Shown here piece by piece: positions 1 to 64,000 of a DNA stretch of 64,000 bases. Each line of letters begins with the position of its first letter. Within the stretch, counting starts at the first letter, position 1. This DNA is from Octopus vulgaris (lineage: Eukaryota). A program made the translations under genes and the position numbers. The notes below the pieces were generated by a model. The model saw only the letters and a list, made by a program, of their open reading frames with translations, had not been told where the DNA came from and did not search any database. The DNA is taken from NCBI GenBank assembly GCA_951406725.2, contig OX597831.1, positions 33,790,001 through 33,854,000 of the forward strand, given 5' to 3'.

Positions 1-2
1 TG

Positions 3-176
3 AATTTTGAAAACATTCCACATCAAATCAAACTGACAGACGATTCGGGTTTGCATGTGGCCGCCGAAGGCAGAAACCCACGTCGCTACGTTTGTCGTAG
101 CAAATCACACTTGAAGATCAATTACCCACAAGCACGGAAACAACAAGAGCAACAAGATCACGAACAACAACAATAA
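3..176 (+). pseudogene. LINE ORF1 fragment with degenerate gag-like CCHC knuckle
   Basis: Frame 3 reads LHVAAEGRNPRRYVCRSKSHLKINY, aligning to the intact LHVVVEGRKPRCDICGPTYHLRLSC at 28435-28740(-). Confidence 0.65.
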
Positions 177-1042
177 CCACAAGAAAATCAAAAACCGAGA
201 AAAAAAAACAGCACTGCTACCCACTCCGCCATATGCACAACTAATTAAACAGCTCTACAAACAAATGAGGGAACATCAGCAACCCACAAGCCAGTCCAAC
301 CAAATAACATCACCAGCGCCACCAAGAACAGAAACAACATTATCACCACCAACAACAACAGCTCCAAAGGAAGAAGAGAAAACCAAAAAGGCTCATACCC
401 CACCCCCAAAATCCATATACCTCATCCCAACTGTCACCAACCAGCACCACCACCACCAATAACAAAATCAATACACGCAGAAATAGACATCAATACCCTT
501 CTCCTCCCACCTTCTGATTCCTCCGACATGTCAGTTGAAAACGACACAGAAGATTGGCAAGTGGTCACAGTGGGGAGAAAAAGGGGGAAAAAGAATAGAG
601 AAGCAGACAAACAAAGTAAGGAGGTTTACCACTCCCGAAACCAAAACACCAGCAGAAAACAAAAGCATCAACACAAACACACCAACAACAAACCCGCCAA
701 CAATGTTGACAGCTATAAACACCAACAATCCAGACCTAATGGAATACATTAGGTCAAACACCAACATAACAGAAAATGATACCAAAACAAAAAATTACCG
801 CCACAACACATTAAAATCATACACATAACACAGATCACATATTGCACACTGAAATTTCTCTACCCGGATGCAGTAGGGAGATTTCAAAAATACCTGTCAA
901 AAACCCCCAAAAAACTACAAAAACCTTCTAGGAGAAGACTGTGAAGTGAAGGACAAAGAACTTTCGGACAGTGACTCTCTCTCTCTTTCTCTTTTCACTT
1001 TCGTCTTCCTTTCGTGTGTAAAACACATCTTTCGACAGGAAC

Positions 1043-4000
1043 ATGCTCAAAATAGGTAGTACAAATGTACGTGGATTGGGGTAGCCTTGGAAACAAGGAT
1101 ACCTATCAAATGACATCAAGTCGCAGAATCTGAATATCATAGATATCAGCGAGAGCAGACTCCACAACTTGTGGCCCTCCAGCACATGTTCGGCGTTTAT
1201 TTTTCTCCGTGTCTGCCGAGAATGCGCAGAGGTGGCACCGCGGTGCTTCTTCGGAAGAGTCTGCACCTCAAAGTAAGAGCACTTTTCCTAGTCCCAGAGG
1301 GTAGGCTGGTCGTCTTGGATGTCGATAGCAGTAATAGGTGTGCTTTTCGACTGATAACATCCGAATGTGCCAATGTGGATATGGAGCAATCGCATCGGGT
1401 CGTCCAGATCGTGTTTAGATAGAGTATTCTGTAGGACAGTGGATAAGGAAAGTGTAGGTTGTCCACAATTCCATATAATCAACTACACAGATCACAAATT
1501 CGTGACTTGTACACTTGACTTAGATAAGACACATGGGCAGGGTCCCAGTTATTGGAAGCTGAACGCGTCGTTCACGACACGCCAGGTTTACAGGGACTGT
1601 ATTAGCACATTAGTTAAGAAAGCATTGACGGGTGCCATCGTCAACAATAGATGGTGGTATGCCCTAAAGAAAGCAATTAAAGTAGAATCGATTAGGTACA
1701 GTAAGGCCCTAGCATTAGATCAAAATAGAACAGAGGGAGACCTATTTAAGAAATCAGAAGAGGCACTTAGAACTGGTATCGTGTCCAATGTACTGGTGGC
1801 AAGGTTGGCCCTAGACCAACACTTCAACGCCAAACACGAAGGATGCGTTGTCAGAGCTAGGATGCACGCTCTAAGGAACGAAGGAGTTGGAGCCACCCGA
1901 GAGGCCCGTGAGACCCGAGTGGCGGAGGCCCCACGAGGCAACAAAGCCACCATTAGGTTTCTAACAGATGAGAATGGGTGCGAATTACTCGAGCCTGAAA
2001 GGATGTGTGAGGCCTTTCAAAAACACTTTGCCCGACTGTTCGGGACAGCTTGTTGGTCAAAACACAGAGTGGACTTTAGTGCCTACCTGCATAGCCTGAA
2101 ATGACTGTCGGCAAGAGAGGCGGAGTGTTGTAAATGATCCATCACAGCCGCGGATGTGCGGGATGCGATGGCAGTGTGTAGGAGAGACAAGTCACCAGGC
2201 TTGGATGGTCTGTCCTGAATTTAGTCACATGCCAAACTTGTTTGGAGGCATCTTGGCAGCTGTCTACTGCAACTGGCAGCAAAACGGGAGTATCCCCGTT
2301 TCTGTGAAGCGAGGAGCGGTGGCACTGCTAAAGGGAGATTCAAACAAGGAAACGCCATAGATAACTTCAGGCCCATCACTCTGCTCAACGCAGATTTGAA
2401 GATTTTGGCCAAGGTGTTAGTCAAGAGGTTAGTGCTTGTCATCGAGAAACTGGTCGACAAGGCGCAAACGTGTGCCGTGCTGGGTAAGAGTATCCATGAC
2501 AACCTCCATCTGATGCGCTACATTATAGACAGAGTACTTGGGGAACCTGGCATTGGTGGGGCGCTGATCAATTTTGATCAACCAAAAGCTTTCAATAGAG
2601 TAGACCATCGCTACTTGGATGCTGTCCTTAGAGCGGTTGGTTTCGCCCCCGTCTACGAGGTTGGATCGCTGCCTTATACAGCAGCATTCGCTCGGTAGTT
2701 CGCGTAAATGGTTATCTGTCTATACCATTTAACATTAAGCGATCGGTTCGCCAAGGATGTCCCCTCCCGTCGCTTCTGTACGTATTGACTCTTGAGTCCC
2801 GCGAGAGCTGGGATGCAGGAGGAGTGAATCTGCATACGCGGACAACATCACCATGATAGTGTCGAGCCACTGGCTTATCGACCTGGTCGGCGAGACACTA
2901 AAAGAATACGAAGCGGTTACGGGAGCAAATATTAACCGGGAAAAGTCAGTGGGCTTGTGGAGAAGCAAGCCCATGCCGTCCAACAGCATCTCCATCATGG
3001 GACGGTGGACCGACGGACCGGTTAAATTGCTCAGTGTCTGGTTCGGTCCGGACCTTCAAATGGAGAAGAGCTGGGGCGAGATAACGTGTAGGGTGGCCAC
3101 TCTCGCCAGGAATGGGCCGAGAGGAAGCTATCCCTAAAAGGTCGGCGGAGGTGGCGAACCCGTACATCGCATCCGTCATCGATTACCGTCTGACCGCCGT
3201 GCCTTGTCCCGACCCTACCAGCACCAAACTAGAACGCATACTCCTCTGCATTTTGTGGAAGGGAAGCGTTCCGATGGTTAGGCGATGCATTTGCTGTCAA
3301 CACCCGCTAAATGGAGGGCTGGGCATGCCGTGGTTGATGATGCGCAGACATGCACTGATACTGCGACATCTCCAGCGCTTCATAGACGACGGTGAACAGG
3401 TGTGGTCACCGATTGTGCGTCGCGCTTTCCCGCAGCGCGTCTCTTTGGCAGAACTGCAGTCGTGGATCAGAGACCGAGGTTAGACGAATGGCACCGCGAG
3501 TGCCGCCTTGCTCTCAAGCAACTCTGCAACTTGTGCAATTTCAATTCCACAAAGGCGTTCTATAGAGGGTTATTGGAGGGGAGGTACGACGACGTTCTCG
3601 GGCAGAATCTGGGCATCGACGAAGAACACTTGATCCGCCTGTTGAGGACAACTTTTGGGCCGGGACCTATGGACAACCACCAGAGATCCCTGGCTGGAAG
3701 TGCAATCGAGAAGCATTGCAGGTTCGGGATAAGCTCTACAAGCACGGTTCGAGACACACTGGACCGACTTGCCCGAGATGCTGTCAGAGTGACAACACCG
3801 TTCTGCACGCACTCGTGTAGTGTCCAACCATTTTGCTGTTTCCTTAAAGACAGAAAGAGTACGGTCGCGCATAGAAGCGGTCGAAATGCCGAGTAACATT
3901 ACTCAGGACCTTATGGTAAATTTACTCGACAAGGTGAGTAGCTCGGCGATAGGGAGACTTCTTCCAGTTCTTATGGACTTATGCCGAATGGCTGTTGTTA

Positions 4001-4144
4001 CGAGTGGGACGAGTGCGCCTGTCGGCCGAGTCTATCGTGAAAATTGCTCCGCCACCTTCTCTCAACCGAGAAGGCAAAGCTGTGTTCAGCGAACTGGTGG
4101 CCATGGTGAAAGAATGTGTGTGGTGGATTCGAGCGAAAGGTTGA
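1043..4144 (+). pseudogene. Tx1-like ORF2 pseudogene (APE endonuclease, reverse transcriptase, C-terminal zinc finger)
   Basis: MLKIGSTNVRGL; LDRVF/TDHK/YWKLN; NFRPITLLNADLKILAK; FDQPKAFNRVDH; RQGCPL; YADN; GGLGMP; CPRC..H..C. Many stops, frameshifts and internal deletions. Confidence 0.9.
3833..3971 (+). repeat. Perfect 139-bp inverted copy of 5575-5713 inserted into LINE ORF2
   Basis: Base-by-base reverse-complement identity; the LINE reading (CPTI ... LWTYAEWLL..RVRLSAESIVK) resumes right after it. Confidence 0.95.
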
Positions 4145-4423
4145 GAGACAAAGACTTTCCTCTCTGGCCAATCGCTCATCAGCTTTTTCAAGTACCACTT
4201 TACACTTTACACCATAACACTGTGATACATGGTCCCTATTGCTCGTTTTTTTCCTTTTTTTCCCCTTTTTTATTTTTATTTATTTATTTTCTTCTTTTCC
4301 TTTTACGATCCCTTTTGATCGAAAACCTAACCCACCTTTTTTTCTCTCCCCCCCCCAAAAGAAAAGCTCTACTTTGTAATCTGACCCGTCTGTGTGCAGC
4401 CCTGTATGGCTAATAAAGAAACA

Positions 4424-4513
4424 TATCTATCTATCTATCCATCTATCTATCTATCAATCTATCTATCAATCTATCTATCTACCCCCTCTCTCTATCTATA
4501 TATCTATATATCC

Positions 4514-4559
<46 letters not shown>

Positions 4560-4619
4560 TTATCTATCTATATGTATGTCTGTCTGTCTGTCCGTCCATC
4601 CATCCATCCATCCATCCAT

Positions 4620-4655
<36 letters not shown>

Positions 4656-4661
4656 CCATCC

Positions 4662-4717
<56 letters not shown>

Positions 4718-4815
4718 CCCCCTCTCTCTCTATCTATCCATCTATTTGTCTTTCTCTCCCCCTCTCTCTCTATCTATCCCTCTATCTACCTTTCCCCCCT
4801 CTCTCTATCTATCCA
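4424..4815. repeat. Compound (TATC)n/(TCCA)n microsatellite
   Basis: Direct reading. Confidence 0.95.
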
Positions 4816-5612
4816 CCTAACCATAGATGGAGGAGATGGATAAATGGATAAAATTATGTCTATGTCTTTTTTGTCATTTACTTCTTTTACTCATTGAACT
4901 GCGACCACGCTGGAACATCGTCTTGAAAGCGGTTTCAATGGAACACATTGACTTCAGCACTTAGGCATTCCTCTTTTTGCCGAACAGCTAAGTTAGAAGG
5001 ACGTAAATAAACCCATACCAGTTTTCAAGCGGTCAAGTGGGGACAAACATAGACACTAAGATACATACATACACGGATACAGGCACACACACTCACATAC
5101 ACCTATATATATATATATATACATACACACATCACTTTTCATTTCTTTATTTTTCTTTTTTAGGAATTGAAATAAATAGCAACCTTATAATTTCTTATTC
5201 TGTGATGTGACTGAAGCAGCGATATTCAGAAATATTCTGAAACAGTCGTTAAATGGAACGCATAGCTATTAAATTCACTTCAAACTTAAATTTATTTTAT
5301 GAGGTATCAAAATTTTTTATCGTACGACTGAAACCTGACCACGGAACAAGTTCTGACAACTCAAGAAAAAATATGAAAAGTTTAAAGTGAATTTTAACAT
5401 TTTTATCGAGTATTAAACGTCTCTTCTACGGGGTCGTTGCTTAAGATATTTTTTCACTTTAAAATTATGTCTTTTGTTGGCTGACTCGTCTCGAAGAATC
5501 CGTCTTGCGATTCTTTCCTGCGCCTTGTTCTTAATACCGGAGTTGTGAGCTCACAATGCGGAAAAGATGCTGCTAGAACTGGAAGAAGTCTCCCTATCGC
5601 CGAGCTACTCAC

Positions 5613-5696
5613 CTTGTCGAGTAAATTTACCATAAGGTCCTGAGTAATGTTACTCGGCATTTCGACCGCTTCTATGCGCGACCGTACTCTTTCTGT
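5613..5696 (-). CDS. Predicted internal exon of unidentified host gene (TERVRSRIEAVEMPSNITQDLMVNLLDK)
   Basis: Acceptor ttgctgtttccttaaag, donor AAG|GTGAGT, 84 nt, phase 0-0, open frame in unique sequence. Confidence 0.7.
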
Positions 5697-6236
5697 CTTT
5701 AAGGAAACAGCAAGCGATGAAGGGGTAGACCAAGGGCGAAATGATTGCATAAAACCCAATTGGTAACAATTGTCAAGACAGAAAGCGTAATGGTAGGTGC
5801 ATCTAATAAAACCCTAGGGAAGCGATAGCTGAGGAGTCTACCTTCAAGACTATCTCAGGAATAAAGGGCGAAGGTGGATAAATAGATAAAATTACGTCTT
5901 TGTCTTTTATGTTTTCTTACTTCTTTCAGTCATTGAACTGCGACTATGCTGGAGCATCGCTTTGAAGGTGGTTTTAATGGAATATATTAATCTCAGTACT
6001 TATGCGTTCTTTTTCTGCCGAACAACTAAGAAGGACGGAAACAAAGCTACACAAGTTTTCAATCGGAAGTGACAAACATAGTCACTAAGATACATACACA
6101 CACGGACTGACATGCACACACACATACATATACACATACATACACACGCGCACACACACACATACACACACACACACACAAACACACACACACCAATAAT
6201 GTGTGTGTATGTATGGATTATGTATGTGTGTGTATG

Positions 6237-6495
6237 CAGGTTGTAAGTTCGTCGGTTCAATTCCCAGCGATGCGCTGTATTCTTGAGCAAGACACTTTAT
6301 TTCACATTACTCCAGTTCACTCAACTGGTAAAAATGAGTAGTACCTGTATTCCCAAGGGGCAGCCTTGTCACACTCTGTGCCACGCTGAATCGCCTTGAG
6401 AATTACGTTAAGGAGTACATGTGTCTGTGGAGTGCTCAGCCACTTGCACATTAATTTCACGAGTAAGCTGTTCCGTTGATCGTATCACAACGGAC
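6237..6495 (+). mobile_element. tRNA-derived SINE with cttgagcaagacact body; tail shared with 48775-48905
   Basis: B-box ggttcaattccc; tail tgtctgtggagtgctcagccacttgca shared with the 48577 copy. Confidence 0.7.
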
Positions 6496-6499
6496 TGCT

Positions 6500-6534
<35 letters not shown>

Positions 6535-6810
6535 TCTTTATCTATATATTATATTTAAAAGGAAAATACAGGTAGGTTCAACAATTTAGATCAATAAAAC
6601 ATGTACTCAGCCATAAAACTGGTGTATGCAAATTATTAAAATATTTATTGTATCACTCATTAAAATATTGAAAAATATAAAACAATTTACAGATACATAG
6701 ATATATGAAAATAAAATAGGCATATATGGGTTGAAAAACTATACTGATGTATAAAAATATATTAGCATCTTAAAAGGTATATATTGAAAACGTATATATA
6801 CGTTTTGAAA

Positions 6811-6849
<39 letters not shown>

Positions 6850-6901
6850 CATACATACAAACATACATACATAAATATATACACTCACACTCATATGTTT
6901 T

Positions 6902-6953
<52 letters not shown>

Positions 6954-7002
6954 ATAGATTACTTGATACTGTCACAAATTTACAGAAAATCTTTTAAAAA
7001 TT

Positions 7003-7230
7003 ACTTTTACTCTTTTATTCTTTTAATTGTTTCAGCCATGTGACTGTGGCCATGCTGAAGCACCACCTGTAGTCGAGCAAATCGACCCCACGACTTATTC
7101 TTTGTAGGCCTAGTACTTATTCTATCGGCTTCTGTTGCCGAACGCTAAGCTACGGGGACGCAAATACACTAGCATCGGTTGTCAAGCGATGTTGGGGAGG
7201 GGGGACAAACACAGACACACACATACATAC

Positions 7231-7291
<61 letters not shown>

Positions 7292-7635
7292 CGAGAAAGA
7301 AGCAACAAGAATGGATTCATTCTTGTTGCTTCTTTCTCGTTTATAATCACCCCACATTACTGTATGGTTAACACCATATAGTTTTCTGGTGCATCTAAGT
7401 TAAGTACCGTATTCAAGTAAATTCATTAGAATTGACTTGAATCTTAATTGCTTTTATCTATATATATATACATATATACGACTGGCTTCTTTCAGTTTCC
7501 GTCTACCAAATCTAATCACAAGGCTTTGTCGGCCCGAGGCTATAGTAGAATACACTTGCCCAAGGTGCCACGGAGTGGGACTGAACCCGGAACCATGTAG
7601 TTGGTAAGCAAGCTAGTTACCACACAACCACTCCT
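7003..7635 (-). mobile_element. SINE family A (tRNA head, internal microsatellite) with a small hairpin-ended insert
   Basis: Same head and tail as 21581-22011; extra segment ~7291-7455 lies in the internal (TA)n. Confidence 0.85.
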
Positions 7636-7979
7636 ACAAAATATTTTTTAAAATGTTACACACCTTTGGAGAAGAAGTTTTCAGATAGATTTTTAAATCT
7701 TTTTTTTTTTCAATAGTTAATAGCGTTTTAAAAAATCTTTCTTTTTACTCACACACACAAAATAATAACAATAATAGCCTGGTGTTGACAATTCAAAGAC
7801 TATATTAACGCATCACATGTTTTTGCATCCCACATGTTAATTAGATAACAATTTTCCATATTGTTTATATATTACTTAAGATTACACTTAATTTTCACGA
7901 ACTTGAAATATATTGTTTATGAATTTGAAATTTTTTCTGAGGCTTTTGCCTATGCAAAGTAAACGATATGTGTGTGTGC

Positions 7980-8010
<31 letters not shown>

Positions 8011-8056
8011 GTGTGTGTGTGTGTGTGTGTGTGCGTGTGCGTGTTTGTGTGCGCGC

Positions 8057-8157
8057 TCTTTCGCCGAACCGCTAAGTTACGGGGACGTAAATACACCAGC
8101 ATCGGTTGTCAAGCGATGTTAGGGGACAAACACAGACACAAACATATACACACACAT

Positions 8158-8211
<54 letters not shown>

Positions 8212-8372
8212 TTATACGACAGGCTTCTTTCAGTTTCCGTCTACCAAATCCACTGACAAGGCTTTGGTCAGCCCGAGGCTATAATAGAAGAGACTTGGCC
8301 AAGGTGCCATGCAGTGGGACTGAACCCGGAACCATGTGGTTAATAAGCAAGCTACTTACCACACAGCGACTT
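8057..8372 (-). mobile_element. SINE family A, partial
   Basis: gccgaaccgctaagttacgggg...gggactgaacccggaaccatgtgg. Confidence 0.85.
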
Positions 8373-8395
8373 CTGTATATATATATATATATATA

Positions 8396-8496
<101 letters not shown>

Positions 8497-9246
8497 AGAG
8501 CAAGATAGATAGATAGGCAGTTGTAGTAACGCTCCATGGATTCTATATCCTGTTTTCCAATCGACGCGGTTATCCAGCGATCTTTTGCGCTGCTCTCTTT
8601 TTTTCTCATTTACCATCAATGGCTGCTGGCGCCCTTAGCTATTGTTTACATTCAAATGGAAAAGAACGGTGACCGACTCCAAAGTGTTTTGTTTGTGCCT
8701 TTATCTACATTTATACTATCCATCCATTATTGAAAATGGTTTCCTATGTTAACAAAGGTAACAATGTTACGAAAAGGTAGTAAAGAAAGCATGCAACTCT
8801 AACATTGCACTTGAAAATTGAATTATTTCGACGTTTGGAAAGAACTGAAAAGCTGAATGCCATGTTGCTTCGCATATAAAATAGATTTTCTTCCTCAAAT
8901 TATGATATTTGGGAAGAAAGTGACCAGTTAATAGAATATATGAGCGAATCAGAAAGTTCTAAATATACTGATGTGTAGTAAACATTAAAAAAAAATCAAA
9001 ATTTTCAGAACTTAATCTAGTGTTATTTAAGTTATTTAGAGCAAAGTGATTTGAATGTATGCCAATTTCAGGTTCAGTGTTCAAGGAAAAGATCAGGCAG
9101 GTGTACAACGATATCAGTACGACAGGGAGGCTTTCGTGGCTTCACTTTAGTAGTTTGGATACTTTCAAATATGACATGGTTCTCGTAAGCTTATTTTGTA
9201 AAGAAATGTAAAGAAATGTGCAGTTATTGAAGCTGGTGAAAAATAC

Positions 9247-9298
<52 letters not shown>

Positions 9299-9462
9299 AT
9301 GTATGTATGAATATAAATACGATCGAATCCTCTGGGTGATAATATGGGTCTCCTAACGGCAATGTAAGCTTATAATCATATAATGAAGGTACCCTTGGCC
9401 TGAAGAGTAGCCTGTGGTAAACACCTCGGTTGGATAATTACTACTTCCGAGGTTCCAATCTC

Positions 9463-9558
<96 letters not shown>

Positions 9559-9584
9559 GGAGAGAGTTGAAATTTATGAAGAAA

Positions 9585-9730
9585 CAGAAGACGAAGACAG
9601 GTGTATGAACAAGAAAGTGTATTAATTTAACGTTCGGGAAAAATGAAGTCTTACGTTTCGAGCCTACGCTCTTTAACAGAAAGGAATAAGAGGAAATAAA
9701 AAGAGAGAATAAGAGGAAATAAAAAGAGAG
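9585..9730 (-). mobile_element. Penelope-like terminal (pLTR) fragment
   Basis: Minus strand aagagcgtaggctcgaaacgtaagact, homologous to 57755-57912 and 58832-59025. Confidence 0.65.
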
Positions 9731-9731
9731 A

Positions 9732-9762
<31 letters not shown>

Positions 9763-10378
9763 GGCGTTTCACCTCCATTTCCCCCTACCTTCCAATCTGC
9801 TCCTACCATCTTACTCATCCTCCGCGTCACTTCCAACCGCTTTTTGCGTGCCATCATTGACTCTTGACAGCTTTCTCTCTCTTGCTTACTCCATCTCCTC
9901 GCACTGAACCCCTTCGCTGCTCATTCTATTCTTTGTTTCTTTCCCCATCTTAACCGCCTTTTCCACATTATTGCTCGCACTAAACACAACCAACTTCAAT
10001 TGCTCTTTCATCGTGTCCCACCCTCGCCTACACTTTCTCCCACCCCCACCTACCGCTTCGTCCTCCTCTCTCTCTTCCCCACCTCCCATCGCCTCCATTA
10101 CGCCTTCTCATCTCAACTCCCCTTCCTTCATCCTCCCTCTACCCTTCACTTTGTTGTTACTATTCCTCCTGATCTCTCCGGCTTTGAAGCTGAGCGTTCT
10201 CACACTAGTAGGGGGTCTCTGAAGGTTTTCTCCATAAAAGTTCAGCTCACTCTTATAGAAAAAGTAACAATAAGAAATCCCATGGGCGTTAAACTCAATA
10301 AAAGCGAAGGAACACGGCTCTGTATTTGACAATGCATCTGGTACTACTAAGACAAAGCATTTTGCTATTGGAATATTG

Positions 10379-10582
10379 AAGGCGGCGGGCTGGCAGAATC
10401 GTTAGCACACCGGGCGAAATGTTTAGCCGCATTTTGTTGATCTTCACATTCTGCGTTCAAACTCCACCGAAGTTTTCTTTATCTTTCATCCTTTTCAGGT
10501 CAATAAAATAAGTTCCAGTTGTGCACTGGGGTGAGTGTAATCGATTTAACCCCTCCTAAATTGCAGGCCAAAATTTGAAACC
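10379..10582 (+). mobile_element. SINE family B (Nin/Deu-like central domain)
   Basis: aaggcggcgggctggcagaatcgttagc head; ctttcatcctttt..ggtcaataaaataagt core. Confidence 0.8.
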
Positions 10583-10695
10583 GAAATATAGAAAAACTAA
10601 AAAGCGGTGAGATGACAGAATTCTTAGCATATTGAGTTAAATGCTCAGCGGCATTTTGTCCATATTCACGTTTTAGGGGAGATGGAGAGGAGGGA

Positions 10696-11495
10696 GCTTC
10701 ATGGAAAAGTCTGAGGGGAGAGGAAGCGGAGGAAGGGGAGGAGGGAAACATCTTGGAAAGTTCCAAGGAGGGGTATTTCCTGGAAATTTCCGAGGAGAGA
10801 GTAGATGAAGAGAAGGAGATGGACTTCCTGGAAAGTTCCGAGGGGACAGATGAAGGGGATTTCTAGGAAAGTTCCGAGGAGGGAGAGATGATGAGGAAGA
10901 GGAAGAAGAGGGACTTCATGGAAAGTTCCGAGGAAGGGAACTTTCTTGAAATTTCTGAGGAGGGGGGCTTCCTGGAAATTTCCGAGGGGTAACGAAGGGG
11001 AGGAGGGTGACTTCCTGGAAAGTTCCGAGGAGCGAGATTCCTGGAAAGTTCCGAAGTGGGGAGGTGAAGAGGAGAACTTTCTGGAAATATCCGACAGTGA
11101 GTTCCGAGAGTGAACTCCAGGAAAGCTCCGAGGAGGGAGAGATGAAGGGGAAGAGAACACTATAGAAAATTCCAAGAAGCAGGACTTCCTGGAAAGTTTC
11201 GAGGGGTGATGAATGGTAGGAGAAGAGGGGGAATAAGAGAAGAGGACATACTGGAAATTTCCGGGGAGCAGTACTTCCTGGAAAGTTCCGAGGGAGAAAT
11301 GAAGAGGTGGTAAGGTCTGAGTATAGGGGAGATGAAGGGAGGAAAGGATGAGAGGGATTTCCTGAAAAGTTTCGAGGATGGGAACTCCTTGGAAATTTCC
11401 GAGAGGGGAAGATGAAGGGGAAGGGCAGGAGGGGGATTTCTGGAAAGTTCCGAGGAGGAGAGATGTAGGTGAACAACCTGGAAAATTACGACTTG
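10696..11495. repeat. Array of ~20 degenerate TTCCTGGAAA(G/T)TTCCGAGG repeats with variable GA-rich spacers
   Basis: Copies near 10777, 10825, 10915, 11012, 11038, 11185, 11275, 11438 and others; splits a family B SINE (head 10601-10674, remainder ~11536-11650). Confidence 0.9.
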
Positions 11496-11824
11496 GGGGT
11501 GATGAATGGGAGGAATGGGATGGGGGGGACATCATGGAATCAAATTCCACCGTAGTTTACTTTGCTTTCGATCCTTTCAGGGTCAAAAAAATTTAATCGT
11601 CTTATTCCTCGTCCAAAATTGCTGGCCTCGTGCCAAAAGTTGAAGCCAATATATGAGAAAACCCAGAGCGTTTCAGAAAGTGCTTGTGTTTATGAGGCTC
11701 GTAGTATAGCGTGGATATCGGTGGAGATGTTTAAGAAACTTCCTGTAAATAGTTTTAACACAGTCCAGCTATGACTACAGATATATAGATACACAAACAC
11801 ACACACACGTGCGCGCTCATACAT

Positions 11825-12197
11825 AGGTGATGGCGCTGCCGTGTGGTTAAGAACTTGCCTTCAAACTATGTGGCCTTGAGTTCAGTCCCACTGCGCACCA
11901 TTTTTTTCGGTAAGTGTCTTTTACTATAGCTTCAAGTCATCCAAAATTTTGCGAGCGGATTTAGTAAACGGAAACTGAGAGAAGCCATACACATATGTAT
12001 ATGTACATGAATATATATGTATGTATGTATACACACACACACATATATATATATACAACAGGCTTCTTTCAGTTTCCCTCTAACAAATCCACTATGGTCG
12101 GCCCAAAGCTATAGTGGAAGACACTTGCCTAAGGTTCCACGCCGTGGGACTGAACCCGGAACAATGCAAACTACTTACCACACAGCCACTCCTGCGT
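11825..12197. mobile_element. Two SINE family A heads in inverted orientation around a microsatellite
   Basis: + head ~11825-11990 (gagttcagtcccactgcg); - head ~12055-12197 (gggactgaacccgg). Confidence 0.75.
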
Positions 12198-12221
12198 TTG
12201 TATATATATAGTTAATCCAAA

Positions 12222-12412
12222 TATGAAAACACAAAGAGAAAACACAACAACGCGAGGACGTGGAACAAGTATAGTGGTATTGGCCGCTCAGGAAAGGAAA
12301 GAAAGAAAGATTTAACGTTTCGAGCGGAGCTCTTCGTCAGAAACATAGGAAAAGGAAATGTCCAAGGAAGGGAAGTCGGAGGAAAAAAATCGCCAACGAT
12401 ACAGACGCGGTC
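12222..12412 (-). mobile_element. Penelope-like pLTR fragment with minimal hammerhead-like core
   Basis: Minus strand CTGACGA-A-GAGC-tcc-GCTC-GAAACGTTA at 12313-12340. Confidence 0.7.
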
Positions 12413-12784
12413 GACAATGGCAACATTCGAAACGAACACATCAGTAACAACCAAAACAGAAACAAACCACACAACAACACCCACCACCAACAACAACATC
12501 AACAAAATGAACAATGTTAATACTCACAACAGCAACAACTACAAACGACACAAGTCACCACTACCACCTCCACCGCAACAACGAACACATTATAAAAAAC
12601 CATCAATATAACACAGCTGAAGCAATGGAACAGGAATTAGAGTAAAACAGAGACGAAGTTACAAGATTTCTCAATAACAACCATCACACTGAGAATTATT
12701 TTGAGATGAAAACATTTTATTGTTTTATAACATTTATCTTCGATGTAATGTCGTTTTCTAACGTGTGGGTTTTTATCACACAAA

Positions 12785-13563
12785 TATACATACCTACAGG
12801 CATTAAACAGAGATCATTCAGTAATCAGTTTGTTTACATTGTTTCTCAATGAATACCGGACAAAAGCCAGACAACTGTTATTCTTAGTATAGTATATTAT
12901 ATTACAATGTAGCATAACATATTATTTGGTATTCATTTCTCTGTTATGTTTCAGTTACTTTCTTTTTCTATTATTCTTTAACTCCTGTCTTTAGCTGCAA
13001 CTATTTCTGCAACATGTCTCAATAGTACAAAGTTTAACTACCTAAGCCTGCAACATAAACAGACAACAAAATGTCGATATCGTTTCAATTTCTTTTCCTC
13101 GTAGTTTCTTATTTCTTTTCCGTATCTTTGATAAATTTGGTAAGAGACATACCTACAGACATTTAACAGAGATTATTAATTTGTTTATAATATTCATCAA
13201 TGAATACCGGGCGAACCCCAGATAGCTGTTATTCTTTGTATATGACATATATTATACAACATATTTGGTACCCATTTCTCTGGTATAATACTTCATTTTA
13301 TTCTAAAATTGTTGACTCATGTCTTTTACTGCAGAAATTACTGGAAAATGTTTAAATGTATTACAATCTAACAACATAAGCCTACAATATAGACAGATAT
13401 TGTAAACTCGGTAGCATTTCTATTTATTTTCCTCTTACGTCTCTTATTACTTTATCTTCTTTTTGAGACATTTTATGGGAGATATACATATCCAGAGAAA
13501 AATCATTTATTAATTAATTAGTTAATGTTATTACTCAACGAAAGCCAGAAAACTTATTCTTAG
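12785..13563. repeat. Diverged ~350-bp tandem repeat (2+ units; further partial unit 14045-14190)
   Basis: catacctacag.catt.aacagagat at ~12789 and ~13148; tcaatgaataccgg and aagcct.caa.ata.acaga recur with the same period. Confidence 0.75.
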
Positions 13564-14648
13564 AATCGTTACTGCGCCGGGCAAAATGCTTAGCAGTATT
13601 TACGTTCTGAGTTCAAATTCCACCGAGGACGGCTTTGCTTTTCATTCTTTCGGAATCGATAAAATAAGTACCAGTTGAATACTGGGGTCAATGTAACCGA
13701 CCTACCTTCTCCTTGAACTTGTTGGTTTTCTGCCAAAATTTGAAACCAATATAATATATTATAACATAACATATTTGATAGTTGTTTCACTGACACATTA
13801 CAATTATAATTTTCGAATTACATTTTCTAATTTTGGCACAAGGTCAGAAATTTTGAGATGTATGTGTGTGGAGGGAGGCGAAGTCGAATTCATCAACCTC
13901 CAAGACTTGACTGGTACTTCTATTGACCCCAAAACAATCAAAAGTAAGGTTGAGATTTGAACTCAAAACAAAACATCGGAAGTATTGCCGCTAAGCACTT
14001 GTCCGACGAGCTAAAGATTCTGTTAGCTCACTAACAATATTAACGTTTGTCTGTAGTTGCAAACATTTCTAGAACACGTATGGACACCTCACAATATAAC
14101 TACAATAAACCTGATATTGTAAATTCGGTATGGTTTCTAATTATTTTTCTCTTACATATCTCATTACTTTCGCTTCTTTTTAACTGTAAGTATAACCAGA
14201 AATGTTATAACCTCTTCCATTTCTTTTACGTTTAGTTTTCATTGTGAAAATTCACCAGTTGTTCGCTTTTTCTTCCTTTTGTTTTACATCCCTGATTTCA
14301 TGTATTATTTGTTTGTTTCCTACTTTTTGCCCCTCATAATCTTACCCTTTTTATTTGGTTGTTTTTATCGCGCTCTCTCTCTCTCTCTCACTCTCTTTCT
14401 ATCTGTCTTTCTCTCTCCCTCTCTATCTATATACATACATAAATATGCATGGTTATACATGCACTTACACATACATATATATATTTACTTAATACACGTG
14501 CTAACATACAGGCAATGTCGCATTAAGCAATCTTAACACAACATTCACATCCTCATACTCGCTAATTAAAAATCACCAGGTGCAATTGAGTGACATAGAG
14601 CATTGTTCATACTTAATTAAACTTCAGAATCTGAATTTATAAACTTAC

Positions 14649-14690
14649 AAAATCCTTCGACTTCGACAAAGAAACAATTTTTGAAACGAC
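14649..14690 (-). CDS. Predicted internal exon (VVSKIVSLSKSKDF)
   Basis: Acceptor gtttttttaag, donor TTT|GTAAGT, 42 nt, phase 0-0, joins flanking exons in frame. Confidence 0.6.
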
Positions 14691-14974
14691 CTTAAAAAAA
14701 CCCGACCTTTTCGAAACTCAAGCATTTCCACATGATATTGAATAAATTGGTATGGGATGCTTGCAACACCATTTAAAGGACGCGGAGTTTTGATTGATAA
14801 CGGAAAATGGATTTTTACATTAAAATCTCGGCAGTATTTTGTCCTATTCAAAAGGTTAGATAATCACTGACCACTTTGAATTCGGGTTTAAATTTCTTTC
14901 TTTTTTTTTTATCCGAGCAAGTGAGAATTATTAGGACCTTCGTGCTCCCAGACAACACGTTTATTATAAACATT

Positions 14975-15390
14975 GGCATCAAATTTTGGTACAAGGCCGC
15001 CATCAATTTCGAAGGAGGGGGCCAGTCGATTAAATCGACCCGGGTTCTCAACAGGTACTTATTTTATCGACCCCGAAAAGGATGAAAGGCAAAGTCGACC
15101 TGGGCAGAATTTGAACTCAGAACATAAAGACGGACCAAATGCTGCTAAGCGTTTTGACACGTGTGAAAACTACTCTGTCAGTTCACCGCTTAATTAGAAA
15201 TATTCGTTTCAAATTTTGGCGGAAGGCCAGCAATTTCAGTGGAGATACTAAGTTCATTACACCAACCCCAGTATCCAAGTGGTATTTAATTTATAGACCC
15301 CTAAAGGATGAAAGGCAAAGTCCATCTCGGTGGGATTTGAACTCAGAACATAAAGACGGACCAAATGCTGCTAAGCGTTTTCACCGGTGT
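14975..15390 (-). mobile_element. Two tandem SINE family B copies
   Basis: aaaggatgaaaggcaaagtc...tttgaactcagaacataaagacggaccaaatgctgctaagcg occurs twice. Confidence 0.8.
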
Positions 15391-16232
15391 GCAACATTAA
15401 CAGTATTCGTTTCCTTTTAAATTCAGCCGTGGGCCTCGTTACTCTACTACTGTCTATATGGTTCCTGTACGATTTATCTTTTATATTTCACTTGTTTCAA
15501 TCATTGGACTATGACCATGCTGAGGTACTGCCTTGAAGGGTTTTTACTCGAACAAATCATCGACCACAGTACTTATTTAGAGCTTGGTACATATTCTATT
15601 GATTCCTATTTGCCGAACTGCTAATTCACGTGGTTGTAAACTATTGTCAGTTTGGCTGCCGTGCTATATTCCCCATTAGCACTTTCTCCTATCATTCTAA
15701 TATTATAGATTCCAGCTAGTTGCCAAAATTTGTCGAGCCATTAAATTTCCCTTAAAGCGGTATGTTAAGTTCTTCACTTCAATTCTACTTTCCTCTTACT
15801 GTTATCTGCTTTGCTGGAAGCAGTGTTCCTGCAAACAGACAAACTTCATTTCCATAGCCGTGTGATTTCGGTTGCAATTTTTGATTCACATTAAAAACAA
15901 TTTCAGTATGGTCTTTGCATAGCTTCTTGTGATATTGAAATTCAATGTGAAGCAATACTTTGACCTCGTTCTTTAAAAACATCATCGTGCCCGGAATATT
16001 ATACACGTATTATTCACTTTAGATCGGGCGCAGACTATTTTAGCATCTGTATAGCACAATTTCCATACTTTCTAAATATCGACAATTTTTTTTTTTACCT
16101 ATTCTTAGCTCTTTAGCTTCTACTAGCAGCATTCAATGATTTAGAACTCATAATACTTAATTGAAAGCTTGGAAATACAGAAAAACACTAATTATGCTGT
16201 TTGAACAGCATTATATACTGAAAAAGCACAAA

Positions 16233-16332
<100 letters not shown>

Positions 16333-16391
16333 GTCTGTCTGTCTCTGTGTCTCTGTCTCTTTCTCTGTCTCTCTCTCTGTCTCTCTCTCTG

Positions 16392-16498
<107 letters not shown>

Positions 16499-16590
16499 CC
16501 GTCCGGCTTTCTGTGTGCATTTCTACTTGGTTGTTTGTCTATCTACGTATATGCACACAACAACAACAACAACAACAACAATAATAATAA

Positions 16591-17030
16591 CAGAGGTAAG
16601 AGTGGCTGTGTGGTAAGTAGCCTGGTTACCAATTACAAGATCCCGGGTTTAGTTCCACTGCGTGACAACTTGGGCAAGTGTCTTCTGCTATAGCCTCGGG
16701 CCGACCAAAGCCTTGTTAGTGGATTTGGTTGACGGAAACTGAAAGAAGCCCATCGTATATGTATTCATACATAATACATAGATACATACATAGATATATA
16801 TATATATATATATATATACTTGTGTATGTCTGTGTGTATATGTTTGTGTCTGTGTTTGTCCTCCCACCATCGCTTGACGACCGATGTTGGTTTGTTTACG
16901 TTCCCGTAACTTAGCAGTTTGACAAAAGAGACCGCTAGAATAAGTACTAGGCTTACAAAGAATAAGTCATGAGGGTCGATTGGTTCGACTAAAGGCGGTG
17001 CTCCAGCGTAGCCGCAGTCAAATGACTGAA
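16591..17030 (+). mobile_element. SINE family A, near full length
   Basis: A-box tggctgtgtggt, B-box-like gggtttagttcc, internal (TA)n, tail cagtcaaatgactgaaa. Confidence 0.9.
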
Positions 17031-17470
17031 AAAAAAGAAACAGAATAATAATAACAATAACTTGCTTGATAGATTTGCTTGATCTTTCACGACAAATGGT
17101 CAAAGAGAAGAGAGTGCCTCTACATTAGTTGTTGGGGGGGGGGGCATTATGAAGCCAGGCAGTGACAGTAATTACAGGGTCAATTACTTGTTTAAGAAGT
17201 GTATTAATTGCTCATTTGAAGCATATCCGTTTTATTCTATAATCGTATCTACACTGCAGTCTACTTTCATCGAAACTGTTCAAGAACTGTACGACAATAT
17301 ACAAGTGCATGCTTTCAAGTAAGCATGTAAACAGAGATTAAAAAAAAACGTACACCATCCACGGTCAAAGATGCACAAACACGCACACACACAGAAACGC
17401 ACTCACACAAATACACACACAACACACGTAAGACACATGCTCACGACTGTATGTGCAAATATATGCATAC

Positions 17471-17547
<77 letters not shown>

Positions 17548-17574
17548 TATATATAGATAGATATGCATATATAT

Positions 17575-17682
<108 letters not shown>

Positions 17683-19537
17683 ACCTATATATAACCCCTA
17701 ATTTGAGCACCATTTTCATCTACTGGGCTGCTCAGGTAGTAACACCCCATGACCACAGCATTAATTTGCTTGCTCCATCTACGCCGTGTGTGGTGGTCGC
17801 TTTCTTGATATCGACAGGCTGGAGCCGGACAAGAATCTCTGAGCCTACCGGGTGTAACACTGTCACCATCATTGGCCTCAGTTTCATTACGATCGCTATT
17901 CACAATATTTTTGTTATGTCATTGTCACTCATATGAGGTAGCGACTATCAGGTTGCACAATTACCAGTGTTTTTTATTGTGACACTATCATTAGATGTAT
18001 TATTAATCAGCTCATGAGGAGGAGGAGGAGGAGGCTCCACCTGTTTCCTTTCATTATTATTATTATCATCGTCACTGATATCACTGATATTATTGTTTTT
18101 ATGTGTAATAACAGCAGTGGTTGCAGCAACAGCAACAGTAGAGTGGGTGGGGGTAGTGGTAAGGGTGGTAGTTGGACCTCAGATTCCTGTGCTGTCATAA
18201 TAGTAGTATTTGTAGTGTTAATGTAGTGTTAGTAGTATTTAGTATTAGCAGCTGCAGCATATTATTATTATTTTTATTTTTATCATTGTCACCATCACCA
18301 CCACTACCATTGTTTGAGGGAAAGGTTGGGTAGCAGTTTGGTTAATAGATCTTATACTACAGGTCTGTAAATAGATTCGGCAGATGGTGGGGAGCTCAGC
18401 CATAGAGACAAAGGCTCTTTGCACCCGTCAGAGGTCAAATGTGTTTACTACTGCCAAATGTGTTTACTACTACTGGGAGCGCTGCCTTGAAAAGAAGCAA
18501 TTCAACCTGTTCTATTAGTAATTACTGGTAGAATAAAACAATACTAATACATACACACGCGCGCGCACGCACACACAGACGCACAACCCCACAGACACAC
18601 ACATATATATCTATACACACACATATATATCTATTCACACACACATATTCTGATATTCACATCGTTGAATTTTTGAAGTTCTGAAGTGTTGTTGCAATAA
18701 AACGTGTGTTTACGTCTTTGGGTAATATATTAAAGTTTTTAAGTTTTCTTGATATGTTCGTTTGTCTGTCCAGTTGGAGAACACAGTAGGACTTTTGCAA
18801 AGAAAAAGATGTTTACATTTTCGAATACCCAGGGAGAGTCAAAAAGAAAAGAAAACAAGTTGTAGATAGTAAAGTTATAAGATTTACTAAATATGGTCTT
18901 TTGTATGACCGCACAGAGAGAAATGGTAATGTTCTTAGAATAAAAAGGGGGATGATGTTTACATTTTCGAATACTCAGGGAGAGAGGAAAGGATAAGTTG
19001 TCACACATTAGTTGTAGATATTAAAGAGTTTTTTTTAAGCTGATCGTTTGTGTGTTCAAAAGCTGTGGGTATGTAAGTTTCCTAACTTATTTTGAGGGAG
19101 ATTTAAAATATTCACAGGGTATTGTAGATATTCTAGTCTTTGGGAATAGTAGGAGGAAGAGATGTTCACCTTGTTGGATTTTTGAATTTCTGAATTTCTT
19201 TTTCTTTTGGAATTTTTCTTTTCTTTTTAAAAGTTTTGCTGTGGTTCACAGTTTTTGTAATTGTGCAGTATATATATATTGGCAGGTGCTTACACATTTT
19301 TTTATCGTGCATTTAATTGTACTGTTACAATAAAAGGCATGTTTACATATTCTGTTTGTCAGGAAAGAAGTGAAAACAAAATGTTCACACAGAATTGGAG
19401 ATTCTTAAATTTTTTTTGAGGTGTTCGTTTGTATGTCCAAATCTGTTGTTACATAAGTTCATTACCTTATTTTGAGGAAAATTCAAAATACTCACAGAAA
19501 ACTGTAGATATTCCAATGTTTTAGATTTATTTTTTCA

Positions 19538-19619
<82 letters not shown>

Positions 19620-19687
19620 CGAAATCTATGACATGCTAATTTAACGACCAGAGATAATATCCTTCACGAATAGTGACAACAAATTAC

Positions 19688-19760
19688 AAATCTCAGGAAT
19701 CTTTTCGTGGATTCTTGGAGAATAAATGATAGCTCTTTCCTGTCGGTCGATAATGCATAT
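19688..19760 (-). CDS. Predicted internal exon (R-YALSTDRKELSFILQESTKRFLRF)
   Basis: Acceptor ttagcattcag, donor TTT|GTAATT, 73 nt, phase 2-0. Confidence 0.7.
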
Positions 19761-19902
19761 CTGAATGCTAATGATAACAACAGCAACAATAACATGACAT
19801 CGGCTGCATTTAAAAATCGTATTCTTGTATTCACCATTTTCAAATCTGTCTTTCGAAAAGCCAAGCATCACACGCGAGCGAATACAGTTTGGTAACATGT
19901 AC

Positions 19903-20007
19903 CTTGCTTTCGCTAATTGTTTAGGTGTCTGTGAAGTCGCGAGAAGACGTGCACTCCCTCTCGACTCGTCAAATCTTTGATCCAGTGGCACATCCAAGAT
20001 ATGACAT
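19903..20007 (-). CDS. Predicted internal exon (CHILDVPLDQRFDESRGSARLLATSQTPKQLAKA)
   Basis: Long CT-rich acceptor tttctttctcttcag, donor AAG|GTACAT, 105 nt, phase 2-2. Confidence 0.75.
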
Positions 20008-20167
20008 CTGAAGAGAAAGAAAGATAGATAGAGAGAGATAAAACTGAAAGAGATCGAAAAGGAAACACAGAGAGCGAGAGAGAGGCAGAGAAAGGAGAAG
20101 AAAGAGAGAGAGAGAGAGGAAGAGAGAGAGAGGGAAGGAAACTATTCATAGTTTCTTTCCCTCTATT

Positions 20168-20590
20168 AAAGGCGGCGACCTGGCAGAAACGTTAGCACGC
20201 CGGGCGAAATGGTTAGGAGTATTTCGTCAGCCGCTACGTCCTGAGTTCAAATTCCGCCGAGCTCGACTTCGCCTTTCATACTTTCGGGGTCGATTAAATA
20301 AGTACCAGTTACGCACTGGGGTCGATATAATCGACTTAATCCGTTTGTCTGTCCTTGTTTGTCCTTTCTGTGTCTAGTTCCTTTTGGGTAGTAAAGAAAT
20401 AGGTATTTCGTCATTCGCTACGTTGTGAGTTCAAATTCCGCCGAGGTCGACTTTGTCTTTTATCCTTTCGGGGTCGATTAAATAAGTACCAGTTACGCAC
20501 TGGGGTCGATCTAATCGACTTAATCACTTTGTTTGTCCTTGTTTGTCCCCACTGTGTTTAGCCCCTTGTAAGCAATAAACAAATAAGAAA
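20168..20590 (+). mobile_element. SINE family B tandem dimer (full copy plus 5'-truncated repeat)
   Basis: gagttcaaattccgccgag...ggggtcgattaaataagtaccagttacgcac occurs twice. Confidence 0.9.
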
Positions 20591-20934
20591 CTATTTATAG
20601 TTTATTGAACTGGTGCGACATAAAATGTAGTGCCTTGCTCATGGACGAAATCTACCACCCGGTTCAGGATGGGAACCCACGACAATCTAATTGGGAAACA
20701 AGCACATTAAACACTGGGCTACGTACCGTCAGATCTTTGACTATTTACTTACAATCATCTTATGATGTATAATTCTTTCTAAGTTAGGCACAAAGACAGC
20801 AGTTTTAGAGGGAAAGGCTAGTCTATAAGGTCGATCCCTAGTATTCAACGCTTATTTTTATCGACTTCAAATGGATGAAGCTTAAGGACAAGCTCAGTGG
20901 AATTTTAACTCAAAACGCGAAGGACCGTAAGATA

Positions 20935-21372
20935 TACCTATTTCTTTATTACCCACAAGGGGCTAAACACAGAGGGGACAAACAAGGACAGACATAGGTA
21001 TTAAGTCGATTACATCGACCCCAGTGCGTAACTGGTACTTAATTTATCGACCCCGAAAGGATGAAAGGCAAAGTTGACCTCGGCGGAATTTGAACTCAGA
21101 ACGTAACGACAGACGAAATACCTATTTCTTTATTACCCACAAGGGGCTAAAGACAGAGGGGACAAACAAGGACAGACATAGGTATTAAGTCGATTACATC
21201 GACCCCAGTGCGTAACTGGTACTTAATTTATCGACCCCGAAAGGATGAAAGGCAAAGTCGACCTCGGCGGAATTTGAACTCAGAACGTAACGACAGACGA
21301 AATACGGCTAAGCATTTCGCCCGGCTCGCTAACGTTTCTACCAGCTCCATTACAGAATCGGCTCGCTCGCCG
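20935..21372 (-). mobile_element. SINE family B tandem dimer, inverted relative to 20168-20590
   Basis: Two near-identical ~184-bp units starting ~20935 and ~21119. Confidence 0.9.
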
Positions 21373-21580
21373 TTTCAAGATATATATGGTTTGTAAGATG
21401 CATAACTCTTTCATAAATGAGTATGATCAGTTGATTAGATATATTGATCCTCTTCACTGTACATGACTATTAAACCGAATTTTGCTACATCCGTCGATAT
21501 TTCTTTAAAATGACTCGTATTATTACACTGAGTGTTTCTCTGCTAATTTTCGGAGTTTCATTATAGTCATAACATTGTAA

Positions 21581-22011
21581 CTTTACTCTTTTTACTCTTT
21601 TACTCTTTTACTTGTTTCAGTCATTTGACTGCGGCCATGCTGGAGCACCGCCTTTTTTTTTTTTTTAATCGAGCAACTCGACCCCGGGACTTATTCTTTT
21701 GTAAGCCCAGTACTTATTCTATCGGTCTCTTTTGCCGAACCGTTAAGTTACGGGGTCACAAACACACCACCATCGGTTGTCAAGCGATGTTGGGGGACAA
21801 ACACAGACACACAAACACACACACGCATATATATATATAGATATATACGACGGGCTTCTTTCAGTTTCCGTCTACCAAATCCACTCACAAGGCTTTGGTC
21901 GGCCCGAGGCTATAGTAGAAGACACTTGCCCAAGGTGTCTCGCAGTGGGACTGAACCTGGAACCATGTGGTTGGTAAATAAGCTACTTACCACACAGCCA
22001 CTCCTGCGCCT
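21581..22011 (-). mobile_element. SINE family A, full length
   Basis: Minus strand GGCGCAGGAGTGGCTGTGTGGTAAG..GGTTCAGTCCC head; (GAGTAAAA)n tail. Confidence 0.92.
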
Positions 22012-22016
22012 TACGA

Positions 22017-22514
22017 TGACTTGTACATTTATTCTTAATACGTTCCGGCAAAATCGAACACAATTATGCTAATCACTGTAGTGTACGTCACTGAAGAACA
22101 ATTTCTTTTTACGACAATAATGCGTTCATAACAAACTCGGCTCACTGTGGTGCAAAAGATTTTGGAACACCGGTGTTTCGACATGTTTTGTCTTTTCCGC
22201 CAGAAACAACCCGGATTTTTTAGCCTGTAGCTTTATTTATAATTTCAGCAAACAAACGTTTACTGATTAGTGTTGCTATCTGCCAACCGATAATAAATTC
22301 TTTACACTGTAAACAGCGAGATCTAAAGCAATGGTTTGTATATTTGTTCTTAGTACGTTCCGACAGAGAGTCCCTTGCACCAACGAGTCCATTGTGTTAT
22401 GAACACATTGTCGTTGTAAAACAGAGAAGTTGTTCTAACGTGACGTACACAACAGCGATTAACATATTTGTGTTAAAATCTGCTGGAACGTATTAAGACT
22501 AATTATACAAGTCA
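22017..22514. mobile_element. Old foldback/MITE-like element with ~140-bp imperfect inverted arms
   Basis: 22017-22160 matches the reverse complement of 22371-22514 (tgacttgta..ttaatacgttcc..gtgtacgtcac..gttcataaca..tggtgcaa). Confidence 0.7.
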
Positions 22515-23076
22515 GCTCTGCTTGCTCGCAGTGCAAATAACGATTTATTATAACGTGTAACTGAATAGAAACTGTCATTTCACTTCATTATTACTCCACA
22601 TTTCAAAACGAAACAAAATCGATGAACCCATGAAGATTACCATAAAATACAAAATAAGGAAGAATGTGACAACAGTTAAAGATTTTTATACACATGGATA
22701 ACCATATTCACGAAATAATATTTTCTTGCTGATTATCAACGAATTTATTACGACATATTTTCCGAGTGAATTCTCTGTAAATTATAATTTGATTTAAAAA
22801 TATAATTTGAATTTTATATTAGGAGATTTTTTTATTCGTTTTGTTTGAATATCAAATGCAAGATAATGACGAAATATGATAGAAGTTTTTATGTAATCAT
22901 TGTTTGCGATGCGGGCTGCCAAAAATAAGAAAGAGTCATTTATTCTAATGTCTGTGACAGTTATATATCATCGGTTTTTAGAGGGTCAGAACTAGGTATT
23001 AGGTACACAAGGTGACAGGTTCAGGCGGTAAAGCCTGGGGTCACCAGCAAACAAAAGAAAAAATAAAGATGCGTAC

Positions 23077-23239
23077 AGGCGTAGGAGTGGCGGTGTGGTA
23101 AGTAGCTTGCTTACCAACCACATGGTTCCGGGTTCAGTTCCACTGCATGGTAGTGGAACTGAGGCTACTATAGCCTCAGGCCGACCAAAGCCTTGTGAGT
23201 GGATTTGGTAGACGGAAACCGAAAGAAGTATGTCGTATG

Positions 23240-23338
<99 letters not shown>

Positions 23339-24206
23339 GTGTGTGTATAAGTTTGTGTGTCTGTATTTGTCCCCCCAACATCGCTTGAAACCGATGCTGG
23401 TGTGTTTACGTCCTCGTAACGTAGCAGTTTAGCAAAATAACCGATAGAATAAGTACTAGGCTTACAAAGAATATGTCCTGGGGGTCGATGTGCTCGACTA
23501 AAGGCGATGCTCCAGCATGGCCATAGTCAAATGACTGAAACAAGTAAAAGAGTAAAGAGTAAAAAACAAAATCTTCATTATAAGAGTAGTCATATCTGTG
23601 TGGTTAAGAAGCTAGCTCTGTAAGCACGGGGTTTCGAGTTCTGAACCACCTTGGGCAAGTTCCTTATTTTATAACCTCGGAGCGATCAATGCCTTTCGGA
23701 GGAATTTGGTAAACGGAAACTATGTGAAAGCCTATCGCGTATACACACGCACACACATATGAATATGTGCAGTGTCTTTGAGTCGGTTCCCACCACCGCT
23801 TGACAATCGGTGTTGGTTTGTTTACGTCTCTGTAATCTAGGGATTCGGTAAAAGATATCGATAAAACAAGTACTAGACTTTGAAAGAAAAATACTTGTAT
23901 GGGTATATTTGATTGAATCCTCCGAGGTGGTTCCTCGGGGTGACCGCAGTCCAATGACTCAAACAATAAAAAAAAAGGTAACTAATAAAAATGGTATCCA
24001 TACGCGTTAACGAAGAATTGCTGTGGTCGTCTGAAGGAAACGAATCCATCACCAGACTGAGTCTTAAGAAGCTTGCTTCCCAACTATATGGTTCCGGGTT
24101 CAGTCCCACTGCGTGGCACCTTGGGCAAGTGTTTTCTACTATGGCCTCGAGCCGACCAAATCATTGTGAGTGGATTTGGTAGACAAAAACTAAAAGAAGC
24201 CCGCCG

Positions 24207-24238
<32 letters not shown>

Positions 24239-24442
24239 TTTGTTGTTTGTGTCTGTATTTGTCCCCTACCATCATTTGACAACCTATGTTGGTGTGTTCA
24301 CCCCCGTTACATAGCAGTTCGGCAAAAAGAGACCGATAGAGTAAGTACTAGGCTTACAAAGAATAAGTCCTGGTGTCGATTTATTCGGCTAAATGTGGTG
24401 CTCCGGTATGGCCGCAGTCAAATGACTGAAACAAGTAAAAGT
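23077..24442 (+). mobile_element. Three consecutive SINE family A copies (~23077-23560, 23590-23965, 24060-24442)
   Basis: Repeated head, ggatttggtagacggaaac, microsatellite and tail modules. Confidence 0.88.
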
Positions 24443-24575
24443 GTATCGATATAACATCGTTACTTTTGCCCTATAAACCTCTGCCTTTCGCCGAATTCAC
24501 TAAACAGCCATAGCTAGGAGAAAAGGACGCTCATTTTAGTCCTTGCTTGAGGTACCTTAGTTTATGAACGCGAGG

Positions 24576-25280
24576 AAAAAGACGATTGGGCACAGCTGTT
24601 TGGGAGCCGATGATTTGGCATGGCTGACTCATTTGGCATTCAGCCTGATTTGGCACAAGAGATAACCACCCATAGAAACAAGTGTGAGAAGAAATATACA
24701 CATACTGAGAGAAAGAGTGGAGGTGGGGGAAGAAAGGGAGAAAGAGAGGGAGCGAGGCAGAGAAGGAGCAAGAGAGAGAGAGAGAGGGAGCAAGACAGAG
24801 GGGGAAGCGGAGAGAGGAAAAGAAAGAAACGTTACAATTTATTGTCTGAGCACCGTATAAATATACAGCCTCTCTTCATACACGTAGAGAAATGTGCTCA
24901 TACACATAAGCAAAAAGGAGAGAGAGAGAGAGAGAGAGAAGGAGAGAGAAAGAGAAAAGAGTGATACGTAGATTGAGAAGGGGAGAAACGGAAAGAGAGA
25001 CAGAAAAAACCCCTTAAGATGTCTATTGTCAAATATGTCAGCGTCGAACTAGCAACGTCAAATAAGCAACGCCAAATAAGCAGCGCCAAAGCGGCTCTGC
25101 AAAAACGGCTTCTTCAAAGCGGCTCTGTCAAAACGCCTCTGCCAAAACGGCTCTGCCAAAACGGCTCTGCCAAAACGGCTCTGCCAAAACGGCTCTGCCA
25201 AAACGGCTCTGCCAAAACGGCTCTGCCAAAACGGCTCTGCCAAAACGGCTCTGCCAAAACGGCTCTGCCAGGAGTCTTAT
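24576..25280. mobile_element. Putative non-autonomous DNA transposon with degenerate TIRs and subterminal repeats
   Basis: Left aaaagacgattgggcacagctgtttgg vs right revcomp ataagactcctggcagagccgttttgg; TTTGGC repeats left, GCCAAA repeats right. Confidence 0.5.
25085..25270. repeat. 14-bp minisatellite (CTGCCAAAACGGCT)n
   Basis: ~9 perfect units from 25139 plus degenerate upstream units. Confidence 0.95.
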
Positions 25281-27078
25281 ATGCATGAATGCCTCATTCT
25301 TGTTTCAGAATCTGTAAACAGTCCGGAAAAAATAATTCTCTGGAGCTCCCATTCTTGGAACAAGCCCCTGCATAGATGTTTTTTTTTAAAATATACTATA
25401 AACCTATTTTGGTCAACTTACGGTCGATTAAGACTGATTTCTTCCGTTCCCTCAACTCTTCATCCTATTCTATAAATGTTCCTGTCATGCATTTTAAATG
25501 GGTCTCCTGATTTTTATGCGCTATTTTGGCTCATTCTTATACTTTCACTATTAATTCGGAGCACTTACATACGTTTATATTCTTAAATATTTTATTGGTT
25601 AGCACATGCCTTGGCAAATTTAACCTTATGGTGTCAGTGTTAGCAGTCTGAAGATGTTTCTTTCCATAACTGTCATACACTTCTCACGGTTTAGAAATAA
25701 CGCTTCTCTGGTTACGAAACTCAATAACGAACAAAATATATTCACACTTACGGATTTTACGATCTCGTATATGAACTGGCTTCTGAGCTAAATCTACAAG
25801 TAAACAGCTACATCATATTGCAACGATACTTTCTAACTGACGAAATTCTTTCCTTTATGTAATGTGTTCCGCACGAACGTAAATGGTTATTTACTGGTCA
25901 TAAATCAATTTTGATCTTAGCAGGGTCCAACACTTTAATTGACTTATTACTTGAACCCAAACATGGAACTCTATAACGTCATCAATTCAGTTTAGATAAG
26001 AGCAGACTAAACGTCTTATAGGTGCGATAATGATGCTAGATTTAACCGCCAGCGCCAGTACCCCCACCGTTGCCGCCCTCATCATGAGCACGGTGCAGGC
26101 TTAATTAGCTTATTAGCTTATTAAAGTGTTGTATGTTTTCTTTTATTACAATGTTACTTGTAAATTGTGCGCATGTGAACGCGTGCAGATTTTGCGGCAC
26201 CTACAAGAATAAAAAAGAATGAAAAAACTACATGCACTCATATGGTTCCCGTCTACTAAATCCACTCACAAGGATTTGGTCGGCCCCGACGCTATAGCAG
26301 AAGACTCTTGACCAAGGTGCCACGCAGTGGGAGTGAACCCGGAACCATGCGGTTGGAGAACAAGCTTTTTATCATACAGCTATGCCTGTGCAAACGAAGG
26401 CAAAATTAGCACACAAGCAAGTTCATGCGCGACACTTACCGCAATAAAAGTTGTATGTAAAATATTTCATTTGTCATTCAGAGGTACTTATTCAAGGGAG
26501 CTGTTTAATTATCCTTTGTAATTATTTAAAAAAAATTTTGCTTTTTAGTTAGTTATTTTGCTTCACCCTGTTGACACACTTTATCAACTACTTGGTGAAA
26601 GCTGCCCCCAATTTCTTCTTATTTCTATCTTAATTTTAAAAAAAATCTGACTACCACTATCACTCAGATAAGATAATTTTTTTTCTTTTTTCTCTTTTCC
26701 TATTACCGAATGGCCTTGACGCAAAGAGCCGAGCCGATCGGATTCCAACTCTTCTACCGCCCGCAAAGCGCGGCAAGTCGGGTGCTACTGCATCACCGGA
26801 CGCAGCCGCACCACTGGACGCAACTTGCAGCGCCGGATACGAAGGAGTGCGGTGGCAACGGGAAGCCCAGGCCGTGTGCAGAACTAGCGACGACGGCTTC
26901 GGCACCGCTGCGCTATCGGGAGAGATTTATTTTCTTTTTCAACTTATGACTATGAGAACTACAAACGTCGCGTTGACTCTGTTATTGTTGTTGGTGTTAT
27001 TATTGTAACATTACTTATGCGTTTTTACTCCTGTCCCCACCCCGAATCTGATAATTTGATTGGTGGAAAATAACGTAC

Positions 27079-27139
27079 ATCATATACCCAGAGAAATCAG
27101 AAAAATTCCACTCGATGAAGCGCCCACACACAGCTGTCA
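27079..27139 (-). CDS. Predicted internal exon (TAVCGRFIEWNFSDFSGYM)
   Basis: Acceptor atatttttcag, donor GAT|GTACGT, 61 nt, phase 1-2; joins 20007 to read GYM-I-CHILD. Confidence 0.7.
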
Positions 27140-27295
27140 CTGAAAAATATTCAGCTATAAAGTAATTATGAAGAATTATCTTGTACAATGAAATATGAAT
27201 CTAAACTCAGCAACTGAAAGCTGGTGCAGAAACAACTGTTGTAGTCTTCTATTAAAGCCTGATATCCTCCATCCCCGTGCTACATTATACGTATG

Positions 27296-27352
<57 letters not shown>

Positions 27353-27355
27353 ATT

Positions 27356-27403
<48 letters not shown>

Positions 27404-27561
27404 AAAATACAAACTTATGTGTGTGTATATCCACTGTGAAAAGATTAGAGGGCTCGTAGGTTTGCATAAATCACTTCCATGCCACAGTCGGGAGTCATAC
27501 GGAACACCATTGTTGGTTTCGTTAGAATTAAGCGTGCCTGTCTGACTGCCTGTATATCTGA

Positions 27562-27639
<78 letters not shown>

Positions 27640-28160
27640 GTCTGTCTATCTATACTTTTCTCTGCCTAACTTCGCTTTTTATCTGCCTAACTATCTCTCT
27701 ATCGATCTCGGTATTAGTCTGTCTATCTGTCTCTGTGTGTTAATCTCTGTTCCCTGCATGTCCCTTCATTTAATTTCCCCATTGCACATGAATCTTCTCG
27801 CATGTTTTTGCCGTCTATTTCTCCTTCACTCCATGAAAAAAAAAAAAAAAGGAATCTTTTTATTATCAGGAAAATAATTAAATAAATGACAAAAAATTCC
27901 AAAATTGCGAAGTCGGAGACTGGAAACTTTGGAGAAAAAGAGGTAGAAGCGGGAATGAACGGTATGAAGAAGGAAAGAACCAAAAAACTGCAAGTTTAAA
28001 AAGTACACGCAAACTCTGATTAGGACGATTACCGTGAATAATAAGAATAAAAATAATAATGATAATAAAGATGATGTTAAAGATGATGATTATAATTATG
28101 ACGATGATGATGATGATGATGAAAAGGAAAAGACAAAGAAAAGGTATAATAATAATAATG

Positions 28161-28221
<61 letters not shown>

Positions 28222-28222
<1 letters not shown>

Positions 28223-28835
28223 CCCTTTCTATATTGGTCACAAGGGCTGAGCACAAAACAAAGGACAATACAAAACAAGGGAAAGTGGGGTTTAATCCAT
28301 AAAACGTGTAAACAGTAAACAAAAATCATTAAATAACAAAATTCCCCAATAGGGGTGAGTTCCACCCAGGACACCCCACACATCCTGGTCAGCCTGACTG
28401 CCAAGGGCACGACGTGTAGGCACCCCTCTTCCCCTCAAATTCTCCGGCTTACAGACGAATATTCAGAGTACGCCCATACACACGAGAGTCTCAGGTGGTA
28501 TGTAGGCCCACAGATGTCGCATCTGGGCTTCCTGCCTTCCACAACAACATGCAGTTCCATCCCGTTGGGCAGCTGGATCAGGTCTAGGATTTTCTCGATA
28601 TTTGCCGGTTTTACACGGGTTAATATTTCCAAATTGATCCCGTTCCAGTTCTCCCTGCTGATTCTTTTTACCTCCAGGAGTGACTCTGGGTCCGGAACCA
28701 CATAGCCGACAGTCCACCAAACATTTACGCCCGGTGGCACGCCGTTTACTTACTGATCTTTCTCTACATGTGTCTTCGCGCAAAGCCCTCACTTTTAAAG
28801 AGGATCTCAATGCTGGCAAACTGCCTCCCTGTCTG
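28222..28835 (-). mobile_element. Tx1-like LINE derivative: ORF1 CCHC fragment followed by a LINE-type 3' tail and (ATT)n
   Basis: VVVEGRKPRCDICGPTYHLRLSC (CX2CX4HX4C); tail tgtgctcagcccttgtgaccaatatagaaa. Confidence 0.7.
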
Positions 28836-28844
28836 TATATACTC

Positions 28845-29236
28845 TTTACTCTTTTACTTGTTTCAGTCATTTGACTGCGGCCATGCTGGAGCACCGCCTT
28901 TAATCGAGCAACTCGACTCCGGGACTTATTCTTTGTAAGCCCAGTACTTATTCTATCGGTCTCTTTTGCCGAACCGCTAAGTTACGGGGACATAAACACA
29001 CCAGCATCGGTTGTCAAGCAATGCTAGGGGGACAAACACAAACACACAAACATATACACACACACTTATATATATATACATATATACGACAGGCTTCTTT
29101 CAGTTTCCGTCTACCAAATCCACTCACAAGGCATTGGTCGGCCCGGGGCTATAGCAGAAGACACTTGCCCAAGATGCCACGCAGTGGGACTGAACCCGGA
29201 ACCATGTGGTTGGTTAGCAAGCTACTTACCACACCT
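28845..29236 (-). mobile_element. SINE family A
   Basis: Near-identical to 21581-22011. Confidence 0.9.
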
Positions 29237-30027
29237 ATTAAAATTTCTCTGAGGGCCTTCTCAACATGATTGATGGACGCTATTTCAGCTCTCCTACATA
29301 TGTGATACGCATTTGAAATATACTGTCTTCTCTTTCGCCTCTATTACTTCGAGAAGTACGAGCTTTTGACAGTTCGCGAGCTTTTGTCATCGAGTGGGAT
29401 AGCAAATATTTCTCTCTTTGCGTTCGCTACATCAGCAAACATTTTATTTCTTATTGATTTTGTTGTTGTCGTCGTTGTCGTTGCTGCTGTTGTTGTTGTT
29501 GTTACTGCTGCTGCTGTTGCTGTTCATGGTGGTGGTGGTGGAATTGTGGCTACTTCCACCGTTGCCACTCTCAACACCACCATCACCGATATTTTCCTCC
29601 TCTCCGCCGTCAATGTTAGCATTATTTTTTCCTCAACAATCTGTAGCATTTATAACGAAAACGCAATCTCTGCTACCACTGTCTCTGCGACTGCTGTTGC
29701 TCCTGTTGCTGTTCATCTTTTTTCTTCTTCTTCCAATCAGGACTCATGCCATTAGCCACAAAGAATAATCTCTAATTCGAGCCTACTCTAAGCTACTAAG
29801 AATGCGTGTGGCAACTTGAAGATCCACCTACCACACGCGATAGACTGGCGGTTGCACGGGCACGAAAGCTACATTGTTATCCTCATTCTGTAAACGATGG
29901 CTTTTAACGGGTGGATAGTTGAAACATCCTGGGGTACAAAGGATTCACAATCTAGACTAGGGTCTGAAAGTTTAACACACCATAGTGGGTTACACCATTG
30001 TTCCTCTGCTTTGTGGTAGAAGTAGGA

Positions 30028-30207
30028 AGATAGAGTGAGAAAAAGTTGTGATGAAAGAGTACAGCGGGATTCACCACCCCCGCCGAAGCCACGTGGAGCT
30101 TAGGTGTTTTCGCTCAATAAACACTCACAATGCCCGGGCTGGGAATCGAAACCGCGTTCTTACGACCGCGAGTCCGCTGCCCTAACTACTGGGCCATTTG
30201 TGCCTCC
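30028..30207 (-). mobile_element. SINE family C head (tRNA-derived; resembles octopus tRNA-Arg-related OR-type SINEs)
   Basis: Minus strand tggcccagtagttagggcagcggactcgcggtcg...ggtttcgattccc. Confidence 0.75.
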
Positions 30208-30743
30208 ACTCCTGTTGCTGTTTCTCACATTGCTGTTGCTACCTCTACTACTACCGCTGCTGACGCCATCACCGCCTCCCCCGTCAACAATGCCGCTGTC
30301 ACCGCTCCGCCTCTGTTTTCACGACAGCCCCCCCCCCCCCCGCTGTCACTGTTACCACTGCTGTTATTGATGTTGTCTCTGCTGTTACTACAAGAGGGAC
30401 TTTGTATTTTTTCTCCATCCCTTTTTTCCTCCGTCTCCCCTGTATTCTTCAGTAACGGAGGGAACGGGAGGGAAATCTTCAGCAGTCACAAGACCTGCGG
30501 GAGGGGCAGTATTTTTTCTTCAACACTTTTAAGATCCGCTCCGCCATCTTATTGGATTGTACATGATTCAACGCCCACCACACTTATTAGGTGGACAGAA
30601 TGTAGCACCGCAAGAGGTCAATCAAACACAGAAAAACCAATGACAGGTTCCTGGTCTTTCTATTAAAAACTTGGAACAAAATGTGAAACGAAAAAACGGC
30701 ACCAAACTGACTTGTGTAAACAAACGTTTTAGATTGAACTTAC

Positions 30744-30774
30744 TTGGAATGTTCGAAAACACGTTCGATGTACT
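30744..30774 (-). CDS. Predicted micro-exon (STSNVFSNIP)
   Basis: Acceptor ttttctgcag, donor CAA|GTAAGT, 31 nt, phase 0-1. Confidence 0.65.
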
Positions 30775-30785
30775 CTGCAGAAAAT

Positions 30786-30826
30786 ATAATAATAAAATAA
30801 TAATAATTGTAATAATAATAACAATA

Positions 30827-30896
<70 letters not shown>

Positions 30897-30913
30897 TAAT
30901 AATAATAATAATG

Positions 30914-30955
<42 letters not shown>

Positions 30956-30976
30956 GTGATGATGATGATAATAATA

Positions 30977-31075
<99 letters not shown>

Positions 31076-31080
31076 GAAGA
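30786..31080. repeat. (AAT)n/(GAA)n microsatellite
   Basis: Direct reading. Confidence 0.95.
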
Positions 31081-31252
31081 AAAAGATGAAGATTTCAACG
31101 AAAAACATAAAAAAAGAAATTAGTGAAGAGAAAGGAGAAGAGGGAAAACATGGTGCATAGCGATTGAAAAAATAAATAGAAACAAAAAAAGACAAAAATG
31201 CATAATTCAATATTTTTTCCTTCTGTGGTAAGCAAACCATATCTATCTATCC

Positions 31253-31326
<74 letters not shown>

Positions 31327-31854
31327 GTACATACACACACGTATATATATGTGTGTTCGTATATACATAAAAAATGAAGAAAAAAACAGTCAAATGAAAT
31401 TTCTTCTAACTTTGGGAAAACTAGAATTTAATAATTGAAATAAATGTTAGTGAAGTCTTATAATTGATATATTGCAAATTTGGTAAAAGAATTTAGAATT
31501 CATGTTAAGTTTATTGTGAGATGTGTTATAGAAAATATATTCTTCATTCGGTATTTGCTGAAGTAATATAGACTGGCAAAATAATGTACATTTGTTGGAT
31601 AATATAATATGGAAATATATAGGAATGTCTCTCTCTCTCCCTCTCCCCCTCTCTCTCCCTCGCTCCCTCTCTCTCTCTCCCTCCCTCTCTCTCCCCCCTC
31701 TCTCTCTATATATATATATATGTGTGTGTGTATAGTTATATACATACACAAGCAATATATGTCATTATATATATATACATAAATTTATATATATATACGT
31801 AAATACATATATATACATAGATATATAGATATGTCTTTGTGTCTTTATACACAC

Positions 31855-31885
<31 letters not shown>

Positions 31886-31971
31886 CACACGCAAGCACAC
31901 TTAAATATTTGTGTGCACTGACATGTAAATGTGTGTGCGTGTGGGTGTGCCTATGCATGTATGTATGTATG

Positions 31972-32022
<51 letters not shown>

Positions 32023-32045
32023 CTATCAACAAAATTCATATATAC

Positions 32046-32093
32046 ATATATCGATGCGAATGGTTTTGTTACACGATGCCGAGTTTTACAATC
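32046..32093 (-). CDS. Predicted internal exon (DCKTRHRVTKPFASIY)
   Basis: CTAAT branch-like site, acceptor ttgtttacag, weak donor TAT|GTATAT, 48 nt, phase 0-0, only one open frame. Confidence 0.5.
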
Positions 32094-32178
32094 CTGTAAA
32101 CAATAATAATGGTATTTTATTAGTTTAAAGCTTATAGCGATTACCGTGCAATGACCAAGGAAAATAGTCTAATAATGG

Positions 32179-32256
<78 letters not shown>

Positions 32257-32266
32257 TATATTTATA

Positions 32267-32482
32267 CTTTATTTAAAGCAGCAGAAAATTCAACAAAATC
32301 TGTTACTCTGAGTTTCTCGTTGCCGTTCATCAGACAGTTTTTTCTGATGAACGGCAACGAGAAACTCAGAGTAACAGATTTTGTTGAATTTTCTGCTGCT
32401 TTAAATAAAGCATATTACTCTACCACTGGTATTTGAGTACTCTTTTTTCCACCTTGTTTCACATTTATGTGTTTACTCCGGT
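32267..32482. mobile_element. Penelope-like terminus with perfect 68-bp inverted repeat containing a hammerhead-like core
   Basis: Arms 32267-32334 and 32343-32410; CTGATGA..GAAACTC-A-GAGTA. Confidence 0.8.
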
Positions 32483-32744
32483 ATATATATTTATATATAT
32501 ATGAATAAATGAAAGAATGGAGTCGAACGAAGATGTTAACAAAATTCCTTTACTCTCGACTCATTTATTCATATACAACACACAAATTTCTACACATGAA
32601 CCCGGAGTTTCTACCCTTGACAGGTCGCTTCAACCGTGTTTTCTGACGTGAATTTGCTACCCAGGTTTCAGTTAAACGAATTTTCCATGCTGACGATAAA
32701 CATAGAATAATTCATTCACCTACTTAAATATATTTATATATATG

Positions 32745-32846
<102 letters not shown>

Positions 32847-33507
32847 AGCAGAGTTAGCGGTTATAATAACCGACTAAAAGATAAAATATCCGTATATACT
32901 ATCAGTATCTGTTACCCGTTTTATCTCTGGGCATGTGTATGCAGGTACACAATGTTCGTAGAGAACAGGTAACGACAGAATAAATAAAGGTCTATCAGGA
33001 ATCAAATATAAATAATAAAAAATGGAAAAAACCTCAGTTTTTCACAGCTTTTAAGACATCTTGGTTCCCCCTTTATATTGAAATAACCCGAAAACTTTTT
33101 TCCCCTAGACCATTGCTAGATCACTCTTTTACCTACGGACTTCGAAGCCCTATGACGGAAGATTGTATGTTTCTAATATAGTGGGCTTCCAGACTTCTTC
33201 TGTAGACCATGTTTTTCTTTCCTATTCCCTCTTCCCTTTATTTTGGATGCTTTTGTATTAACTTTGATGCTTTTATATTAACTTTGATGAAGCTCCGTGT
33301 TATAGTTCGAATGTTCTATGAAGAGGAAAATATTTTTCGCAATTCTTTGTACGTATTGATTAGTATCGGAAGCGGAAACAGCCGTAAGAATTGTTATGTC
33401 ACATTAATGTTAAGTCATGTTTTGTATTAAATAATAAGCTTTAGATATGGTGCAATTGTTTTGTTTGTTGATCTAAGATTTTCTCCATTTTCTGATTATA
33501 TAAGTGT

Positions 33508-33559
<52 letters not shown>

Positions 33560-34013
33560 CTATTGTGTGTGTTTTCTGTCTTTATTCGTATTCCAGCACC
33601 ACTTGACAACTGGTGCCGGTGTGTTTACGTCCCCGTAACTTAGCGGTTCGGTTAAAGATCCCGATAAAATAAGTCCTGAGGTGGTTTTATTCTACCGACC
33701 CTATTCAAGGCAGTGCACCGGCATGGCCGCAGTTAACTGATTGAAACAAGTAAAAGAATAAAAGAATATCTATCTAGTTATATTCTTTTATTCTTTTATT
33801 TGCTTCAGTCATTTGAATGCGGCCATGCTGGAGCACCGCCTTTAGTCGAACAAATCGAATCCAGGACTTATTATTTGTAAGCCTAGTACTTATTCTATCG
33901 GTCTCTTTTGCCGAACCGCTAGGTTACGGGGACGTAAACACACCAGCATCGGTTGTCAAGCGATGTTGAGGGGACAAACACACATAAACATATACATACA
34001 CACACATATATAT
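33560..34013. mobile_element. Two SINE family A tails, tail-to-tail
   Basis: + tail ~33560-33770, - tail ~33785-34013. Confidence 0.8.
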
Positions 34014-34662
34014 AGTGTGATCAATAAGTATCCGGACTGTTGCCATAGAAACGAAGCTAAAGCACACAGAGTGAAGGCGCTTAGCACATATTGATGTGAA
34101 CTATGTTGAGCATGCGCACCACGTTTTAACGTTCTAGCTGACTTCCCCTATTTGCAGCAGTGCTTGGAAGGAAGGTATGTAGCTTGTGTCATTGACCATG
34201 AGAGAGAAAGCTGAGCAGAGGATTTGCATCGAATTTTGCCAAAAGCTTGGCGATATCTGCTCAGAGGCCTTCGCAAAGTTTTCAAAAATTTTCATCGTTC
34301 TTCATACAATCAAGATCTTGTGCAACTGAAGCTTGAGTGTCCTTTTGGTCAGCTGAAAGTGGTTTTGGCACAAAATTGACAGACACGCAACTAATCACGC
34401 ATGGTGATTCGACGATTTCCCATTCACAGCTGCACAGACATCAGCGACGTGTTTCTGAGATCTGCTGGTTGCGGGTCACCCAGAAAGTTCGTCACTATCG
34501 ACATTTTTTCGGCCATCCTTGAAACGTCTGAACCATTCGTACACTTGTGTGAAGCTCATGCCACTCCTCTCCATACGCTTTCTAGGCAGGAAAACTTAGT
34601 GCACTCTGCCACCTTTAGCTTCATTTCTATGGCAACAGCCCGTATGCTTATTGATCAACCCT
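34014..34662. mobile_element. Mariner-derived non-autonomous element with ~50-bp TIRs
   Basis: TIR tgatcaataagtatccggactgttgccatagaaacgaagctaaag and its inverted copy; transposase remnants EQRICIEFCQKLG (+) and TQVYEWFRRFKDGR, FVPKPLSADQK (-). Confidence 0.85.
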
Positions 34663-35718
34663 TTTCTTTGTAGTTGGATCGCATGTGATCTTTTTCAAGC
34701 GTATTGGTTATCCACATAGTGGTTTATCCCTAAATATACACATGTGTATATATATATAAGTGAGGATAACACCAGATAATTCAGTCCGCTTTCATATAAA
34801 CTCGCATTGATATAAAAGAATCACATATCTAATTATTATAAAAAATATATTAAAATACATAGATACATAAAAAATATACAAATATATAGATACATTAAAA
34901 ATATACAAATATATAGATATATAAATATATAAATACATTAAAAATTTATAGGGTAATTAATACATTTAAAAATATACAGATGTGAACATTGATACATAAA
35001 CATATCAAAATATATCGAAGATGTATAAATAAAAGTTGTCCGACTCGCAGAATAAAAATGAAATTTATGAAATGAAAGTTAAATATCCAGGAAGAAAGTA
35101 AAATGTAAAATATTAAGTGTCCTACGGTCGTTTCTGGGGGTTCATTTCCCGTAAAAATAAATGGTATACATACCAATTATTGAGCAACGCCTGCTTCTTC
35201 AGGCCTTAATAATGGTTGTGCAAGTTAACATGTATCAGTTGTTGAAATGATACAAAGAGCTTAAGTAGTTTTAGAGATAGAAAGCGGAGGTGGGAGTAGG
35301 AGAGAGTATTATAATAAATTATTATTATAATTATTGTATTATAATAAATTACATTAGTGATTAGAAAAATTATGGGAGTTAGTTTAACTAAGTACGTTGG
35401 TTCAATTCTAACCTGAATCACGAAATTACGAAAATGTTGAATAATAAGAACGGAGGATATTAAGGGATCCCTTAATGCATAATTTACTCAATTTTGTGTT
35501 ATAAATAGACCATGCTAGTGTATATTTTGTTTTTTGATTTAAGATAATGAATGCGTTTATCTAGCGTAGCTATAGATATACATAACCAGCCGAAATTGCA
35601 AAGATAATTTGGAACTCGACTGAGGAAAGAAAACTCCGAGTGACCCGTCTATCTTGATGTTTTGATGTCCCTTTTTGGTATCACCTAACTGTCTGGATGT
35701 TTTGCGTTCTTGTCCCAT

Positions 35719-35767
<49 letters not shown>

Positions 35768-35987
35768 AAACGTGTGTTTGAAAAGATTAATCGAAAGAAC
35801 TCACACATTAGGAAAAAAAGTCTTCCAAAAATGGTTAATAACATTCTGATATAAGATTTTATAACTATTTTTTAAAATATAACTTTTAAAAAAATCCTTT
35901 AATACTTAAAAATTGTATCACGTAATTTTTCACAAAGACTTCAAAACGTACGCACGCACACACACACACAAACATACACACACACAA

Positions 35988-36072
<85 letters not shown>

Positions 36073-36086
36073 TATGCATACACATT

Positions 36087-36539
36087 CAGAGCCGGATTAA
36101 GACCCATAGCGGCCCTAAGCACTTAAAAGATTTCGTGCCCTCAAGTACATGTAAAAGATTCAAAATGTAAACAAGAATGATTTAAAATATAAACAATGAT
36201 AAACCGTAAAATATATTTTTATTTTTCAAAATGAAACAAAGCTGATAGTAAGATGGGAAATAATGTTTATTTTTGTATGCTTCCATTCTGTTTATATTTG
36301 AAATTTTTTCTCCTTCGTTTCTTAAATTTAATTGCAGAGTCTTCGATGATTTCGTTAAAATTAATTTTACATAGAACTTCTGCTTCTATACTTGGTAGAG
36401 ATAAGGCATTACGAACATTATTCTAGCAAGATTGACATGATTTCTTTCGTGCCGTAAACCATTTTCATTCTTGTGGTACTCCGCTTCCCTTGATGCCCTA
36501 AGTAAGTGCTTATTTTGCTTAATGGTTAATCCAGCGCTG
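36087..36539 (-). mobile_element. hAT (Tip100-like) MITE with transposase C-terminal remnant
   Basis: Termini CAGAGCCGGATTAA / TTAATCCAGCGCTG; minus strand ALSLPSIEAEVLCKINFNEIIEDSA resembles the end of the hAT dimerisation domain; no clear 8-bp TSD. Confidence 0.75.
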
Positions 36540-37218
36540 GATTTTTCTCTGTATGCAGATACAAAGATATGGCCCAGCATGGCGCAGTCTAATGACTGAA
36601 ACAAGTAAAAGTAGCATGATATATTTTGTGTTACGTTTCGTGTTATGCTTGTGCATGGTAGCACAATTTTGGACTCGAGTGAAATATAACAAATTACTCG
36701 AAATCGTTGTTTGAGAATATGCATAAGTGGAGTCTAGACTGGCTAATTTGTACTGGCATCGAGTCGTAAACGTGTGACAAGGGAGAAACCAAAATATTTC
36801 ATAAAATAAATATGAACCTAAATATATCGGTAAGACGAAACTCGAAACGATGTCAAACCATGAAGATGAGTAATACTTGACCGAAACGTCGAATTAAATT
36901 GTAGCAAGCAAGCTTTCTACACAGTGAATAAATGCTATACGGAGTAAAAGTTGTTGAAACGGTTTTATTGAGGCAAAAAAGTAAAACTAAAGTAAATATA
37001 TTCGACCGACATATTGTCGGTAACGACATATCTCTACAGAAAATTTACACAACCGTGTTATATGTTATATTTATTTGCGAAGAATCTGGAGAAAATTATT
37101 TATCAATATCAGTACATAGATGCATACGGAAACAGAATTACTCGTAAACTCATACTGACAACAAATGCGCACAGGGACAGTGGAGTATAAACGTGTATAT
37201 GCACAGTTGCATATATAC

Positions 37219-37297
<79 letters not shown>

Positions 37298-37630
37298 AAG
37301 AGAGAGAGACAGAGAGACAGAGAGCATTGTGTTAATAATATATCATTTGCATTTAGGAATGTATGAACATCGTTATTATATAAGAAGGCGAAACGGAGAG
37401 TAAATGTATAAAAATGACTATAAATTTCTCCATGTCTAAAAAACGATTAATATTCAATGCTGCTATACAAAATAGTGTATTTATTTATTTATTTGATTAT
37501 TTATTTATTTTACTAAATCACTGAGTCTTTATGTTGCTTCGAGTAAATACGCACTCATATGCATAAACACATGCATAAATATATATATGTCTATATATAC
37601 ACATATACATACATGCATGTACGTATATTA

Positions 37631-37796
<166 letters not shown>

Positions 37797-38144
37797 AAAA
37801 TATCTAGATATATAGCATATATACATGCATGCATATATATATATATATATACACAGACATTTGTATATATGCACACACACACATATATATGTATACATAT
37901 AAACGTGTATGCATTTATATGTACATTTATACATATATGCAAGCATACATATTCATGTATATTATGAGTGAAAAAAAATATATGTATATATAGAGACAGA
38001 GAGTGAGTGAGAGAGAGTGAGATAGAGAGAGTGAGAGAGTGAGTGAGAGATTGAGAGAGAGTGAGAGAGAAAGTGATATGTCGGTCCATCCATTTATCTC
38101 TCTTGATGTATATAATATATACATACATACATACATACATACAT

Positions 38145-38196
<52 letters not shown>

Positions 38197-38574
38197 TTGT
38201 GAAGGGGGTACACGCGGACTGTTTATTAAATCCTATAGGAAAAACATGCGCAGTGTAAATTGATAAATTGGCGTCTCGCAGCTAACAAAGTTTCGAAACG
38301 GTAAAATCATATTAGTCTCTCACTGTATATCATTTATTCACTGTTCCAAATTGTTCAAACTTTGAAGAATCACTGTAGTAAAATACCATGAGATGCCTTC
38401 TGCATGAAAAAGAAATAGTCAAGTGGATGCTAACATGCTTAAAGTATGAAATCTAAATGTAAATATCTATCTCTGAACATTACTGTCTCAAGTCTTTGGT
38501 CTTATAGGAAGACCATAATGTTTAAGTGACCGAATATACAATTTCTCCCTGAATGAAACGCCAGTCAGTCTCAA

Positions 38575-38917
38575 GGTTTCTCGTCGTCTTCTAGAGACGG
38601 CCTTCCGATTTTGAAACTCCAGTGCCACTCGAATCATAGCGTATAACCTATTACCTCGTTGCCGTAAGCTTGCCGAAGCATGCTCACTGTCTTTGTAGCA
38701 GGCTTCTTAAGCTTAATGCAAAATTCCACACTGGCTCCTTGGCGCTTTGTTCCTGTCCATAACAAAATCGCAGACTTCAGCATACACAGGATCACAAAAA
38801 ACACAAATTTCACAACTTGGGAAGTAAATACAGCGGAAGGTCACTGCAAGCTATCATTGCACACGCTACCGTGTACTGCTACAGAACTAGGCAGGGAGTA
38901 TTTTGAAACCACCCCGT
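38575..38917 (-). mobile_element. Mariner 5' fragment (HTH region)
   Basis: SVEFCIKLKKPATKTVSMLRQAYGNE..FEWHWSFKIGRPSLEDDE. Confidence 0.75.
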
Positions 38918-40013
38918 GCAGCTGAGCGAACTGGTACAACGTAAAATAAAGTGTCTAGGGAGATTCATTCTCTTTTGGTGCCTTATAATTTAACACACTC
39001 ACCGGTAAAGTTTCCCTCATTTACTTATTTTTAGAAAACTTTCGTTGCGTCTTGCGAACTTTTCAATAGTCGTTGTCTCTGTCCGTTATCCGAGCAGCTC
39101 GTGCCTTCACAGTTGAAGTAATAGATCAAGAAATTTTGGTAAGAATGAGTACAGATTTATAAATTGCGATCCCCCGCCAGTACTTGTCTAACTCTTAAAA
39201 AAAAGCGGATACACGGAAAGCAAAAGTCGACTTTGCGTGTATTTCAACTCAGATCGTAAAGGGACATAAGTAAAAACTGTAAAATATATTCTCTTGTTTT
39301 TTTCCGGTGCCACCAATTCCCTTACAAAGAAGCTAATTGTTTCGAAGATAGGAATTCTTAAAGCGGAAGATTAAACAGTTCATAGTACTTCACTGGTGTC
39401 CTTTTTTAAGGACTCGATGTCCAAAGAACACGGTTGATCTCGACAAGATTTGAACTGGGGACGTACAAAGCCCTATAAAAACCGCAAGGCGTTTTGTCCG
39501 ACGCTTTTGACGATTCTGCCAATGCACCACCCTTAAATTGTCCCTAATTTTGATACACGACCAGCAATTTTGAAGGGAGACGGTTAATTTCATCGATCCT
39601 AGTACATGACTGCTACTTATTTTATCGACACCGACCTCGGTGGAATTTGAACCCAAAACGTAAAGACGGACGAAATGCCGTTAAACATTTTGACCGGTGT
39701 GCTAACGGTTCTGTCAACTCGCTGCCTTCAACAACAACAGCAAGAAGAAGAAGAGGATGAAGAAGAACAAGAACAAGAACAATAATAATGATAATAATGA
39801 TAATATTAATAGGAACAAATAGGGGCTGCAATAAGGGTGGAGCACTTGCAGAACCGCTCCAATACTCCGGATGGTGCTCGAAAAATAAGAGGTGTTACCT
39901 TAGTTCACTGGTAGTAAACAGCTGATGATGATGATGATGATGATGATAATAATAATAATAATAATAATAATATCAATAATAATAATAATAATATTATTAA
40001 TAATAATAATAAT

Positions 40014-40096
<83 letters not shown>

Positions 40097-40098
<2 letters not shown>

Positions 40099-40606
40099 TG
40101 CCAACATTATGGAATAACAACAGAAAAAAGATGGTATAGGCACACATCAGAAAAGGTCACAGAAAACGAGAAAGCAACCATACTCTGGGATATGCCGATA
40201 CACACAGATAGAGAAATTAAGGCCAACAGACCAGATATAGTTGTCAGAGACCATGAAGAAAAAAATGCTTTCTAATTGATGTATCAATACCGGCAGATGA
40301 CAACGTGTCTCTAAAAGAAATGGAGAAACTCTCAAAATACAAAGACCTGGAAATAGAGATAACTAGAATGTGGAACCTGAAAACAGAAAAAAAATATTCA
40401 GACAAATACATAACAAAAACACCAGGACTTACAAACACATATAACATACAGAAAATTGCACTACTAGGCACTGCACACATCCTACGCAGAACACTTTCCA
40501 TACAATAACCATCAGAGCATCACAACAAATCACAGCACATACCCAAGGCACACAGAGCTGTGCTCGGTAGTGAAATGAAAGCACGCTATAAAAATAAACT
40601 ACTGAA
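40097..40606 (+). mobile_element. R4/Dong-like LINE 3' fragment (restriction-like endonuclease) in (TAA)n
   Basis: ILWDMPIHTDREIKANRPDIVV..IDVSIP..EKLSKYKDL..QKIALLGTAHILRRTL; TAA repeats on both sides. Confidence 0.88.
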
Positions 40607-40629
40607 TAATAATGATAATAATAATAATA

Positions 40630-40688
<59 letters not shown>

Positions 40689-40696
40689 AGAAGAGC

Positions 40697-42680
40697 GCAA
40701 TGCCATTGCAATAGATATTTTATTGGTTGAACGATATTTCGACAGCAAGCGTGTCTTTGTCGAGTTCAAAGAAAAAAGGATAAAAATTCAAAATTATACA
40801 CATTCAAATCTAAAATATGAACGAGAGCAACTACCGTCCACACGCTGATGGAATGTCATCAGCAGCTTTTAAGTTTCAATTTTATAACAGTCGAAAAGAA
40901 AAAAGACAGAGAAAAGCGAGAAAAAAAAAAGGAAAGAAAAAAAAGAAAGGAAAAAGAAGAATATTCAGCTAAACAGTTTTGTGTAAAATTTGATGATGTT
41001 CTGTCATTTTATCCATTCCTCCGGGGTGTGACGTTAATAACCCGCAACCATATTTCTCCTCATGCATTTGAGTATTGAAAGGGAAGCAGATTCAAAATAT
41101 TTTCTGAGAATATGGCACTTTCAAGTCTTTTTTTCAAAATTGCAGCCGTTTGAAGCAAAGTGTTGGGTAAATTCTGTCGAACAAATGTTATTGGGCCTGA
41201 CGTGAAATCTGTGTCCATTAAATGTTTTGTTTAATCGTTCTGTTGTACAACCAGCATAAATCAAGTTGTGTTTCGTGCATTCTGCCGCGTTACACCAAAT
41301 GAGAATCTCTGTATGTCCCACCTTCTGTATAAATCATAACATTTCTGTTATGATTCCTGATGGAATTCACTTGACTCATGTTGTTGCGGCTGTCTTTCAA
41401 GGTACAGCGTGCAGATACTCCAATGTTAGTTTTCTTGGAGGTCAATAGATCTCTTACAATTTTATTCCGTTTAAAGGCTACAATAGGCGGTTGAGGAAAT
41501 ATCTGTTTGAAACGAAGATATTTTCCCGCAACATGCTGGTAACTTTCATGCAACACTTTTGAAATACCAGCGAAATTTCGGTGCCAGTTAATCACTAAAG
41601 GAATTCTGTCACATATTGCATTGTGTTTGCTAAAATTATGCGTGAAGATTTGACTTTCTTTGCTAATCTTAGGTGTGTCACAATAACTGCGTTTGCACGT
41701 TTCTAGTAATCCCCTATGGCAGTACAAATCCGTTTTATCCTCAAAAATTGAGATTTCGGATTTGGACCGAGTTATATGATGTGGATGATCGGAGCGGCGG
41801 TGGAGGTAAATGTGGAGTGACGTGGGTTTGCAAAATAACTCTGTCACTATTCTGCCTCCAGAAAAATTTAACTTTTGTGTCCAAAAATTCAACGCTAGTT
41901 TTTGAAAAACTAGACGTAAATTTTATGTTGGATTTAAAGCCACAAGTTTTAGCATAACATTCACTGAAATGCAAGAAGTCAATTAAACTATCCTTCCCAA
42001 ACAAAAAAGACGTCATCAATGAACCGTAACCAGAGTATTGGTCCATGACCATCTAAGGATTTGAATGTTTTCAGTAACTGAAGACATTCCAGTGTCTGGA
42101 ATTTCGTCATGAAGACATTAGCGAAATTAATTGCCACGGGGTTACCCATGAGGCAAACTCTACGTCTGGTAAAACTCTTGTCCAAATGTCATTGCGTTAC
42201 TTTGTAACACAAACTTCAATAACCTACAGAAAGAATTTGATGGAATACTTTTGTTTGACCACTATTCGAAGGCATATATGCATGCTTCTACCATTTCATC
42301 GTTATCAGTATTGGGATATAAGGAAAAAACATCCATGGTTACCAAAAAACAGTTTCGATATGGCTTCGGTGCTTAAGACAGTTGCTGATTTTAGACACAA
42401 AATCAAATGTATCCCGAATATAGGAACTTGATCTTTTTGCAACAGGGAGTAGAAAACCATCTAGCTATTCCGAAATCTTGACTGGAGAACATTCACATCC
42501 TCAGCAAATTGGGCACATTAAAGGAAATCCTTCGAAAATTTGTGTATTTTAAGGAGACCATAAAATGCAGGAGGTCTTTCTGACCGTAAAATCCTGGATT
42601 CGTCCTTACTAATGAAATTGTATTCCTCCATTTCCAGAAATATTTTGTCAAGTTCCTGTCTGTAATTGGGGTTTGGATCG
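40697..42680 (-). mobile_element. Penelope-like element, decayed RT plus GIY-YIG endonuclease
   Basis: PAFYGLLKIHK; MGNPVAINFANVFM; WLRFIDDVFFVW; LFCKPT..YLHRRSDHP; NLIYAGCTTERLNKTFNGHR. Confidence 0.9.
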
Positions 42681-42689
42681 ACAGGTAAT

Positions 42690-43500
42690 TCTTCATCCCA
42701 CGTCATCCCACATTTACCTCCACCGTCGCGCCGATCATCCACATCATATAATTCGGTCAAATCCGAAATCTCAATTTTTGAGGATAAAACGGATTTGTAC
42801 TGACATAGGGGATTACTGGAAACGTGCAAATGCTTTTGTATATCATTATGTCAAACACAGTTACGGTGAATCACGATTAAAGGAAATAGCAAATGACACA
42901 GCTAAGATTAGCAAAGGAAGTCAAACACAATGCAATGTGTGACAGAATTCCTTTAGTGATTAACTGGCATGGAAACTTCGCTGGTATTTCAAAAGTGTTG
43001 CATGAAAGTTACCTGCATATTGCGGGAAAAAATCCTCATTTCAAACAGATATTCTCAGAAAATATTCTGAATCTGTTTCCCTTTCAGTTCTCAAATGTAT
43101 GAAGAGAAATGTTTGCCGGTTATTAACATCAAACCCTGGAGCAATGAATAAAATGACAGGAGAATATCATCAAATTTACACAAAACTGTTTGATTGAATA
43201 TTCTTCTTTTTCCTTTCCTTTTTTCTTTCCTTTTCTTCTCGCTTTTTTCCTGATCATTTCTGTTCCTGTCTTTTTTCTTTTCGCCTTTTATAAAATTGAA
43301 ACTTAAAAAACTGATGATGTCATTCCATCAATGTACGGAGGCTACTTGCTCTCGTTCATATTTTAGATTTGAATTTGTATAATTTTGAAATTTTTATTAC
43401 TTTTTTCTTTGAACTCGACAAAAACAGGCTTGCTGTCGAAATATCGTTCAGGCATTAAAATATCTATTGCAGCCGCATCGCGCTTTTCGTCTTGTTTGTT
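42690..43500 (+). mobile_element. Inverted partial second arm of the same Penelope-like element
   Basis: YLHRRADHPHH and IPLVINWH repeat 41520-41830 inverted; 43040-43490 mirrors 40697-41110. Confidence 0.88.
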
Positions 43501-43534
43501 TACCTTTGTAAAGAGTTACGTCAATCCTTTTAGA

Positions 43535-43599
<65 letters not shown>

Positions 43600-43601
<2 letters not shown>

Positions 43602-43815
43602 CCTTTCTACTATAGGCACAAGGCCTGACATTTTGGGGTCTGGGAATAGTCCGTTACATCGACCCCAGTGTTTCATTGGTACTTAATTTATCGACTCCGA
43701 AAGGATGAAAGGCAAAGTCGACATTGGCGGAATTTGAATTCATAACGTAACCACAGACGAAATACCGCTAAGCATTTTTCTCGGTGTGCTAACGCTTCTG
43801 CCAGCTGGCCGCCTT
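43600..43815 (-). mobile_element. SINE family B in (TAA)n
   Basis: ggatgaaaggcaaagtcgac core; head at ~43812. Confidence 0.85.
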
Positions 43816-43828
43816 AATAATAATAATG

Positions 43829-43888
<60 letters not shown>

Positions 43889-43898
43889 TCATATTCAC

Positions 43899-43975
43899 AC
43901 AAATGTGATCGTTCGGGGGCATTAAAAAATCCATTAGACAACAGTGAGGATTTTTACAGAGTAAGGAATATAGGC
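43899..43975 (-). CDS. Predicted internal exon (LYSLLCKNPHCCLMDFLMPPNDHIC)
   Basis: Acceptor tttctactttcag, donor TGT|GTGAAT, 77 nt, phase 1-0; joins 32093 as HIC-DCKTRHR. Confidence 0.55.
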
Positions 43976-44654
43976 CTGAAAGTAGAAACCCGCCGCCAAA
44001 TATTAATATAAAGAATGGAAAAAGCCTCGGGAGATATTGATAATGAAAATAACTAATCAAAGAATTTATCTTACGGCTCCAAACACATGTGATAGATTTG
44101 TTTTAATGGAAAACGGCAAATTTACAATAAAAAAAAAGAAGATACAGAATACAGAGTAGGAAATGTGTTAATTGATGATCGATTATTTCTCAGAGACCTT
44201 AAAGAGTTTCAGACAATGGAACTGGTTACAACCTCAAATCGAGATTAAGTGACCTTATTGCTTGTTTACGAAATTATCTTTTGTTCTATGCACTCCACAT
44301 CGCAAATCTCTTTTCCAGGCCACTGACATTTTTCATACCCAGAGCATTAACCCAATTATAATGATTATAATTAATAAATTAATGAAATATGAGGTTTTAA
44401 CAACGACACACATACTTCGCCCACTCACACGCACAAACGGACATAATAAATAAATATTCCTTTTATTCAAAGAAACGGACGTGAAATGTTGGAAAATTTT
44501 AAAACTTGACTTCTAGTATGACGCAGTATACTTCTAGTATGACGTCTATGAACGAGTCAGGAAGATTAGTGCTTATAATAGCTCGATGTCTGCTTGTAAA
44601 CAACAAATAAAAATAAAGTCAAATAAAAACAAGACAAAAAAAAACGGTATTTTC

Positions 44655-45410
44655 GTGCACTGTCGATACAACGTACATAGATCCTTGGTTTTACCACCTG
44701 TATTCCATGCAAAGTAGATTAATACCATATCAATGCTGTCTTTTGTCGTGATTGTCGCTTCAAGTGGAATGCGGAGTAAGTACTCATCATTTGGCTGATC
44801 CTCATTCACTACGGCATACTAAGTAGGTCAGCCGAGTACACTTAGGAATGTCAGAAATGTCATCTGAATGGCAAATTTAAATGTATCGATGATATCATTT
44901 CAGCAACAGCTTTTATCCAAGCGTTCTCCATCTTGTTTAGTCATCATCGTATGGTGCTGTTGGCGACAGAAGCCGTTGATGGCATCGCTGCTTCGATTTC
45001 ATTATGTCTCACCTAAAAGTTTAGCTGCTGTCATGATGTTTTCCTTTGCAACAATATGAAGCTTCTATATCGCTACGAAATATGCAATATCGTAAAAACA
45101 CGGAAAATCCAGGCGCTTCGGAGACAACAAAACATCTAACTGAACCTTATCTTTAAGCTCTGAGAGAGAGAGTTCCACTCTATGAAATTCTTCTAAATCT
45201 GAGCTGTTCCTCTAATTCATATAAGGAACATTTCGGAGACTGTCATACAGTTTCTTTCGAACCATGCTCTCATTTGATGAAATTTTCCCATACACTGCAT
45301 ATTATGACCGCTGCACACCTTCCCTCTTTGTAGTCGTCATCGAAGCCACATAGTAGATAAGTCTTCAGCTATCATAGGTCACATGATACGGTTATCACAT
45401 TTTTAGATGC
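44655..45410 (-). pseudogene. Highly decayed hAT Charlie/Buster-type transposase
   Basis: Fragments YLLCGF..REGVQR..SNESM, EASY, KFAIQ..DISDI, VNEDQPNDEYLLRIPLEATITTKDSIDMV in the expected order. Confidence 0.7.
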
Positions 45411-45801
45411 TATCTTACATTGCGGCTGAAGTGTTTGGTGATACTAACTAGACGTGTGTATATATATAGAGAGAGGTACAGGTGTCGATTCATTATGAAT
45501 TGACACCTGTACATCTTTGTTACTCATTTATATTCTATTCACTCCTGCACAGAGTTTTGATTTTCAATATTCCATTAATATTCTTTCGAGTGTGGATTAA
45601 ACTGACCTAGCAAGGTGCCTCAATTTAAGTACCTACTTCAATGGAATCTTAATTATACATACATACATATATATATATGCATATATATACATGCATATAT
45701 ATACATATACATATATATATGTATATGTATATATATGTATATATATATATGTGTGTCTATATATATATATATATATATCTGCATATATATATACACACAT
45801 A

Positions 45802-45848
<47 letters not shown>

Positions 45849-45879
45849 GTATATTTATATATGTATGTGTATATGTATG

Positions 45880-45910
<31 letters not shown>

Positions 45911-46022
45911 TTTTAATCAGTTTCAGCTCAAAGCTGTGGCTATGATGGGGCACCGCCGTTTTGGTACACGGTTATGATTGAGAACCTCCTCTGATTCGTG
46001 GCATTTGGTGAATAAGGGAGTT

Positions 46023-46375
46023 TCATGCCACTGCCCACATTTGCATCTCCTGCCGCGAGGTTGGCTCATATGGGACTCTTGACAAAAAGAGATCCAGTTT
46101 TGACCTGAAAGCTGCTATACCCACTTTGTGTAGGTCCCTCAGGCTATCTGGAAGAATATTAAAAGGCTGTGGGTCCCTGAAACCCAGGCTTTTGTAGTAA
46201 CTGGTCCTGAAGCGAGATGGTATTGCTTGGATCTTTGGCAATGTGCAGTGCTGATCTGTTCTGGCATTGGTGTAGCTTTCAATGCCAAAATTTGGCACAA
46301 TCCTTACGGGATCTTCCAGATGTATATTACCTCATATCTCTCCCGCCTTCACTCCAAGGAGTAGAGTCTTAGCTA
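46023..46375 (-). mobile_element. CR1/L2-group LINE 3' fragment
   Basis: LRLYSLE*RRERYEVIYIWKI..VPNFGI..FNILPDSLRDL..FRSKLDLFL. Confidence 0.8.
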
Positions 46376-46811
46376 CGTCGCCCCTAGAAAGACTAAATCC
46401 TCCTTTCAACTACAATAGTGCCTCTAGATAATTGTTATGGAAAGTGTGTACATAAATAATTACTACATAGTAGACACATATTAACAATTCAAAAACGAAG
46501 ACAGTTAATTTCACTTAAAGGATTTATTCATTTATTTATTGGTGTGAACATTTTCGTCGCACCACCTGCAATCTTGTGACGAATGACAAAAAATCTATTA
46601 CCAAATGATTCTTTTTTTTTTTTAAGCACAAACCAGCAGAGAGATAGGGGCTAGTCGATTACATTGGACCCAGTACCTTTACTTGACTGGTACTTGTTAT
46701 ACTGATCCCTGAATGATGAAAGGCAAAATCGATTTTGGGGGAATTTGCACCGGAAGAACTACAGCTTAGACAAGTTCTCCAAACTTCTAGTAATTTTGCC
46801 AGCTCTCCGCC

Positions 46812-47354
46812 TTACTCTCTTTTACTTGTTTCAGTCATTTGACTGCGGCCATGCTGGAGCGCAGCCTTCAGTCGAGCAAATCGACACCAGGATTTATTGT
46901 TTGTAAGCCTAATACTTATTCTATCGGTCTCTTTTGCCGAACCGCTAAGTTACGGGGACGTAAACACACAAGCATCGGTTGTCAAGCGATGCTTGGGGAA
47001 CAAACACAGACACACAAGCATATACACACATATATACACGTATATATCACCGTGATCATCGCGACCAATGAGGCTATCAGATGTTGCTACACATCGCTGG
47101 TCATAATGCGCTTCGCATTGTTTTAACCTTCAAATGACGCCATCCCGCTGGCTAAGTGAGCAGGCCAACAGAAGAAAGAGTGAGAGAAAGTTGTGGCGAA
47201 AGAGTACAGCAGGGATCGCCACCACCCCCTGCAGGAGCCTCGTGGAGCTTTAGGTGTTTTCGCTCAATAAACACTCACAACACCCGGTCTGGGAATCGAA
47301 ACCGCGATCCTACGACCGCGAGTCCGCTGCCCTAACCACTGGGCCATTGCGCCT

Positions 47355-47392
<38 letters not shown>

Positions 47393-47398
47393 ACACAA

Positions 47399-47430
<32 letters not shown>

Positions 47431-47603
47431 GCATGTATACGGCGGGCTTCTTTCAGTTTCCGTCAACCAAATCCCCTCACAAGGCTTTGATCGGCCCGAG
47501 ACTATAGTAGAAGACACTTGCCGAAGGTGCCACGTAGTGGGACTGAACCCAGAACCATGTGGTTGGTAAGCAAGCTACTTACCACACAGCCACTCCTGCG
47601 CCT
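46812..47603 (-). mobile_element. SINE family A with a nested family C SINE (~47046-47357) in its internal microsatellite
   Basis: Family A tail 46812-47045 and head 47435-47603 separated by a family C copy. Confidence 0.88.
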
Positions 47604-48244
47604 TATTTAATTACAATTAATAATCTTTAGGTGTTTTTTTTATGACTACTATGTGCCTTCCATGTAAGGTGGCGAGCTGGCAGGATCGTTGGCACGCCGG
47701 GCAAAATGCTTAGTGGCATTTCGTGTCTTTACATTCAGCGATCAAATTCCGTTGAAGTCGACTTTACCATTCATCCTTTCGAAGTTAGTAAAATAAGTAG
47801 CGGGTGAGTGTTGGGGTTGATGTAATCGACTTACCCTCTCCCTCGGTATGCTGCCTTGGAGTCAAAATTTGAAAGCAGTGCGAATTATCTACAGTCTAGT
47901 CGGTTTAGTTTCAACACAAGGTCTCAAACCAAATTGATACTTGCCTGGCAATTACGCTTCAGAAATTACACTTCATTAATGCATTTTACCATTAAATTTT
48001 AAAATGTAAAATTTATAAAATTTTTCAGGAATAGATAAAAAAAAAAAAGAGAAACAACATTGGATATTAGAAAATTTTCGATTGATCTTTCCTAACCCAG
48101 TAAATTTTGGATTTTCGAATATCAAAATCACATTTTGCTTTATGTAAAACTGCGAAGGTAATGGGTCATAGACTAGTAATATGTATGTAGTTAAAATGTA
48201 ATGCACACTATTACACTGAAATACATATTGTGATACCATATATG

Positions 48245-48296
<52 letters not shown>

Positions 48297-48300
48297 CATG

Positions 48301-48381
<81 letters not shown>

Positions 48382-48407
48382 ATATATATATATGTATATA
48401 TATATAC

Positions 48408-48451
<44 letters not shown>

Positions 48452-48576
48452 TTATATGTATAATTTCTGTCTTTTTCTTTATGAGTAATAAATAGTAATT
48501 TTACTTTCAATTAATAATAATGTACTTCATAATGATAGTTTCAAATGTATTGCGCTCGTTATTTAACATGAAAAAC

Positions 48577-49099
48577 AATGGCCTAGTGGTTAGGGAAGCG
48601 GACTCGCGATCATGGGTGCGCGGTTTCCATTCCCAGACCGGGCGTTGTGAGTGTTTATTGAGCGAAAACACCTAAAGCTCCACGAAGCTCCAACAGTGGG
48701 TGCTGGCGAACCCTGCTGTACTCTTTCACCACATCTTTCTCTTCCTGTTTCTCTTGTGCCTGTAATTCAAAGGGCCTATGTCACGCTGAATCTCCCCGAG
48801 AACTACGTTAAGGGGACACATGTCTGTGGAGTGCTCAGCCACTTGCATGTTAATTTCACGAGCAGGCTGTTCTGTTGATCAGATCAACTGGAACCCTCGT
48901 CGTCGTAAGGTTAGCACGTTGGACGAAATGCTTAGCAGTATTTCGCCCGTCGCTAAATTCCGAGTCCAAATTCCGCGGAGGTCGACTTTTCCTTTCATCC
49001 TTTCGGGGTCGATAAATTATGTGCCAGTGAAACTTTGGGGTCGATGCAATCGACTTAATCCCTTACCCCACGCTGCCCTTGTGGCAAAAATTTGAAATC

Positions 49100-49100
<1 letters not shown>
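48577..49100 (+). mobile_element. SINE family C (~48577-48905) followed by SINE family B (~48908-49100)
   Basis: tRNA-like head tggcctagtggttagg..ggtttccattccc; then ctttcatcctttcggggtcgataaa. Confidence 0.8.
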
Positions 49101-50098
<998 letters not shown>

Positions 50099-50099
50099 A

Positions 50100-50240
<141 letters not shown>

Positions 50241-50307
50241 ACTATTATTATTATTACTACTACTACTACTATTATTATTATCATTATTATCATCATCATC
50301 ATCATCA

Positions 50308-50398
<91 letters not shown>

Positions 50399-50436
50399 TA
50401 TTATTATTATTATTATCATTATTATCATCATCATCA

Positions 50437-50513
<77 letters not shown>

Positions 50514-51051
50514 GAGTGAGAGAGCAGTGCATGCCATCAAAGTGACACTGGGGTAGAATATACGAAGCCCAGTATAACCATCATGATTACCTGTCTGATA
50601 AGGGTACACTAGGCACATGCATCACAACTGTATGTGCGCGACATGGTAATCTCATATCAAGATAAACAGCGCATGACCTTGCAGGTGGGACCTAGTTAGA
50701 ATTTTCTTCTGGTCGAGTAGCCCATCCTGCTAAAAAGGTCCCTGAATAAGGATTATTTAAGGATGTTAAACGAACCACCCATGTTTCCAAACATGAATTA
50801 TCCAAATCTCTAAGAATTCCTTTCAACACACGGCTACGATGCTCCCCCACTACTGTTCATGATCAGAGATGCACATATCGTCAGCCACTAAGAGACATGG
50901 TCAACTGGTTACGGTCAAACAACTGATAACTGGCAGAATATTTACTGTAGCCCATCTTTTATACCAAGACAAAACAATGTACATGATAACACTTCCAATC
51001 AGTTAAGATCAGAAGCCATGAGAGCAACTGTCTGGTACTGTATCAGGGCAG
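50514..51051. mobile_element. ~540-bp non-coding interspersed repeat in trinucleotide arrays, copy 1
   Basis: Same ends and body as 53983-54480. Confidence 0.8.
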
Positions 51052-51164
51052 TCTTCTTCTTCTTCTTCTTCTTCTTCTTCTTCTTCTTCTTCTTCTTCTT
51101 CTTCTTCTTCTTCTTCTTCTTCTTCTTCTTCTTCTTCTTCTTCTTCTTCTTCTTCTTCTTCTCC

Positions 51165-51237
<73 letters not shown>

Positions 51238-51238
51238 G

Positions 51239-51319
<81 letters not shown>

Positions 51320-51779
51320 ATAGCGAACTAGCTGCGCCGTTAGCACACCAGACACAATATTTAGTGCTATTTCACCTGCCTTTACGTTCTAAGTTCAAAT
51401 TGCGCCGAAGTCGGCTTTATCTTTCATCTTTTCGGAGTCGATAAAATAACAGATGGACGCTGGTCTCAATCCACTCGATCTACCTCTCCTCCAAAACTGC
51501 TGGCTTGTGCCAAAATTTGAAATGAAATTATGTTAATGTGTTTTACTTCTTTCAGTTTTGTTTCTATTTCTTGTTGACAATCTTCCTGACAATATGGGCA
51601 AAGAAACTTACTGTTTACATTGGTCGGCCATTAAAATAATCACTAGATTTTTCATTTACAAAATCAAATGAAATAACGTGAAAAAAGTCACATGTGTGGT
51701 AATCGTTCTCACAGCAACAATTCTCTTTTCAACGTGTGTAACGTACCAGTTAAACAATCTTTTGCACTTCTTGCATGGA

Positions 51780-53190
51780 TGGTAAATCAGGGATCGTTCT
51801 CAAATAAATTTCATTTCCTTTTTTGATCATTCCAAGTGCTCCTACGATATTTGGAACCACCTTCAGGTGCCACATTTTTCGATTTCAATGAGCAAATCGA
51901 TATTTTTTGCGCTTATTGAATTCTTTTGCCTAAATATTATGATCACAAGGAATACTCATGTCGATCAATAAACGGATTTTATTATTGCTTTGATCTTTTA
52001 CAATAATATCCGGATTATTAGCTTTGATGGTCCCAAAGAATCGTTACGTTTTCTCCATCAGTTTTAGCCTCAGAGTAGCGTTTATTCCATTTGTCAATAG
52101 TTTTGATTTTATAATGCCAACATATTAACCATTGTAGATATTGGCCAACTCTTTCATGTCCTGATTTATACTCAACCGATACTTCCATAGATTACATGAT
52201 CCACAGTTCCAATCACATCATTGCAGGATCTGCACTTTAGATCTATTCTATTTTCCATCACACTGGCTTGGTAGTTCTGGATCAATAGGTTTGGTTCTTC
52301 AGCAGCTAAGATGAAGCTTTCGCTCTCTGTCTATCCTAGAGCTCCGTAGCCACTGATGGGGGTGCTTCTGATCAACATCAGCTTGTTTATTTCGTGTCAC
52401 TTACCATGCAGAGGTTTCTACTCCCACCTAACAACTAATTGTTCCTGCAATTTTCTCCTTGACATTAATTTCACCTTTGCTTTCCATACTTCCCCCAGGC
52501 TCTTCAGCTTGGGTATCATACGTGATTTTTCAACGCGTTTTGGAATTCAGTCATTAGTTGTCTCAAGATATTTGGCCAGTCCAATTGTTTTGATTTTGTA
52601 AGAGATTTCAAATTAGATCAAGCCTCGACCTCCTTGGGTTCTGGGAAGCTAAAAACAATCCATGTCTGCCTTTGGGTGGGGCATCTTATCACATGCCAAC
52701 AGCTTACGTATTTTTCTGTCAATTTTCTTATTTCACCGATATCCCCCTTCGACATATTGGAGCTATAAATAACTGGACCTGCTTGGAATTTATGGCTAAC
52801 ACAACATTATATGCCTTTAGCTCAGATTTCAGGACTACTCGAATTCTCCTATAACATTCCTTCCTGTTCTTATTTCATGCTTGCACGCTGAATGACAGAA
52901 CATTAATTTATTCCTAGGTATTTTTAAGTAAGTTCTTTTAAAACTGTCTAAACGTCTAACACGACTGAATTTGAGGTCTTCAGTTTCTAGGCCTTCAAGC
53001 TCATCCATTGTCTTTGCCGTAGAGTTTTAAGCCCATATCCTGTTCTGTTCAGTTCAATTATAAGGGGTATTCAAGCAATGCAAAAATTTACATCTTGGAA
53101 AATGCCACTGCTGATGCTAATTTTATTTAATTCTAGTACTTCATTAGAATGATATAATCGGAGATTCGTATTCTACAATCACATTATGAT
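51780..53190 (-). pseudogene. Highly decayed R4/Dong-like RT-CCHC-RLE fragment
   Basis: PRTQGGRGL; ESFILAAEEPNLLIQNY..KCRSCNDVIGTVDHV; NNPDII. Confidence 0.7.
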
Positions 53191-53229
53191 TCAGGAAGTT
53201 TCATAATATTATTATTATTATTATTATTA

Positions 53230-53317
<88 letters not shown>

Positions 53318-53321
<4 letters not shown>

Positions 53322-53805
53322 TAGTTTTATTTTTATACCGTGCTTTCACTTCACTACCGAGCACAGCTCTGTGTGCCTTGGGTATGTGCTGTGATTTGTT
53401 GTGATGCTCTGATGGTTATTGTATGGAAAGTGTTCTGCGTAGGATGTGTGCAGTGCCTAGTAGTGCAATTTTCTGTATGTTATATGTGTTTGTAAGTCCT
53501 GGTGCTTTTGTTATGTATTTGTCTGAATATTTTTTTATCATGCCTAATGCACCTACTATGATAGGAATTGTTTCTGTTTTCAGATTCCACATTCTAGTTA
53601 CCTCTATTTCCAGGTCTTTGTATTTTGAGAGTTTCTCCATTTCTTTTAGAGACACGTTGTCATCAGCCGGTATTGATACATCAATTAGAAAGCATTTTTT
53701 TCTTCATGATCTCTGACAACTATATCTGGTCTGTTGGCCTTAATTTCTCTATCTGTGTGTATCGGCATATCCCAGAGTATGGTTGCTTTCTCGTTTTCTG
53801 TGACC

Positions 53806-53808
<3 letters not shown>
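53318..53808 (-). mobile_element. R4/Dong-like LINE 3' fragment in (TAA)n, same family as 40097-40606
   Basis: Near-identical RLE translation including IPIIVGALG. Confidence 0.88.
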
Positions 53809-53877
<69 letters not shown>

Positions 53878-53932
53878 GTCCCCTCTGTGTTTAGTCTCAC
53901 GTGGGCAATAAATAAATAAATTTAAAAAGAAA

Positions 53933-53982
<50 letters not shown>

Positions 53983-54477
53983 TGAGTGAGTGACACTGGC
54001 GTCAAATATACGAAGCCCAAAATACCCATCATGACTACCCGTCTTGATCATGGTACACCAGGCATATGCATCACAACCGTAAGTGGGCGACATGGTAATC
54101 TCACATCAAAAAGACAGTGCATGAACTTGCAGGTGGTGCCCAGTAAGAATTTTCCTCATGTCGAGTAGCCCTTCCCGTTCAAAACACCCATGTTTCCAGA
54201 GGTGAAATATCAAAACCCCCCAAAATTCCTCCCAACACATGGCTACAATGCTCCCCCAATTACTTCTGCTCGTGATCAGAGACGCATATATCGTCAGCCA
54301 CTAAGGGACATGCTCAACTGGTTAAGGTCAAACAACTGACAAGCAAATCTGTGGTATTGAGCAGAATATTTGCTGTAGCCCATCTTTTATACGAAGACTA
54401 AACAATGTACATGATAACACTTCCAATCAGTTAAGATCAGAAGCCACAAGAGCCACTGCCTGGTACTGCATCAGAGC

Positions 54478-54480
<3 letters not shown>
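53983..54480. mobile_element. ~500-bp non-coding interspersed repeat in (TAA)n, copy 2
   Basis: Matches 50514-51051. Confidence 0.8.
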
Positions 54481-54564
<84 letters not shown>

Positions 54565-54575
54565 TATTATTATTA

Positions 54576-54704
<129 letters not shown>

Positions 54705-55252
54705 CTAGTAGTATCCTGGCTTTGTGACATATTATTTGAAACGAATACTCTAGCTAGTATCACTACAGTTGTTGTTACTGGAGTCATCGTTAGTCTTGTG
54801 AGACCATAGAATTGCGCATAGAAACTTCTTGCTTCAGGTTTTGTTGGCAGAGCAGCCATTGCTGTAGCGATAAAGACCCACATATGAGTTACGGTCCCGG
54901 CTGTAGTGATTGCATTTGAAGGTACTGTCCGCTAGTTTTATCCTGTTGTTGTTTCTACATTGATTTTGCTTCTGTTCATCAGAAAATCTAACCCTCTTCT
55001 CTGGTGCATTTTAGCCACTACCTAGTTCCACACTCTAGTTTCTATATTTGCGAAGGCAACGGTGACTAACTTTGACGTTGCTTTTGTTAAAAAAACTGCA
55101 GAACTTGCGTGCAGAGCAGAAATGATTTTTGAGAGGATTTAGTCATTTTTTTTATTCATGTGCAATAACTCATTTTGGTAACATGCTAGGTTGAATAGCG
55201 TAAGGTATCGTTATGTGCAAGAATTCAATTTTTATACTTTTTCGTATCTTAC

Positions 55253-55295
55253 CCGTTTCACCTTCTTTGATTTTAAGCGCAATTTTGTAAGCTTA
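55253..55295 (-). CDS. Possible exon (KLTKLRLKSKKVKR)
   Basis: Acceptor tttcattctgcag, donor CGG|GTAAGA, phase 2-0; not directly phase-linked to identified neighbours. Confidence 0.25.
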
Positions 55296-55429
55296 CTGCA
55301 GAATGAAACACGATCTTCTCCCATGATTTGCGCGTTTTATATCAGGCAAGCTTCATCTCCATGAATAATGGAGTTTCAAAATGAAAAGATCTGCACAATA
55401 TTTGATCCAAAATGGCAAAATTTTAAGTG

Positions 55430-55469
<40 letters not shown>

Positions 55470-55572
55470 ATTTAAAGGAAAAATCCAGGGGAATAATTAC
55501 AAGTTAGCTAAATGTTGCTTAAGTGTTCTAGGACTTAAATCTGGGATAGTAAGTCGTATTTAGTAGAAAATA

Positions 55573-55948
55573 GGAAAATTAAACAAGGAGACGAACTCTC
55601 GGGACGTTGTTAAAACATTTATATCTTGAATTCTTCTACATATGTTTCGACAGATGCACTCCCAAATACCCGACAGGATAAATTATGGTCAGCAATGCAT
55701 CAATCTCATCAGGAAGATTAAAATCAACAAACTCATCAAAACAGACATGTTAACAGAAGTAGAAAGTCCTATAAAATGTAACGTTACATTTTATAGGAAC
55801 TTTTATTTTATAGGATTTTCTATGCATTGCTGACAATAATTTATCTTGTCGAACATTTTGGAGTGCATCCCCTGAAAGATATATGGCAGAATTCAAGATA
55901 TAAATGGCTTAACAACATCCCAAGAGTTCATCTCCTTGTTTAATTTTC
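55573..55948. mobile_element. Penelope-like inverted pLTR pair (~125-bp arms)
   Basis: 55573-55700 mirrors 55822-55948. Confidence 0.75.
55632..55717 (-). ncRNA. Type I hammerhead ribozyme (predicted)
   Basis: UCUUC-CUGAUGA-GAUUGAUGCA..UGCAUCUGUC-GAAA-CAUAUG-UA-GAAGA: complete core, 5-bp stem I, palindromic stem III. Confidence 0.7.
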
Positions 55949-56092
55949 ATATATTTATATACAAGCATATATATGTACATATACACATATATACATGCAT
56001 ATATATGTACATATACACATATATATGTGCATATACATGCATGTATATATATATATGTATATATATGTGCATATGTATATATATATATACAT

Positions 56093-56148
<56 letters not shown>

Positions 56149-56530
56149 ACATATATATATATATATACATATGCATATGTATATACATACATTCATATAT
56201 AGAATGTGTGGGTGTATGTGCATGTGTATGTGTAGCCAATGAATTGCCCTCGAATATGTTTATAGATATTTTTTGTTCGAAATGGTTTCCATTGTGTTTC
56301 ACTAAATTAAAGTCACAATTGATTCAAAAACAATTATATTGTTTTTGAACCAGCAAAAAGAAAAAAAAAAGAGAAAAATATACGTAATCAGAAATGCAAG
56401 AACTGAAAGAGTAACAAAATAACTATTCAATGGTTACTGTATGTGTATATATATATATATTCGCATATATGAGTTTATGTGCATATAGACACACATAATA
56501 GCACTCACCGATACACACTAAGAAACATAT

Positions 56531-56632
<102 letters not shown>

Positions 56633-56975
56633 ATAAGCAGGTATATTTAGCTATATTCTTACACATATGTATTTATGTAAATAGACGTATGTACATATAT
56701 CTATAGATATAATTTAGAAATAAAGAAGTCAGCTGTGCAATTGTTACAATGCTTAAGCATTTTCTCAAAGATATATGCATTTGAGGAAATGCATACACAA
56801 TGAAACTATTGTACGGTTATTAGGAATTTTTTAATAAAAATGTTATTCAACTCAGTCTGTCTTTTGTATTGTGTTCTTTTCGGATGCAGACTATGAGCTA
56901 CTCATCATACCTACCTACCTACCTACCTACCTACCTACCTACCTACCTACATACATACATACATACATACATACA

Positions 56976-57011
<36 letters not shown>

Positions 57012-57661
57012 CATATATATATATATATTTATAGACACACACACACACATATATATATATATACATATATATACATACATATATATAAATCTGTTTCTAC
57101 CTGTCTGTCACTTTTATATGTGTATGTGTGTGTATGTATATAAGCATGTATCTATACAGGTATGTATGTATGTATGCACGGATCTTCAGCAATTCCGTGT
57201 TGATGTTTGGAGTGTTCGCAGACCACTGGGAATTAGGAATCCCTTAACTTTTGTTAAAGCATGTCTCGGAGAAAGTCACTCCGATACAAGACCAGATATG
57301 CAAGGAATGGCATCTTTTGGTCGCGATTCAAATCGTGGCGCTCCGCTATTTCCGAGCCTGCTAATCATATTTCCGCTGGATATCTTGCCCTAGCTTGTGT
57401 CTTGTTCATGTGAGTAGGGCTGAAAGAGACAGTGAGATGCTGGATCTAAAATGTCAGGCTGTGCATCTGCCGGTGAGGAAAATATCTGATGCCCTGTGGA
57501 GTAAGATGGTGCCGCGGTGGGCTGGAGGTGCAATAACCTTGTTGACTGCTGGTGCAATAACCTCATATACGGTCACTGGTGGTACTTTACGTGGGCAACG
57601 GTTAGTGTTTGTCCTTTTCGGTCATAAGTGGACACCTACCATATAGGTATGTATGTATGTA

Positions 57662-57726
<65 letters not shown>

Positions 57727-57754
57727 CCGGCATTCGCCATGATAGATAGCTACC

Positions 57755-57912
57755 CACTAAACCTTTTTCTATTTTATCTCCCTGTTTATTTCTGTTTTCC
57801 TTTCTGTCGAAGAGCGTTGGCTCGAAACGTAAAAGACTTTCTCACTTCCCGATCGTTTGTTGTTTACACACTCGTCTTCGTCATTTGTTCTTTTGTAAAT
57901 TCTCACTATACA
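57755..57912 (+). mobile_element. Penelope-like pLTR fragment
   Basis: ctgtcgaagagcgttggctcgaaacgtaaaagact. Confidence 0.7.
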
Positions 57913-58291
57913 TGTATGTATGTATACATATATGCATGTATATATGCATGTATACATGTATGTGTGCATGTATAGTATTAAACTCTTCGATACACAAAAT
58001 ACCAGGAAAAAATCGTGCAGGTATTAGAGCTCTCGTTAGGCCCGTAAGAAATACCGACCAAATCCTTTTCATATCGCGTCAAACAGACTTTAAAACGAAG
58101 GATTCATTAGAGAATGTATTTCTACATACATATGTAGTATATCTGAAAAAAAATTTAAAAAAAAGATGATGCGATGAAACATTTTAGAATATGTGTCTAC
58201 TACATCAATTTTCGCTTGGGGCTACGAAATAACTTCAAAGACAACAACAGCAATGACGACAACAACAGTAATGACGACAACAACAACAGTG

Positions 58292-58343
<52 letters not shown>

Positions 58344-58344
58344 C

Positions 58345-58376
<32 letters not shown>

Positions 58377-58831
58377 CAGCAGCAGCAGTAGCAGCAGTAG
58401 CAGCAGTAGCAGCAGGAATGACTTCAACAACAAGAGTAGCAACGGCAGCATTAAGAACAACACGAAGGTGACTAATTAATTTTATACATCGACAAAGAAG
58501 CATGAAAGTTTCAATGGAATAATAGAAAAGGACTCCCAGAAGGGGAATAAAATACAACACAGGTTGTTAATTAAATTAATGTTAACATACTTAATGCAGA
58601 AAAGTGAGAAAAAAGAGAAATTGAAAAGAAATATGCGTTGAAGAAAAGACAGCATTATCTTAATGATTGATATTATTTAGATCATTTAAGGCGGCGAGCT
58701 GGTAGAAACGTTAGCATGCCGGGCGAAATGCTTAGCGGTATTCCGTCTCCCGTGGGGAAGGGGGCATAAACAAACATAAAACACTAAAAACACATCCGCA
58801 TATGTATATATGTATATATATATATATATAT

Positions 58832-59025
58832 AGGGAGAGTTTACGAAAACAACAAAAGGCGAAGACAGGTGGTGTACAAAACAAACAGATGTATTAGTAT
58901 AACGCTCAAGAATAGAGAAAGTCTTTTACGTTTCATGCCTACGCTCTTCTACAGAAAGGGACACAGAAAAAATAAGGAGAGAAAAATGTGTGTAGTGGCT
59001 AACGATCTATCATGGTGACTGCCAG
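58832..59025 (-). mobile_element. Penelope-like pLTR fragment, inverted relative to 57755-57912
   Basis: gtcttttacgtttcatgcctacgctcttctacagaaagg. Confidence 0.7.
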
Positions 59026-59449
59026 AATACATATATATCTCTCTATATATAAAACTGAAATGCGTTTTTACCGCTTGGTTCGCTTTCAATGCCACTACAT
59101 CCCGTCCGATTCGATCCAAAATTTACACGGACATGTAGAATGAGGTGACGATGCGCGTGGGCTACCTTAGAAATCCCTATCTTAAAAGCTGTGGTTTCTA
59201 GGGGCCATCTTCCTACCTCACCCTATTTCCTCCAGTACTCTGTCACTCCTCTTCATTTATAACTTTCAGAATGCCACTACGGTTATTTAAAGTATCTGTC
59301 ACTATCACTATTTCCTTTCTTTTTCACTGACTCTGTTTCCTACCTTCCTATCACTTCGGCGGCGTTCTTTGAAGTATATGTCTGTCACCAACAATCAACA
59401 CACGAGCATGATAACAAATATTATGAATCAGATATTCTTGCGTTCATTT

Positions 59450-59682
59450 ATATGTGTGTGTGTGTGTGTGTGTTCTATATATATATGTATATATAATGTA
59501 TGTGTGTGTGTGTTCTATATATAAATATGTATATATAATGTATGTGTGTGTGTGTGTTCTATATATAAATATGTATATATAATGTATGTGTGTGTGTGTG
59601 TGTGTGTTCTATATATAAATATGTATATATAATGTATGTGTGTGTGTGTGTTCTATATATAAATATGTATATATAATGTATA
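59450..59682. repeat. Minisatellite, ~5 units of (TG)nTTCTATATATAAATATGTATATATAATGTA
   Basis: Direct reading. Confidence 0.9.
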
Positions 59683-59830
59683 TATACAAAGTGTATATAT
59701 CTGTATTTATGTATATTAAACTTTTTCATACTTTTTCATAGTTATATATATTTTTAAACAAATTATAAATATAATTTCATAATTTTTATTTTCAATTTAA
59801 ATAATTTAAAGTTTTCAATTTTATATTTTA

Positions 59831-60848
59831 CTTGCAGTAACGCCCGGCGTTGCTCGGGTTTGTAAGGGAAATAACTATATAAGCATTTTTAGTGAGTTAT
59901 AGCAAAAAAAATAGCAAAAAATGCATTAAAGATGGAATAAAAAATGATAGTAATTTCTTTTTTAAATCGTTGACTCATCGTAGACATTTTTACAGAGTTA
60001 CTTCCCTTATATAATAGCGAAAAATGCATTAAAATGGAATAAAAAAATGATGGTAATTTTTTTTTTAATCGTTGGCTCATCGTAGACATTTTTAGAGAGT
60101 TACTTCCCTTATATAATAGCGAAAAATGCATTAAAATGGAATAAAAAATTATGGTAAATTTTTTTTTAAATCGTAGACTCATCGTAGACGCGCGCTAATA
60201 CCCAGAAGGGCTCGATATGAATCACGACTATAAGATACCCGGTTTTGGTTACACTGCACCGCAAAATGTGGGAGTAGTTAGGAATCTAAATCGTAGGAGA
60301 CAGACACACAACCTTACTTTTATATATAAAGATTTGTGCAACAACTAAAACATTCGGTTGTGCAAATTGTTTGCACAGGAAACCTGCCCTGTGTGGCGGT
60401 TTTTGCCGTTTTTGTGGATCTGTTTCAGCTTTTTTAGCGATTTCTGTTTTGGCGACTTCAAGCCATGAAGTCGTTGTTCTAAAAGAACGCTGGTCTCCTT
60501 CACAACGCATTACGACGTTGATTTCCTTACACTCCCTTCCCCACAGCTTCACGAGGGAGGGAAGAAGGGGGAGAAGCAACACAGGTGCAGGCGTGAGCGT
60601 GGACGCCAACTCCGCCGCCATCGACACACGAAAAAATATGCATTAAAATGGAATAAAAAATGATGTTAAATTATTTTTAAAATCGTACACTCATCGTAGA
60701 CGCGCGCTAATACCCAGACGGGCTCGATATGAATCACGACTATAAGATACCCGAATTTGGTTAAACTGCACCGCAAAATTTGGGAGTAGTTAGGAATCTA
60801 AATCGAAGGGGACAGACACTCACACAACTACAGTTTTATATATATAGA
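59831..60848 (-). mobile_element. Non-autonomous Helitron-like element with two 5' ends and internal ~120-bp tandem repeats
   Basis: 5' A|TC..TATATATAAAA at 60848 and 60332; 3' hairpin CCCG-AGCAACGC-CGGG then CAAG (degenerate CTAG) at 59831. Confidence 0.75.
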
Positions 60849-60989
60849 TATATTTTCTATGTTATATTTTCTTTTTTTATGTTTTTGTTTTTGGTTTTTC
60901 ACTGTTTGATTTGCCTATTAGTGGTTTTATCTCTAATTTAATTTATATAGATATATATCTCATTTGTATACATTTGTATATATAATGCG

Positions 60990-61031
<42 letters not shown>

Positions 61032-61384
61032 CACATATATATATGTGTGCATTACGTAGTCGGTCGATTCACCTGAAAATATGCACACCTATGTTAAAGG
61101 TGCTGACAAGTTTGCATCACAACTATTTTGTTCCTCAAATGAAAGGCGTCACCTCTAGGACAAAATTCCTCATCTTATAAAATGTGGCCCCAGTACACCC
61201 GAATGAAATCGGGTTATATTAACCAAAATGTGAAAAGGGGTCTAAATGGGGCTGGAAGGGGATTAAAATTTCAAAGAGCGGGTGTTTAGGAATTCTCTGT
61301 TGCATCAAGCTAAAAAATTTGCGCCAGCCATTTAATCGTCAATGTGTTGCCGTCCATGATAAAGAAGTTTTGAATGCTTGCCAT

Positions 61385-61634
61385 GGTGAGTCTACTGTCG
61401 TGAGAAAGAATCACTTCAAAAATTGGTGTTTACGAATTTTCTTTTACATCAAGTTCAAAATTTTACGCCAGCCGTTAAACTGTCACTACGTTGCTGTCCG
61501 TCGTTAACAGGTGAGTCTACTGTCGTGAGAAAGAATCACTTCAAAAATTGGTGTTTACGAATTTTCTTTTACATCAAGTTCAAAATTTTACGCCAGCCGT
61601 TAAACTGTCACTACGTTGCTGTCCGTCGTTAACA
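61385..61634. repeat. Exact 125-bp tandem duplication within a diverged repeat array
   Basis: 61385-61509 identical to 61510-61634; degenerate related units at ~61300 and ~61640. Confidence 0.92.
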
Positions 61635-61981
61635 AATGCCAGCCATGGTGACTCTACTATCCTCAGATTCTATCCCTTCAAACTTTGGTTTCCAATATTT
61701 TATTATTTTTATTCAGCTCGCAAGTTCGTCTGTCCCTTTTGAATGTTAGCGTTTTGCTGTCTGCCTTGAAGCAGACCTTTCCATTGCCACTGCCTCATAT
61801 TTCTGATTGATCTTTCTAAATATTTTATTTCTCAACTTACTCAAGATCTTCTGTTGTTTATAAATGGGAGAGAGATAGATAAAGATAGAGAGTAAGAGAA
61901 AGCGAGGGAGAGTCAGAGAGAAAAGAAAAGTAAGAGAGTGGGAAAGTGAGAGAGAAAGGAGAGAGAAACAAATACGGAGAA

Positions 61982-62290
61982 TCATCATCATCATCATCGT
62001 TTAACGTCCGTTTTCCGTGCTAGCACGGGTTGGGCAGTGTGACCGGGTCTCGGAAGCCAGGAGGCTGCACCAGGCTCCAGTCTGATCTGGCAGTGTTTCT
62101 ACAGGTGGATGACCTTCCTAACGCCAACCACACTGTGAGTGTAGTGACTGCTTTTTTCGTGCCGACGGCACTGGTGCCAGGGGGCTCGCAGTGGCAACGA
62201 TCGGTTGGTGCTTTTTACGTGCCACCAGCACAGAAGCAAGTCAAGGCGGTGCTGCAATCGGCCACGTTCGGATGGTGCTTTTTACGTGCT
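61982..62290 (-). mobile_element. SINE 3' portion with V-domain-like motif and (GAT)n tail
   Basis: Minus strand ggttggcgttaggaaggtcatcca.ctgtagaaac; tail ggacgttaaacgatgatgat. Confidence 0.6.
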
Positions 62291-62325
62291 GAAAGGAAGC
62301 AACAGAAAGTAACACCCACACTCTT

Positions 62326-62356
62326 ACCCGCGCGTAGAGCGGGTCACCTTCAGCTA

Positions 62357-62357
<1 letters not shown>
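62326..62357 (+). mobile_element. Helitron-like 3' terminus
   Basis: Hairpin ACCCGC-gcgtaga-GCGGGT followed by CTAG|T. Confidence 0.65.
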
Positions 62358-62409
<52 letters not shown>

Positions 62410-62417
62410 TATATATA

Positions 62418-62466
<49 letters not shown>

Positions 62467-62782
62467 ATACATATATATACATACATATGCTCATACATGT
62501 ATATGCACGAGGAACAAGTAAAAATCTGCTAGAGTTTTCTTAAGTCTAAAATGTGACTTTGTTTTTGATATCTACATTCCAACATTATATATTTGTTAGT
62601 AACCAGCTCCTTCTTCAGAGGAATGACTTAGATAATTAAAAACAGAAGAGAATAAACCTACCTACCTACATATATACATACATACATACATACATACATA
62701 CATACATACATACATACATACATACATACATACATACATGCATACATACATACATGCATACATGCATACATACATACATACA

Positions 62783-63070
62783 TACCAATATTTGGACTGC
62801 TTGATTGGACGCTTGATGTAATCGGAACCATTGATGTGAAAACCCTGAAGATATTAACCAGTACACATAATTTCTACATGGGCAAATGTGTGACGTAGAC
62901 TACCTCTAGCTAAAAGGGAACCAAGGCAGCAGGGGCTTAACATCGATCCAAAATGCCTTCGAATGTTGTATCTTATCCCTTCGGCAATATCATTCAACCA
63001 CCAAGTGTCGAAATGCATCCTTTGACCAAGTTTGCAAACATGAGGCTGATAATATTATAAGACTTAGTTT
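62783..63070 (+). pseudogene. Decayed R4-like RT fragment
   Basis: FGLLDWTLDVIGTIDVKTLKILT..DVDYL*LKGNQGSRGL. Confidence 0.6.
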
Positions 63071-63152
63071 CTTGTCTACAGAGCCATACTTGCGTTGTGT
63101 CTAATCAATGTTTTTTTTATGTTTCTTAATTATATTGATTGTTCATGCTTAC

Positions 63153-63249
63153 TTATGTCTTTCTCGGTAGAAACATCATGACTGAAGGTTAAAAGTAATT
63201 TCCTTCGCGATCTTGAGGAGCTGCGGCGTTCGATCTCAAGGTGTGGCAT
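63153..63249 (-). CDS. Possible first coding exon (MPHLEIERRSSSRSRRKLLLTFSHDVSTEKDI)
   Basis: ATG after in-frame stops, open to donor TAA|GTAAGC (phase 1), unique sequence. Confidence 0.3.
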
Positions 63250-63439
63250 CTTTGGTAGGTATTATCATAGTCTCGAGTTTTGTGATGGGAAACTGTTTGG
63301 AAGCCCAACTTTGTGGCACTCTGTTTCGATGGTTCTGTTTTAAGATTACCTTAAAGCTACACGAGTTTTCGGAATACTCAGCAACGTATATGCTAATGCA
63401 ATGAGAAGATAGTTCAGTTGTTCTAACAATTTGAACGTA

Positions 63440-63835
63440 GGCGTAGGGGCGGCTGTGTGGTAAGTAGCTTGCCACATGGTTCCGGGTTCAGTCCCACTGC
63501 GTGGCATCTTCGGCAAATGTCTTCTACTATAGCCTCGGGCCGACTAAAGCCTTGCGAGTGGATTTGGTAGACGGAAACTGAAAGAAGCCTGTCTTATATA
63601 TGCATATATATATATGTGTGTGTATATGTTTGTGTGTCTGTGTTTGTCCACCTAACATCGCTTGACAACCAATGCTGGTGTGTTTACGTCCCCGTAACTT
63701 AGCTGTTCGGCAAAAGCGACCGATAGAATAAGTACTAGGCTTACAAAGAATAAGTCCTGGGGTCGATTTGCTCGACTAAAGGTGGTGATCGAGCATGGCC
63801 ACAGTCAAATGATTGACTCAAGTAAAAGAGAAAGA
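63440..63835 (+). mobile_element. SINE family A
   Basis: gggttcagtcccactgcgtggca head, standard tail. Confidence 0.9.
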
Positions 63836-64000
63836 AAGAGAAATTCCTCGTCGAGACCGACGGAGGTTCATTAAAATCCTCTCCCGCATTATAATATGCA
63901 TCTATTTAGTCATTTTCCTAACATTACTTTGTGCAGTACGGTGAAGTCTGTGGTTCGCTGACGAAATTACATTATATCAAACCCAAACACGTTCCTTATT

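Follow-up and report, generated by a model that had tools for sequence, protein, structure and literature searches.

What is the origin of a 139-bp sequence that occurs twice, in opposite orientations and 1603 nt apart, in the genome of Octopus vulgaris? In the window analysed here (64,000 nucleotides of contig OX597831.1, forward-strand positions 33,790,001 to 33,854,000), an initial annotation had described positions 3833-3971 as the exact reverse complement of 5575-5713, and this is borne out at 139 of 139 positions, with both ends of each arm abrupt. A genome search with the 139-bp query, which skips very common words, found two full-length identical copies only, and a chance match is ruled out as the origin of the pair (E 6e-67). 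The same annotation took 5613-5696 for an exon of a host gene and 3833-3971 for an antisense copy of that exon lodged in its own intron. This part is not supported: 5613-5696 lies in the remains of a fossil LINE, and a search for a host gene yielded none. Our strongly favored explanation is that the copy is an exact inverted duplicate of this fragment within a second decayed LINE, likely left by break repair in the germline and likely functionless. The features on which the argument draws are collected in Table 1.

Table 1. Features of the inverted duplicate and its surroundings (positions in the window).
Feature	Position	Strand	Basis or remark
Interrupted LINE, 5' part: decayed endonuclease-reverse transcriptase frame with a C-terminal zinc-knuckle-like motif	1114..3833	+	ORF fragments from 1114; paralogs align over 1874-3833
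Inserted copy (acceptor), 139 bp	3833..3971	+	Exact reverse complement of 5575-5713; missing from 29/29 aligned paralogous LINE copies
Right junction in X1 contig, no differences	3942..4027	+	Spans 30 letters of the copy and 56 of the LINE
Interrupted LINE, resumption after the copy	3972..4200	+	31 alignments start at 3974
Fossil LINE fragment, stretch just C-terminal to the reverse transcriptase domain	5466..5701	-	Family searches, profile and paralog alignment
Template (donor) of the copy	5575..5713	-	127 bp within the fossil LINE tail and 12 bp past the last aligned paralog base
84-nt candidate exon of the initial annotation	5613..5696	-	Wholly inside the fossil LINE reading frame

What was copied? 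Judged by its relatives, the candidate exon inside 5575-5713 belongs to the coding tail of a LINE family that is dead and present in many copies. The source matches nine paralogs on nine other contigs at 68-91% identity over part of the query and was aligned with 10 paralogs; the insert is about 70% identical to other family members. In the family search all 150 of the scored matches, among 10,518 candidates, are family members, most of them with internal stops. The RVT_1 domain is present in each of the eight long family representatives scanned, the source being homologous to the region that follows it; in seven of the eight, either 60-110 residues separate the end of the best RVT_1 stretch from the match, or that stretch is the sole reverse transcriptase domain. 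One representative, P0018, is a fused model, and another, P0031, additionally carries an endonuclease domain. A C-terminal zinc knuckle is missing in all seven representatives viewed, consistent with the RTE clade, to which the 5466-5701 fragment presumably belongs as a Rex3/Expander-like element. A profile built from 59 segments places only the source (E 3.7e-4) and the copy (E 9.8e-4) above the inclusion threshold. Likewise, residues 128-160 of P0001 map by tblastn to 5696-5595 in the same frame as the candidate exon, and a BLASTP alignment of that frame has 19 of 34 residues identical; a Pfam scan of the 5613-5696 frame gave no match.

The LINE into which this fragment was copied is one that we take to be Tx1/L1-like, a name carried over from the initial annotation, and it retains an RVT_1 match at 2225-2698 (E 1.9e-10). 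The earlier view that the copy breaks a decayed LINE reading frame, and that the frame resumes at once, is upheld by alignment. All 29 paralogs are continuous across the insertion site and thus display the empty site, so that the insertion was received by the LINE, at 3833, and 5575-5713 is the donor. Relative to the paralogs, 4-6 bases were lost (the copy stands in place of six paralog bases that fall between 3833 and 3972). Microhomology amounts to 1 nt at the left junction, where T3833 fits both LINE and donor, and to 0-2 nt at the right junction, depending on the pre-insertion base at 3971. A target-site duplication and poly(A) are both absent. Similarly upheld is the claim that the copy is far younger than the LINE it interrupts: the LINE and a young paralog differ at roughly 10% of the bases aligned (84 of 833 and 22 of 227), whereas copy and source are identical. 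Because the source sequence differs at 4 of 139 positions in two other runs, this identity suggests that the insertion is recent.

We propose that a broken 3' end in the LINE would first have paired, over 1-2 bases, with the opposite strand at a point 1.6 kb downstream. Second, the annealed end would have been extended by 139 nt on the donor template and, once released, rejoined to the other end of the break. The sequence of such a scar does not discriminate among synthesis-dependent strand annealing, polymerase theta end joining and replication template switching, each of which may have produced it. Nested retrotransposition of an RTE copy is rejected, since the insert has no tail, is an internal fragment and is identical to its neighbor; the terminal inverted repeats of a DNA transposon are rejected as well, since the arms lie inside two different LINEs, each of which continues through.

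How does this scar compare with known systems? The "doublets" of Thomas et al. 2004 are reportedly short exact local duplicate pairs of 25-100 bp, mostly on the same strand and spaced near 1 kb; ours is likewise an exact local pair, but it is 139 bp long and inverted. The closest match is to the repair-mediated duplications (RDs) that Pace, Sen, Batzer and Feschotte reported in vertebrates in 2009 (PMC2671141), which would make the present locus an ordinary further case of a published class of event. As defined in that paper, an RD breaks up a transposable element with an insert of 50 bp or more (139 bp here), has a single donor at a distance of over 50 bp but under 5 kb (a gap of 1603 nt here), is neither retrotransposed nor a nested element and lacks a poly(A/T) tail, as does our copy, and is accompanied by a deletion of 1-15 nt or by filler at the breakpoint (4-6 nt lost here); donor and acceptor are identical in the youngest cases, as they are in the octopus (PMC2671141). 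The human set comprises 824 cases within 5 kb, with a median of 147 bp, a spacing peak near 1.2 kb, deletions of 1-15 nt and proximal breakpoints free of poly(A) in 39 of 39 instances; one case in that paper is an exon of ACSBG2, an antisense copy of which sits in an intron of ACSBG2 itself (PMC2671141). Three differences can be drawn from the same source: the microhomology counted for RDs is 2-9 nt, whereas here it is 1 nt on the left and 0-2 nt on the right, short of that range on at least one side; our genome is that of an invertebrate; and our donor is a fossil transposable element fragment, which the RD pipeline might filter as a nested element (PMC2671141). MMBIR-type templated insertions, found as germline variants, also place an inverted copy of a nearby template at a break, but in that study the template search was limited to within 100 bp, in contrast to the 1.6 kb seen here (PMC8421209). 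Finally, inverted Alu pairs likewise consist of two inverted repeat-derived arms that yield a long RNA duplex if co-transcribed; in the Alu cases those arms flank or neighbor real exons in known transcripts (PMC13019027, PMC2533698), whereas neither a host exon nor a transcript was found around the octopus arms.

Are such duplicates common in this genome? We counted sharp-ended local duplicates (at least 40 bp, at least 97% identical, gap 50-5000) in 78 other stretches totaling 780 kb, and obtained 32 alignments in 12 of the 78 stretches, compared with 0.4 expected from between-stretch pairs; many of these are multi-copy arrays. From 46 background alignments we dropped arrays and fold-backs (L055, L082, L087, L092, L084 and two L050 rows), common repeats (L065, L088, L112, L138) and pairs with a gap below 250 bp (L051, the direct pair of L099, L105, L124, L136). 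By this rough count, 12 two-copy candidates with a gap of at least 250 bp are found in 780 kb, seven of them spaced 0.8-2 kb, in both orientations. An empty-site paralog confirms one of the 12 (L095), and two of those kept, L049 (126 bp) and L137 (383 bp), may be transposon ends. In genome searches, the sole 99% match of L085 is its local partner; the search with L100 was swamped by flanking repeat. The 12 two-copy local duplicates suggest that the Octopus vulgaris genome often captures nearby DNA during repair.

Could the pair nevertheless act through RNA? The two arms are complementary at 139 of 139 positions on either strand, and a 139-bp RNA duplex, with a predicted energy of -278.6 kcal/mol, would form if both were co-transcribed. 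We searched for a host gene with strict and lenient splice-site scans, composition-ranked ORFs (627 ORFs, of which the top 70 were viewed) and Pfam. No host exon chain was recognized in 264 kb by this ab initio and Pfam approach, which misses short and non-coding exons, and the Pfam cut-off was reached by none of the 18 top-scoring ORFs and none of the 47 exon candidates in the 264 kb. The upstream donor that had been placed at 14649 sits in single-copy DNA, and the one 28-aa frame at that donor has no Pfam match. No RNA data set was listed as covering 3700-4240, which carries no weight as to expression. Since the source is a dead LINE tail and no host gene was found, the editing or exon skipping once envisaged is left with no demonstrated substrate; we infer that the copy is likely without function, within the reach of gene finding that misses short and non-coding exons. 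Both arms might lie in a long intron or a non-coding transcript, where the duplex would be edited passively and with no effect on protein. This is compatible with a break-repair origin, draws on the perfect complementarity and agrees with the repeat-directed editing reported for coleoids (PMC9068888); given that no host gene was found around the arms, we regard it as unlikely, if by no means negligible.

It is markedly less probable that the copy was templated by RNA, whether because a LINE enzyme reverse-transcribed a local transcript or through RNA-templated repair. Young LINE copies in the genome are about 99% identical to each other, and a reverse transcriptase is thus likely available. 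The junctions fit the templated insertion of nearby DNA, by break repair or template switching, that the initial annotation had put forward. As for the RNA template it had added as an option, neither poly(A) nor a target-site duplication nor a spliced form is seen, and nothing in the copy points to RNA. Furthermore, its ends match neither the 3' end of the LINE nor the proposed splice sites, which they overhang by 17 and 38 nt. In similar events, whichever the orientation, donor distances concentrate between 0.8 and 2 kb (7 of the 12 candidates above), which fits capture of nearby DNA.

A further reading, to which we give very little credence, is that an unannotated transcript of the minus strand has taken up the fossil LINE fragment as an exon and that the duplex formed with its antisense copy alters inclusion or draws ADAR editing. 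As letters, the splice signals stand: on the minus strand an AG precedes 5696, GTGAGT follows 5613, and the 84 nt between are open. The donor motif scores 7.8 bits and 15 of the 20 bases upstream of the acceptor are pyrimidines (rough matrix), but the acceptor is weak, at 1.5 bits with A at -3. The GT is present at the donor position in 17 of 23 LINE paralogs and was inherited from LINE codons; the acceptor position reads ATG in 12 of 23 paralogs and AG in one, a simple-repeat misalignment, and the AG is thus particular to the source copy. Under our preferred break-repair explanation these splice-like motifs would be by-products of LINE codons. The predicted duplex favors this reading, as do the reports that inverted Alu pairs promote skipping (PMC13019027 and PMC2533698) and that in squid ubiquitous editing coincides with repeats located in introns and UTRs (PMC9068888). 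Against it stands the outcome of the host-gene search, and 12 other inverted pairs (at least 100 bp, at least 80% identical, less than 5 kb apart) lie in the window, so that the duplex potential of the 139-bp pair is not special. Still more doubtful, by a little, is the extension in which a one-base change gave the acceptor and a recent, perhaps segregating, antisense scar now switches inclusion or editing as a duplex regulatory element made in one step.

Is the copy real? We compared the locus with contigs assembled from four short-read runs (X1, X2, X8 and X9); X1 may be the assembled sample, and contigs of this kind lose variants and junctions that adjoin repeat words of very high depth. 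Support for the two junctions is divided: the right one is carried by an X1 contig, but the left one by no contig of the four runs. The X1 contig has 30 copy-side letters, one under our 31-letter bridging rule, and ends in 22 unaligned, unexplained letters beyond 4027. A second X1 contig, from the donor, stops precisely at 3971, where a branch of the assembly graph would be expected to end it, and is unbroken at the left-junction side. The donor-site contigs of X2, X8 and X9 run unbranched through 5575-5713 with both donor-side flanks, although the copy may still be present in these runs, given the losses beside repeats. X2 and X8 have no contig over 3972-3979, filled or empty, and no contig in the four runs could be assigned to an orthologous empty allele. 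An X9 joint, 3833>3978, was considered as the empty allele but shows none of the variants particular to this copy; we assigned it to a paralog. The complete identity of the arms, the left junction missing from all runs and the unbroken X1 donor contig would suit an assembly or library chimera; but the right-junction letters in X1, free of differences, and the contig end at 3971 argue against one, as do the clean loss of 4-6 bases and the in-register continuation of the LINE, a pattern that the published biological class shares (PMC2671141), and the similar events at 94-98% identity, i.e., aged, elsewhere in the genome. We therefore consider a chimera as improbable as exonization. Least probable of all is that a staggered-break inversion, or a larger inverted duplication, has left the arms as its ends, the 1.6-kb interval being inverted in some haplotypes: an inverted interval would yield the same short words and only one junction is found in short-read contigs, but the assembly shows each element keeping its own orientation, the LINE resuming at 3972 and the fossil tail running from 5575 to 5466.

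Taken singly, this locus matters little, being a scrap of one repeat copied into another, and the 139-bp copy could be used as a presence/absence marker if it is polymorphic. Our literature search found no cephalopod survey of templated insertions or, judged by title, of repair-mediated duplications. The 12 candidates in 780 kb are not comparable with the human rate of 0.62 per Mb of transposable element DNA, which was obtained by a stricter method (PMC2671141). If a much higher rate were true, inverted copies would keep supplying new, perfectly paired RNA duplexes to a group of animals in which A-to-I editing is heavy.

What is the origin of the 139-bp inverted duplicate? As initially annotated, 3833-3971 is the exact reverse complement of 5575-5713 (139/139 positions), with 1603 nt between the arms and a likeness that ends sharply on both sides. 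A search of the genome (2.8 Gb, 227 contigs) with 5540-5760 returned 11 matches: the source, the copy, and nine weaker ones (68-91% identity) on nine other contigs. The boundaries of the copy, 17 nt short of the AG and 38 nt past the GT, match neither splice nor element limits. We propose that the copy is a genuine and recent insertion, likely a repair-mediated duplication that carried a piece of one dead LINE, inverted, into a second dead LINE.

The source had been read as a host exon at 5613-5696. It is evidently a piece of fossil LINE instead, and the open phase 0-0 frame is evidently that of the element itself. Searched with the best-preserved paralog frame (L009, 117 aa), the genome gave 10,518 candidates at first look; all 150 that were scored proved to be hits, most of them with stops. 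The same frame hit 1,251 protein representatives at E<=0.001; RVT_1 was found in 8/8 long relatives scanned, and an endonuclease domain also in one. Aligned directly, the window source frame shares 19/34 residues with one RVT_1-bearing protein, and the alignment opens at 5696, where the proposed exon also starts. When all window ORFs were ranked with a profile of 59 LINE-tail segments, just two passed its inclusion threshold, the source frame at E 3.7e-4 and its copy at E 9.8e-4; the tail is putatively of the RTE clade (Rex3/Expander-like). The claimed splice-site letters, AG and GT, are present, but they have another apparent origin. The GT occurs in 17/23 paralogs, within codons for Asp-Lys/Arg-Val, which argues for a "donor" inherited from the element; the "acceptor" position is ATG in 12/23 paralogs and AG in only one of the 23, there from simple-repeat misalignment, which argues that a single base of a Met codon was altered here. 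A rough matrix made for this analysis gives them 7.8 and 1.5 bits, respectively. Two copies of a common short repeat (4823-5132 and 5861-6163, 78% identical, same orientation) flank the fragment.

Splice-site scans and ORF ranking across the window and 100 kb on either side, using a small local repeat library that masked 43-75% of each stretch, yielded no coherent exon chain. Pfam scans of the 18 top ORFs and of 47 exon candidates gave no match above cut-off, and the one frame tested near 14649 had none. Because exons that are short or non-coding escape such methods, and introns may be large, these results fail to support a host gene but do not disprove one.

The receiving LINE has 2,594 candidates in the genome, and 29/29 aligned paralogs are unbroken across the site, confirming that the copy breaks into this element. 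Six paralog bases between 3833 and 3972 are missing from the window. On the left, T3833 is compatible with both LINE and donor (1 nt of microhomology); the right side overlaps by 0-2 nt, depending on one pre-insertion base, so the loss at the site is 4-6 nt. Neither a target-site duplication (junctions versus paralogs) nor poly(A) was found at the copy. The reading frame of the interrupted LINE is missing its end as well: alignments to paralogs break off at 4200 and restart near 4243-4283, and contigs of two sequencing runs, X1 and X2, span 4200-4245 without differences; this older deletion is therefore common to both.

The initial annotation had called for reads across both junctions. When contigs of four runs (X1, X2, X8, X9) were placed on 3400-4240, the right junction was seen and the left was not. 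In X1, which may be the sample that was assembled, the donor contig stops at 3971 exactly; another contig spans 3942-4027 with zero differences and 30 letters on the copy side, one letter below the bridging rule of the alignment tool; we infer that an assembly-graph branch would give such an overlap. Its 22 further letters, unaligned from 4028 on, could reflect another allele, further rearrangement or merger with a paralog. In X2 (organism code of X1, other sample), X8 (code D) and X9, the 139 bp lie within a single contig that continues into the donor flank at either end; over this length X2 matches exactly, and X8 and X9 differ at 4/139. Although X9 carries code A, it has A3937C and the difference count in common with X8; X1 and X2 do not, which hints that one label may cover divergent lineages. 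No difference separates copy from source over 139 positions (95% upper bound 2.1%). A copy older than the split from the X8/X9 lineages should, barring gene conversion, differ from its source at about four sites by now (P of zero 0.018). The interrupted LINE is ~10% diverged from a young paralog. Barring gene conversion, then, the copy is apparently young, and far younger than its host, as had been claimed.

PMC2671141 describes repair-mediated duplications as insertions of at least 50 bp that interrupt a transposable element and have a single nearby donor, with deletions of 1-15 nt, microhomology of 2-9 nt and poly(A) absent at 39/39 proximal breakpoints; some are still polymorphic. It counts 824 human cases with a donor within 5 kb (median length 147 bp), the spacing peaking near 1.2 kb, perhaps partly a method artefact according to its authors. 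The window copy fits in size, distance, deletion and lack of a tail, whereas its microhomology is marginal. Contigs of the four runs yielded no orthologous empty site. Related descriptions are the "doublets" cited there and, in PMC8421209, MMBIR templated insertions, for which templates were sought within 100 bp; here the template lies 1603 nt away. The class is already known, and this locus is probably a new instance.

Could the duplex nonetheless be functional? Its predicted energy (-278.6 kcal/mol, either strand) makes passive editing of the arms plausible if they are co-transcribed, and PMC9068888 reports repeat-directed editing in squid. That the duplex acts on an exonized LINE fragment is very improbable: it needs an as yet hypothetical transcript, and the window holds 12 other inverted pairs of at least 100 bp less than 5 kb apart. 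In PMC2671141, one exon copied antisense into an intron of its own gene shows no sign of constraint.

Features in the window and in other stretches of the genome (L-numbers)
Feature	Position	Strand	Remark
Upstream exon/donor of initial annotation	14590-14830, GTAAGT after 14649	minus	single-copy stretch, good donor motif
Fossil LINE fragment	5466-5701	minus	paralogs align with window there and with one another
Interrupted LINE	RVT_1 at 2225-2698	plus	host of copy
Fold-back tandem arrays	L055:138-3600; L082:2104-4763; L087:7387-8359; L092:8469-9668; L051:3275-4051		
Local near-exact duplicate	L050:3910-3967, 4731-4799, 5246-5513		
Local near-exact duplicate	L085:377-451/1599-1673		
Local near-exact duplicate	L090:4071-4293/6284-6504		
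Local near-exact duplicate	L095:1251-1293/2237-2279		
Local near-exact duplicate	L099:8323-8372/9202-9251		
Local near-exact duplicate	L100:2543-2618/4066-4141		
Local near-exact duplicate	L123:968-1068/2370-2469		

Other repeats occur in the window and in the stretches surveyed. In 5/78 stretches there are young tandem arrays with units of 350-640 bp, 95-100% identical and switching orientation within the array. A near-intact LINE frame of another family (816 aa, with 440 aa in the next frame) lies ~96 kb right of the window (L066:6274-9998). At 10680-11530 is a degenerate purine-rich minisatellite-like array with a repeated GGAAA(G/T)TTCC core, resembled by L050 near 8513-8683; L050 also has a 212-bp fold-back beside a 58-bp exact inverted copy.

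Finally, a further 78 stretches of 10 kb, of which 20 flank the window and 58 were placed at arbitrary round coordinates, were surveyed for sharp-ended duplicates of at least 40 bp and at least 97% identity, 50-5000 bp apart. They gave 32 alignments in 12 stretches, many of them multi-copy arrays, versus 0.4 expected from between-stretch pairs. Once arrays, common repeats and pairs <250 bp apart are set aside, 11 stretches still hold 12 two-copy candidates (seven inverted, five direct), including exact inverted pairs of 43, 50 and 58 bp; the 139-bp window copy is the longest exact case observed. An empty-site paralog shows 43 bp in place of 11 at L095, the one candidate tested in this way by local library. 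Gaps of 0.8-2 kb separate 7/12 candidates, the near-exact duplicates tabulated above (780 kb surveyed); duplicates so spaced occur in both orientations, well over the between-stretch rate, which suggests that repair-mediated capture may proceed at a high rate genome-wide.
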